The translations under genes were made by a program, and so were the position numbers. Positions 1-60,233 of a stretch of 60,233 nucleotides of DNA are shown one piece after another. Under the pieces are notes generated by a model. The model ran no database searches, had not been told where the DNA came from, and saw nothing but the letters and a program-made list of their open reading frames with translations. Source of the stretch: Alloascoidea hylecoeti (Eukaryota); NCBI GenBank assembly GCA_001600815.1, contig BCKZ01000002.1, forward strand, positions 682,001-742,233, given 5' to 3'. Every line of letters starts with the position of its first letter. Within the stretch, counting starts at the first letter, position 1.

Positions 1-184
1 TACGCATTACATTTCGGCAAAGCCAAAACTTAAGACAATCTACAGCTGCAGATGACAAAGGTCCTTCTATAACTTTACAAAATTCCCTATGCACTTTAAA
101 CTCAACCCTGTCACCCAAATATACCGGAGTGTCTGAAATACTTCCGGTCTAGCTGGTCTTGACTTTCATCCTGAGAGTTTTATA

Positions 185-1792
185 ATGTATATTATTTATA
201 ATTCTGCGTGGATTACTGCTATCGCTTGCTTGGGAGGCACCCTATTCGGGTTCGAGGTCAGCAGGTAAGATTCTAATTTCATTATAAACTTTTTTATAAT
301 ATTCTTTTTAGCATTCGTGAGATTAACCATTGGGGATATTTATAGTACTTCAGTCTTTGTGAACAATTCAACATATAGGCGCTATTTCGATTATCCGAAT
401 TCAATCACACAGGGAGGTATTACGGCAAGTATGGCCGGTGGATCTATGCTATCTAGTTTATTTGGTGGACCAATTTGTGATAGATATGGAAGGAAAAAAC
501 TGATACAAGGAGCTGCCGTTATATGGATAATTGCTGCGGCAATTCAATGCTCATCGCAGAATAAAGCACAGTTGATATGTGGAAGAATTATATCTGGTGT
601 AGCCGTTGGGTTAACCTCATCACAAGTTCCCGTGTATGTATCAGAGTTGGCCCCAAAATCGATCCGTGGACGTCTTGTTGGGGTGTTTCAATGGGCAGTT
701 ACATGGGGAATAATGGTTTTCTTTTATATTTCTTATGGATGTACTTACATCCCAGGTAATGCTTCATTTCGAACAGCATGGGGCTTACAGATGGTACCAG
801 GCTTGTTTCTACTAATAGGCACTTTTTTCCTTCCTGAATCTCCAAGATGGTTGGCAACGCATGACCGTTGGGAGGAGGCAATTGATACTTTAGCAAATAT
901 TCATGCAAAGGGAAATAAATATGATCAAAAAGTGATTACAGAAATCAAAGAAATGAAGGAAATGATATTAATTGAACGAGAAGCAAATAAACTGAAATTT
1001 ATAGATCTATTAGGGAAACAATCCATAAAAAGAACTCTTGTTGGAATATGGTGTCATATATGGCAACAATTATCAGGTATTAATATAATGATGTATTATA
1101 TTATTTATTTATTCAATATGGCTGGCTATACTGGTAATATAAACCTTGTAACATCATCAATAAACTATGTTATAAATGTTATCATGACAATACCCGCATT
1201 ATTATTTATTGATAAAGTTGGCCGAAGGAAGATATTCATGTCAGGATCGTTATTAATGATGGTGTGGCTATTTTCAACAGCTGCGATATTTGCAGTTTTT
1301 GGAGAAGCTGTTGATAACGTCGAGGGAAATCAAGAAATTAGAATGATGATTAACCACAAACAAGCATCAAGAGCAGTTATAGCATGTTCTTATCTCTACA
1401 TTGCTTCATTTGCTCCTACATGGGGTCCAGCAGCTTGGATTTACGTATCAGAAATATTCCCCACCAGACAGAGAGCAAAAGCTACCGGTTTATCTACCTG
1501 CGCTAATTGGGCTTTTAATTTTGCTCTGGCATTATTTGTACCTACATCATTTAAGAATATTACCTGGAAAACATTTATAATATTTGGAGTCTTCTGTTTT
1601 ATTATGACCATCCATGTTTTTCTGCTATTTCCTGAAACAGGAGGTAAAACATTGGAAGAGATTGAACAGATGTGGTTAGATGATCCCCCAGCCTGGAGAA
1701 GTGCCAATTATCTTCAAAATCGTAAAGAACTTTTGGTCCCCAAAGGAAAAGTTAACCACAGTTATGATAATAGCATATCCGATATGTCCTGA
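185..1792 (+). CDS. HGT1: MFS sugar porter, high-affinity glucose transporter HGT1-like; join(185..264,346..1792)
   Basis: Sugar-porter motifs DRYGRK, PESPRWL, QQLSGINIMMYY, PETGGKTLEEI. Exon 1 (MYIIYNSAWITAIACLGGTLFGFEVSS) joins in frame across a GTAAGA...GATTAAC...TAG intron at 265..345. Confidence 0.85.
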
Positions 1793-1889
1793 TTTAAATA
1801 TAGTTTACATTAAGAATACAACAAATACCCTTCATTCTCTACCTTTTTCTTTATGTAGATTTTATCTTTTTACCTTTTACAGTGAAATC

Positions 1890-2850
1890 TTTAGAGGTTG
1901 TACCGCTATGCCATGCTGATGCATAAAAACGTGCAAAAAGCATTCATTTGCAAACATAATGTTGCTGTTTTAGCGCTGTCATATAGGTTAAGAAGTATAT
2001 TGTAGTCACCTCAGTTATTCAAAATTTTCATACTAACCTTCATTTTTGTTTTAAATAAACTTCAAAGACATGGCGATACAACTTTCGATTATACTGACTG
2101 TGTAAGTCCATTTTCCAGAGACCATGATAGATACTATATTAGGCTGCCGCTGAATCATATTCCAATTCTCAGAAGATAAAAAAACTGAATCGAGTGTCTT
2201 TCAAGGAGGAATGCCCTACTTTCGGTTTGATTAAATCTGATCAGGAGTGGTTAAAATTATTTTCTGACTGCTACTCTGTTTGTTACTATTTTTGTTTCCA
2301 AATTAATATCAGATCCAGAACACTTCTTAAATAAAACCAAACAACTACTTGCCGTTGACTTGGAAATTTTATATAATCGGTCTATCCCTCCGCTTAGTAG
2401 ACTGCCTTATAATGATGAAGTCGCCGATAGGTATCTCAAATTTAAACTTTCTTTAATTGCCGATTCAAAGGATCAGGTTCATCTGAGCCTGATGATGATC
2501 GTTTGGTTAGATTAGGTGTAGATATTAACGATGCAATCAACTATTCTAACAAGAACCAGCAGAAGGCAATTGATCAGTAAGCGAAGACCGCCGTTTTCGT
2601 TTTGTGAGGACTCAATTTCCACCCAGGCCTTGTTTTAGTATGACCATGAACAAATTCCAAGGTCAAACGTCCCACCTTATAGGTCTTGACCTTAGTGAAC
2701 AATTCTTCTCGCAAGGTCAACTATATGTTGCGTCCCAGATGCTAATCTTAAGAATGTTCACTCCGTGTTGTTGAACAAACCTCCTGAGAAGCCCTAGAGA
2801 ATAGCAATATTCTTTTACCAATTATTAAAGCGGTTAAAAATTGATCCTTA
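1890..2850 (+). mobile_element. Degenerate, internally deleted Helitron (RepHel) relic
   Basis: Frameshifted fragments FKEECPTFGLIKSDQEW (2200..), LFVTIFVSKLISDPEH (2276..) and RTQFPPRPCFSMTMNKFQGQTSHLIGLDLSEQFFSQGQLYVA (2607..2732). These match the Helitron Rep-Hel linker and the PIF1-type helicase C-terminal motifs (RxQFPxxxxFAMTINKSQGQT...FSHGQLYVA). Boundaries are approximate. Confidence 0.75.
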
Positions 2851-3009
2851 AGGAATCGAAGTCTTACATCAATAATATCTGATTTTCGTTTCTATGTTTT
2901 CAACTCTGTATCTCTTCTTCTACTGTACGCCGGGTAACAAGATTTTGTCTGAAATTTAAGTTAGTATTAAAAATATGGAATTTTACCATATGCGAAATAA
3001 ATAAATTAG

Positions 3010-6000
3010 ATGAAAGAGAAAAACCAACTGAAAACCAAAAAGGGCTTGAAACCAAAGAAATCTTCCCGGAATGATAAAGATAAAGATGAAGATGCAAAAA
3101 TAAAGAGGAATAACAATGGGAACAGTGTATCTTCATCAAAATCTAGTACCGATGAATCCAACAGTAACAACACCAGTAGGCCGTCTGTTCGAAGTATCGT
3201 TGCTTCTTCTTCAAGTTGGACAGGCAAACTTCCTCAAGCTTTGCTTCATGAACATTGCCAAAAACTTCACTGGGAACGTGTTAATTATGATATGGTATGT
3301 TAAATGAAATTTGAAAACATAGACTTAAATATTAATCTCCATACTTTATAGAAACATGTCAGAACTGGATTTATTGCAACTGTCATGTTATCTTATAAAA
3401 ATCCTAAAACTGGAGAATTAGAAACTATTAAATATACACCGCCGACATCTATCGTTTTAGCCCAACCAACTTCTTTAGAGGCTAGACATATGGCTGCAAC
3501 TTATACACTACATCGAATTTCGTCACATAAAAATATATCCATGGCACTTCCAAAACCACATAGAGATATTTGGAATCAGCTGGAAGATTTCAGGAAAGCC
3601 TTGGTTAAACATGACAAGGAAAAGGCACAAAGAGAGTATTGTACTGACCCTTTTGCTGTTCAAAGGGCATGGAAATTACAAATGGAAAAGAAGGAAGCAG
3701 AAATACGAAAGCAAAAGGAAGAAGAGGGAGAAAAGTTAAAACCACAACTTATTGTAATTGGAAATGATAATTCTAAACAAAATGGGAATGTATCTAAAAA
3801 ATCTAATGTTGTGCTAAATGAACTATCATCAAATGTTAGACTTAGTAGGAAAACTTGGGAACTTGCCCCAAGATTGGAATTATCAACTTATATGAGACAA
3901 CAAATCGAATCATCTATTAAAAGTGAAAATATTTGGTCATCTTTGGAACACTCGAAAACAAAAGTACAGTCAAAATCAACCAATCCATTAGTCATAAAAC
4001 AACTTGCTTCTTTAGGATTTCGGGAATCTCATTGTTCTGAAGCTTTGGAATACATCCCTTCTGGTTCAATTTCCTTAGCTCTAGAATGGTTATTAGTTCA
4101 TGTTCCAGAAGATGATTTACCTGATATCTTCCTACCCGACCGATCGAATAAATCATCATCTGTTGTTGCTGTATCAATCAATACAGAATTAAAAAATGAA
4201 TATGCAGCCCGAAGATTAGCAGATACTGGTTTCCCACTTAATTTCGCAAGACAGGTGCTTGACAGCTGTAAAGGTCATGAACGTAAAGCGGCTTTAAAAT
4301 TGATGCTTTCCCTAATCGATGATGAGAATAGATCTCGATTAGGATCATTTATTGAATATGAGAATATATCTAACGATGATTCAAAAGGTATTTGGAAAGA
4401 AGAAATTGAAAGTTTGATTGCTATTTATGATTCAAAAGTTATAATATTAGATGCGAAAACAAATGATGAAGTTCAAATAACATTACAATTACATGATAAT
4501 TCATTACCTGGAATGCTTGCTTTGCATTTATATAGATCAGATAACTATCCAAACTCATTACCTGCTCTTGCAATTAATGTAATCGATAAAACAAAACGTT
4601 TACCACAATACATAAGACTTAGTATTGTTAAAAAGATGGCGGAGCATTTGATAAAGTCAGAAGTAATGGGAGTTTCAATGATTTTTAATATTATTGAATG
4701 GGCTGAAGAAAATATTCCTCAAATTATTGAAAATCCTGGTAGATTATTAGATATCGCCGTTGCTGTTACTGGTATAAGTAATGAAAATGAAAGTGAAAGT
4801 GAAAGTGAGAATGTTACTGAAGTTAAAAAAAATGGTAGAGATTATAGCAAGAATAAACATAAAATTAAATCAATTGATATCGAAAACGAATTATCACGAC
4901 GTATGGAATCATTAGCAGTCAAGAAAATGATTGAATCAAGGAAAAATCTTCCTGCCTGGTCAAAACAAGAAGAGATTATAGATTCAATTAATAAATCTCA
5001 AATAACTTTAGTTACTGGTGAAACTGGATCAGGTAAATCAACACAAACTGTTCAATTTGTAATGGATGATATGATTTTATCCCAACATAAAGGTGATAAA
5101 GTCAATGTTATATGTACACAGCCAAGACGTATTTCTGCAATTGGTTTAGCTGAAAGAGTTGCCGATGAAAGAGGTGCTATTTGTGGTGATGAAGTTGGAT
5201 ATATAATTCGAGGTGATAAAAAAACCAATAAGAATACAAAATTAACATTTGTCACAACAGGGGTTTTATTAAGAATGATACAGCAATCAATTGATACCAA
5301 TGATAAATCCCCTTCAATACTTGATAATCTCTCCCATATTATAATTGATGAAGTTCATGAAAGATCAGTCGATGGAGATTTCTTATTAATTATATTAAAG
5401 AATTTACTTTCAAAATCAAAAAGCAAAATCAGTTGTAAGATTATATTAATGTCTGCAACCATTGATGTTTCTATATTTCAACAATATTTTAGTACCTTTA
5501 CGTTTTCTCATATTCATATACCAGGGAGAACTTTCCCAGTTAAAGATATCTATTTAGATACTATTATAAATGATATAAATTTTAAAATGCCAAAACCCCA
5601 AAATTTTAAAACTTTGAAGAAGAAAAAACAAAATGAAAGACTTAATAGGAATAATAAGAATGATGATGAAATTGATTACGAGCTTGAAGACCTTGATAAT
5701 GATGATAATAATAGTAATAATAGAGAAATGATTACACCAAATCCAGAATCAGCATTTTTTAAATACGGAAAGATTAATTATGATATTATTGGTTCATTAG
5801 TATCATATATTGATAAACAATTAGAATCTAAATCAAATAATGGATCAATCTTAATTTTCATGCCTGGTATTATGGAAATTAATAAATGTATTTCATCAAT
5901 TATGAAATATTGCCCATCATCATCATATTTAATTTTGCCTTTACATTCTGCTTTATCTCCAATTGAGCAAAGAAAAGTGTTCCCGAAAATTAAATCATGG

Positions 6001-7551
6001 CAAAAACGGAAAATAATTGTTGCAACAAACATTGCTGAAACTTCAATTACAATATCTGATGTTGTCTCAGTGATTGATTCAGGACGTGTCAAACAAACCA
6101 GCATTGAATCAAATTCATCAAAATTAACTGAAATTTGGTGTTCGCGTGCTGAAGCTAAACAAAGAAGAGGTAGAGCAGGCCGTGTTATGGAGGGGTTATG
6201 CTATAAAATGTATACAAAAAGTACAGAAAATGATATAATGCTATCAATGGCTGTACCCGAAATTCAAAGAACAAGCCTCGAACAGGTGTATTTATCCGTT
6301 AAAACATTGGGGGTCAATAATGTTAAACGCTTTTTATCAATGGCAATTGATCCACCATCGAGTGAACATTTAGATGAAGCAAAAGAATATTTAACATCTA
6401 TCGGGGCATTGATTCAAGATGAATTCAGTTTATCAAATGAACATGATAAATTAACAAATTTAGGAAGATATTTATCATTAATTCCAATTGATTTGAAATC
6501 TTCAAAATTATTAATTTATGGCTGTATATTTGGTTGTTTAGAACCATGTTTAGTAATATCATCAATCTGTGGAAATGGTAAAGGATTATTTATCAATAGT
6601 TTTGAAGAACGAGATAAAATTAAAGAAGTTATGTTTAAATTCTCAAATAATTTTGGTGATTTGATTGCAAATTTACGAGCATATAATCATTATAATGATT
6701 TAAAGTTATATGAATCATCTTCAAATTTAAAAAAGTGGATGAAAGAAAATTTCATTTCATACCAAGGAATTAGAGATACAGTTTCTTCTAGATTACAACT
6801 TATCACAATTTTAGAGGATTTAAATTTCATTCCCTTTGATTATGATAAAGATAATTTTGATAAAATCAATGATGATAATCATTCAGTAACTTATCAATCA
6901 CTTAATAGAAATTCAGACAATTATTCAATTATTTGCGCCGTGATTGCAGCTGCATTTTTTCCAAATATTGTTTCGATTGAACGTCCAGCAACAAAATACA
7001 AAAATGTTGCATCTGGTACAATTGCATCGGAATCAGAAGAAAAGGATAATAAATACTGGATTCGAAGAAAAATAATTGCAAATGATGAAGATAGTAATGA
7101 GTATGAATCATCGCCTGCAATGAGAGGATTTATCCATCCATCTTCGGTTGAATTTATGAAAGATAAAATGACAAATTTACTCAATGAAGATATTGGAACA
7201 ATTTCAAAACCATCGCATTATGTTTACTCTTCATCACAAGTCACAACAAAATTATATTTACGTGATATCACCCCTATTAATTCATTTGCTGCTTTATTAT
7301 TTGGTGGGACAATCTCATATAATATACAGAATTTATTACATTCACATAATAAAAAGGAATTCCCTCAAGGATTGATATTGGACGATTGGATGCCTTTTAA
7401 AACTTGGATTAAAACAGGGGTATTAGTTAAAAATTTACGGTTTTTATTAGACGGTGTTATTCAAAAGAAATTAGATTCTCCAACAAATGAAGTTGCAGAG
7501 TTACAAGTGATTAAAATTGTTGAACGGTTACTAGTTAATAATGGAAAATAG
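3010..7551 (+). CDS. DEAH-box RNA helicase, DHX57/YLR419W/Ucp12-like (UBA, RWD, helicase core, HA2); join(3010..3294,3352..7551)
   Basis: Motifs GETGSGKSTQ, TQPRRISA, DEVHER, MSAT, ATNIAETSITI, QRRGRAGRV, and N-terminal WTGKLPxxLLHEHCQK. A GTATGT..TAG intron at 3295..3351 joins ORF 3010 to ORF 3385 in frame. Confidence 0.9.
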
Positions 7552-7919
7552 ACAATATTAAATATACAGAAATAGAAATATATTATAAAAAACTGAATCA
7601 ATCATCAAATGCGTAACATAAATTCACTTATTACAAAAACGGTATCCGGCTTATATGAAGTTATATTTTATGATTAAATTAAAAATTAAAACATCGAAAA
7701 AGGGTGATTATTTCAAGACAATTGCAACTGAAAATCAAATCGTTATAAATATAAAATAAATTGTCATTCATAAATGACTATGTATATACATAAGCACATT
7801 TACCATGGAGGGGTATATCTAAATATACAGACGTAAAACTCAAACATTTTCTCAAAGCATCAGTTATATTTCATTTAAATGTGGAATACATATGAGTTAA
7901 CATTTATGATCGATCCAGA

Positions 7920-9965
7920 TCATTCAAAATTTGCGGTTGAAGATGATGATGAATTTGAATTTGAATTTGAATTAGAAGGTGCAGATGAAGATGGAGATGA
8001 TAAAATGTTTTTACATTGCTCTATCATAATGGATTCATCAACAAAAGTAAAACCTTCAAAATGATTCTGTTGACTCTTTGGTAATGGCGAGCCAATATTA
8101 ATGAAGTCATTAGTATTTATTTCTGCTTTTGTAAATAAATCATCGAAATTCGAAATATCAGATTCTGATTTAACTGTTGGTTTAAATGGGGGGTTTAATT
8201 TTTTTTCCTCTAGTAGTTTCCAATCAACACCAGTAAACCATATATGGCGCTTTATATCATTTGTGCCATTCCTTGAACCAATTCTACTTGATGGATCTCT
8301 TTTTAACAAACTCGAACAAAAACTTTTACCCTCTCTTGATAAGGAATCTTTTAAAAATTTAACAGAACTGTATAAAATATTATGATAAGCTTTTTCTCTT
8401 GTATCTGCTGCAAATGGACTCCAACCACAACTCATCTCAAACATTAAGACACCTAAAGACCAATAATCAACTCTTTTATCATATCCATGTTCATTTAATA
8501 TTGCTTCTGGAGCAAGATAATCGATTGTTCCACATAGAGAATTTGCTTTCTCTTTGTTATGAGTAACTTTTGATAAGCCAAAATCACATAAAGCAATATG
8601 ACCATTTAAGTCTAACAGTATGTTTTCAGGTTTTAAATCACGATAAATAATACCATTTTTATGTAAATAATCGAATGCAATTATCAATTCAGCCATATAA
8701 AATTTAACCTGATTTTCAGGAAATCTTTTCGATTTCCTTAACCAATAAAATAATTCACCACCAGACATAAAATCAGTAACCAAATACAAATCAGTTTTCG
8801 TCTGAAAAGAAAATTTAAGAGTTATTATGAATGGCGCTTTATTCAAAGAAACCAGAATGTTTCTTTCAGAAATTGGGCGATTTATGTCTTTTAATAAGAT
8901 ACCCGCAACATGTTTTTTTGATTGAACTTTCATAGCATAAATTCGATTTGTATCATTTTTTTTAACTTGAAATACTCTCCCAAAACTACCTTCCCCAATT
9001 TTTTTCAATATAGTAAAATCACTGGGAGAATAAGTTTTATTTTTAACAACTGGTACAAAAACACACTGAATTTTCAAATAGCCAGTTACACCATCATCAC
9101 TATTAATTGATATAGTAGAATTAGACTCCAAAGGGTGCCATTGTTCAGTAACTTTATTTGGAGTAAAGTCTATTTTTATACTGGCAGTTCCGATAATTCG
9201 CTCATGATTTTTATCATATAAAGAAATCAGGAGAATTGAATTATGGGATCCAACCACATCGAAAATGGCTTCTTCACTACAATCTGCTTTTAAGTTATAA
9301 GTTGTTTTTGAATTTGAACAAATATTTGCAGATAGCAGGGATGTAATTTTTCCGGAGCACCGCGGCAGCTGATCATTGACATCAGATTTCTGTTTCACTA
9401 CATTATCAGGGCATATTTCCACAGAATGCGTTTCTAAAGTAGGTGTAATAAATTCGCTTTTGTCAAAGCTACAAACAGCATATGGGCGAATGGAGCAATC
9501 AGTAGTTTTTATATTTTTGATTCCAGCGATTTTTATAACCAGCTTACCAATTGGCTTGTTTTTCCTTATAGTAACAGGGGTTATGGTTGCTTGTGAAGGA
9601 TTAGTATGAGGAGGAGGAGTTGTTTTTATCCGTTCAAACAGTTTTTGGATGGACTTCAAAGTAATTGTTTCTGATTGTGTCTCTTCCTGTAGTATTTGAA
9701 CATCTCCAACAGCGTCTGTCAAGGCCGTCGTCGCAGACCTCGGGGTCAAGTTAGAAATCGAGATCAGGCCATGAGCCATGGCGCAACAAGTATTAGGAGA
9801 CTTGAAATTAATAGAGTCTGAATTGATTGTAGACCTTGGAGTATTTACTTCATTTGAAGAAACAGAGACACTTCTGTTTGTGGATGAGCTGCAGATAGTA
9901 CTGCTAGTGGTTTCAACAAAAGGTTCTTCTGACCACTCTTTCGATGCTGACAAACCATGGACCAT
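7920..9965 (-). CDS. SCH9: AGC-family Ser/Thr kinase, Sch9-like (C2 domain, kinase, AGC C-tail)
   Basis: GEGSFGRV, YRDLKPENILLD, LCDFGLSK, FEMSCGWSPF, PPFKP and hydrophobic motif FEGFTFVDES. First ATG is at 9965; the ORF track starts at a GTG. Confidence 0.8.
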   Translation of the reverse strand: MVHGLSASKEWSEEPFVETTSSTICSSSTNRSVSVSSNEVNTPRSTINSDSINFKSPNTCCAMAHGLISISNLTPRSATTALTDAVGDVQILQEETQSETITLKSIQKLFERIKTTPPPHTNPSQATITPVTIRKNKPIGKLVIKIAGIKNIKTTDCSIRPYAVCSFDKSEFITPTLETHSVEICPDNVVKQKSDVNDQLPRCSGKITSLLSANICSNSKTTYNLKADCSEEAIFDVVGSHNSILLISLYDKNHERIIGTASIKIDFTPNKVTEQWHPLESNSTISINSDDGVTGYLKIQCVFVPVVKNKTYSPSDFTILKKIGEGSFGRVFQVKKNDTNRIYAMKVQSKKHVAGILLKDINRPISERNILVSLNKAPFIITLKFSFQTKTDLYLVTDFMSGGELFYWLRKSKRFPENQVKFYMAELIIAFDYLHKNGIIYRDLKPENILLDLNGHIALCDFGLSKVTHNKEKANSLCGTIDYLAPEAILNEHGYDKRVDYWSLGVLMFEMSCGWSPFAADTREKAYHNILYSSVKFLKDSLSREGKSFCSSLLKRDPSSRIGSRNGTNDIKRHIWFTGVDWKLLEEKKLNPPFKPTVKSESDISNFDDLFTKAEINTNDFINIGSPLPKSQQNHFEGFTFVDESIMIEQCKNILSSPSSSAPSNSNSNSNSSSSSTANFE

Positions 9966-10168
9966 CTCTAAAATATCATACACTTCTTGAGAATTTTTAA
10001 GAAGTTTGAAAAGTTCTCTTCGAAGGTCCGCTGAGAGTAATAATTAAGGTAAGAAAGGAAAGTTTAAAATTAATAATTTTCTTCCTGTCACAATATTCTT
10101 ATCTTGGCTTATACATATTCATGCATGCATAATTTTTGGAAATAATAATTATAATGCATTGAAAATTT

Positions 10169-12970
10169 TTACGTGGAATCTATCAAAATATTTATGATCG
10201 CTTCTCCATGAATGGTAATCATTCCATCATCGTTTACCCCAATATCTGTTTTAACGTTTGAATTGATATTCTTCTCAAGACTTGTTCTATTAACATATAA
10301 ATTTCCTTTTATTTCTAGTCCATTGGCTTGCTTTGCATAGAAAATTGATTTTCTTTTTATATTTCCATTTCGATTTTTATAATTCATATTTAGTTCTTCA
10401 TAAGGATTTTTAAAATGCTTCTTTTTAATTAATTGTGACCCTAAAAATATCCGTTCTAATTCCAACCTTAATCCATTCAATGAATGAACATAAAAATCAA
10501 CATCATTATTCTCATAATAATTAATTTTTAAATCAATAACAGTGTTATTATTAAATATTGGATATAATTTAACACTATTAGAATTTTCAACATTACCAAT
10601 TATCATTTCAACTAATTCATTATTTCTATAAGCTGGGCATATAGAATTGGGATTAACATATCGTTTATTATAACCGATGTCAAGATCAATGTCGAAGTAT
10701 CTTCGTGCTGTTCTACGACCTAAAAACCATGGCTTTTTATATTCATGTTGTTGATCTAAATAATAAAAATCCTCCCATGATGAAATCTGTGAATATAACG
10801 TTTTTGATTTTTTGATTACTGGGCATTGGTATGAATTAAAATCTGGCGAGTACGGTAGAAATTCATTATTATCTGCAGTTGTGTCTGTGACTGTAGATGT
10901 AACATGATTTCGATCTCGTTGGAACTGTAACCCGTTTAAAAATTTTTCCTCTCGTATTTTAGCATCTGCTTTCATTGCGCTCAAAATTTTTGTCAAATTT
11001 GTTGTTCCCGAATTAATTATTCTATTGAATTTTTCAGTTTTATTTATTTTTTCATTTGTTTTAGAAAGTTTATAATCATCAGATTTAAAAATATTTTGAA
11101 ATGGATTATATAGTCTCCAGAAATTGGTACTTATTGTATTATCCGTTGTCCGGAAAATTTTTACTTCACTCCTTTTAATTTTAGACTTAATTTTTTTATC
11201 ATTTGAGAGTGCTGAAGAGGTTAATACATTATTTGAAGATAATGTATCGTTTAAATTATTATTGTTAGGTTCCGAATTACTTATATCCTTCAATTCATTA
11301 TCAACTGAATCAGTAAAATTACTACCGATATCGTCTTCAACAAAGATAAATTCTAGATCAAAATCATTCATCTTTGTGAAATTCAGAGTTTCCTTATCAT
11401 AGAAAAAAGGATGTGCTTCAGTTGAAAAAACGAAGTTAGAGTCAACGTTATTTAAATCGTTTTTAACATCAAATAATAAATATAAATATTTTAATGTTTC
11501 ACTTAGAACAAAACTTTCCATTCTATCGTCTAATTTTCCTGTCCTGACATCACGAATTCCTGAGAATCCACACTTTGTTTTATACCTTGTTTTAATATCA
11601 TTCATTATTCTTTTACCAACATGTAAATAAAAGGGATCCTTTGTACTCTGATACAAATAATATGTTGATTCTATAAGTTCGGGCCTTAATGGATACCACT
11701 CAAGCACAACATTATCAACAGTACCAACCGCTTTTTCAGAATTCCAACGTTCAGGAATCCCAGCAAATGTATTCCAAATTTTATAATAAACTAAATGTGT
11801 TTTAACAGCCTCTTCAATGTCGCCATATAGAACCTGTATACCAGGTAAAAAAGCAGCCAAAGAATCGATCCATAAATTAACTTTGGTACCGGTATAGGCA
11901 TCAATATTTCTGAATATCCAATCAGATAATGAATGAACTCTCAAACTCTCATACAAGGTTTCAAAAATTTTCATCATTTCATTATCACCAAATAAAATGG
12001 CTTGCTTTAATGCATATTCATAAAATGAATCAATACTTGCACCAGTTCCGGTCATCGATGATAACCATTTCCCCGAATTTGGTTCAATTGACATTGGTAA
12101 TAGATTTAACTTCGATCTATTTATCCATAAAGTGTAAAATGCTCTTTTAGAAACCTTTTCATATACTGGGTCTCCCGTTAGTCTACTTAATAAAGTAAAT
12201 TCCAATATTAAACTGCCTGCTCCGGCAGTACACGTTTCTTTTTGTAGTTCGTTGGATTGAGTGAAATTTATCCCTTTTTTGAAATTTATTCTTGGAAAGG
12301 GTATCCCTGAATCAGATTCAAATGCTGGTAATAGCCTGTCACCTAAATCCTGTGCTAAATTTAATAAAAATCCATCATAATTTTTAATTTTATGATTAAG
12401 TTTATCTGAAGATGCATAAATATGTGAAGTTAATAATCCACCCATTACTCTTATGGTCGTTTCAAAAACCTGAACTGTTGAAGTTGTATTAAAATTGACA
12501 AACTTTTTGACTAATCTGACTGCTTTTTCAAAGTTGATTTGATCGTTCATCATCTAAATGTGAAAGTTAGCTATATTATGCTAAATATAATATGAATTGG
12601 GATAACATACAGGGAACATATCCATGGAATCGATAAGAGTGAGAGCAAAGTCACCTAAACCATCATTTAAACCAATGTTCATTATATCATCATCAGGCCC
12701 TAATCCCCGACAAGAAATTGGTCTTATCTCGTCGTATGGAAATCCTTTGTCTATGTAACTATTCCAACCATGTAGGAATAAGTCCTTCGCTTCTTCTCTT
12801 AACTCATTCAAATGTTTCCCTGTAAAGTCCTGAAATTTCGGAGGTGGTGAAATATATCTACTGCGCCTCACTTTACTTTTCACTTGATGATACGCTAGAA
12901 CAGAAGACGAGAAGATGAAGCTGAGTGCTAATGAAAAAGACACAAATACTTGTGTCCATTTTAATTTCAT
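10169..12970 (-). CDS. MNL1: GH47 ER degradation-enhancing alpha-mannosidase-like protein (Mnl1/Htm1/EDEM); join(12611..12970,10169..12553)
   Basis: Signal peptide, FLHGWNSY..FPYDEIRP, VFETTIRVMGGLL, DSFYEY, YPLRPELIES, DRMESFVLSETLKYLYLLF, FSTEAHP. GTATGT..TAG intron at 12554..12610, phase 0. Confidence 0.88.
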
Positions 12971-13045
12971 TTCTCGCGATCCAATTTAGTTTTGAAATTT
13001 GAAGTTGGGAGGCACATGCGTACATGTGAGAATTCATAGTACATT

Positions 13046-14755
13046 TCAGCACTGATCACCATTATTAACATGAAGATCGAATGGATTAACTTCTGTTTCT
13101 GCGAATTTTCTGGCTGGAATCTTTTTCTCAAATAGCAAATCTAGCTCAGCAAAAGACCTTCCTTTTGGCTCGGGGAGTCTGAAATATGCATAAATAAAGC
13201 AAATTGAATTTAAACCAGCCCAAAAGAACCCAGTTTTTGCTCCCCAGTTCCAAGCTGTAGGATTTAGCATATAAGGTGTTAAAAAGGAGTTTATAATGGC
13301 AAAAACATTAAAGAGATCTCTCGCAATAACAACTGTTTTTGTCCTTAATCTTGAAGATGATAATTCTGGCACCAAACTGTAACAAACTGGTCCAATTGTC
13401 ATATCGTAAACAAATGTTAGAACAAGTAATAATGATCCTATACCCCAATTAACTCCTTTATTCGTTGTTGGTAAACAACCCAATCCTCCAATAATAATTA
13501 ATATCAAAAATAGTCCTCCAATCCCCCAAATATATAAGGTGCGACGGCCAATTGTCCTCATTAAATACCATGATAAAAGTGTACCAACTATACCAACCCC
13601 ATATTGTCCTAAACTTAAAGAAAATGAATCATTTTCTGATAAATTTCCTGCCTGAACATAGAAATAATTTGAATATCCCATCAAGTTTCCTCCACACATT
13701 TGTTGAATGATCCAAACACATGAAGTTATTTCTGTTCTTCTTAAATTAATGCCTTTAAAACAATCGTAATAGGTCGCACCTTTGCATTCCTTTTCTTCTA
13801 GATCTGTTGTGATAACAATCATTGATAATGAATTATCGATATATTTTTCATGGTCTTCTCTTGATCGATATTTTGGTTTCGTTCGTAATCTATTTAATGA
13901 TATTCTGGCTTCCTCAAGGTTATTAGTTTTGACTAACCACCATGGTGATTCTGGTGCAAAATAAATACTGATCATAATTGGAACAGGCCAAATCCATTGA
14001 ATAGCAAATGGTATTCTATAACTCCAGTCCGATTCCATATTAACAGTACCTTTTAGAACTCCACTGCCAATTAATTGACCGATAACCCAGCATAGATTAA
14101 CATAGGTTGTTAAATAATTACGCAAAACAATGGGACACACTTCACAAGCGTATGAAACTGATAATGTTTGAAATGCTCCCCAAGGTAATCCTAATAATAA
14201 TTCTCCGACTGCAATCATACCAATTTTATCTGCGAAAAAAACAATAAAAATAAAACAAACGGTTAGAAATAAAGATATCAATAATGTTTTCTTATATCCA
14301 ATTTTGTCTGCAATATAACCTGAAAAGAATAATCCAATGATTTCACCGACATTAACACACATTGATAGACCCGTTTGCCAACGAGCTGGTATTTGATACT
14401 CATTTTCTTCTAAATTTGTTAGTTCCCCAAACTTTCTCTTAAATGGTTCTAATGTATAGAAAGATGAAAGCAATACAGTATCATAACCTTCCATTATAAT
14501 AATAGATGATAAAACTAAGGACCAGCATACAGCCTTGGGGTATTGTTTAATACCTTCAAGTAATGGCATTTCATGTTCAGCGTCTGAGGCAGTTTTTGCA
14601 CTCTCAAGTTTTCTATCCAAAGATTCATTCATCATAGTTGAAAGGTCCTTATGATTAATATTACTATTATCACCTATGGTTGAAGCGTTACACTTAACGT
14701 TTAATTTCGATATTATAGATACTATACTTAACTTTTCAGAATGAGTTGATTCCAT
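13046..14755 (-). CDS. Alpha-glucoside/maltose permease (MAL11/MAL31 family, MFS sugar porter)
   Basis: IIMEGYD, YACEVCPIVLRNYLTTYVNLCW, FAIQWIWP, PESPWWLV, LPEPKGRSFAELDLLFEKKIPARKF. First ATG is at 14755. Confidence 0.9.
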   Translation of the reverse strand: MESTHSEKLSIVSIISKLNVKCNASTIGDNSNINHKDLSTMMNESLDRKLESAKTASDAEHEMPLLEGIKQYPKAVCWSLVLSSIIIMEGYDTVLLSSFYTLEPFKRKFGELTNLEENEYQIPARWQTGLSMCVNVGEIIGLFFSGYIADKIGYKKTLLISLFLTVCFIFIVFFADKIGMIAVGELLLGLPWGAFQTLSVSYACEVCPIVLRNYLTTYVNLCWVIGQLIGSGVLKGTVNMESDWSYRIPFAIQWIWPVPIMISIYFAPESPWWLVKTNNLEEARISLNRLRTKPKYRSREDHEKYIDNSLSMIVITTDLEEKECKGATYYDCFKGINLRRTEITSCVWIIQQMCGGNLMGYSNYFYVQAGNLSENDSFSLSLGQYGVGIVGTLLSWYLMRTIGRRTLYIWGIGGLFLILIIIGGLGCLPTTNKGVNWGIGSLLLVLTFVYDMTIGPVCYSLVPELSSSRLRTKTVVIARDLFNVFAIINSFLTPYMLNPTAWNWGAKTGFFWAGLNSICFIYAYFRLPEPKGRSFAELDLLFEKKIPARKFAETEVNPFDLHVNNGDQC

Positions 14756-15049
14756 TATTCTGAAATTTAGAGCTGGGAAAAATATCAATTGAAGTAATAT
14801 ATATATTCAAGGGTTTTTATTTATTCTGTATAAGACGAATATCTGGCTATATATAGATTCTATAACTAAGCTTGAAGAATTTTATGCCTGCATTGATGTC
14901 TTATTATATTAATACAAAATTACTAACTATAGAATTCACGGCCATATGGAAAATTACTTTTTATATCAATATCAGTTACCAACTTACCATAATAAAATCA
15001 TCCTGGTTAAAATATAATATAAGGTTTCACATGAAAATCCATGCGTGAA

Positions 15050-15067
15050 TTTCTTTCAATAGTGGGG
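15050..15067. promoter_or_regulatory. Possible Mig1/CreA glucose-repression site
   Basis: AT-rich box followed by GTGGGG (15062..15067), about 310 bp upstream of the maltose permease ATG. Motif match only. Confidence 0.35.
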
Positions 15068-16266
15068 AAGAATATAAATTTATATTGTACGGCGATTTAT
15101 GTAAGGTATATATAGTATTTCGGATAGTATTTCCAATTTTTTATCCACAAGTTGAAAGCCTTACCATTAGAATTTAGAATGGTACAATACATGCATGTTT
15201 CATCGAATAATTTTACGTTTCCATATAGCTATGAGTAACGGATTAATATTGATATATTATAATTTTACTCAAACAAATGACGAAATCAAACCTAAACAAG
15301 ATACCGAACATTTAATTTCCCTTTTGCTGAAAGCACACTGATCACATATCTGATATCGATAGGTAACATCTCTTTATCCTACCGATTGCTACAATATTTC
15401 TATTACTCTGAACTCGCCATATTGGAGTGGCATTTTATGTAATAATTAGTTTCCATAGTGAAACCTTTTTCGTTATTTTGGCTTTAATGTAGTTCGCTTT
15501 ATGATTTACTTACATTTCGTCATTATATTTAACTTAAACGCGAATATATGGATAGATTCGCAATTATTGGAGGCAATATTTTGCGGATTCGTTTTTGAAT
15601 ATTTCGTTCGTTTCGAAAGCGGTTAATTCGACGGCTGTCTAGGGGGTGGTCGGCTGAGTCTAAAATATACAAACCCTGGCCAACTTTATTAAGTAGGGAA
15701 ATAACGCCTTTCAAAATGACGAAATGTTTGTCAACCATACGGCAAACTAAATTGAAGCCAGGTAACAGAAATATGATCACCTGGAAACCAACTATTAAAA
15801 TCCAAATTGCTAAAACTATACATCTTAGAGTGACTAAAATGTCCCTTCACAATGGCGAATTCACAGTCGAAATACTGCATTTATATTAGCCATACATAAC
15901 ACTCAAAAATCATTCTTAACAAGTAAATAATATAAAGCCTAAAAAAAAAACAAAAAAGATTAAAATATTTCAAACAGTCTAGGTCATGGTACACTTGATA
16001 AACATCAAACCAGTTATCAATGTATTTCATACATATTTTTTTTCATAATCTATAACTGTATACATAAAACAATAACACGTAAGGCAATAGCAAATATATA
16101 CAAACAAAGCAATAATTGTCCTCAAGTATAATGAGACGAGTATAATTAATTTATCTGGATCGTTACCATTGGCTTTATTTCATTCAATCATCATCATAGT
16201 CAAAATCCTTAGAAAATATCTATGATATCATTCAGTAGATACTTGACGTTTCGTAATATTCCAACT

Positions 16267-19200
16267 TTAAAATTGAATCATTGACATATCAATATTTTGA
16301 ATATTATTTAAGTTTAATAAGGTTGGTGAGCTCATTGTCATAAATTCTAAAGAATGTTCTAATCCTAACTCTGGTTTAAGTTGTACATGATTTTGGTTTT
16401 TATTTTGTGTCTGATTTTGTAATTGCAATTGGTTAATATTAATATTAGCATTCTGTGATCTTCGCTGTTGCAGTTGTTGTTTTTGTTGTATTCTTTGAGC
16501 TTGAGATATTGGATTTAATGAAGGTGATAAATAATGGTTATGCGTGGCCGAATAAAAATCAGGCGAAAAATCATTATATATATTACCATTGGAATTATTG
16601 TTATTATTTTCAAATGACGAGTCCTTGCTTATAAAATAATCTTCAGCTAATGGTGTATTAAGTGATGATGTTGCATCAACAGAGAAATTTGAATCAGTTG
16701 TTAAACTTTCTAAAGAATCCATAGAATCTAGAGAATCAGATAGTGACGGCACAGATATTGAGAAATGAGGAGGAATATGTTGATTGTTGTTGCTATTAGG
16801 GACAACAATATCCAAAAGATCTAACTCTAATCCTAAATCGGAAGGTGTGAATAAAGAACTTGTTGAGTCACCAGGTGTTATTGTCGACATACTTGTATCT
16901 GAATTCATATTTGAATTTAAATTTGGTGTTGGATTATTATCGATATATCTATCCGATTCAGAAGCATTCAAATTATTGTAATCATATGAGTGTTTACAAA
17001 CACTTAAATTTGAAATGATTGGTTTTAATAAATTATCATCATCGTGATCAATAAGATTGAATTTACTCGTATTAATGTTAATATTCTCATTTTCATTATC
17101 ATTATCAATACCATCATTTTCCAAAATACTATTTAAAACAGATGATTTTTCAATATAATTTAAGTCGCCTAACATCTCTGGAGTTAAATAATGAACAACT
17201 GTTTCATTTGAAATTGAATTTCTATGTGTCTGCTCTTCATTCTTTAAAAAGTTGATGAAAAATACAAGATGAGACTTTAATTCTAAGCGATCTTCAAATT
17301 TGACTAATTTGTAATTTAAAGTTGCAAATATAAATGATGATAAAATATGTGATGATAAAATAAAGATTGGAAAATTTAAATCGAATGATCTATATTGAAT
17401 TGTTAGATCCTTTAAAGTTCTAACACAGTTGAAAAATGACTGTGTTTGTCTTTCATTATCATCAACAGTGTTATTTAATGTAGAAGATGAAATTGGAGTT
17501 GTTGGCTTTGTTAAAACTGATTTTAAGATCCAATATAAAATATTAACTAATATAGAATAGAAATTTGTTGTTTTTGTTCCATCATTATCACTATTTAAAT
17601 TATCATTTGTATGTAGTTTAAATGTCATTGGCAGTGATTCCCAGGCCAAATCCAAATATTTCGATAGTAAGTTTAATTGTTCCTTTGTTGGTATGTAATC
17701 AACAAAGTATAAGTGACTTTGTGGGGTTTTATCTTTATTGTTTAAATTCAGGGCAATTTCATGTCTTTTATGATGGATTGAATTAAGTGTTATATTTAGT
17801 AGCGTTGATAACTTTGCTAATGTTATAAATAATACTGCTGTATTAACATTTGTGTTCAAATTATTGTTACTGTCCGGGTTAGTTGATGTTATCGTTGACG
17901 TAGACATCATTGAATTTGATCTTTGTTTATGACCTTTTAATCGAAAGTTCAGGAGAAAGTCATTTGAAATTAATTGATCAGGAAATTCAGTCCATTTCAA
18001 ATCTTCCATTTCAGTTCCAGTTATATCATTAGGATTAGAATTTGGCGGTGAACATATAACAGGTATCCTATTTAAATATAATGAGAGTAATTTATCCCAA
18101 ATAAAACACGTCCACGTAATTCTTCTTCTTGATTCTAAGTCTTCTTCCGCTTCAATTAATATTCTATTCTTTTTATTATTACTGTTATTAATACGACGGA
18201 GATTGGTAAAATCTTGTTCATTGATGTTAACATTATCTTCATAAGACATAATTTCTAAATCCTTTTCTTGTTTAAAAGCAATGCCAGCATATAACCAAGA
18301 TTGAGAGAAATTTCCCGTTTTGAACTCAGTCCATGATTGAAGTAAAAATGCCTGTAGATTTGGTATTGAGGCAGGTTGTGTTATTGTTTCACTTAGTAAC
18401 CACTGGGTCTTTTGCTTGATATTATCAACGATTTGTTTCGGCACCTGCTTATGTATATAAGTGATTGAGCTTTCTAATATAACAGATAGTAACGATGGAG
18501 AGAAATAACAATTTTCTGGGCGTTGACATTCAGTTGCATCACTTTGGCCAATGATTTTGTTATCATATCTATCTTCTTCGTAAACACTTACTTTCCCCTC
18601 ACCAGTTTGGAAAAAGCTATGACCGTAGACATAAAGACTAACATCTCTATAGAATAAACTAGACTGTATGAATATAATGCCATAATTGTTTGTGGTATAT
18701 TTAAAGAATAAATCAAGTAAACCATCTGTTAAACTCTTTGGCAAGATATCATTAATAATTGCAGAGGCAACTTTTTTCGCAGCGGGTTCGTGCCTTCTAG
18801 CTTCATCAACCCTTTTAATTATATAGTTTTTCTTTTCAATAGATCTGTTACTTGGATTGAAATGGTCTTTAATAAACGTAAGTTGCGGTTTTAAATCTCT
18901 AGATCTTCTACTTTGATCGAACGGACAAGCGGCACATCTTGAAGAAGTTGTCGTGGATCCGCGTTCTCTTTTAACTCTATAATCTTCAATATCGTCAATT
19001 GTATCTTTGGAGTCACCATATTTTCTCTTTAATCGCTCAATTTGTTGGGTTAATTCATCAACCGATTTTTCCAGGTGTCGGACATAAGCAATAGAGGCAG
19101 GTTTATCATAATCGCACTTCTCACCAAGTTTAGCACAGGATGAGCAACGAGGGGAAGCTCCATCACATTTAGCCTAATAGTATTAAAAAAGAAAAGAAAA

Positions 19201-19370
19201 AAAAAGGTGCAGAGCAGAGCACAGGTTAGTAGATGATTAGTCAACAAAAAGATTTGCAGGAAAATAGACATAAATGAGCAAATTAAAGAGGAGGGGGGAC
19301 ATACCTTCTTCTTTCTACAGTTGGCACAAGTTAGCCGATGAAATCTCTTTTGTCGTTTCTCTTCAACCAT
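16267..19370 (-). CDS. Zn(II)2Cys6 transcription factor with fungal TF middle-homology domain; join(19305..19370,16267..19173)
   Basis: The spliced cluster reads CANCRKKK|AKCDGASPRCSSCAKLGEKC. GTATGT..TAG intron at 19174..19304. Exon 2 is open and in frame with ORF 16267..18744, which contains ESRRRITWTCFIWDKLLSLYLNR. Confidence 0.88.
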
Positions 19371-22282
19371 TTTAGAAATATTTCAGCACGTAGTGGAGGT
19401 GAAGAGGAAGAAGAAGAAAAAAAATGAAGGAGAAAAAATGAGAAATACAAAACCTATTTGCTTTGGTGGAGCCTGGCCCAATCAGGAATATCTTTTTCAT
19501 CTAAGGTGCGTTGATGCTTGTAACTTTAACTCTAACACAAAATTCTAAGAAGTTATCTGATCCGAGTATACATGTGCATGTGCATAAATCCAAATATGTT
19601 GCATTATACATATTTTGGTATGCAGATCTTTTTGATCAGTTCGGTCCCTATTTTTTTGATGACTCATGTTACGCAGAAGTATGGTATAATTAATTATATT
19701 TTTTCACACTGTTCATATATATCTTTTTTTTTTTTCACTTAAAGATGGCCGAAATTAATGGAATGATTAAATATACGCGTTATATGGTGGAGTTATCTTG
19801 TTCAACCGGACTCTAAAACGATTTAGAAGAGATCATAAAATGATGTCAGCCCAAAATGTCTAGAACAATTGCAATACTATTTGTTTTAGCATGCTTATAA
19901 CCACACCGGCTGTTTTGATTGCAACCATTAATCAACAAAGCGAACCAGATTAATAGATCCCATAAAAATATAATCAGGCCGTTATATTTTATATATATTT
20001 TGTTTTTAATATTTATTATGCGAATATCAATCAAATACTGAGAGAGTCTACATCATGATATATATCAATACTGTAATTGAAAATTCTTTGATTATAATTG
20101 ATCATACTAAAAAAGAAGGCGTAAATACATTTGCAACTGGAAGTCCAATGCAGTAATGTTCTTCTTGCGTTCAGGTATCCGATTTTTAATAACATATATG
20201 GCTGATATATATATATATAATATTTCATGAATATTGGTATGGATACATCTTTTCCAGAACCTTTGAAGCATATATGGATTAGATGGATCTAGATAGAATA
20301 ACTCCTGTGTCTGAATTTGAGCTCTCAAAAACGCCTTTATCGAATTTTATGTGTTATATTTCCAATACAGAAGCACGATAATAAGTAATAACAGACTACC
20401 ATCGGCACACGGAGAACATTAACTTTTTCCTTCCTCAGAAATAGCGCTAGCCATCCAAATTATATAATTAAAAAATTTTCAAGTCACAATTTTGTAGCAG
20501 AAATCTTAGTTATAGACTTATATAGTTACATAACCATTCTATAATTATTACAATATTAATAAGGATATTAAGGAATCATGGACTGTATGATAATAACTGT
20601 CATTTTCAACCTTGCCAAAGAGATCTATGAACTATACAGACCCAGATGTGGAACAATTATTACATCACTACATGGCACATGCCAAGTTAATTAATTATTT
20701 CTTATAAATAGCAAACAATAACCCTACACGTATACATATACAGTATCACACCATCGATATTGACTTCAAGACCCATTCAAAGATAAAAGATTTGGATATA
20801 AAATTACAAATATATCCTAATATGATTCATCATCATAGTTATACCGTTATAACTGTAGCTATAGGCTCTAAACAGAGGTCTTATTGCCCTTCCTGGATAT
20901 TCGAATAAATTTAATATAGTTATGATGACCATTTTCAGTTTACAATTGCAACTTATCACGAAAAATAAAATCAGTTACAAATAGCACATCCATAGAAATT
21001 CAAATACGATATGTCGTCTATAGGTGTTCTATGTTTCAAGCTGTATAACGGATGAAGCGTAATAAATCCAATCCGCTGTATGTATATACATGTATAGAAT
21101 CTATAGATATATATGGTTAGAGGCTATGTGTTTAAGACTCGTTTGATATCGATAATAATATAATGAAGTGTTGAGCATCTAAAAAGTCCCTGTAAGCTTA
21201 AGCTTATAAGTCTAGACCCCTGAAATAAAAGCAAAAACTAGTCACAAACTCACAATCGATTAATTATGCATCAACCTCTAACTTATAATTAAATGTTCAA
21301 AAAGGTATAAGAACCGCGGGAGTTCGGATATCCTCTTATGATCGTTTAGATAAACCCAAATGCGGTTAATCTATTCGATCAGTAAAACTCGTTTATCTTT
21401 AACGAGCAAACGACCAAAACTTTATAATTATGCACTGTTCTTCGGACTCCTGCTGTACCAAAAAAATGTTAGGGATATTTGGTCCGACACGGCACTTTCC
21501 TGTGATGTCGGATGTGTTAGAAATAATATTATTTTATTTATAATTTATTATTTACTTTCAAATGGTGAATTTTTCACTCCAATTGTGGTTAATCTAATCG
21601 ATCTACTTAGTTAACAATCTTTCAGCATACGAATAACTTCTATTTTAGTCACCATATACAACACGTAGTTGACTATACATATTTAGCTGACTAATTATTA
21701 TTTCATTCATAAAAATCTTAAGTCATGTTTTTTTATGTTTTCCAATCACAAGCTTGATCATAAAAATATTAGCTATTAATTAGAATTCACACACATGTAT
21801 TATAATTACCATGACCGACAATAAATTTCAATTAAAATCTTTTCATGCTAACTGATGGGATAGATAGCAACGTTCAATAGCGAAATATTTAAATGTTGTA
21901 AAGTTTGGTGAACCTTATAATTATATTATGAATTTGAAGAAGCGTATAGTCTGTATACCAACCTTATATAAAAGGGAAATTCGAAAAATTCGAAAAAAGT
22001 AGGTTTAGTCATGGGCTTATGGACCATGACAGTTTTTTCATTGTAACCGAGTTCGGTTTTGCTGCTATGCTTGCAAAAAATAGGTACAAACTACAAATAG
22101 TTTACAATTAATTATATTAGATTCAATTTAAGACCTGAAACTCAAAATACAGTACAATCAACTATTCGTTAAGTTTTAGTTGCAGATTTTTTTTAATGAA
22201 CCAGTTAATTTTCGAAGGATATATATTTTTATAACATTGCTGGGAAATACCATCGCACTGATAGTATAATCATAAGAAACAA

Positions 22283-23282
22283 TCACATATTGTCATTCAT
22301 AGTCTCCAAAAATCCTAAAATTTTATCCATTTTTGTTTCTAGAATGGCCATTCTTGCATTTATTTGTTTGATTTCATCACTTTCATATCTTAATATTACA
22401 TCTGGATTAGGAGATATTTGGATTACTTGAGGTGTAGTACCCTGTGATGTAGAGTTAATATTGCTCCCAAATTCATTAGTATCTGATGAGGAAGATGTAA
22501 AAACGTTTAAATTAATAAGACTTGGACTTGGAACGTTCGATCTTTGTCTTTTATATAATTGTGAGTTTCTTGATATGTGCCTTTGTGGTCGTGTCGGTGG
22601 TTGACTAGGTTGGGTCGATTGACTTGGTTGAATGGGTATCAGATTAAGTTGAGTTTGTTCCACTGAACCCTGATTGACTTGGTTGTGATTGATTTGTTCC
22701 ACATCGCTATTGGATCTTCGATGAGCATTTTCAGAGTCTCGAAGTCTGAATTTCGTTACATTATCCAACTAAAAAAGAAATTATATGAGAAGAGTTTAGT
22801 GTGAAGTAAGTTCAATATATCAATAAACAGTTATTACGTACCTGAGCCATAATTCTCTCTAAAACTGATTCGTTATAGGTGATACTTTCCGATGATATTA
22901 ATCCAGCTCCTTTCTTTCTCTCGAAATTTCCTAGAAGTTTCTTAAATTGTGCTGAAATCGTTCTCGACTGGAAAACGTTGGAGCCAGCTCTTTCGTTAAA
23001 ATCATCAAGACATTCTTTCCAGGCACCCCTTACTTCACCATGGCCTGCGAGCATCGGCATATGTTCAGAAATAGCCTCAAGCAGTATTTTATTTGTATCT
23101 TCATTCCATCCTACTCTTTTGACCATCGTGTATGGTCTTTCATTCGAACTATCGGCATTATCACCAGCATCGACTGTATTAGAATTCACATTTTGGTTAA
23201 TTGATGGGGTCGGTGCCGAACCTGCTGATGGAGATAATCGAAACGTGTGTAAAAGATTCGTTTGAGGAATTTGACTACTCAT
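22283..23282 (-). CDS. Myb/SANT-like (trihelix) domain protein with C-terminal coiled coil, about 308 aa; join(22842..23282,22283..22768)
   Basis: WNEDTNKILLEAI..HMP...HGEVRGAWKECLDDFN...RTISAQFKKLL shows Trp-anchored helix spacing. A GTACGT..TAG intron at 22769..22841 joins two ORFs in phase 0. Confidence 0.7.
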
Positions 23283-23898
23283 TTTATAATTTCAATTAAT
23301 TTACTTTTTATGTTATATGCGTTTTGTTGTGTTGCGATCAAATTCGCGAAAGAAAAAGGCGATTGTTTATATTCAAATGAAGATATTTGCGTTTGGAAAA
23401 TGTGTGAGGTCCACCAAAATGAAAACTTGTGCGCACGACGGATAATACATTTATGCAGCCTTGGGCGCAATTTGTCGCATCCATTTTCCTAATTGGGCTC
23501 TTCACACTTACATAACCACCAGAATTAATAATATTCAGAGTTTTGCTACTATATACTCTTGATCATCACGCTATTTAACATGGTTACAGTTACTTAATAA
23601 GTCCTTACAGACGAAAGCTTGGAAGCAATATATCATAATCATTTATTCTGATGTCCTCGATGCCTATAATAACAATATACCCGCGGTATTGCTACTACTG
23701 TTACAAACCATATCTAATCATACTTACACCATATGAGCTTTACCTATCTATATCGCAAATAGCTTCCATTTCTTGATTTACTCTAATTGCGTATATAATG
23801 ATTCTCAGTATTTAAACTAAAGTTCCAGCTGTTTTATTAATCAGTTTTCATATAGAAACTTCTACAACTACATCTTAACACGTCTTATACTCATTACA

Positions 23899-25221
23899 AT
23901 GGCTACTCCAACAATTTCAGAATCTACTCAAGATACAATCAACAACTATAATCAATATATTAGAGGTGGATTTGCACCGTTACCAATAGTTGTTAAAAAA
24001 TCAAAAGGTTCAAAAATATGGGACATTGATGATAAAGAATATCTTGATTTTTTATGCATGTATTCAGTTACAAACATGGGTCATTCACATCCAAAAATAA
24101 CAGATGTTGTTAAAAAACAAATTGATGAAAATTCTTTATTGGCAAATATGGCTGTTTTAAATCCATTATTACCAAAACTTGGAAAGAAGTTATGTGAAAA
24201 ATTTGGATATGATAAATTTGTTGCTATGAATGGTGGATCTGAAGCAAATGATGTTGCAATTAAAGTTGCAAGAAAATGGGGATATGAGGTTAAAGGAATT
24301 AAACCAAATGAAGCGCTTATTTTGACTGGAGATTCATGTTATCATGGTGCAACAATTGCAACACATTCTCTACAAACCTTTCAAAATCCAAGTTTTGGTC
24401 CGTTTGTTCCAAATGTGGGACCAAGAACTCCTGATGGAAAACTCTTAAGATATGGTAATATAGATGATTATAGAGAAGCAATTGAAGGATTTGGTGATAA
24501 TATTGCAGCTGTTTTACTAGAACCTCTCCAAGGATATAATGGTTCACTTAAACCACCTACAAGTTTTTTAAAACAGGTTTATGATCTATGTAAAAAACAT
24601 AATATTTTGTACATTTCTGACGAGGTTCAGGCAGGGTTTGGACGTGCTGGTTATCCCCTTGCACATTCTATGGAAGGTTTCAAAGCAGATATTGTAACTC
24701 TTGGGAAAGCTCTTGGTGGTGGTATTTGTGCCTTTTCTGGCGTCCTTGGCACTAAAGAAGCAATGAAAAGTTTTAAGAATATGGATTGTGGCGCTACAAT
24801 GGCCGGTAATCCAATTGGTTGTGCTGCTGCTTTGGCCTCAGTTGATCTTTTGTTTGATGAAAATTTATCTGAACAATCATTAGAGAAGGGGAAATTCTTA
24901 GTTGATTATATCAAAAAAGCAAATCCGCCTAATCTTTCAGGATTTGATGGATCAGGATTATTTATGTCTATTATCCTTAATAATAAACCACCACAAATTA
25001 CAGCAAGAAGAGTTTGCGCTTTAGCTCTTAGTAAAGGTTTGATTGTTATGGCTGCTCCTATTGGTTCTGGGGATAAGGGTAATAGGATCAGAGTAATGCC
25101 ACCTTTAAATATTTCAAAAGAAGACCTTATAAAGGGTGCCGATATTTTAATTGAAACTCTTAGAGAGATAGATTCGATTAAAGGTTATATTCCCGGCCAG
25201 AGGGACACTTCAATTTATTAA
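23899..25221 (+). CDS. CAR2: Class III PLP aminotransferase, ornithine aminotransferase (CAR2)-like but with an atypical substrate pocket
   Basis: MNGGSEANDVAIKVARKWGYEVKGI, ISDEVQAGFGRAG, DIVTLGKALGGG (PLP lysine), IRVMPPL. Confidence 0.75.
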   Translation: MATPTISESTQDTINNYNQYIRGGFAPLPIVVKKSKGSKIWDIDDKEYLDFLCMYSVTNMGHSHPKITDVVKKQIDENSLLANMAVLNPLLPKLGKKLCEKFGYDKFVAMNGGSEANDVAIKVARKWGYEVKGIKPNEALILTGDSCYHGATIATHSLQTFQNPSFGPFVPNVGPRTPDGKLLRYGNIDDYREAIEGFGDNIAAVLLEPLQGYNGSLKPPTSFLKQVYDLCKKHNILYISDEVQAGFGRAGYPLAHSMEGFKADIVTLGKALGGGICAFSGVLGTKEAMKSFKNMDCGATMAGNPIGCAAALASVDLLFDENLSEQSLEKGKFLVDYIKKANPPNLSGFDGSGLFMSIILNNKPPQITARRVCALALSKGLIVMAAPIGSGDKGNRIRVMPPLNISKEDLIKGADILIETLREIDSIKGYIPGQRDTSIY

Positions 25222-25778
25222 TATTAAAATTAAGATATATAATCATAAGCTTATAAGAGATATAGGGTATATAATTGATTATAGTTCATAAATTTGATTC
25301 ATTTTAGATAGATTACACGCTTCACTTAATTTAGGCTACAGCCATTTCTATAACTTATTTTCGACCGACCGACCGCATTATTACACAGTTAGAGTTATTT
25401 TACAATAAAATTCGCTCACAATTCGTTTACCGTCAATCACATTACTTTTGTATACTTTTCTTAACCATCAATGTCAGGTATCTATCATTCATAGCCTGAA
25501 GAATAAACAGAAGGTCTTACAACCGAGTATTTATCGCGAAGACCACCACATCGAGGATGATGTCCTAACTAATGTTGCATTGAATTTGTGCACTTCATAG
25601 ATTTATAATTAATATGAATAAAATAAAATTGGTTCATTAAAATTTTATATCTATATAATGCATATGCGTAATGCTAAATAATCATGAATAAGAAAAAGGA
25701 CAATGAATATAATTTGTTCATTTCTCACAATTGTTTATGATCATACAATTGCAAACCAGTGTGTATCAATCTCTATAA

Positions 25779-27437
25779 CTACATATCCTCTGCTATAATT
25801 TCCTCTGTAGTAATTTTTCTAACTTTAGTCTCTTCATTTCTATTCCGATAAATGATAAAAGAAACAAAAAATACTGAAAATAAAGCTAATCCACTCGTAC
25901 CTCCAAATAAATTAAAAACATTATTATAACATTTATTACCCTGTTTACAAACCATTTCATTTAAATCATTATCGAAGCTTGAATTCTTATCATAATTAAA
26001 GCCAAACACTTTTGAAAATATAAATGTTGTAATGATTGGCCCACCAACAGATAACCCCCAGTTTTTTGTAAAGTGTGTAGCACCAAACTTTTCAAAGATT
26101 ACAGTTGGATAAACAGAAAAACAAATACCATAATGAAAACCTAATAAACAACTTGATATTGCTAAATTGTTAATATTACTGGTTAATGTTGTTGAATTTA
26201 AACTTAATTGAAAATGAACTAAAAAGCCCATTAAGGCAGAAAATAAAATTAGCCATAATCTTTGACATTTTAATTTATTTAAGAAATCAGATATGAAACC
26301 AGATAAAAATCTTGCGAAGAAACTCGATAAGGAAATTAATGAAACCTGTAATGCTTGATAATATTGAATTTTCGTTTTCAAGTCACCGATAGTAATTAAA
26401 GTAGAATCATAAAATTCATAAATTACTAAAGCTTTAACAATGTAACCAACTGAATAAATATACATTTGTGTTATACCAGCTAATATAGCAACGATTAAAA
26501 AATGAGTTAAGAATTTTGAATCCATAAGTAAAGAGATTCCATATCTAGGGTACTCTTCCTCATTATCAATATCATTAAATGTAGGAGGTAATTCTGTTAT
26601 AGTTGTTTCAAATAGTTGACCGGTAGCAACATAATTATCTGTCGTCGAAGAAGATATTAGGGGTTTTTGTTCAATTAATGAATTTTTTTTAATTATACCC
26701 ATATTCATCGATAGTCTTCTTAATGAATGCAAACTGAACATACTGGATGATTTCTTTTGAAATAAGTCAGAATCGGGCATATCATAATTAACATCATTCC
26801 CTTGTATATGACTAGTTAAAGACCCAAAAGTTGTTTCAAGATCGTTTATTTTGTTTAATTGTTGAACATTATTAACGTAAATTATACCAATCAAATTTAT
26901 TATAGCACAACTTATTGCTAAAAATAATAAAAAATCTTTTGTATTATTATTAAAATAAGTAACTGATATAGAACTAACAATTAGGCCACTTAAACCATAG
27001 GCAGCAACTGGTATTGAATTTGCAGTTCCTTTATTATTTGGAAAGTTCAGTGAAGTTACTTTCAAAACACAATAATATGAACAAACACTACCGAATCCAA
27101 TTAAGATCATTGAAATTCCAAACAGTAAAAAGATGGGTAAATTTAAGATCCACAAAAAATATAACAATGTGTACCCAGCAGTTAAGGTAACACCTCCTAT
27201 TAAAATCGGTATTTTCGGTGAAGAGTGTGAATCTGTTATAATTCCCGCAAAGTAGCCCAATATACCGGATCCGAAAGTACAACACAGTCCAGCAATGGAC
27301 GATTGCGTGGCCGAAAAGCCTAGTCTGGAGGCTATTTGAGGCGCGTAGCCCGAATATAAGTATTGAGTGCCTCCGGCCAGAGCTACAAGAACCGACGCCA
27401 ACAAAGAATTGTATCTCAGCGAAACTTTGGAGACCAT
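25779..27437 (-). CDS. MCH1: MFS transporter, Mch1/nodulin-like family
   Basis: ALAGGTQYLYSGYAPQ, NFPNNKGTANSIPVAAYGLS, QMYIYSVG, QVSLISL.SF.ARFLSGFISD, FGATHFTKNWG, C..G..CY; about 12 hydrophobic segments. Confidence 0.75.
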   Translation of the reverse strand: MVSKVSLRYNSLLASVLVALAGGTQYLYSGYAPQIASRLGFSATQSSIAGLCCTFGSGILGYFAGIITDSHSSPKIPILIGGVTLTAGYTLLYFLWILNLPIFLLFGISMILIGFGSVCSYYCVLKVTSLNFPNNKGTANSIPVAAYGLSGLIVSSISVTYFNNNTKDFLLFLAISCAIINLIGIIYVNNVQQLNKINDLETTFGSLTSHIQGNDVNYDMPDSDLFQKKSSSMFSLHSLRRLSMNMGIIKKNSLIEQKPLISSSTTDNYVATGQLFETTITELPPTFNDIDNEEEYPRYGISLLMDSKFLTHFLIVAILAGITQMYIYSVGYIVKALVIYEFYDSTLITIGDLKTKIQYYQALQVSLISLSSFFARFLSGFISDFLNKLKCQRLWLILFSALMGFLVHFQLSLNSTTLTSNINNLAISSCLLGFHYGICFSVYPTVIFEKFGATHFTKNWGLSVGGPIITTFIFSKVFGFNYDKNSSFDNDLNEMVCKQGNKCYNNVFNLFGGTSGLALFSVFFVSFIIYRNRNEETKVRKITTEEIIAEDM

Positions 27438-27506
27438 TAATGCTGAGAAGAAGAAAAAGAAGAGACAAAGAAAGAAAATGCGGTTCTTATCTTATCTTTT
27501 ATACCT

Positions 27507-27551
27507 GGGAATTCCCGGGCACGTGATCCATGTCGTACGACGCTCACGTGC
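27507..27551. promoter_or_regulatory. Bidirectional promoter with paired E-boxes (TCACGTG)
   Basis: GCACGTGA (27519..27526) and TCACGTGC (27544..27551) in inverted orientation, plus the palindrome GGGAATTCCC, within the 174-bp gap between divergent MCH1 and ATG13. Confidence 0.45.
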
Positions 27552-27611
27552 AGCCAGCGCTACAAATATGTCCCTGGCATTTCTAGGTTTCTAATATTTA
27601 TAGAGATAATT

Positions 27612-29288
27612 ATGACCACCAAAACCAAATCCCCTAATATTTTTTCTACATTTTTCATCTCTGCTGCTGAGATAATCATAAACTCCAGAGACCCCTCTTC
27701 TACTGCCGCAAATATTGGGGGCGGTGCCATTTCTTGGCTTGCTACAACACAAAAGGATCAACGCTCCATTTCAAATTTCATATTACCCCCTTTAGTACTG
27801 GAAACCTATTTAGACATTCATCTGCTTCATAACCAAATTGATAAATGTCTAGTTTTGGTTGATGAACACAACCCTGAATCACTCCATAAGGTGCCCTCCT
27901 CTCCAACGAAAAAAGAGATTATTTTGGAAAGGTGGCTTGTAAATATTGATTATTCAAATTTTGATATTGATTTTATGGAAAATAATACCGACATTAATAA
28001 AAACGATTACACTTCGACTATTGAAGAAAAATTAAACAATTATTTATTGAAGTTACTTTATGATAATTGTAATGATTCTCATTTATTTCCAATTAGCAAA
28101 CTACAACAAAATTTAAATGTTTATGAAAATGATTTATTAAAATTAAGTATGCGAATTCTTGATCCTTCACTACCTATTTCCTCTCGTGGCAAAATTGGTC
28201 TTTCAAAACCAATAGTTAATAATAATAAAAATCATTTAACAACTTTTCATTTTAATTCTTTAAGCACAAAATTTGGTGAATTTCATATTGATGTTAGTTA
28301 CAGAAATAATTGTGATTTTAAATTACTAAAACAAAAATTACCAAACATAAATTCAACATTAAATATAAATATTAATAATGACTTGACATCAAATAACAGG
28401 AGTTCAGTTTATTATGATTGCGATGATGAAAATGATGAAAATGATGAGAATAAACTTAAAAATAATAGCATATTTCGGGATCGTAATTTTAACGCACGTG
28501 ATATACCCAGATCATCATCAATAATCAATTTACAGCTACAACCTTTTAAAGAATCAGTTGTTACTTCAACATTGAAAAATGATGATACTGATCGTAATAC
28601 TCTGTTAAAGTCTTATATGACTTTAATTTCAATTACAAACAAAAACAATAGTACAATAAGTAGTGAGAAAAAATATTCATCATCGTTTCCAAGAATTAAA
28701 TATAGATCAACTGAAGAAAAACAAAAATCAATTAGTTTTTTGAAAACTTATAAAAATGATGATAATTATAATTATGAAAATGAATCAAATAAAAACATAA
28801 ATAATTTGATTGAAATGATTGATGATTTCCAATTTAAAAAAAATATATTAAAGTTCAATAATCAAAACATAAATAATGAAGAGAGTAATGATGCTTTAAC
28901 CAAATTACAAAAGTTTTCAGAATTACAAGATGATTATGATGAATTTTGTTCAAAATTTAAAAACTCCTCATCGACCACAACAAAATTAGAGTTGAAATCA
29001 AAAGACAAAAATAATGGCACATGTACAAACAACAAATCAATTCCAATTGAAGGAGATGAAAAAACTTGTAAACACACTTCTAATGAATCAAAAACTAAAA
29101 CAAATAACGATAATGACAGGGATAAGGACAATGAAAGTACTGCTTCAAGTAACATTGACGACGATAACGATGAGATACCATTTCATCTTCATTTAAAAGC
29201 ATTAGAAATCCTAAAACCCCCGAAACCTTCCGATATTGCTTTGAATTTTGATTATGAAGACTTATGGCCGTGGGGGTGGGAAGAATGA
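27612..29288 (+). CDS. ATG13: Autophagy protein Atg13 (N-terminal HORMA domain, disordered tail)
   Basis: FFISAAEIIINSR, PPLVLETYLD, EIILERWLV, RILD...SSRGKIGLSKPI and VSYRNNCDF match the Atg13 HORMA pattern. Confidence 0.75.
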   Translation: MTTKTKSPNIFSTFFISAAEIIINSRDPSSTAANIGGGAISWLATTQKDQRSISNFILPPLVLETYLDIHLLHNQIDKCLVLVDEHNPESLHKVPSSPTKKEIILERWLVNIDYSNFDIDFMENNTDINKNDYTSTIEEKLNNYLLKLLYDNCNDSHLFPISKLQQNLNVYENDLLKLSMRILDPSLPISSRGKIGLSKPIVNNNKNHLTTFHFNSLSTKFGEFHIDVSYRNNCDFKLLKQKLPNINSTLNININNDLTSNNRSSVYYDCDDENDENDENKLKNNSIFRDRNFNARDIPRSSSIINLQLQPFKESVVTSTLKNDDTDRNTLLKSYMTLISITNKNNSTISSEKKYSSSFPRIKYRSTEEKQKSISFLKTYKNDDNYNYENESNKNINNLIEMIDDFQFKKNILKFNNQNINNEESNDALTKLQKFSELQDDYDEFCSKFKNSSSTTTKLELKSKDKNNGTCTNNKSIPIEGDEKTCKHTSNESKTKTNNDNDRDKDNESTASSNIDDDNDEIPFHLHLKALEILKPPKPSDIALNFDYEDLWPWGWEE

Positions 29289-29499
29289 ATAATAATGAAA
29301 ATATCGTTTATTTATAATTAAAATTCAATAATGTGCCGGTATATATTAAATAATGCTAGCTATGATTAGACATTACATCGTTGAATACATATAATTATGG
29401 AATTATATGAGATACATAGGGTAAGTTTCGTAACAACCGCAAGCCCCGTTCCAATCGCGAGTTCAGAAATCAATCTTGAAAATTTTATGCACCGTAAAA

Positions 29500-30560
29500 G
29501 TTAACTTTTTAAAATACCCAATTCTTTACCAGATTGGCGTATAGTAAAAAAAAAGAACCCCAGAATCTGAGAAAGGTTCGAGCTTTAGGAGACACCATTC
29601 TACGCGCTCGGCTATTTCCTATAAAGAAAACTGAAGGGTCGCAAAAAATTATGGCCGGGGAGTGAGCGAAAGTATACTGTGAAGCCGAATCAATGGAACT
29701 GTTTTTAAAGATATCACCAGCCAGTTGAAAAAAAAAGCTTACTGTTCTGGAGGAGACCGAAATTCCAGGAAATATTGAAGAAATGGGAGAGTTTGACTGC
29801 ATCCCAGATAGACAACAATTTTTCGTGTCCTAGATGAGTATATCGAGATGCATACTTTAACCAAGCCCAATTTAACAGAGGTTTCAAAAAATCCACGGAC
29901 GGATATTATATGGATCGGATGGATGGTTCTATGCCTTCAAGAAGGTTTCTCGATACAGCAAGTGAAGGTAGCTTTCAAAAAGTTTTAATGGAGAAATTTT
30001 ATGTCGCCCTGGTCAGAAATCGCAGAAAGCTGACTTCTTGGAACTGTATGATAAGGGCCGAAGCCAGATATTGACCCCAAGAAATACTTACTGGTTCCGA
30101 AAAATAAGGTAAATCACCTAGAAAAAGTCTTAAATAAGTACAGAGATAGAAAAACAGAACTAACCGTTTGAATTCTTCAATTGCATACAATGTGCTCGCT
30201 AAAGAGGATGAAAATCAAATATGAAGTGGCTGGCTGATTTCATGAAAGAATATTCGATTGCAGATGAGAAGGCTGTTATTGCACATGCTTAATATTTGCT
30301 TATAAATCCGATCCTATGGGCGTTAATTTATAAATGTGCCAGGACCACCCAAATCATTCAATCCACTGGAAAACTTGAATGAATCATCTTCTAGAGCTAA
30401 TTCAGGTATTATGAGAGGACTTTCCAAGATTGTACCTGTTCTTAACAATGATTATGTCCTGGAAATAGTGAATTATGTGTATGCACTTGTGATCGAATCT
30501 TACCCTATTATGTAAGTTACCCTGATTGTGACATATTACAATCATAATGTTGGTTTGCTT
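29500..30560 (+). pseudogene. Decayed coding-like sequence of unknown origin (possibly retroelement gag or plasmid/virus-derived)
   Basis: GC-richer stretch with protein-like segments broken by stops and frameshifts, e.g. EMGEFDCIPDRQQF/FRVLDEYIEMHTLTKPNL...DIIWIGWMVLCLQEG and PDIDPKKYLLVPKNKVNHLEKVL. Confidence 0.35.
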
Positions 30561-31107
30561 GGCCTTTATCCTGCGCATTATTCGAAGGTGAAATCATATA
30601 TCAGTTGTAAAGATGATTCCAGCCATGTTTGATATACTTTTTAACAAGCCGATTTGTTTGACTACTTTAAACTTTAAGCATATAAGTTTCAAAATCGTTT
30701 TTTCCAATTGGTGTCAAGTTAATATGTGAGGGAATATTTCAGAAATCAAATGAATTATTCACTTAAGACTATTAATCAAATGATAGCGTAAAATAAAGAT
30801 AGAAAACTCGATTTATTAAAAATAAGTCTGTTAACCAATTCTTAAATTCAAACATCAATTTATTTCCCTTTATAAAAGGTGTTGTTAAGTCTTAAGTGTT
30901 CAAAAGTAAATCATCATTAATATACATTTTAGATCGTTTGATAATTTCAGTTGAGGGTCAACATTGAAAAATTGCAGGAAACAAAGCTGTTGGAGTTAAA
31001 TGTCAGGAATTATATTTGTATATTTAAATATAAAAAGTAGAACTATTTATAGAACAAATATAGCAAAACTCAGAATATATTAACATTAGATCGATGAGAG
31101 AAATAAC

Positions 31108-31146
<39 letters not shown>
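31108..31146. repeat. (AAT)13 microsatellite
   Basis: Perfect trinucleotide run, read directly. Confidence 0.95.
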
Positions 31147-31150
<4 letters not shown>

Positions 31151-31199
31151 TAGATAATACATCAAACTAAAATAATAATTTTAAACTAGCTTTCTTGAT

Positions 31200-31890
31200 G
31201 TACTGCCGGGTACGGTTTTGACTCTTATTTAGACAAACTCCCCATCTATTTAAATATATGTAGAATGTCGTTACAAGATCCGGATCAGAAAAATATATGC
31301 TCGACGAAATTCTGGCTATGCATTTGAACCTCAAAATATTCATAACATAAGGAAGTATGTGTTTGTAAGTCTTATGGTATGGACAGGAATTTGGAAAGGA
31401 GGTAGAACTAAACAACTAAACTGGTGATCCTAATAGTACGAAAAGGAGCCACCACACGTTCCTAGTAACTTCTTACATAAGACCTATTGAAGAGGCCTTT
31501 GGTGAGATTCCTGAGGGTCTGGTATTCATGCAGGATAACTCGTCTCGTCTTCGTCTACTTATAAATACCCATAAAACTGGAATCGAGATGAATTTGTTTG
31601 ATGAGAAGGCCTTATTCACCGAACCTGAAATCAATTGAGCCCATAAGGAATCTCCTCAGAAAGTTGCATTATAACGCAGGGATTACGATGATGAACCTTC
31701 TACATAGTGTAGAAGTGAAGAAATAACTAACGTTTAATTATGTCTCGTTCAAAATATCAGGGTCTCAATTATGGATCATTAATGATAATCTTATATACGT
31801 AGAGTGGCAGCCGTTTATTAAGGGCGCTACCGCTAAATACTATATTTAAACTATGTATTATTTTTTAATTTGTGCAATAGAACCTCTAGT
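31200..31890 (+). mobile_element. Degenerate Tc1-type (DD34E) transposase relic
   Basis: SLMVWTGIWKGGR (MVW at 31374), LVFMQDN (31525..), PYSPNLKSIEP (31610..) and a terminal AV..KGATAKY-like piece. The D-to-E distance of 103 nt is close to the 105 nt expected for DD34E. Boundaries are approximate. Confidence 0.75.
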
Positions 31891-32522
31891 ATCTGCGGAA
31901 CAATATGGACTATTTTAAGAATAGTTTAAGGCCTTGTAGATTATTCAGTGGCTGGCTATAACCTTGGCACATTTTTGAAGAAGTGGTATTGAAAAAGCTT
32001 AGCCTCTAGCATGCACCCGGATGTAAAACTATTCCGGTAAATTTTCTCGGTCTAAAATATTTAAGTTTATAATTATATCTTAATTAAGCTTGCTATCTTT
32101 GCAATTTGTCATATTGCAATTATCTTATATACAATTTCTTCATTTATTTGGCGCGTAGTGATACTTCAATTTGGATGTGTATTATACGATTATCTGTTCT
32201 TTAAAAATAGATTGGGGTGAGGTTCTTGAGAATCCTGAGGTCTAGAAAAAATCAAACATCTTTAATAGAATTATAATATGAAATAATCTAGATATGTCAT
32301 AGAGAAGATAAAAATAAATCTAGATAGTCATGGTCACAATAGCTATAGTTTAGTTTAATTAATCATTTTTATAAGAACATTATCACTTTACTTTGTTTAC
32401 ATTTACTAGCTCCAAGAATCAACATGAGCTCTAATATTAAAGGAAGTGATGAATCCTTATTGAGAAAAATGATGGATATGCTTCTATCTGATAAAGATAT
32501 TGTCCCTTATAATGTTTATTCA

Positions 32523-33713
32523 TTAATTAACTTGACTCAATAATTTTTCTCCATCGAAAAATAATTGTAGATTCTTCATACCAAATTTAACCCCATCTCT
32601 ATAATTTTCAACCGTAGCTGAACCAATATGTGGTAATAGTGTGACATCCCACCGATTTAGCAGTTCTTCATTAATATTCAATTCATTTTCAAAAACGTCT
32701 AATCCAACCGATGAAATATGACCAGATTTTAAAGAATTTAATAAGTCAGTTTCATTTATTGTATTTCCTCTTCCAACATTTACAATTCTTGAACCCTTTG
32801 GTAATAATTCTAAAGTTTTGGAATTCAATATATGATAAGTCTTTTTAGTTATTGGTAAGCACATTACCAATAAATCTGCAACTTTTAATAAGTCTTCAAA
32901 ATTTGAATGATAGACTATATTTCTAACACCTTGGAGTGATAATTCCTCCAATTCAATTTTAGTTAATGGTTTTGTTTTATGATAATGTATATCCATACCC
33001 AATGCTGAAAATCTTCTTGCAATACATTTACCAATTTTACCCAAACCAACAATACAGCAATTTTTATTAAATGGCCCATGGATTGGCTTATTCCCAACTG
33101 AACAACCAAAACTATATGTATTTATATCACCAAATTTTGTAAGTTTTCCTTTTGAATTCTCATTTGTTCCATTTGATAATAGAGACCTTGTATGTTTTAC
33201 ATTACCATTACCTTTATCGTTACTTTTTAAAATGTCTTCAAAATAATTGAAATGTCGAAATGTCGTCAATCCTAAGTATAAAGCAGTGTCTGCTACTTGC
33301 TCTTCCATACCACCAAACCCACTGGGCAAGTTACAATATATGATATTCTTCTTCTTTAAATAGTCAACATCAATAAATTCATGGCCAACACAATTCATTA
33401 CAACGATTTTAATGGTGTCAGGAAATAAATCAATTATTTCTTGATTTATGGGATATGCTTTATCAAACCCTACCCCCCAACAAAACAACCCATCGATTCC
33501 ATAAAAAGGATTTGTGTCTGATGGTAATAATAAATCATTGATTAATTGTTCCCTAGTATGTTTCTTTAATGGAGGATCATAATATGAGAGGTCAAATGAT
33601 GAACCATGCCTTTTGAGTAATGATGGGAAGGGTTCTGGATGATCATGGTGTCCAACAACCAAGATAGCAGGTTTTTTTACCCCATGTCCATTGTCATATT
33701 GTGCAGCTGTCAT
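32523..33713 (-). CDS. D-isomer-specific 2-hydroxyacid dehydrogenase (glyoxylate reductase-like, YGL185C/YPL113C-type)
   Basis: IVGLGKIG Rossmann motif, IVNVGRG, GLDVFENE, LLPHIGSAT, VADTALYL. First ATG is at 33713. Confidence 0.85.
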   Translation of the reverse strand: MTAAQYDNGHGVKKPAILVVGHHDHPEPFPSLLKRHGSSFDLSYYDPPLKKHTREQLINDLLLPSDTNPFYGIDGLFCWGVGFDKAYPINQEIIDLFPDTIKIVVMNCVGHEFIDVDYLKKKNIIYCNLPSGFGGMEEQVADTALYLGLTTFRHFNYFEDILKSNDKGNGNVKHTRSLLSNGTNENSKGKLTKFGDINTYSFGCSVGNKPIHGPFNKNCCIVGLGKIGKCIARRFSALGMDIHYHKTKPLTKIELEELSLQGVRNIVYHSNFEDLLKVADLLVMCLPITKKTYHILNSKTLELLPKGSRIVNVGRGNTINETDLLNSLKSGHISSVGLDVFENELNINEELLNRWDVTLLPHIGSATVENYRDGVKFGMKNLQLFFDGEKLLSQVN

Positions 33714-34347
33714 GATATAAGCTATAGTCTTATACTGTCTATGATTATTTAACTGTGAAAGACTCAAATATTTCAATTAATATTGTTATAGGCTTGAGTA
33801 GTAATTATTTGTAGGTGAAACGCGTTATTATATAATAATTTAGAATACGGCTAATAATGGTTCAATTTATGATTATTTCCTCCCCGGAAAATGGTTAACG
33901 TTCTGGACTTTTCCGTAGAATACAATAAGAATTCGAAGATCTTGTCGATACTCCAAGAAACGTGGATAAGTGGATCCATCAGGGACTATATAAATCGGGC
34001 CAGCCGATAATACATGCAAAAGTTAAACGGCTGCGGGCCACCCGATAAGATAACACTTTGGCAGTTTCAAGCTTAAAGCATGCAATTGCCTTTACTCTCT
34101 GGAATTTCAGAGTTTTCAATCGTTATTTATTGTTATTTGAAGCCTTCTAATAGTATTAAAGCCTTTCATGTGTGGCTTCGGTTTCTGATAACTTGAAAGT
34201 AATTGCTCCGTAGAAAATACGAGTAAGTCATTAGTCAGCAAAATAGAGGCACACACGTGATAATAAGAATTCTTGCTTACGTCATTTTTGAATTGTGGAT
34301 TTGAAAAATCAAAGGAAACCCAATCCAGAATTTTACATCAACAGCCA

Positions 34348-35646
34348 ATGATAATGATACCCTATTCGAGGGCTATATGCCCCAAACTACTAGATAGGAG
34401 GATATTGGGATGTTTTTCTGCTGACTTTCTCAGGATGTACGGAAATCGTTCGTTTAGTATAAACTTCACGGTGTCGGCTCCAAATGATGGAATAAAACCA
34501 AACTCGCAGTTGCAGAGACTTGGACTGGGGACTAATTTTCAATTAAACCATATTCGGAAAGATGAAATTAATAAAGAAATGTCAGTTGATCTTTTAAATC
34601 ACCCCAACTCATTACCGTCACCTAGACCAAATGCAGATACGACAAATGTCAAGGGTATAAAAAAACTATGGAGGATTGCAAAATCATATTTATTGTTTTA
34701 TAAAAATGGAATAGTATTTGTTTGGAAAAATTGGAGACAATCAAAAGTGTTATTACAAAAATATGGATTTAAGTCAATAAATGAATTAACTGACAAAACT
34801 TTACAATCTACCACCACGAATGTTACAGATGAAAAGCCATGTATTTCCCGAAGTGAATATCAACTGTTACTAAGAACAAGACAGGATATTGTCAAACTAC
34901 CTGTTTTTGGCTTGATATTCTTTGTGTTTGAAGAATTGACTGTATTTGTTGCAATTTTAGCTCCTAGTCTCGTTCCTTCTACCTGTTGGCTTCCTAGAAT
35001 GCAAAATAAAGCATTTAATAAATATAAAAACAATTTTGAAAAATTAGTACAATTAAAAAGAGAAAAATACACCAACCAAGGAGAAACAGGGAACCTTGAT
35101 ATTATTGCCAAAGAATCTATAACAGATTTATCAAAATCTGAATTAATTCATCTTATTAAGATACTAGACTTGAAAAATCATTTGAATCCAATACCTTTGT
35201 TCAGTTGGTCACGAACACCCTTAGAAAAAAAGATCAAAAACTGGCAAAAAGAGATTCAATTAGATAATTATTTGATTGGTACATGTGGTGGTGCTTGGAA
35301 CCTAAATAAAGATGAATTAATTCTTGCCTGTCGACTGAGAGGGATCAATATATTCAAGAGTTCACCGAGAGAACAAGAAAATGACTCTCAGTTTCTTCCA
35401 TTAGATATATTAAGAATGAAACTATTATTATATATTTCAAATACAAAACCTAATGGTCAATTTGATATTGGCTGCATAGGAACAGATTCTTTGGATTTTG
35501 TCAATCGTGAAGATGCTCAATTTAGAAAACAAAACAATAACAATCTATTACTGGATAAATTTGGAAGTAGATTAACTGAAAAGGAAGTTGTTGAATTGAT
35601 TGAATCAAGTGATTCTCAAGAGCTGAAGAAAGATGAAAAATCATAA
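34348..35646 (+). CDS. Mitochondrial LETM1-like domain protein
   Basis: YLLFYKNGI, ISRSEYQLLLRTRQDIVKLPVFGLIFFVFEELT..PSTC, LNKDELILACRLRG, and an Arg-rich presequence-like N-terminus. The start codon is uncertain. Confidence 0.65.
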   Translation: MIMIPYSRAICPKLLDRRILGCFSADFLRMYGNRSFSINFTVSAPNDGIKPNSQLQRLGLGTNFQLNHIRKDEINKEMSVDLLNHPNSLPSPRPNADTTNVKGIKKLWRIAKSYLLFYKNGIVFVWKNWRQSKVLLQKYGFKSINELTDKTLQSTTTNVTDEKPCISRSEYQLLLRTRQDIVKLPVFGLIFFVFEELTVFVAILAPSLVPSTCWLPRMQNKAFNKYKNNFEKLVQLKREKYTNQGETGNLDIIAKESITDLSKSELIHLIKILDLKNHLNPIPLFSWSRTPLEKKIKNWQKEIQLDNYLIGTCGGAWNLNKDELILACRLRGINIFKSSPREQENDSQFLPLDILRMKLLLYISNTKPNGQFDIGCIGTDSLDFVNREDAQFRKQNNNNLLLDKFGSRLTEKEVVELIESSDSQELKKDEKS

Positions 35647-37610
35647 TAAAATTGTATAAATAATTCATGTCATTAATTAAAATAAAACTTCATATATCGT
35701 TAAAACATCTAAAATTCTTTCAAGACATTGAATTTAATTTTGTTACCATTCTATATGAGAATTATGTATTGATTAAAAATCATCGACAGTTATCATATGG
35801 AAGAATAGTTTGTTCCATATAAGATCTAGATCTTATATGATCCGAATATTTTAACATCATGGAGCCGGAAATAATATTTACGTCGGATATATTAATATTA
35901 ATTGATATTAGGTTACCATTTACCACAGGGTCTTGTACAATTGTGTTATAGATATAATATGATCATGTTAAGAACAATATATAAAGGGGTATAACCTTAA
36001 GTTATATTCTCTTTAATTGTACATTGTTCTATATTATTACATCATATTTGTAACAGAAGTTGACTCAATAATAAAATTCTCTTAAGTATCCTTTAATTTT
36101 TATATTTGCTCGTATTTGCAAAACTGATACTTCTAGAATGTTTATTATAGAATCAAAGAAGGTTTTAGCACTGACCGTTGAAACAAAAGTATCTATTATG
36201 ATTATAAATCTCCTCTTTATGTAACTTTAAAAATGTTGCTTAATGCCTAGGGACATTGGAGTTGAGTTGTTTTTGCTCCTTTCAGTAACATATTTCCCGT
36301 TTGTACGGACATTGAGTCACCTTAATTCAGGGTATACCTTATTTTGACGTTTACATTTTGCAATTGAATTACAAATACTTATATTTCTTTTCGTTATAAT
36401 TGATATTATTTTTTTTAAATATTGTGACAATCTTTTGCTTATGTTTAAGTATGGAAAAAATCATTTATAATCGACCACTATTTAATTATTAGTTTTAATG
36501 GATTATTAATATTATATATGATTATATATTTAACTATTACACCATAACAATTGCGATTTAGTTTAAATTTCATTTAGGGTTTTATACCAAAGTCAATTTA
36601 AATTTAATTCACTGATATATATATATATATCGTTTCTTTTTAACGATGTATCTTCTTCTAGAACTTTCAGAGGTTGAATCTATATTATCGTTAGTAGCTT
36701 GTTACCAACGTACCAAGCTTAAAGAATATAGCAAGTAATAATACCCATCAAAAAGTTAAGCAACATGTAAGCTTTAAAACATATATCATTAGTTAATTTG
36801 GGAATCTTAATATATAATTTTTTCAGTAATAGAAATCGATATGTTTTAAATCTATATTCTTTTAATAATATTGTAAATATGAAATTTGTGATATATAATT
36901 TATTCATTAAAAATTTATAAATATGTGTTAGGTAATATACTATAGTACTACATAGTAGGTAGGAATAATGAACTGGCTGGTTATTAATTGTAATATTACC
37001 TAAATCTTTTGGAATAATATTTGGATTACCAAGATCAGTACTTTTAGGACCAATGATTATGTTTTTTGAAATAGCTTGAAATTCTAATTCTGTTTTGATA
37101 TCCGAAATCATATAATAACTTAGTATTTTGTGGATGTTCCTTCGTGGCTTCTATATGATTACATCTAGTCTTTCGTTTACCTATACCCCTTACTTGGCGA
37201 CAAGATAATATTAATGTTATGAATAAAATTGGTTTAGTTTTTACTTGGTTTGGTTCTGTTTAATTTCGTTTTCTCTACGAAGAGCTTTATAGAATTTATA
37301 ATTAGTTAAATCGTTATCATTATCATTACTGTCATTATAATTATAAACATAATTCGAATTCTTGTAATCTGTCTACCTAATAATCTTAAAGTTGTTAAAA
37401 AAGCACTGAAACATTCATGAAATATAAAATTGAATATGATACTATGAATCGATATGGGTGGAAAGAATTAAGTACATTCAAAATCTTGAAGTAATATTAA
37501 TTATTGTTTTTAAACTCTCGAAACCAAAACAATTTGAATAATTAAATTTAAAAGGTACCAGGGGGGAAGGGTAATTATCAATATTTTCAATATCTAATGG
37601 CTAATCACCA

Positions 37611-38630
37611 TTATTCACTATTAAAGCGCTTGTTAGCACCAGTTAGGTCGATTATGTCTAAATCGGTAGGAGGAGTGTTGAAATTCAATGATGAAAGTTC
37701 ATCCAGACTATATGAAATGCTATTTGAAATACCAAGCCCTTGAGTGTTCCAATCAGATTTATTAGTTGAGGAAGAGATGGACGATCTTGAATTAAGATTG
37801 GGAACAGGTTCAGTGGTGCCCATAGAGGTAGATGACAGTTCTAAACCATATTGGGATGGAAAAAGGAATGGCGACTGTGATTGATATTCATTTATATTTT
37901 GAGGTAAATCCGTCGAAGCGATTGGCGGTGAAGGCAGCATTGATGGTATCGAAAGGTTAACCGCTAATTCATTACCATTATATTGCAAAGAACTAGTTAG
38001 ATCAGGGTATAGATATGGAACTGGGTATTCAATATTCGGATGAGGACCCATCATTGGCTCATTGTATACCTCCGGTGAGTGCTGGTGTGGAACGGATGGC
38101 GCCTGAAATTCAAAAGACATGTCTTGAGCTCCCCGAGATACTTGTTGAATATCCTGAGATAACGAGTCTAATGACGAGTCTAACGACAAGGAGTGGTTGT
38201 GTGTGGGTACTGTGGTGCCTAGAATATGGTTATTGTGGGGTGCAATAAGGTTACTGTTGACTTGATTGATTTTCTCATAAGAATTGAGTTGCATGTTAAC
38301 GACTTGGGTGGGCAATCTCTCCTGAGCTTGATATTTAGCACTATTTTGTTTTAAATCACCTTGCTTGTTAACGGTGTAAGAGCGTTCTTCGCTAAATTTA
38401 ATCTGTAGTTCATAATTGCAATATTTTTTAGCCTTGACACAATGAGAACAGTTTGGTTTTGTCTCATCGCACTATAGAGTAACAGTATGTGAGTATGGAT
38501 CTTAAACAATTTCTAAATAAGCGCATACTTTTAGTTTGCGTCTTTTGCACTCACGACATCCTTTTCTGCTATATGGTCTCTTTTTTGGAGGAGTAATGGG
38601 AATATTGGGATTTTCTTCTCTGTGAATCAT
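37611..38630 (-). CDS. Short Zn(II)2Cys6 transcription factor, about 320 aa; join(38529..38630,37611..38471)
   Basis: The spliced cluster reads RPYSRKGCRECKRRKLK|CDETKPNCSHCVKAKKYCNY. GTATGC..TAG intron at 38472..38528. In frame with ORF 37611..38315. Confidence 0.85.
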
Positions 38631-38877
38631 TGTTATCGGGATAACGTACAAAAAAAAAGAGATGGTGGATGCTTTAAATACTTTCTTTAAGATTCACAAA
38701 AAGAAATAAGATATAATAAGGTGCATGCAGACGCAGGTGCAGGTTGAAAATACGATAAGATTTAGAGTTGTGCTTGACGGGTAACCTGCGAGGGTTTTTG
38801 GGTTTAATTTTGTTCTTGCTCTTTTCTTTTCAACTTCCTAAAACAGAAGCCGCTTCAAGTTTTCTGTCTTTGCTACC

Positions 38878-41252
38878 ATGGCTGAAATTGAGAACAAACG
38901 TCCTCAGGATCCGAGGATCTCTAGCCCCCCTCCTACTCCTTGGCAGCTATACATTTTTGATTTAGTTATATGGTCCCTGAGTCGTATGTATTACCTTTGC
39001 TGATAATTATAAGATCTTATATGTCTAAACGGTACTAATAATATATCTCTTTTATATATACAGTCATTTTTGATTGTTTCTTTAGAGAAATTAGACCAAG
39101 AGGAGCTTTCAGAATCCCAAAGTCTGGGCCATTGATATTTGTGGCCGCTCCTCATGCAAATCAATTTGTCGATCCAATTCTGCTAATACGTCAAGTTCAA
39201 CTTGAATCTGGTAGAAGAACTTCATTTCTTGTTGCCGAGAAATCATATAGACAGAAATTTATTGGACTACTTGCAAAATTAGCTCTTGCAATTCCAGTTA
39301 CAAGAGCTCAGGATAATTTAAAAGCAGGCACAGGCAGGGTTTTTTTAAGAGACCCAATTAATGAATCTTGTAAAATTAACGGAATTGGTACAAAATTTAC
39401 TACAGAATTGATGGTGAAGGGTTTGTTGGGCTTACCGAAATCGGCCGGTAATGCGGAAGTACTTGAAATTATTTCTGATACTGAAGTTATAATTCGGAAA
39501 GAGTTCAAAAACCCAAAAGCATTGGATTTATTAACACAAAAGGGTGGATCAAGCTTTAAAAAAGCTGATAAAGTTGATCAATCTGAAGTTTATAATAGAG
39601 TGTTTGGACACCTAGCAACTGATGGCTGCTTAGGCATATTCCCTGAAGGAGGTTCACATGATCGCACAGATTTATTACCATTAAAGGCTGGTGTCGCAAT
39701 TATGGCCCTCGGCGCTATGGCTGAATATCCTAATTGTGATGTTAAAATTATACCATGTGGGATGAATTACTTCCACCCCAACAAATTTCGATCCAGAGCT
39801 GTAATTGAATTTGGTCATCCAATTACAATACCGAAAGATGTAGTTCAAAAATACAAAAATGGTAATCATAGAGAAGCAGTTAAAGTATTATTAGATCAGG
39901 TAACTGATGGATTAAAAGCGGTCACAGTAACATGCCCAGATTTTGAAACTTTGATGGTCATTCAAGCCGCTCGTCGATTACATCCAAGAGCACAATCAAA
40001 AGTTCCATTACCATTAATTATTGAATTTAATCGTCGTCTTGTTATTGGCTATAATACATTTAAGGAAAATCCAAAAATTCAACATTTAAAAGAAGCAGTT
40101 TTGGAATATAACCAACAATTAAAAAATGTTGGGTTACCTGATCACCAAGTTGAAGTTACAAATAGTACTGAATTTCATGTTGTATTTGGAAAATTAATTT
40201 TTAGAAGTGTTAAATTATTATTATTAATCATTGGAAGTTTACCAGGAACTTTATTATTTGCCCCTGTTTTCTTCGCAACAAAAAGAATCTCTCAAAAAAA
40301 GGCAGCTCAAGCTTTAGCAGGTTCAACTGTTAAAATCAAAGCAAATGATGTTGTTGCAACATGGAAGATTTTAGTGGGAATGGGATTAACCCCAATGTTA
40401 TATCTTTTTTATTCAATTTTATCAACATATATTAGTTGGAAATATAATTTAATTAATATTAAACTACCAATTAATAAAATATTATTAACATTTATTGGCT
40501 CATTTATATTATTTTCATCATTATCTTTTGCAGCTTTAAGGACTGGTGAAATTGGTATGGATATTTTCAAATCTTTAAGACCACTATACTTATCATTAGT
40601 TGGTGATCAAATTTCTTTAAAACAATTAAAAACAAAAAGAAGAGAATTAAGTCAAGAAGTAACTGAAATTGTACATGAATTTGGGCCTAAATTATTCAAA
40701 GATTTTGATAAATGGAAAATTATTAAACAAGGTCATACAGACGAAGAAGAAGAAAATATTACTCAACGCGCTAGACAAAGAAGAGAAGAAAGAAGAAAAG
40801 CTGCCAAGTTGGCTCAATTACAAGAATCATCATCATCTACTGATGTTGAAGATGAAACTAGGAATAGATCGTCGAGCGATGTTTCTTCAACAACCGCTAA
40901 CACTGAAACTGACAATGAAGAATTTATTAATATCAGAAGACATGATTCTACTACATCAATTACTTCAAGTGAATCAAATGCTATTTCTCGTATGAATTCA
41001 CAAAACTCTCTTTCAAATATTCCTTTGTTTAATGAGTATCAACTATCTGAAAATGGTCCATCTGGTGCGATTTCTACACATTTTGAAGGGAGTTCACCAG
41101 AACTACTAAAACAAAATGGTATGTATAGCTCAGGTGTAGCTTTCCATAATGATTTAAGCCAACGAATACGTGGTGCTATGGCTGAAAAGCAACGAAGTAA
41201 AAAGATTTATATAGAAGGGGATAGTGATGAAGAAGAAGAGGATAGTGATTAA
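38878..41252 (+). CDS. SCT1: Glycerol-3-phosphate/DHAP acyltransferase (Sct1/Gpt2 family); join(38878..38983,39064..41252)
   Basis: APHANQFVDP, GIFPEGGSHDR, NYFHPNKFRSRAVIEFG. A GTATGT..TACTAAT..CAG intron at 38984..39063 restores WSLSLIFDCFFREIRPRGAFRIP. Confidence 0.9.
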
Positions 41253-41706
41253 TGCTTGCATCTTTTATATATGATAAATAAATATTCTTTATATTGTTTT
41301 TGTGACTTATCACAATATTAATGTAGTATAACCATCACGTGTGCACTCGACTAGCATAAGATAGAATCGAATGATGCATTTCTTCGCTTGATAAACTATT
41401 GCTTGCTGTGAAATAACAAATAATTTAGATGTGCTAGCATTGTTGCTATATATTTATATATTTATGTTTTATAAATATCCTGGGGGGACGCATATTTTCT
41501 AATGGTAACAAAAATGCTATTCAAAGTTATATGTAGTTGCTAACCACCAAACACCGGATAATCAAAACTCAGTATAATAAAAACGATAGGTCTAGGGACA
41601 GTGCTCATCATCCACCATCCGCATCACACCCAATCATACCTATTTACGCACATATTACTACATTATTCAGCTCTAATATCACGTCAGGCTGGACTGTGCC
41701 CCCAAA

Positions 41707-43583
41707 ATGTATACCCAAACCCCTCCTTCCATGGCTACTAGATTCTCGGAGCGAAAGCGAGTCGTTCGAGATGACGATGATGATGATTATGAAATTAGTG
41801 AACATATAAACGGTCCTCCTTTAAAAATTAATGTCAAGCTTCGAAGTGCGGAACGATCAGCCTTTAATTCTGTCCAAAATGATCACAACGTTCAAAATGA
41901 TAATTACTTAACCCCCAAAACTGAATCTTCAGATAAAACTCAAATGGGGAAACGAAAGACATTCGAGTTTGGTATGAATCAATCAATCCATCAATCATTT
42001 GCTTTATTTAATAGTATTCTAATGCTTTATAACAATAGCCGAAACAACTGATGAAATTCTTGCTAAATATTCTGATCAATCTCCGAGTATTGAATTTCAC
42101 ATTCACAAAAATCATTTTCGATTTGGAAATCAGGTATGTAATCTAATAAATCCTATTTTTATATATTTTCACCTTGTATAAGAGTGGATGACTGACAAAT
42201 TTCAATCTAGGACGGTGTTATAGCGAAAAATAATCCAATTATAAAAGTATGCAGCAAGAATATATATTTTTTCGTTCACTCGCTGAAGAATAATACTAAT
42301 CAAACCTACAGACATTTCTAGAAAGTATGCTACGAGAAGAGCTTCCAGCAGCAGCCTCAGAGGTTTTGAAAGAAGCTGGTGTGATATTTTATGATGGTTG
42401 TATAATAGTTAAGGTCATTGATCATAGACATGCTCAAGCGAGGAAAGGCCATTCAGAAAATGCCCCTCCAAATCAGAATGGAAGTGCTAATAACGATAAC
42501 ACTAATAATACTAATAATAGTAATAATAAATCAATAAATAACACAGAGTCTAAGTCAACTAATAATCAAGAAAATAATAGTACAAGTCCAAACGCAGAAG
42601 AATCAGAAGATGATTCTGATAGCCAGGTTAAAAGTTATAGAACTTTATTACGCCCAACACCATTGAGTTTATGGAATGATCTTTTATGCATGACAGATTT
42701 AAATAATAATCTTTTAACAGAACCTTTGGCAACATATTTAGAGTCAGAAATTCTTAATTTTACATATCGAAATGTGGACATGACAGTACCTTTAAATCCT
42801 TATAAATACCCAGAATTACCACTCGAAAGACCTTACCCGACAATTGAGGAACTCAAAGCCAAAGGAATTCCAATACAAGAATCATCTCTACATTTATATA
42901 GACAAGAATGTGAAAAGGAGCCAAGACAACTACACGAAGACTTGCCTCAAAATAACAGTGAATATGAAGAATTAATGCTAATTATGGATGATCATCACGC
43001 CTCAACAACTGCTACAGATACATCATCTGGTCAATTCCTTAGGTTGGGCTTTATTGAGCAATGGCGTAAAAAACGAGAACGATATAAAATGCAAACAAGA
43101 CAAGCTCAAATACAAACAAGACAAGCTCAAATTCAACAGCAGCAACAGCAACAGCAACAACAACGTTTGATGCAAATGCACCAACAGCAACTTCAAAACC
43201 AAATTAAAAGTAAAATTATGATGCAGCAACAGCAACAGCAACAGTTTCAACCAAGTCAACAGCAGCAAAATGGGATGATGCGTTCTGATTCTCCCCAAAG
43301 CTATAGAGCTGGATCGATAGATCAAGGGTCGCCAGTAATGAATGGTATGGTAAATTCTAGAGGGTCTACTCCTGGGGGCTCTATCAATGGAGGAAGTAGA
43401 GAATCAAAATCTCAAATAAACAAAAGACGGTATAATAAAGTAAAGAAAGAGAGGATTTCAGGAAAAACTTTACCTGGCCATTCACCCAAAGCAGGTAAAT
43501 CCCTTCCTGGGTATGGAAACAAGGGAATTCCTATAACTAATAATTCAAAAACAACAAAAAGGAAGTCTAACACGAAAAGGTGA
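41707..43583 (+). CDS. SPT20: SAGA complex subunit Spt20; join(41707..41971,42039..42133,42211..42246,42312..43583)
   Basis: FAETTDEILAKY..PSIEFHIH..HFRFGNQDG, FYDGCIIVKVIDHR, YRTLLRPTPLSLW and a polyQ tail. Three canonical short introns keep the frame. Confidence 0.85.
43092..43268 (+). repeat. Coding repeats in SPT20: duplicated QTRQAQI and CAA/CAG polyglutamine tracts
   Basis: Direct repeat CAAACAAGACAAGCTCAAAT x2, followed by mixed CAA/CAG runs. Confidence 0.8.
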
Positions 43584-44321
43584 TACTTTTAATATTTATT
43601 TTAATATACCAGATTTTAAATTGACAATATGGACTATTTGAGTTGCTTGAATCCTATTCTATTAATTAACTGATATCCCATAATACTGAGATGTATGTAA
43701 CTACCTCTTGTCCTCCGTTAATTACTATTAGTTAGGAATTTAAACCTAAAGTAAACAAATTAATTACTTAATGATTTTTTTATATGTATTGTTAGATAAG
43801 TGAATATATATAGTTTGTTGTTTGATTATAATCAAGCTTTGTTTTAGTACTCAATCAGCTACCTGGTTGAATTTGTATTTGTGCTGTTTATAGCTATTAA
43901 TGTTCTATAATACTAGTAGTTTTTTATTAAGGCTAAGGTTCCAATGAGCCAGATTATTCAGTCTACGGCGGTCACATTGAACTTGATACACCCGGAGGAG
44001 TTTTTTTTTTCACGACTTCGCAACCGTCAACAATGGCAAATCCATAAGTTCCCTCTGATAATTTGTATCAATAGATAAATAAGTGAGACTACTAAACGCC
44101 AATGGCAAGAAGTCATCTTGAGCTAGATTGATATGTAGAACTTAGAAGCCGGGTTGGCCTGTTTGTTCAACTCTCATTTATCGTATCTATCGTATCCACC
44201 ACAAAATTTTGATATCTCTATTCCAAATGTACCTACACTAAAGTTACTAAATTAAATAAAAACAAACTACAATCCGAACTAAAATCATACTATGTGCTAC
44301 GGAAGTTTTATGTCTTAATCC

Positions 44322-44581
44322 TGGGTTGTGTCTCTTACAGAGAGCCGCGCATCGCCAAAAACTTTTGACTCGAGGGTCACGACCAACCCAAACCAAACTT
44401 TAGAGGTCGAACATGCTCAAAGGTCGGTTATGAGCACAAAAGAGTGCTTTGAGCTCGCCAATTTTATTTTTCAAAATGTCTCAAGCTCGGTAGGTCCAAA
44501 ATTAGTGTACTCGTTGTGATGCTCGCCAAGGGCCCAGGCTCTGGCTCGACTGCTCGGTGATGGGTTTGCGCGCACAACCTA
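44322..44581. mobile_element. Putative MITE or hAT-end-like element, about 260 bp
   Basis: GC-rich island bounded by TGGGTTGTG and CACAACCTA (8/9 inverted match), with several GCTCG-type subterminal motifs. No clear target-site duplication. Confidence 0.4.
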
Positions 44582-44955
44582 CATAAAATATTTGATCAAC
44601 GAAAAGGTTTTAAACTTTAATACGATTATTAGCCTATAGATTAGAAGATAAACTAATCATGACGAAGAACTGAACTGTAGAATATGGCGATGCTATGTAG
44701 CTATAGACATACTTAAAGTTAACATATCTGAAATCTGTTGTAATTGATCTTAATTATACAAATATATATATCTATATATATATATATATTTCTGTATATC
44801 TTTATTTAAATTAATATATTATTTTGATTGCAATATTAGTACAACATTTTAGCATATGTAGTACCATAGTATGTACCTGATCATTAAAGTGCCTATAAAT
44901 GAAAATAGAAATTAAGTGTAAACGTATCAGTTATTAATATTACTCTTAGTAATTC

Positions 44956-46758
44956 TTATATGGATTCAAAACCTTCCTTAACCCTTTCAAACTCCAGTTT
45001 AAAAGCAATGTTTAATTTCCCAAAAGCGGCTTCTCCTAAGTTATTTTCTTTAATCAAAGCCAGAATAGTGAAAGCGAACTGCCTTATCCTCTTCCCATGA
45101 AATAACCCCATTGCAATATATTCCATCCTTTCATTTGCTATTAACAAGCTATGACATAACTTTTCCACAGCTTCTGTACCACGTAAAAAAGTTTGTAGTG
45201 CAACAAACATTGTATCAGTCTCTTCTTTGCCCAATTCTCCACAAGCATTTTTGTCTAGGTGATAATCTAAATCTATCCAATCTCCAGCAGAATTCGCATA
45301 AACAGTTGGTATTTCTGATACCACCCCTGTATTATTCTGTATTAGATTCACATAAGATTGAATCATTGGTAGTCTTCGTTGAATAGCTATTTCTTTTATT
45401 GATTCATTTTTCCAACAATAACCATAACCAGATAGAATAGGTGCCTTGGGTAAATTATGATAAATAACATCTTTTAAATTACTGTTGTAAGACGTAGCCA
45501 TTCTAAGAAATTCTAGAATATATTTCTGACATTGTATCCTAATGGCTCTATCGTCATCCATTATTTCTTGTAGTGTAGTTATTAAGTCCAAAAATCTTTT
45601 ATCCTCTTCTATTAAATCGGTATGAAGTGTATTCAAGTAGAAATCTGAGTTTATATTAGGATTAGTACTATCTTGAAAATTTCCCTGCTCCGATATATAC
45701 ATTGTATTTTCTTCTACATCATAAAGTAAGTCCCACCATTGGGGATGATTCTTGAAGGCAGGGTTTAAAACACCCGCAATATATTGATGATTAAGAGAAA
45801 GAATTTCATCTATCTTACTGAGATCCGTGTATGGGAAGCATGAGTAGCGATAACCTTCTAATAAACCTGATTTCGCTATAGAATAAAGTGAGAGGGAATA
45901 CTGTACCATGTCATAAGAAGAACTTGTCCCATGTCCCAGAAATACAATTCTTTTCCCTAGTATAAGTGCATTGAGTAAAACAAGTAAAGGAGGTGTGGTT
46001 ATACCATATGGTGTTAATTCAGGGCTAATGGAATTAAATGTGGCATTTCCTTTTAATACTAAAAGTAATAACTTTTTAACTGAAAATTCACCAATGTCTC
46101 CAGGAAACAAGGTGTAAGGAATTCTCATAGGTATGGATAATCCATCATAGTCGATAAGCCTTTCAAATGATAAATCTTGTGATTGTGAACGATTTCCTCT
46201 ATATGAATCATAACTTATAGACATGTCATTCTGGACTTGATTAAATATATCAAAATTAACGCGATTTATGTTTTTATAAAGTTCAGCCAACGGCTCTATT
46301 GTACCTAAATCAAAGTATTTATTGATACAAAGGAATAACAGAGGCTTAAAAATTCTAAAGAAACTGAATGGGGTAACAATCGCAACAGATTTTATAGCGA
46401 CACCTCTTGTTAATTGCTTATTGAATTTAGTTTTCACCAGATTGTAAACATAGTAAGTTTTAGGAGAACTTATGACTTCGGCATTCGTTTGATCTGTAAC
46501 AATATTGGATGGACTAACTGTATATCTTAAAACATTATCATGACCGTCTTGAAAGTTTGCTTCGTGTAGTATTATCACCGTCATATCCTCGTCTCTTGAA
46601 TGCGACTGATCAGGTATCATCAACTCAGCCAAATCCGGCAGCTCCTTCTTTCCAGCAGAAGGAGGATATTGATATTTAAGCACAGGTCCTGAGCTTGTAC
46701 TGAACTCTGCTGCCATGACATATCTAACATTCTGTATCTTTGCATTCTTAATTGTCAT
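44956..46758 (-). CDS. AFI1: Arf3-interacting polarity protein Afi1/MesA (DENN-like)
   Basis: VRYVMAAEF...GPVLKYQYP, LAELMIPDQSHSRDEDMT, RGVAIKSVAIVT, LLNALILGKRIVFLG, FPYTDLSKID. Likely ATG is 46758; an in-frame upstream ATG lies at 46890. Confidence 0.85.
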   Translation of the reverse strand: MTIKNAKIQNVRYVMAAEFSTSSGPVLKYQYPPSAGKKELPDLAELMIPDQSHSRDEDMTVIILHEANFQDGHDNVLRYTVSPSNIVTDQTNAEVISSPKTYYVYNLVKTKFNKQLTRGVAIKSVAIVTPFSFFRIFKPLLFLCINKYFDLGTIEPLAELYKNINRVNFDIFNQVQNDMSISYDSYRGNRSQSQDLSFERLIDYDGLSIPMRIPYTLFPGDIGEFSVKKLLLLVLKGNATFNSISPELTPYGITTPPLLVLLNALILGKRIVFLGHGTSSSYDMVQYSLSLYSIAKSGLLEGYRYSCFPYTDLSKIDEILSLNHQYIAGVLNPAFKNHPQWWDLLYDVEENTMYISEQGNFQDSTNPNINSDFYLNTLHTDLIEEDKRFLDLITTLQEIMDDDRAIRIQCQKYILEFLRMATSYNSNLKDVIYHNLPKAPILSGYGYCWKNESIKEIAIQRRLPMIQSYVNLIQNNTGVVSEIPTVYANSAGDWIDLDYHLDKNACGELGKEETDTMFVALQTFLRGTEAVEKLCHSLLIANERMEYIAMGLFHGKRIRQFAFTILALIKENNLGEAAFGKLNIAFKLEFERVKEGFESI

Positions 46759-46935
46759 GATGTCTATCTGAAGGGTGTCATGTAAGACCCTTTTCTTGTT
46801 TATAGTTGGAACTTTAGTCTTAATGTGGTTGTTACCCGGTCGTAACGTCGACTCTTTCTCCCCTCGTAAATTTCCCCCTTTCTTTTCCATTCATCTCTCG
46901 TCTCCAACCACACTTCTAAAACTATTATTATTACG

Positions 46936-48614
46936 ATGTCTACTCTTGATAAATCTCTTGATGAAATTATTGCTGCTAAGCCAAGAAAGGCCAGTTTTCG
47001 CCGTAAGGCTATTGTCAAAGGTGGCGTAAAAAAGCCCACTACAAAATCTAAGGCGACCAAACCAGCTGCTCCTAAGCATGCTCCTACTGCCCCATTCAGC
47101 TCTTCTTATTCATCAGATAAAGTCATCATATCGAACTTGGTATGTATTTGTTACCTTTTTGGGCGTTATTTTGTCGAGTCATGTTACTAACTTTTACATA
47201 GCCTCTCGATATTGATCAACAAGCAATCAAGGTACGTTGAAGCGCAACATGCGATTCAAAACCTGACAGAGTATCAGGTTCATTTCAAGATCCAACAAAA
47301 GATATGCTTTGAATGTTCATAAACATTTTCAAAAAAAAGCGTTCAACTGAAAATGATAAAACATGCGATTATGCTTTTTTTTTTTTTTTCCCCTCTTAGT
47401 GGAATGGAATACAGTGGAATTGTTCTGTTTGACTTGGACCCATTGTTTTCGAACACCGACTAATGCTTGATTGTGAATTGATATTTACTATCACCTATAT
47501 TTCTCTGAGATGTGTTTAATCTATTATGTCTATTGTCTAAAATTATTGAGGTTATTTTAAGGTGCTGTCAATAAATTACGGTTGGCGTTCGTTTGTTATT
47601 TAATTTGGCGTTGGTGATTATGTGTCGTTGATTTATTGCCATTTTTGTTGTTGGGGGAAACTTACGTCATATTGACAGAGACAAAGAATAACATAGATTG
47701 AACTCATTGAATTAGGGTGAGCTGAACATGAAAGTGATTTTCATGAGCTGGCTTTCAAGAATTGTTTAAAAATCTTGCGGTTGGGTTAACTACTTCGTTA
47801 AGCAAAGTACAGTTGTTAAATAACAAGAACAAAAGGGTCAGTTCCCATTGTTGGGCAAAAGTTATAACGACTAATGGAAATGCGGAAGTGTTAACTGGGT
47901 AGAAGGAGGAGCTTTCATGCTGTATTTTGTTCCACTCTTTTTATTGCGAATGACTTCAATGGATGTGAGAGTCTTAATTTTCAACTATCCCTGATACCTT
48001 TGCCTTTATTTCAAACTTATTTACAACCGAATTGCAAAATCGCTGGATCTGATATCTTTTTTACTTTGCTCAACTTAATTCAGAACTAGAATTTAATATT
48101 TTTTTAATAGGAATATTTTCAAGCCTGGGTCGGTCCAATTGCTAAGCTCAACTTGAGTTACAACTCTAAGGGTAAATCAACAGGTGTTTGTAGTGTTATT
48201 TTCAGGAATAAGTTAGATGCTACTAAAGCCGTTCAAAACTACAATGGTGTTGATATTGATAACGGTAAAAACAAGTTAAAGGTAAGTTAAGTTCAACAGA
48301 TATATTTAAGTGATCGTTTTGTTAACGATATATAGGTTGAACTTGTTGTTGATCCAAGCAAGAAGCCGTTAGCAGCAAGACTCTCCCCAAAAGAGCAAAA
48401 GTGAGTATTTTATACAAAATCAATTCATCATTCGAGATAATAAATCTAACATAAATTATTACTATAAAGGAAGGAAGTTAGTAAAGGTCCAAGACCAGCG
48501 GTTAAGAAGCCAGCTACTAAAAAGAAGGATGCCCCAAAGAAAAAGGCAAGACGTCCAAAAAAGACTGTTGAAGAGCTTGATGCTGAAATGAATGATTATT
48601 TTGAAACTAAATAA
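46936..48614 (+). CDS. YRA1: mRNA export adaptor Yra1 (ALY/REF); join(46936..47139,47202..47231,48111..48281,48336..48400,48470..48614)
   Basis: N-box MSTLDKSLDEII, RRM (KVIISNLPLDIDQQAIKEYF...YNSKGKSTG) and C-box KTVEELDAEMNDYF. Four introns keep the frame. Confidence 0.92.
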
Positions 48615-48809
48615 GTTTGTTAAGTTAATCAAGTGATAACTTTGCCTTTTTGTATTATATTTTACCTTCTGAAATTTAAGAAAGATGGATCCTTATATTA
48701 TTAAATATATTAAGTGAAATAAGATGTTTTATTTATGTAAATGAAGACTACGTCAGTCTATAGATTTGTAGATGTAATCTAGATCTAGAGTTATTAACGG
48801 TTGACTAAG

Positions 48810-49416
48810 TTATTTGAAAAACCCAGTTGAAAATCGATCACCTTGTTTTCTCGACTAGGCAAAATTTATGGTGTTAAATGGTTTGGACTTAATATTGAAC
48901 GAATATGTAGATATCTTACCATATAACTTGTTCCTGTTCCTTCATATTCACTCTTTCGACTCGCTGATATCTCTGGATTCGGAGCTGGGAAGCCAGGTTT
49001 AATAAATGCCGAATTACTGTAATCCTCATTGTATGGTTGGTCTTCATCCTCATCTATAACTTACTGTTAGCATTGTACAGGGGGTCTCTGAATGGTTGAT
49101 TATTATTCTCTAGAGAAATCAGAACATACAAGCTGATCCAACTGGATTGAATTTTTGAATTTTTCTTTGATTAATTATCCTTTATATTATCTTTGCATTA
49201 GTTGACACCATCAACTAAAATGATATGAAAATAATATGCAATAATATAACATACGTTTTGGCAATGATGAATGTTGTTGCTCCGATAGCACTAGATACTC
49301 CAAGAATAGTCCTATGAGGAAAAATTAGTCATGGATGCTTAGAAATTAAATAGACCCTATCAAAACACTTACCAGAACTTTTTTGTAGACTTCAAGAAGT
49401 TCATAGATGTCGACAT
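48810..49416 (-). CDS. Small uncharacterised single-TM protein, 109 aa; join(49373..49416,49255..49311,49130..49179,48920..49053,48810..48854)
   Basis: Four introns (GTAAGT, GTATGT, GTATGT, GTAAGA donors; TAG/AAG acceptors) give a 330-nt stop-free CDS, MSTSMNFLKSTKKFWTILGVSSAIGATTFIIAK...RKSEYEGTGTSYMSRKQGDRFSTGFFK. Confidence 0.75.
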
Positions 49417-49658
49417 TTTGGAAGTAATTGAACTTTTTTAACGGTAGCAGTGTTGCTGAAAATAAATGAGGTGATGAGATTGGTGATCCTTTGGCGTATA
49501 ATTCATACTGATAGAGTAACAATCAGAAATATTCTCCACCACACATAAGTTTAATACATCAAGCAATTTCTAATTAATTTGAATGAAAATTCTTTGGATA
49601 TAGCCCTCTGGGCGTCACTGGCTAGAAAAATACATTCCAAAGAAACACAAAAAATTGA

Positions 49659-49739
49659 CGACACCAGCAGGACTCGAACCTGCGCGGGAAATCCCAAAAG
49701 ATTTCTAATCTTTCGCCTTAACCGCTCGGCCATAGTGCC
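49659..49739 (-). tRNA. tRNA-Ser(AGA)
   Basis: Cloverleaf GGCACTA...TGGTGTC-G, anticodon arm AAAGA-TT-AGA-AA-TCTTT, long variable arm, GGTTCGAGTCC, and an oligo-T terminator just downstream. Confidence 0.97.
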
Positions 49740-49791
49740 CAATTTGTTGCTCTTCAAAAGCGTCTTTACTAGATGTCATGTAAGCTTGGAT

Positions 49792-51020
49792 CAAAATTCA
49801 GGGACACCACAAGAAGGGAAGAAAGAAGAGTGTCAAGAATACACAAAAATAAGAATAGAAAAAGAGGTTTTTATTTCACTATATATAGTAGAGAGTTCCT
49901 CAGAATTTACATAGTTTCTAGTTATATAATTTAATTGGAAAATATATGAAAAGTTAAAAAAAAAACCACAAATGAAGCGTTACAAAAACTGGTGGAAAAC
50001 CCAACAGGAGAAGATATCGAAAAAAGAATAAAAGACATGGAAGAAGAAAACATATCCAAATACTCGATTAAATCAATAAGTCAAAAGTGGTATAATAAAA
50101 ACAAAATTATATTGAAACCAAACAAATGGATGCAGTTAATTCCAAAACTAAAAGATGAAAATTGGAAGATATGGTGGGGATTTATCAAAGAAACATATAA
50201 GGAACACCCTGAAGAGACACAATGGATACATTTACTCAGCTTGGGATATGTTACTCATGCTACATCATAATAAAAATGCAAAACAATGGAGGCAAAAATC
50301 TGATATTTGTAGTTTATGTCAACAAGGTAAAAACGACATATTATTTGAAGATTGCTCAACAATAAGAGTACTAAAGAAGATGATGTTAGGAAGAGAAAGA
50401 ATTGGGATCAAATTATTGATCATAAATACAAAAGAAAACAATATAGAAAAAAATGGGGCTTTTATCAAAAAGGCTCTAGAGCTAAGAAATATAAAACTAT
50501 CGGATCCAAATACCATAATGGAAGGACAAATGGGAAAATACTTAAGACCCAACAAATCCAGAATTAATCAAAGATTTAGGGATTTGGAGAGTGAGGAATT
50601 ATCAAATAATTCAATAATAAAAAATAATAAAAAATTTTATGAGAGTGAAAGCATAATACTAAAACCGAATTATTAGTTGACAAAATCTCCGGATCTAAAG
50701 GATAATTGGAAACAGTGGTGGAATCAAATAAAAAAGAGCTTACAAAAGAGATCCAGAAGAAACACAATGGGTCCATCTTTTCAGCTTAAGTTATGTGAAA
50801 CATATGTTACATGCCAACAAAAATGCGAAAGAATGGTGGCACAAATCAGATATTTGTAGTCTTTGTCAAAATGGGAAAGGTGATATTAATCATATTTTTG
50901 AAGAGTGTAATACAGTGAAAATTCTAAAAAAGAAAATACTAGAAACAATTGATATCAAAAATCTGATAATAGATGGAAAAAATATAAAAAAGAAAGGCCT
51001 CTTCATCACAACGTATCCGT
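49792..51020 (+). mobile_element. Stacked truncated L1-like non-LTR retrotransposon ORF2 3' fragments
   Basis: A 3' stub ending in poly(A) at 49956..49965, then two diverged copies of a C-terminal region with a CCHC finger (CSLCQNGKGDINHIFEEC; degenerate CSLCQQGKNDILFEDC), frameshifted. Confidence 0.7.
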
Positions 51021-52190
51021 GAAACTCCAATGTCAAATAATAGTACCTCACACAGAAAATCGACAAACCTTCAAGACCGATTCATAACATTCAACATAAA
51101 ACCAAAAGGGTAAAAGTGGTTAGTAATGTAAAATAAAAGGAAACTCCCATTTTGAACAATGGCAATAAAAACGACCGTAGTAGTGAATTACTAAATAAAA
51201 TAACTGCCGTTACTCCAAAGGATCCCAAATCTCAAAATACCTTTACTGTGTTAGTACATGATATGGTTAGAAACCAATTCAAAAACAAAAATACAGTTAC
51301 AAGTAATGGATCATCTAATACTTTACCAAACGAGGCTTTGCATAAGGTCAGAACCCTAACTACCTCGCAAAATCTATGGTCAAATGATCTGGAAACAGAA
51401 GAGGATCCCCCAAATTTAAACACTCAGATTTCAATTGAATAATCATTTGAAACAGCACCCAGCCTGTTCCAATTCACAGTCGCTTCTAAATCAGACGATG
51501 TAGTGGAGGGTACAACAAATTAAAAATCTTATCATGTCTGAAACAACAAATTTAAAATATGAACTTATCAATATACGCACAAAAAATATAACATCAATGA
51601 TTGAGGAATCTCGTAGAGATGCAATCATCAACTAATATATTTTCAATCATAAAATAAATATCAATTTTTTACAGGAGACACGTATTGCCAAACACGTTAT
51701 CCCAGATCTTAAAGAAAGGTTATCATTTTCTAATATTCATTCTTATTTAGATCATGAGTGCTTAGCTTCAATATTTATTAAAGAAAGTAATCACATTTCT
51801 ATTCTACCAACGCAATATTCAATTAGACAGTTTTCTCCACTCCTTGCAGCGCGTATTATGGATGCAGCTGCCAAAATGGGTAATATTCGAATTCGGTTGA
51901 TAAATATGCACCAGTTCAATATAAGGAAAGAATAAACTTATTCACGAAGATTATAAATTAGATTCGGTTCCACCCAAAATAGTGTATGATCCATCCATAC
52001 CTTCTTTGAAAGCACTCTTAGATACTTATGGATTAAGAGATGTTTATCGAACAAACAATATAACCAGCATACAAGTCACAAACAAAGTACCATTGGTAGC
52101 GTATGCAGACGTTTAGATAGATTTTATGATAGTTATTCACTTTATCAAAATGCAATAAGGATGAAATTCACTGACTATCAGTTTTCAACT
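51020..52190 (+). mobile_element. Non-LTR retrotransposon fragment: possible ORF1 tail plus disrupted APE endonuclease
   Basis: From ATG 51534: INIRTKNITS...INFLQET (stop at 51633), then YGLRDVYR and RRLDRFY (52107..), in the motif order of L1-type AP endonucleases. Confidence 0.7.
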
Positions 52191-52978
52191 CTTTTTTTTT
52201 TTTTTTTTACTTTTTTATAGATTTTTATAATTTATAATAAAATGATAAAGTTAAAACGTAAGTACAGAACCTTGACGGTACAACAATGTCTATTTTGTAT
52301 TTATTTATATCTAAGAATCAGTTTCCATCGTTCAATATTTACTAAATGAACAATAGCATCTGAGTCTATTTTGAGAGTTCACATGAGTTGAATCTTCTGT
52401 TTACTCGCATCTGCCATAAAATCTCTGAAATTAGGCTTAGCTCATAAAGGAGTTATTTTTTTTTTTCAAGTGGCCATTAAGGCTCTATATTAAACTGCTT
52501 TTTCTATAAATACTATATTTATAACAACCAAAAAATTGTGAAAATAAAAAGACCTATTGCTAGGCAAAAATACCTATTACTAATGTTATAGGTTCACTCT
52601 TTTTTGAGTAATGTTGTTACATTTTATAGTATTATTGCCACCATTTCCAACTTCTTACAATCAATACGAATAAAGGATGTAATATTTATACATCTTTGCT
52701 CTTTTTCTTTTTTTGTCCATAGCACCTAAGTGATTCAGAACAAAGCTTTGTGGAGTCCCTTTCAATCATTTTACACCATTGTGATACTGATAAACTATTC
52801 TCCTGTTGTTAATATCTTCTGTGATATTCTCTAACCAAGAAAACGGTTACTGCCCTTTATTAATTCTTTTCTTTCCTTATGATTAAAATCAAGAAAAGAT
52901 TTCACTTCAATTTCCTTTTTGGTTATAGGACCATATTTTCTTCATAATTTCACATGTAGAGATAACATAAAAAATTGA

Positions 52979-53059
52979 CGACACCAGCAGGACTCGAACC
53001 TGCGCGGGAAATCCCAAAAGATTTCTAATCTTTCGCCTTAACCGCTCGGCCATAGTGCC
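52979..53059 (-). tRNA. tRNA-Ser(AGA), second identical copy
   Basis: Sequence identical to 49659..49739, with its own oligo-T terminator. Confidence 0.97.
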
Positions 53060-53117
53060 TAATTTGCTATTTTCTTTTCTAGAAAGTCTTTTTATTAGAT
53101 GTCACGTAAGTTTGGAT

Positions 53118-53580
53118 TTCACTATATGAAAAGTTAAAAAAAAAAACTGGTACCAAAACTGACAAATGAAGCGTTACAAAAACTGGTGGAAAACCCAGCA
53201 GGAGAAGATATCGAAAAAAGAATAAAAGACATGAAAGAAAAAAACATATCCAAATACTCGATTAAATCAATAAGTCAAAAGTGGTATAATAAAAACAAAA
53301 TTATATTGAAACCAAACAAATGGATGCAGTTAATTCCAGAACTAAAAGATGAAAATTGGAAGATATGGTGGGGATTTATCAAATAAACATATAAGGAACA
53401 CCCTGAAGAGACACAATGGATACATTTACTCAGCTTGGGATACGTTACTCATATGCTACATCCTAACAAAAATGCAAAAAAATGGAGGCAAAAATCTGAT
53501 ACTTGTAGCATATGAGTAACATATCCCTAGTTATATAATTTAATTGAAAAATATATATGAAAAGTTAAAAAAAAAGAAAA
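53118..53580 (+). mobile_element. Truncated L1-like fragment with 3' UTR and poly(A)
   Basis: 53162..53508 is near-identical to 49968..50312. It ends in CTAGTTATATAATTTAATTG..ATATGAAAAGTT(A)n, the same tail as at 49918..49965. Confidence 0.7.
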
Positions 53581-53591
53581 ATTCAAGCAAA

Positions 53592-53853
53592 GTCGTGCAT
53601 ACTGATTAGCAACCACTCTTAATCGTTCTAGCGGCCTAGGTTCGATTCTGGTACGCGACAAAAGATTTGGGAATTAGCACATACAAATAAAGACTATTAG
53701 ACGTTTGTCATCTTGGCTGAGAAGCTATCACTAGAGTGCTTGCGGTGAAAAAATCTGGGGGTTTTTAGTGGGTACAGCGCGGGGGTCCTGGGTTTATCCA
53801 GAAGGGTTGAATCTCCACACTGTCGTCTTACTAGTGCAAGACTTCGAAAAAAA
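53592..53853 (+). other. Degenerate tRNA-like head with GC-rich body and A-run (SINE or tRNA-pseudogene candidate)
   Basis: GTCGTG..CGCGAC-A acceptor-like pairing (53592..53660) and B-box GGTTCGATTC at 53639. No proper D or anticodon arm. Confidence 0.35.
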
Positions 53854-54061
53854 CAAGGACGCGATTAAATGCAATATTATCTATAGTACCTCCTTAACAA
53901 AAGACAGACTAGATATTTTTATCGTAATAATGACAAGATTTGCATAAACAATGGTATCAGCGAAATAAAATATGTTAAATGAGTAATTCCAGTACCGAGC
54001 AGGTAAACACCATCACTAACCAACCATCAAGTTTTGTTTACTGCCATAATAAAAATATATA

Positions 54062-55987
54062 ATGGACAATTTAGTTGATACAGGGCTTCTTGATGCGACT
54101 TATGAACTTTCTGAACATCTTGACCATGAAATCAGAAATATACCCATCAACTATAATCCTCTTTCTGAAGAATTAGAAGGAGCTGTTATCCGTGTTATAG
54201 TAGACAGATGGGTTTCAAACTCTTCTCTTCAAAACCATCCTCAGCTTCATTTAATAGTGGAACTTTCAGCAAAAAACTTACTATACCAATACTCAAAAGA
54301 TCTTAAAGATGATCGAAATACACAAATCACTCTTATTACGATCTTGTTAGATGTGATGGCATTTATAGCTTCACAAGGACTGGCTGAAACATCTCTCCCC
54401 CATTTATTAATTGAAGAATTATTTGATGTGCAAGTCATTAGCTGGTGTCAAACTTTCTGGAGTTATTTAGAATCTCGTGTATCGACATTGGCATCCAATA
54501 TAATAGGAACTAGGGCTCCAGGAACAGTATTAATTCGACTCTGTAATGCTCTACTGCGAAGGCTTTCAAAGAGTCGTGATGCTGTTTTTGGTGGTAAGAT
54601 TTTAATCTTTTTAGCAAATGCTTTTCCTCTAAGTGAAAAATCCGGTTTAAATATCAGAGCTGAATTCAACGTTGAAAATAAAGCAATTTTGGAAGATGAT
54701 ACAGAATCAACTGAAACCAAAAACTTAACATCTGAAGAAAAAGAACAAAAAAAAATATATCAAGCTTTTTGGTCACTACAATCATTATATAGAGATCCAG
54801 TTAGTATTTTCGGTTCAGATGAGTTATTACAACAATTAAAAGAGAAAATGACTTTAGTTATTGAAACTATAACAAATGCTGAAAAAAGTATTGCTGTTCA
54901 AAATAATAAATTACATTCTATAAATTCTTCAACTGACCAAAATAGAAATGAAAAAGAATCAAAAGAGGATGAAGAATCAACTGGTGAAAATATAATAAAT
55001 GATGTTCGATTAACTTCAAGTAAACTTTTCGATTTACAACTTAAAGATAGAACGTTTAGAAGAGTTTTTCTCTGTCAAACATTAATAATTGTCGAATTCT
55101 TTCTAAGTCTTACAAAAGAAAGAAGGGAAGCTGTCGAAAAATTACTCCCACCAAAGAAAACTCATAAATGGTCATTTATACTCCCAGAAGATGATAAAAA
55201 GTTCTTTGAAAAAATAAAATATAAACTTGGAAAACACTCACCAATTGATACAGATGCTCCATTTGCACGAACTTTATCAACAATAATTCAACGTGATGAA
55301 AATTGGCAAAACTGGAAATTGAAGCAATGTCCATCTTTTGAGTTAGGATGTCTTCCATCTTCTGAATACACAACTGCGAAGGCCAAACTAGAAACATTCA
55401 AACAGTCAAAGAGACCCTTTTGGATTAAGATGGGATCAACACCTCTCTCAAAGGTATGGAAAAAAGAACATGGGCTTGAGTTGCTCGTTACTCCGTTTCA
55501 ACCAAAAACAGCAGCTCAATATAACGATGAAATTATAAAATTAGAAGAAAAACTGAAAAATGATGATATTAGTTCCGATGATAAGGTAAAGTACGAAAAT
55601 TTAATTTCATTAAATACATGGAGAGGATTACGAAGTTATAGAACGGAAAACTGGATGGAATTTGGAAACTTTACTCGTAAAACAGGTCTTAAAGGTTTAT
55701 TCAATCCAGAATTAGCTATAGCAGAGAGGAAAGTTGCTCGAGCTGCATCCCCTACCGAAACCCAACAAGCTTCAAGTGATAGTAATAATAATGGTAATCT
55801 CAATGAAAATGAAAAACCATTGCCATCTAGTCCACCTAAAGAATTGAAATCTGAGCCAAATCAATTAGATAATTCCAATGGGGAATATACTAATTCTGCA
55901 GACTCTAACGAAACACCATTAAAAAGAAAGCTTAGTAGCGGAGAAGCAAATGAACTCAAAAGATTACGACCTTCGATCAGTGATTAA
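54062..55987 (+). CDS. HPR1: THO complex subunit Hpr1/THOC1
   Basis: LIEELFD...CQTFWSYLESR, LIRLCNALLRRLSK..DAVFGGKILIFLANAFPLSEKSGLN.RAEFNVEN, LFDLQLKD.TFRR, RDENWQNWK. Confidence 0.9.
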   Translation: MDNLVDTGLLDATYELSEHLDHEIRNIPINYNPLSEELEGAVIRVIVDRWVSNSSLQNHPQLHLIVELSAKNLLYQYSKDLKDDRNTQITLITILLDVMAFIASQGLAETSLPHLLIEELFDVQVISWCQTFWSYLESRVSTLASNIIGTRAPGTVLIRLCNALLRRLSKSRDAVFGGKILIFLANAFPLSEKSGLNIRAEFNVENKAILEDDTESTETKNLTSEEKEQKKIYQAFWSLQSLYRDPVSIFGSDELLQQLKEKMTLVIETITNAEKSIAVQNNKLHSINSSTDQNRNEKESKEDEESTGENIINDVRLTSSKLFDLQLKDRTFRRVFLCQTLIIVEFFLSLTKERREAVEKLLPPKKTHKWSFILPEDDKKFFEKIKYKLGKHSPIDTDAPFARTLSTIIQRDENWQNWKLKQCPSFELGCLPSSEYTTAKAKLETFKQSKRPFWIKMGSTPLSKVWKKEHGLELLVTPFQPKTAAQYNDEIIKLEEKLKNDDISSDDKVKYENLISLNTWRGLRSYRTENWMEFGNFTRKTGLKGLFNPELAIAERKVARAASPTETQQASSDSNNNGNLNENEKPLPSSPPKELKSEPNQLDNSNGEYTNSADSNETPLKRKLSSGEANELKRLRPSISD

Positions 55988-56593
55988 TCCAAAATGATAT
56001 TCAAAGTTGTAACATAAGTTATATTCTTCACATGAAAAATATTATCATAAAAGTTATGCTAGTGTAAACGAACATTCTATATCTAATCTACCCCATAAAT
56101 ACGTTATGATTAATTTAAACTTGAGAGCATTCGATTATATGCTAATTAGAATTCGAAGTTCCAGATAATTATAGCATTCAAATATAACTTATAAGTTAAA
56201 TTAATTCAGGTGACCTACACTTTTAAATTTGTACAAGTAATGCCAGGCATACTACGATCCCGCTGTAATTTATACTGTATTCGTGTGTTGCTTTCATTAC
56301 ATGCACTTAGATTGTATTTATAACCATAGTAAAAGGGTTATAAGTATAAAAAATCAAGGTACCAATTGGAAGGTTAACTTCAGTAATAACAAATACAAAG
56401 ATATTAGTTTTTGGATTTCCGTATAATCGTGCTTTTGATGTTACCATTGCAGAGATTTAAAAATAGTGTTATCTATTAACATTCATGAACCGCAATAGCA
56501 GTTGGTATAAGATTCTATACCTGTATCTTATATATTATATAAATATGCAATTTTATCCAATAAATAAAAAAAAATGAAACCAATTAAAATGTA

Positions 56594-58195
56594 TCATATC
56601 TCTAAGGGTGTAGCACTTAAATCTTGGTTAATTCGGAATGGTTTATCTCTCCAAAGTACCGAACTTCCTCCAAATAATGATAATATCCAAATTGGAAGTG
56701 CTAATACTTCCCTCAGCAACCATGTTGGAAGCCAATATTTTAAGGGCCTTAATCCATAATAACTTTCCTCATTATTACTTGAATTTATGTTTTCAAATCT
56801 TTTGTTGGCATCAAACCGTTTTACCAAGAAATACGGTGGATTCATCGTTTTTTCAACATTGTAAAACGACATTAACATATTAAATTGACAATAATCACTT
56901 ATACACCAAATTGTCATGTGTAAAAGAAAATACCACCATCTCCAATATCCATTAAGAAACAAAAAACTAAATGAAACGGATCCCATTATACCACTAACAA
57001 TAGATTCTGTTGTTGGTTCGACCAAAGTGGCGACAGTCACCATATATTTTCTTATTCGAAGCCATCTAACTCTTCTATTGAAATAGGCAGATAATCTAAG
57101 CGACCCAACAGGTTGAATTACAGAATCTGTTGTCATTGCAGTCCTACCTCCAGTTTTCCATAATACTTCTGAAATCATATGATCTTCACCAATAAATCTT
57201 GCGAAAAATCTAAGTCCTTTACCCTTTTGTCCATAAACTTTTGCATCCGGATCTGATAATGTGCTAACAGCCTCGTCTAACTCAGATCTTTCATACATAT
57301 TTGATTTTCCCATGATACATGGGGCAATCGCAACAGTATTTATAGCTTTATAAAATTTGCAATGTGATGTTAGTAAATACATTTCATCAAGTTTGGACCC
57401 TAACGATTCTCTACCAAACGGAACAATCGATGTAGCAAGTGGAAGATGATGTAACAGTTTGATGGGATGCTTTCTTCGTTTATAATTATCATCGAAAACA
57501 TCAACCGACCTTCCTAGGGTTCCTGGAGCAATCCATACATTAGAGTCTAAGACCCAAAGTAGGTCATATTTGGCCATTTCATAACCTTTTGCAAGATTAT
57601 TGATTTTAGGATTAGGGCCGTATCGTTCAGTTCTATTTCCAATTAATAAAGTTGAGTCCACATTCGGATATTTTTCTCTCAATTCTCGTATGACCTCGAT
57701 TGCAGGATCATCTTCATCTTCTACACAAAATATTATCTCAAAGTTTGAATTGGAGTATTTTTGAAGAAATGCGCTTTCTAAACAATATTCCATCTCTGTA
57801 TCGATACCCTTTAAAGGACGTAATATGGTAACACAAGTTGGATTAGGTAGTTTTGCTGATTTGGAAACATCGAAATGTGAATATGTTGTAGCACTGGAAA
57901 AAAACAGGTTAATTCATATCAATTCCTGTTCAGCAAAGAGAATAAATACATACATTTGCCAAGTTCCTATGCTTGCCACAATCACTATTACCAGATACCA
58001 TATGAAAATGATGACAATAAGGACAAATATCCACCCAGGAGTTTCATTGAACTCTTGAAAACTGCTGATACCTTGTCCCGCATATTCCGAACCACCTGAT
58101 TTTATAGATTCAAGTTTATTTGAGTTATAAAAGTTCTGATAGGGAGAACATAAACACGTTCCGGCTAATATCAAAAGCCAAATAAAGCTACTCAT
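56594..58195 (-). CDS. HSX11: Ceramide glucosyltransferase (GT21, GCS1/HSX11); join(57954..58195,56594..57893)
   Basis: VTILRPLKGID, GPNPKINNL, LWVLDSNV, GEDHM, RRVRWLRIRKYM. A GTATGT..CAG intron at 57894..57953 keeps the frame. Confidence 0.9.
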
Positions 58196-59033
58196 ACTAT
58201 GCACAGGTAAAAGAAGACTGTAAAAATAGGTGCAAAATCAAATCTTAAGATCAAATGGTATAACAATGTGCAAGTATAAGTATTAATGATGCTTGTCTTA
58301 GGGTCTAACCATGAAATAGACAAAGTCAAAATGAGACTTTTAGTCGACGTTTAAGTATGCGAATAGTAAGTTGTATTCAAAGTATAATTATGGGAATATA
58401 ATAAGGAATTTAAATTTTTCGCTGTTAATTATAAAAATCGCTGTTAATTATAAATTTCAAAGATGGTTTTCCAAAAATGAAATCGTTCTCTATTTTACTC
58501 TATGGCGTATTGTTCTACCATGTAAACTGCATATATCCGGTTTACCTATTTACTCAGAACAACCTAATTAATTATTGAAGAGACCAACTTCCTTCAAGAG
58601 AAATTATTCTCCGATATTCCTTCCTTCCCTACCTGACATAACATTTACATAAAAATAAGAACAATGTTTATTAATTCCCATGTGAGGTGTTACCTCACTA
58701 GCTAGAGGATAATACATGGCCATGACAGCATTTGTACTTCTATAGATCAGCCTGAAACGAAATTTAAAGAAAGAAATTCACATAAAAAGTTTTATATTTT
58801 GCTATATAACATTTTTCATTTATATAACAGATGATATAAAATACTCCAAAATAAACTCACAGCCCGTTATTTCCTCACAAAATGAATCCAAAAAGAATCC
58901 TTCATGCAAAGATACTAAGATTTTAAAACGAACTGATCATACAAAAACAAATATTTCAAAAAAAAGTTATATTAATAGTATTATCAAAAGACAATATAAT
59001 CAATACAGTATATTTCTTAATTGTACTCAATTT

Positions 59034-60233
59034 TTAAAGAAAGAATACAATAATTGCCAATGCAGTAAACATTGCACCATAAGAACAATCAATTTGTCCT
59101 GCAGATGCATCTTCAGCTCTCTTAATAACAGGAGCATACGTATAAGTAGCTGATGTCGAAGCATAGGAAGAATCATTACCTTGAGAAAGTTGATAATTAC
59201 TATCATTGTTATACAAATCGTAGGTCGTAGTCACTACTGGAATTGATACATTTTCATAAATGGCTGTTGAGGTGACAATACTAGAGTTCAAAAACAATCC
59301 AGAGCTAGCAGTTAATGAAGCAACATCACTTGGAAGAATGGTAGTTATACCTGTCGTAAACAATGTCAAAGTAGTTGGGGTTGAAACTGTATAAACTGAA
59401 TCACCTACCGTTAAGGTGGTAGCTTCAGAAACAGCAGTAGTATAGGCACTAACTTCATACATAACCGTCGCTCCTTCAGTTGCACTAACCTCACCAGTAC
59501 CAAAGATCGATGTAGAAGCATATTCAACAGCACTTGAAGCAGATGCAGAAACAACTGCAGCAGATTCAGATACACCAGTTGAAGCACCAGTAGTAATAGT
59601 AACATAAGCAGTTGAGACTACAGTAACAGGAACACTAGTAGTAACAGCAGCAACAGAAGTGGATAAAGTACTAGATGAAAATGTTAATGTAGTTGGTCCT
59701 GTAACAACAACTGTAGAACTCTCGTGTGTTAAAGTAGTAGCATATGGACAGTAGGTAGTGTAAGCGGTGACAACTTTTCGAACAGCAGTGGAATATGAGA
59801 CGGTAGAAACATCAGAAACATATGTCGATACAGATGATGAAACGATAATACCGGAAACTTCAGCACCATTACCAGCGGATAATGAGGCGTAATCATTAGA
59901 TGATCCATTGGATGATGAACCGCTAGAAGACGATCCACTAGACGAAGAACCACTAGACGAAGAACCACTAGACGAAGAACCACTAGAAGATGATCCACTA
60001 GACGATGATCCACTAGAAGATGAACCACTGGATGATCCACTAGATGAAGAACCATTGGATGAAGACTCATTTGAAGATGAACTAGAGGCAGAAGCAGCAA
60101 CAGCAGCAACAGAGGAATCATTTTTACCTGCAGTAACAGTAACAAAAGCAGTAGATACATAAGTGACTGGTGAAGAGCTTGTAGCTAAAACAACACTTGA
60201 ACTTAAACCAGTTGATGACAATGTAAGAGTAGT
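59034..60233 (-). CDS. Ser/Thr-rich cell-wall/adhesin-like protein, probably GPI-anchored (5' end lies beyond the window)
   Basis: Ser/Thr/Val-rich, YTTYCP flocculin/Sed1-type motif and hydrophobic C-terminus. The frame stays open to the window edge. Confidence 0.75.
   Translation of the reverse strand, partial: TTLTLSSTGLSSSVVLATSSSPVTYVSTAFVTVTAGKNDSSVAAVAASASSSSSNESSSNGSSSSGSSSGSSSSGSSSSGSSSSGSSSSGSSSSGSSSSGSSSSGSSSNGSSNDYASLSAGNGAEVSGIIVSSSVSTYVSDVSTVSYSTAVRKVVTAYTTYCPYATTLTHESSTVVVTGPTTLTFSSSTLSTSVAAVTTSVPVTVVSTAYVTITTGASTGVSESAAVVSASASSAVEYASTSIFGTGEVSATEGATVMYEVSAYTTAVSEATTLTVGDSVYTVSTPTTLTLFTTGITTILPSDVASLTASSGLFLNSSIVTSTAIYENVSIPVVTTTYDLYNNDSNYQLSQGNDSSYASTSATYTYAPVIKRAEDASAGQIDCSYGAMFTALAIIVFFL
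59905..60065 (-). repeat. 15-bp coding minisatellite (SSSGS repeats)
   Basis: Repeated CCACTAGACGAAGAA-type units. Confidence 0.85.

Follow-up and report, generated by a model that had tools for sequence, protein, structure and literature searches.

Zorro3, an L1-clade element of Candida albicans, is poly(A)-tailed and integrates into poly(A) tracts, with A-runs on both sides (PMC1965478 and PMC7175516, in their accessible parts). The likeness to the locus described here is one of integration habit: the gap between an earlier poly(A) and the next fragment is 0-3 nt, with at least five other loci alike. No sequence relation was detected in searches whose longest protein measured 159 aa. The differences are that no association with tRNA genes appears for Zorro3 in the accessible text of PMC1965478, and that a new Zorro3 insertion is often of full length, in contrast to the family here, which consists almost entirely of short tails. 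Ylli, an L1-clade element of Yarrowia lipolytica, has left 104 fragments, between 30 bp and 1 kb in length, and resembles the present family in its many very short, 5'-shortened, poly(A)-ended copies and in target duplications that are hard to find (accessible parts of PMC5014426). Ylli differs in having kept 10-17 full-length copies. Casaregola and co-workers (2002) reportedly describe no tRNA preference for it.

The closest geometry is found in amoebae, where the APE-type LINEs TRE5 of Dictyostelium discoideum and NLTR-B of Polysphondylium pallidum lie 40-54 bp and 39-64 bp, respectively, upstream of the tRNA coding sequence, TRE5 in opposite transcriptional orientation to the tRNA (PMC5911963 and PMC5006619, accessible sections). 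In the present material all 3/3 junctions (52, 58 and 59-62 bp) are likewise opposite in orientation to the tRNA gene. The systems differ in the host, an amoeba versus a fungus here, and in the evidence for the preference, which for TRE5 consists of hundreds of copies as well as experiments, among them an interaction of ORF1 with TFIIIB according to the accessible text, and here of two independent junctions; the stacking of copies on the family's own tails goes without mention in the accessible sections of both papers. The build-up of retroelement debris in a compact yeast genome, on the upstream side of Pol III genes, is shared with Ty1, Ty3 and other yeast LTR elements (PMC7175516 and PMC5911963, in part), which have LTRs and an integrase, whereas here there are poly(A) ends, no LTRs and truncation anchored at the 3' end. 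Sources from 2016 and 2018 name tRNA genes, in their accessible portions, as safe landing sites for yeast LTR elements and amoeba LINEs and not for a fungal LINE, and a search of the literature outside subscription journals found no description of a tRNA-associated non-LTR element in budding yeast.

Features of the tRNA-bearing region

The window, the whole analysed stretch of 60,233 nucleotides from Alloascoidea hylecoeti, contains two tRNA-Ser(AGA) genes identical at 81/81 positions in a pairwise alignment, each faced head-to-head by plus-strand material of a candidate LINE family (Table 1). In the block of copy 1 (block 1) this material begins at 49792, 52 bp from the tRNA 5' end, and in that of copy 2 (block 2) at 53118, at a distance of 58 bp; in block 1 a match to other genomic copies becomes certain only at 49811, 71 bp from the tRNA. 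Rfam revealed no further RNA genes in 48500-54500 (E<=1). A tRNA-like stretch at 53583-53659 was called by ARAGORN only at the 80% threshold and was treated as unproven, since that threshold with introns allowed gives 113 calls across the window. A THO1 protein is a neighbour of the region.

Table 1. Coordinates of the features described, in window positions
Feature	Position	Strand	Basis
tRNA-Ser(AGA), copy 1	49659-49739	-	ARAGORN; Rfam tRNA 56.3 bits (gathering score 29)
5' flank of tRNA copy 1, 52 bp, ending TTGGAT, homologous to the copy 2 flank	49740-49791		
T1, shortened LINE 3'UTR tail, ending ATATGAAAAGTT(A)10	49792-49966	+	repeats, contig depth
A1, ORF2 C-terminal fragment, family A	49967 to ~50540	+	tblastn to P0003-P0010, 48-87% identity
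B, diverged ORF2 C-terminal fragment	~50545-51022	+	tblastn; stop codon 51020-51022
Near-single-copy LINE 5' part	51023-52130	+	contig depth
ORF without assignment, within the LINE 5' part	51137-51439	+	
Endonuclease-like pieces (stop, frameshift, middle motifs missing)	51504-52113	+	
M2, repeat ending (A)17, seen as T17 at 52192-52208	52192-52455	-	contig depth ~10-20 times unique
M1, repeat from a different family, whose (A)11 end appears as T11 at 52456-52466	52456-52950	-	depth 7-72 times unique
tRNA-Ser(AGA), copy 2	52979-53059	-	ARAGORN; Rfam
5' flank of tRNA copy 2, 58 bp	53060-53117		
T2, 24-29 nt tail remnant + (A)11	53118-53146	+	repeat search, sequence
A2, ORF2 C-terminal fragment, 96.6% identical to A1	53147-53514	+	tblastn, alignment
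18-nt inverted filler, then T3 (last ~49 nt of tail + (A)9)	53515-53575	+	

The 3' end of the family is ATATGAAAAGTT(A)n, with 3 occurrences against 0 expected. The motif ATATGAAAAGTTAAAAAA occurs three times on the plus strand (49944, 53124 and 53555) compared with a mean of 0.00 in 100 shuffles, and the A-runs after the tails lie at 49956-49965 (A10), 53136-53146 (A11) and 53567-53575 (A9). Loose contig ends at 49811 carry the upstream 3'UTR of the family. T2 reads as T1 with two internal deletions, and would be a deletion derivative because its 'TTCAC' matches an internal piece of T1. T3 is the 3' end of an internally deleted A2 copy; contigs place the joint from 50312 to 49918 at single-copy depth. 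The founding tail of block 1 has no preceding A tract, nor is the tRNA flank obviously a poly(A) target. No target-site duplications were recognisable around the nested, rearranged copies in the window.

A1, which carries a CCHC-type zinc-knuckle region and a frameshift near 50257, begins 1-3 nt past the poly(A) of T1, and A2 begins directly after T2's poly(A). A1 and A2 are identical at 337/349 positions. Fragment B, 69% identical to A1 at the nucleotide level over 251 nt, is without a preceding poly(A), unlike A1 and A2. The starts of all three ORF2 fragments fall within ~40 nt of one point in ORF2, a coincidence unexplained by random 5' truncation. A possible alternative to separate insertions is that A1 to B, together with the end of P0009, represents a tandem unit of ~560 bp; the likeness of the proteins at the unit border is suggestive, and the DNA alignment there is no better than shuffles. 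Overall, the structure foreseen in the original prediction was recovered: LINE debris about 50-60 bp from both tRNA-Ser(AGA) 5' ends, a tail and A-run three times (from 49956, 53136 and 53567), and three ORF2 C-terminal copies, two of which (A1 and A2) start close behind an earlier poly(A), at 0-3 nt where the prediction gave within about 16 bp.

The deduced products of the 5' part contain motifs that presumably resemble those of the L1 endonuclease. No Pfam or PDB sequence match was obtained for this endonuclease-like part. Exo_endo_phos was the Atlas lead for 51636-51932 (score 0.94, 160 shared features), with 28/30 hits belonging to clusters that carry this family on 12-15% of their members. 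The zf-RVT profile scored 23.3 bits on B (E 1.1e-4) and 20.3 bits on the relative P0004 (E 9.3e-4), both under the cut-off of 27.5, and a profile search of the zinc knuckle against PDB sequences returned nothing relevant. No reverse-transcriptase stretch lies within the window. The poly(A) ends, the truncation gradient described below, the sub-threshold zf-RVT matches and the Exo_endo_phos lead together point to a LINE; its assignment as 'L1-like' is moderately supported by sequence, all domain matches being sub-threshold.

Copy gradient and stacking on poly(A) tails

Copy number was approximated in four sequencing runs by summed contig depth relative to unique flank, a rough measure only. Tail bins reached 117-270 times unique depth (about 150-300 times as a round figure for the tail; 2621.7 versus 8.08 at position 49895 in run X1), which compares with 11-35 times for the family A ORF2 C-terminus, 5-13 times for family B and ~1-3 times for the 5'/endonuclease part. 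The gradient of 3'-anchored, 5'-shortened copies was present in 4/4 runs, and the genome holds ~300 tails. Contigs further revealed at least five other loci at which a tail poly(A) is followed by another shortened copy with 0-15 nt between. The joints from the tail poly(A) (49962-49965) lead to 50883, 50978, 49923, 49851 and, inverted, 50221. Every joint lies within a single contig of roughly unique depth and recurs in 2-4 of the 4 runs; the loose contig ends found before 49851 are rich in A. That the family habitually stacks on its own tails across the genome is well supported. The 20-nt tail motif was also present at 80 or more metagenome loci; since likeness among the matches listed is limited to 22-53 nt around the motif, these are attributed to chance in unrelated metagenomes.

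An exhaustive HMMER search of 1.84 billion representative proteins with the ORF2 C-terminal query returned eight fragment ORFs of 38-159 aa (P0003-P0010) and no long protein at E<=0.001, and the upstream piece of ORF2 had no match among longer proteins. A search among proteins of similar length added three short fragments with starts inside the LINE. The family appears to be dead in this genome, based on the finding that no intact ORF2 copy was recovered.

Junctions upstream of tRNA genes

One of the protein relatives, P0005, lies on another contig and provides a second tRNA junction: its LINE fragment has another truncation point and, after 59-62 nt, runs into a different tRNA, which lies on the opposite strand. 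The LINE match covers residues 96/97-158 (tblastn), and the degenerate reverse complement of residues 45-76 fits one B box with an A box 55 nt before it; a T-run follows 5 nt after the tRNA discriminator base. Of the 81 positions of tRNA-Ser(AGA), at least 32 are incompatible with this tRNA. ARAGORN called an opposite-strand tRNA in 4/4000 random back-translations of P0005 (10 with introns allowed) versus 0/4000 shuffled peptides. Among the 11 fragment ORFs, P0005 alone extends past the LINE, in a sample that is biased because ORFs through G+C-rich tRNA DNA are likelier to stay open. A protein search with the ORF that spans tRNA and tail found only two tRNA-Ser read-through ORFs, both from other organisms.

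The tRNA-Ser loci share the TTGGAT flank end, the order of tail, poly(A) and ORF2 fragment, and fragment 5' ends within ~16 nt of each other. From these shared features we infer one insertion history, and the two loci are most likely a single founding event that was later duplicated. Two junctions, independent of each other, underlie the preference for tRNA genes: that of the tRNA-Ser founding event, from a window chosen for exactly the tRNA-LINE pattern, and that of P0005. Together they make it somewhat probable that the family prefers tRNA upstream regions in head-to-head orientation. The prediction that the family targets its own tails is well supported by the further stacked loci, which lie outside the window, whereas repeated targeting of Pol III upstream regions holds in part: the window pair is best read as one duplicated insertion, and the independent P0005 junction favours the claim. 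Likewise, the possibility raised at the outset that tRNA-adjacent copies trace to one duplicated insertion applies to the window pair, with P0005 independent of it.

Three other explanations bear on the junctions. A LINE without tRNA preference, entering intergenic A/T tracts in the manner of Zorro3 or Ylli, could have left copies that survive beside tRNA genes where insertions are tolerated; the window pair would be one duplicated event, as the junction and composite order common to both tRNA-Ser loci allow, and P0005 a coincidence favoured by ORF-calling bias. Such an element would fit the poly(A) stacking, the A-rich loose ends and the presence of other repeat families in the region, as in a passive nest, and has precedents in Zorro3, which targets poly(A) without tRNA association (PMC1965478 and PMC7175516, in part), and in Ylli, which leaves more than 100 short fragments (PMC5014426, in part). 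We consider it somewhat unlikely in view of two independent head-to-head junctions at 52-62 bp from two tRNA species, of the confinement of LINE material in the 60-kb window to a single tRNA-bearing region, and of a chance of ~1e-4 to 1e-3 that a random 5' junction falls in a 20-bp oriented window, a figure that assumes a genome of ~12 Mb carrying tRNA genes by the few hundred. Alternatively, the tRNA might belong to the mobile element itself, either as its SINE head or through a template-switch chimeric retrocopy, rather than being the target gene. L1-type enzymes make chimeric retrocopies with small RNAs, and the tRNA-Ser bin has a contig depth of 4-10 times unique. That depth is, however, ordinary for the yeast tRNA-Ser(AGA) gene family; moreover, tRNA and LINE are on opposite strands, 52-62 bp of non-LINE DNA lies between them, and the tRNA is full length with its own T-run terminator, all of which makes this explanation very improbable.

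Duplication of the tRNA-Ser locus has to be weighed against independent hits on two old paralogous tRNA-Ser genes, at each of which near-identical source copies would have supplied a second insertion into the poly(A). The 5' flanks, identical at 42/52 positions with 6 gap columns from a 6-nt indel (24/27 in the distal 27 nt), are far more diverged than the LINE fragments A1 and A2 (Fisher p 1.1e-4), the first-layer tails measure 175 nt in block 1 versus 24-29 nt in block 2, the second-layer fragments A1 and A2 begin 13-16 nt apart in ORF2, and other genomic copies extend past the second-layer start point (loose contig ends at 49968), all as independent hits would allow. Against them stands the requirement for four events that agree in their order and almost agree in their truncation point, as well as the match of 'TTCAC' in T2, which suggests a deletion derivative; independent hits are accordingly regarded as distinctly unlikely. 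One-step duplication does not predict uneven divergence and so needs either fast mutation beside an active tRNA gene or later gene conversion. Mutation beside active tRNA genes is raised 7- to 10-fold in other eukaryotes according to the accessible part of PMC6130373, and the uneven divergence can be accounted for by such rapid change within the inner 5' flank.

The preferred reading of the whole is that the stretch is a graveyard of 5'-shortened, mutated copies of an otherwise undescribed yeast non-LTR (LINE) family. New copies repeatedly sit directly on the poly(A) of older ones, the outcome expected of target-primed reverse transcription with an endonuclease and a primer that favour A/T tracts, in the way described for Zorro3. 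The founding, unstacked copies would have entered ~52-62 bp upstream of tRNA genes in opposite orientation, and guidance by Pol III factors on the tRNA gene is suggested by a geometry that is that of TRE5 and NLTR-B. The tRNA-Ser founding unit (tRNA, flank, tail, poly(A) and ORF2 fragment) would then have been duplicated 3.3 kb away, and the duplicated blocks reshaped by deletions and further insertions. This combination of graveyard, own-tail stacking, founding copies upstream of tRNA genes and a duplicated tRNA-Ser locus is modestly favoured as the best explanation. More tentatively, a budding-yeast LINE may have evolved, independently of TRE5 and NLTR-B, a Pol III-guided head-to-head entry ~55 bp upstream of tRNA genes and then built stacks on its own poly(A). 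If true, a yeast LINE with the geometry of TRE5 would be a further case of convergent evolution and would make it possible to compare the ways in which one and the same Pol III complex is read by integrase-based and by target-primed elements, in a lineage open, perhaps, to yeast genetics. The value is tempered by a family that looks extinct in this genome and by a tRNA preference of two junctions.

Minus-strand repeats

The repeat M1 has the orientation of tRNA copy 2 and is located downstream of it, with an uncertain 5' limit at 52857-52950, and nine contigs with unlike flanks start at its poly(A) end (52456). The minus-strand poly(A) repeats downstream of this tRNA gene could be a matching TRE3-like partner. 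If so, both tRNA-flank niches would be filled by non-LTR elements, where other yeasts use LTR elements. M2 begins right after the poly(A) of M1, and its last ~35 nt resemble the family-A tail with a score of 35 versus 22.1 +/- 3.2 for shuffles, a value reached by 1/300.

Layout of LINE fragments beside the tRNA-Ser(AGA) genes

The window is A+T-rich (G+C 28-38%) with densely packed genes, and contains exactly two tRNA genes as called by ARAGORN and Rfam, both tRNA-Ser(AGA) on the minus strand and identical at 81/81 positions. LINE sequence, sought by BLAST of 49740-53600 and by tblastn with all LINE-like peptides, was located at 49792-52130 and 53118-53575 only, all on the plus strand, in the single region that carries both tRNA genes. 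The results confirm the original prediction that LINE material starts about 50-60 bp from each gene, with three copies of the tail (T1-T3) and three ORF2 C-terminal fragments (A1, A2 and the diverged B). The tail motif, the conserved 3' end preceding the poly(A), was observed three times versus 0.00 expected, and 49000-54200 contains five homopolymer runs of A or T (≥8 nt), each of them the end of a repeat.

Features of the tRNA-Ser(AGA) region of the window
Feature	Position	Strand	Remarks
tRNA-Ser(AGA) copy 1	49659-49739	-	ARAGORN, Rfam
Block 1			tRNA, 52-bp flank, T1, A1 (ORF2 C-terminal fragment)
T1, tail fragment	49792-49966	+	ends A10
B, second C-terminal fragment, diverged	after A1	+	69% identical; stop codon 51020-51022
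5' part with endonuclease-like pieces	after B, to about 52130	+	near-unique
Two further repeats	52192-52950	-	poly(A) ends A17 and A11
tRNA-Ser(AGA) copy 2	52979-53059	-	ARAGORN, Rfam
Block 2			tRNA, 58-bp flank, T2, A2, 18-nt inverted filler, T3
T2, tail remnant	block 2	+	24-29 nt, A11
T3	block 2, after filler	+	last 49 nt or so of tail, A9

The starts of A1, A2 and B all fall within about 40 nt of one ORF2 point, for which a tandem unit may be responsible, or else a microhomology hot spot at which a poly(A) target meets A-rich LINE sequence. The internal-deletion junction of A2 holds 18 nt copied in inverted form from ORF2 sequence close by, a trace expected of template switching or of a hairpin. 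A 27-nt inverted repeat (53434-53460/53504-53530) is 93% complementary.

A tRNA-like stretch at 53583-53659 (+), starting 8 bp past the T3 poly(A), contains a B-box-like GGTTCGATTCT and an acceptor stem pairing 6/7. It was called tRNA-Lys(CTT) by ARAGORN at the 80% threshold only, a setting that yields many false calls, had no Rfam match, and may be a decayed tRNA gene. The product of the neighboring gene at 54062-55987 (+) is homologous to THO complex subunit 1 (efThoc1, E 4.1e-99) and, like another window protein, is a singleton at 90% identity in a 15-billion-protein collection.

Origin of the tRNA junctions

Blocks 1 and 2 are homologous from 15 nt past the tRNA 3' end through 50318/53514. 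In both, the flank closes with TTGGAT and is followed in turn by tail, poly(A) and fragment; the start points of A1 and A2 are 13-16 nt apart, and T2 reads as T1 minus two deletions, with a retained TTCAC matching an internal T1 piece. These features favor one founding arrangement at the tRNA-Ser genes that was probably duplicated afterwards, and make it rather unlikely that the two genes were hit independently. The 5' flanks count against simple duplication since the copies (42/52 identical plus a 6-nt indel) are more diverged than the LINE fragment, which is 337/349 identical (Fisher p 1.1e-4). For the 27 distal flank positions (24/27) the difference from the LINE fragment is not significant (p 0.08), and the ~25 nt nearest the tRNA 5' ends (49740-49764 vs 53060-53090) are far more diverged than the outer neutral LINE DNA. 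The portion consulted of a study of other eukaryotes gives the mutation rate of inner flanking DNA at active tRNA genes as 7- to 10-fold above average (PMC6130373); fast mutation beside active tRNA genes could thus explain the uneven flank divergence, leaving duplication the favored origin of the window pair.

A further junction was found in P0005, a 159-aa fragment ORF from a 3915-nt contig, in which the LINE match extends from residue 96/97 on and begins in the zinc-knuckle region, a truncation point unlike that of A1 and A2. In the degenerate reverse complement of the upstream part exactly one place fits a B box, an A box fits 55 nt ahead of it, and a T-run fits 5 nt past the discriminator position. 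ARAGORN called an opposite-strand tRNA in 4/4000 random back-translations of P0005 (10/4000 with introns allowed) and in 0/4000 of the shuffled-peptide controls. The predicted tRNA, whose anticodon is not fixed, has its 5' end at nt 226 of the ORF, 59-62 nt from the LINE and head-to-head, and at least 32 of 81 positions are incompatible with the window tRNA-Ser. Chance placement of the junction at such a distance is very unlikely. P0005 alone of the 11 fragment ORFs retrieved reads past the LINE, so the sample is small and biased to open, G+C-rich flanks. The proposal that the family targets sites upstream of tRNA genes lost one of its two window loci, which shared junction and order reduce to one event, but regained support from this independent locus, and such targeting is marginally probable.

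Copy gradient and stacking across sequencing runs

Four sequencing runs contain the locus, three under one organism label (two sharing a sample) and one a wood-decay metagenome, and their contigs were placed on 49300-52950 at 80% likeness. The summed contig depth relative to unique flank, a rough gradient and not a copy number, was 117-270 times in the tail bins, 11-35 times in the ORF2 of family A (A1), 5-13 times in B and about 1-3 times in the 5' part. At position 49895, a G in the window but a T in almost every other copy, depth in run X1 was 2621.7 vs 8.08 in the unique flank. The poly(A) at 49962-49965 was found joined to 50883 (15 nt between), 50978, 49923, 49851 (11 nt between) and, inverted, 50221, in single contigs at about unique depth; an A-rich consensus precedes four or five contigs starting at 49851. 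These joints and starts support genome-wide the suggested targeting of own tails, indicating that stacking on them is a family-level property, a behavior already known.

The sole 5'/endonuclease-like LINE part in the window (51137-52113) occurs close to once: for 51326-51493 a single additional copy, diverged in sequence, was recovered in 4/4 runs, on a contig of 2661 nt (603 nt in run X3). The wood-decay metagenome contains 0.70 of the sampled words of 48800-54200, and its contigs fit that stretch in a similar way to contigs from runs of the organism itself, which hints at the habitat of the yeast.

Affiliation and known systems

The poly(A) on a conserved 3' sequence and the steep copy gradient anchored 3' favor a LINE. 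Sub-threshold matches to zf-RVT (E 1.1e-4 and 9.3e-4) and an Atlas lead from 51636-51932 to Exo_endo_phos fragments also count in favor. On the other side, the endonuclease part had no match among Pfam and PDB sequences, and the window showed no RT. When the 174-aa C-terminal piece was run exhaustively with HMMER against 1.84 billion representative proteins, 8 matches only were returned (38-159 aa, 50-92% identical, each a one-contig singleton), and a word-based search for relatives of greater length returned none. Thus, in the collections searched, neither an intact ORF2 of the family nor a close relative with a name is detectable; the label L1-like is reasonable but provisional.

In the sections consulted of PMC5911963 and PMC5006619, TRE5 is oriented opposite to the tRNA gene and located 40-54 bp upstream of it, NLTR-B is found upstream at 39-64 bp, and TRE3 shares the orientation of the gene and is found 40-150 bp downstream; a table of Pol III-gene targeters in the 2018 review has non-LTR elements from dictyostelids only and, for yeast, LTR elements only. 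Zorro3 integrates into poly(A) tracts (extracts of PMC1965478 and PMC7175516) and was not associated with tRNA genes (PMC1965478). No tRNA-associated LINE in budding yeast was found in the literature searched. The likeness of the family to TRE5 is one of geometry and that to Zorro3 one of tail-stacking on poly(A). The minus-strand repeats at 52192-52950 (depth about 7-72 times unique) lie downstream of the second tRNA-Ser gene in the same orientation, a TRE3-like geometry. The A17 unit begins directly after the poly(A) of the A11 unit in a tail-to-head stack, and its final ~35 nt are similar to the LINE family tail.
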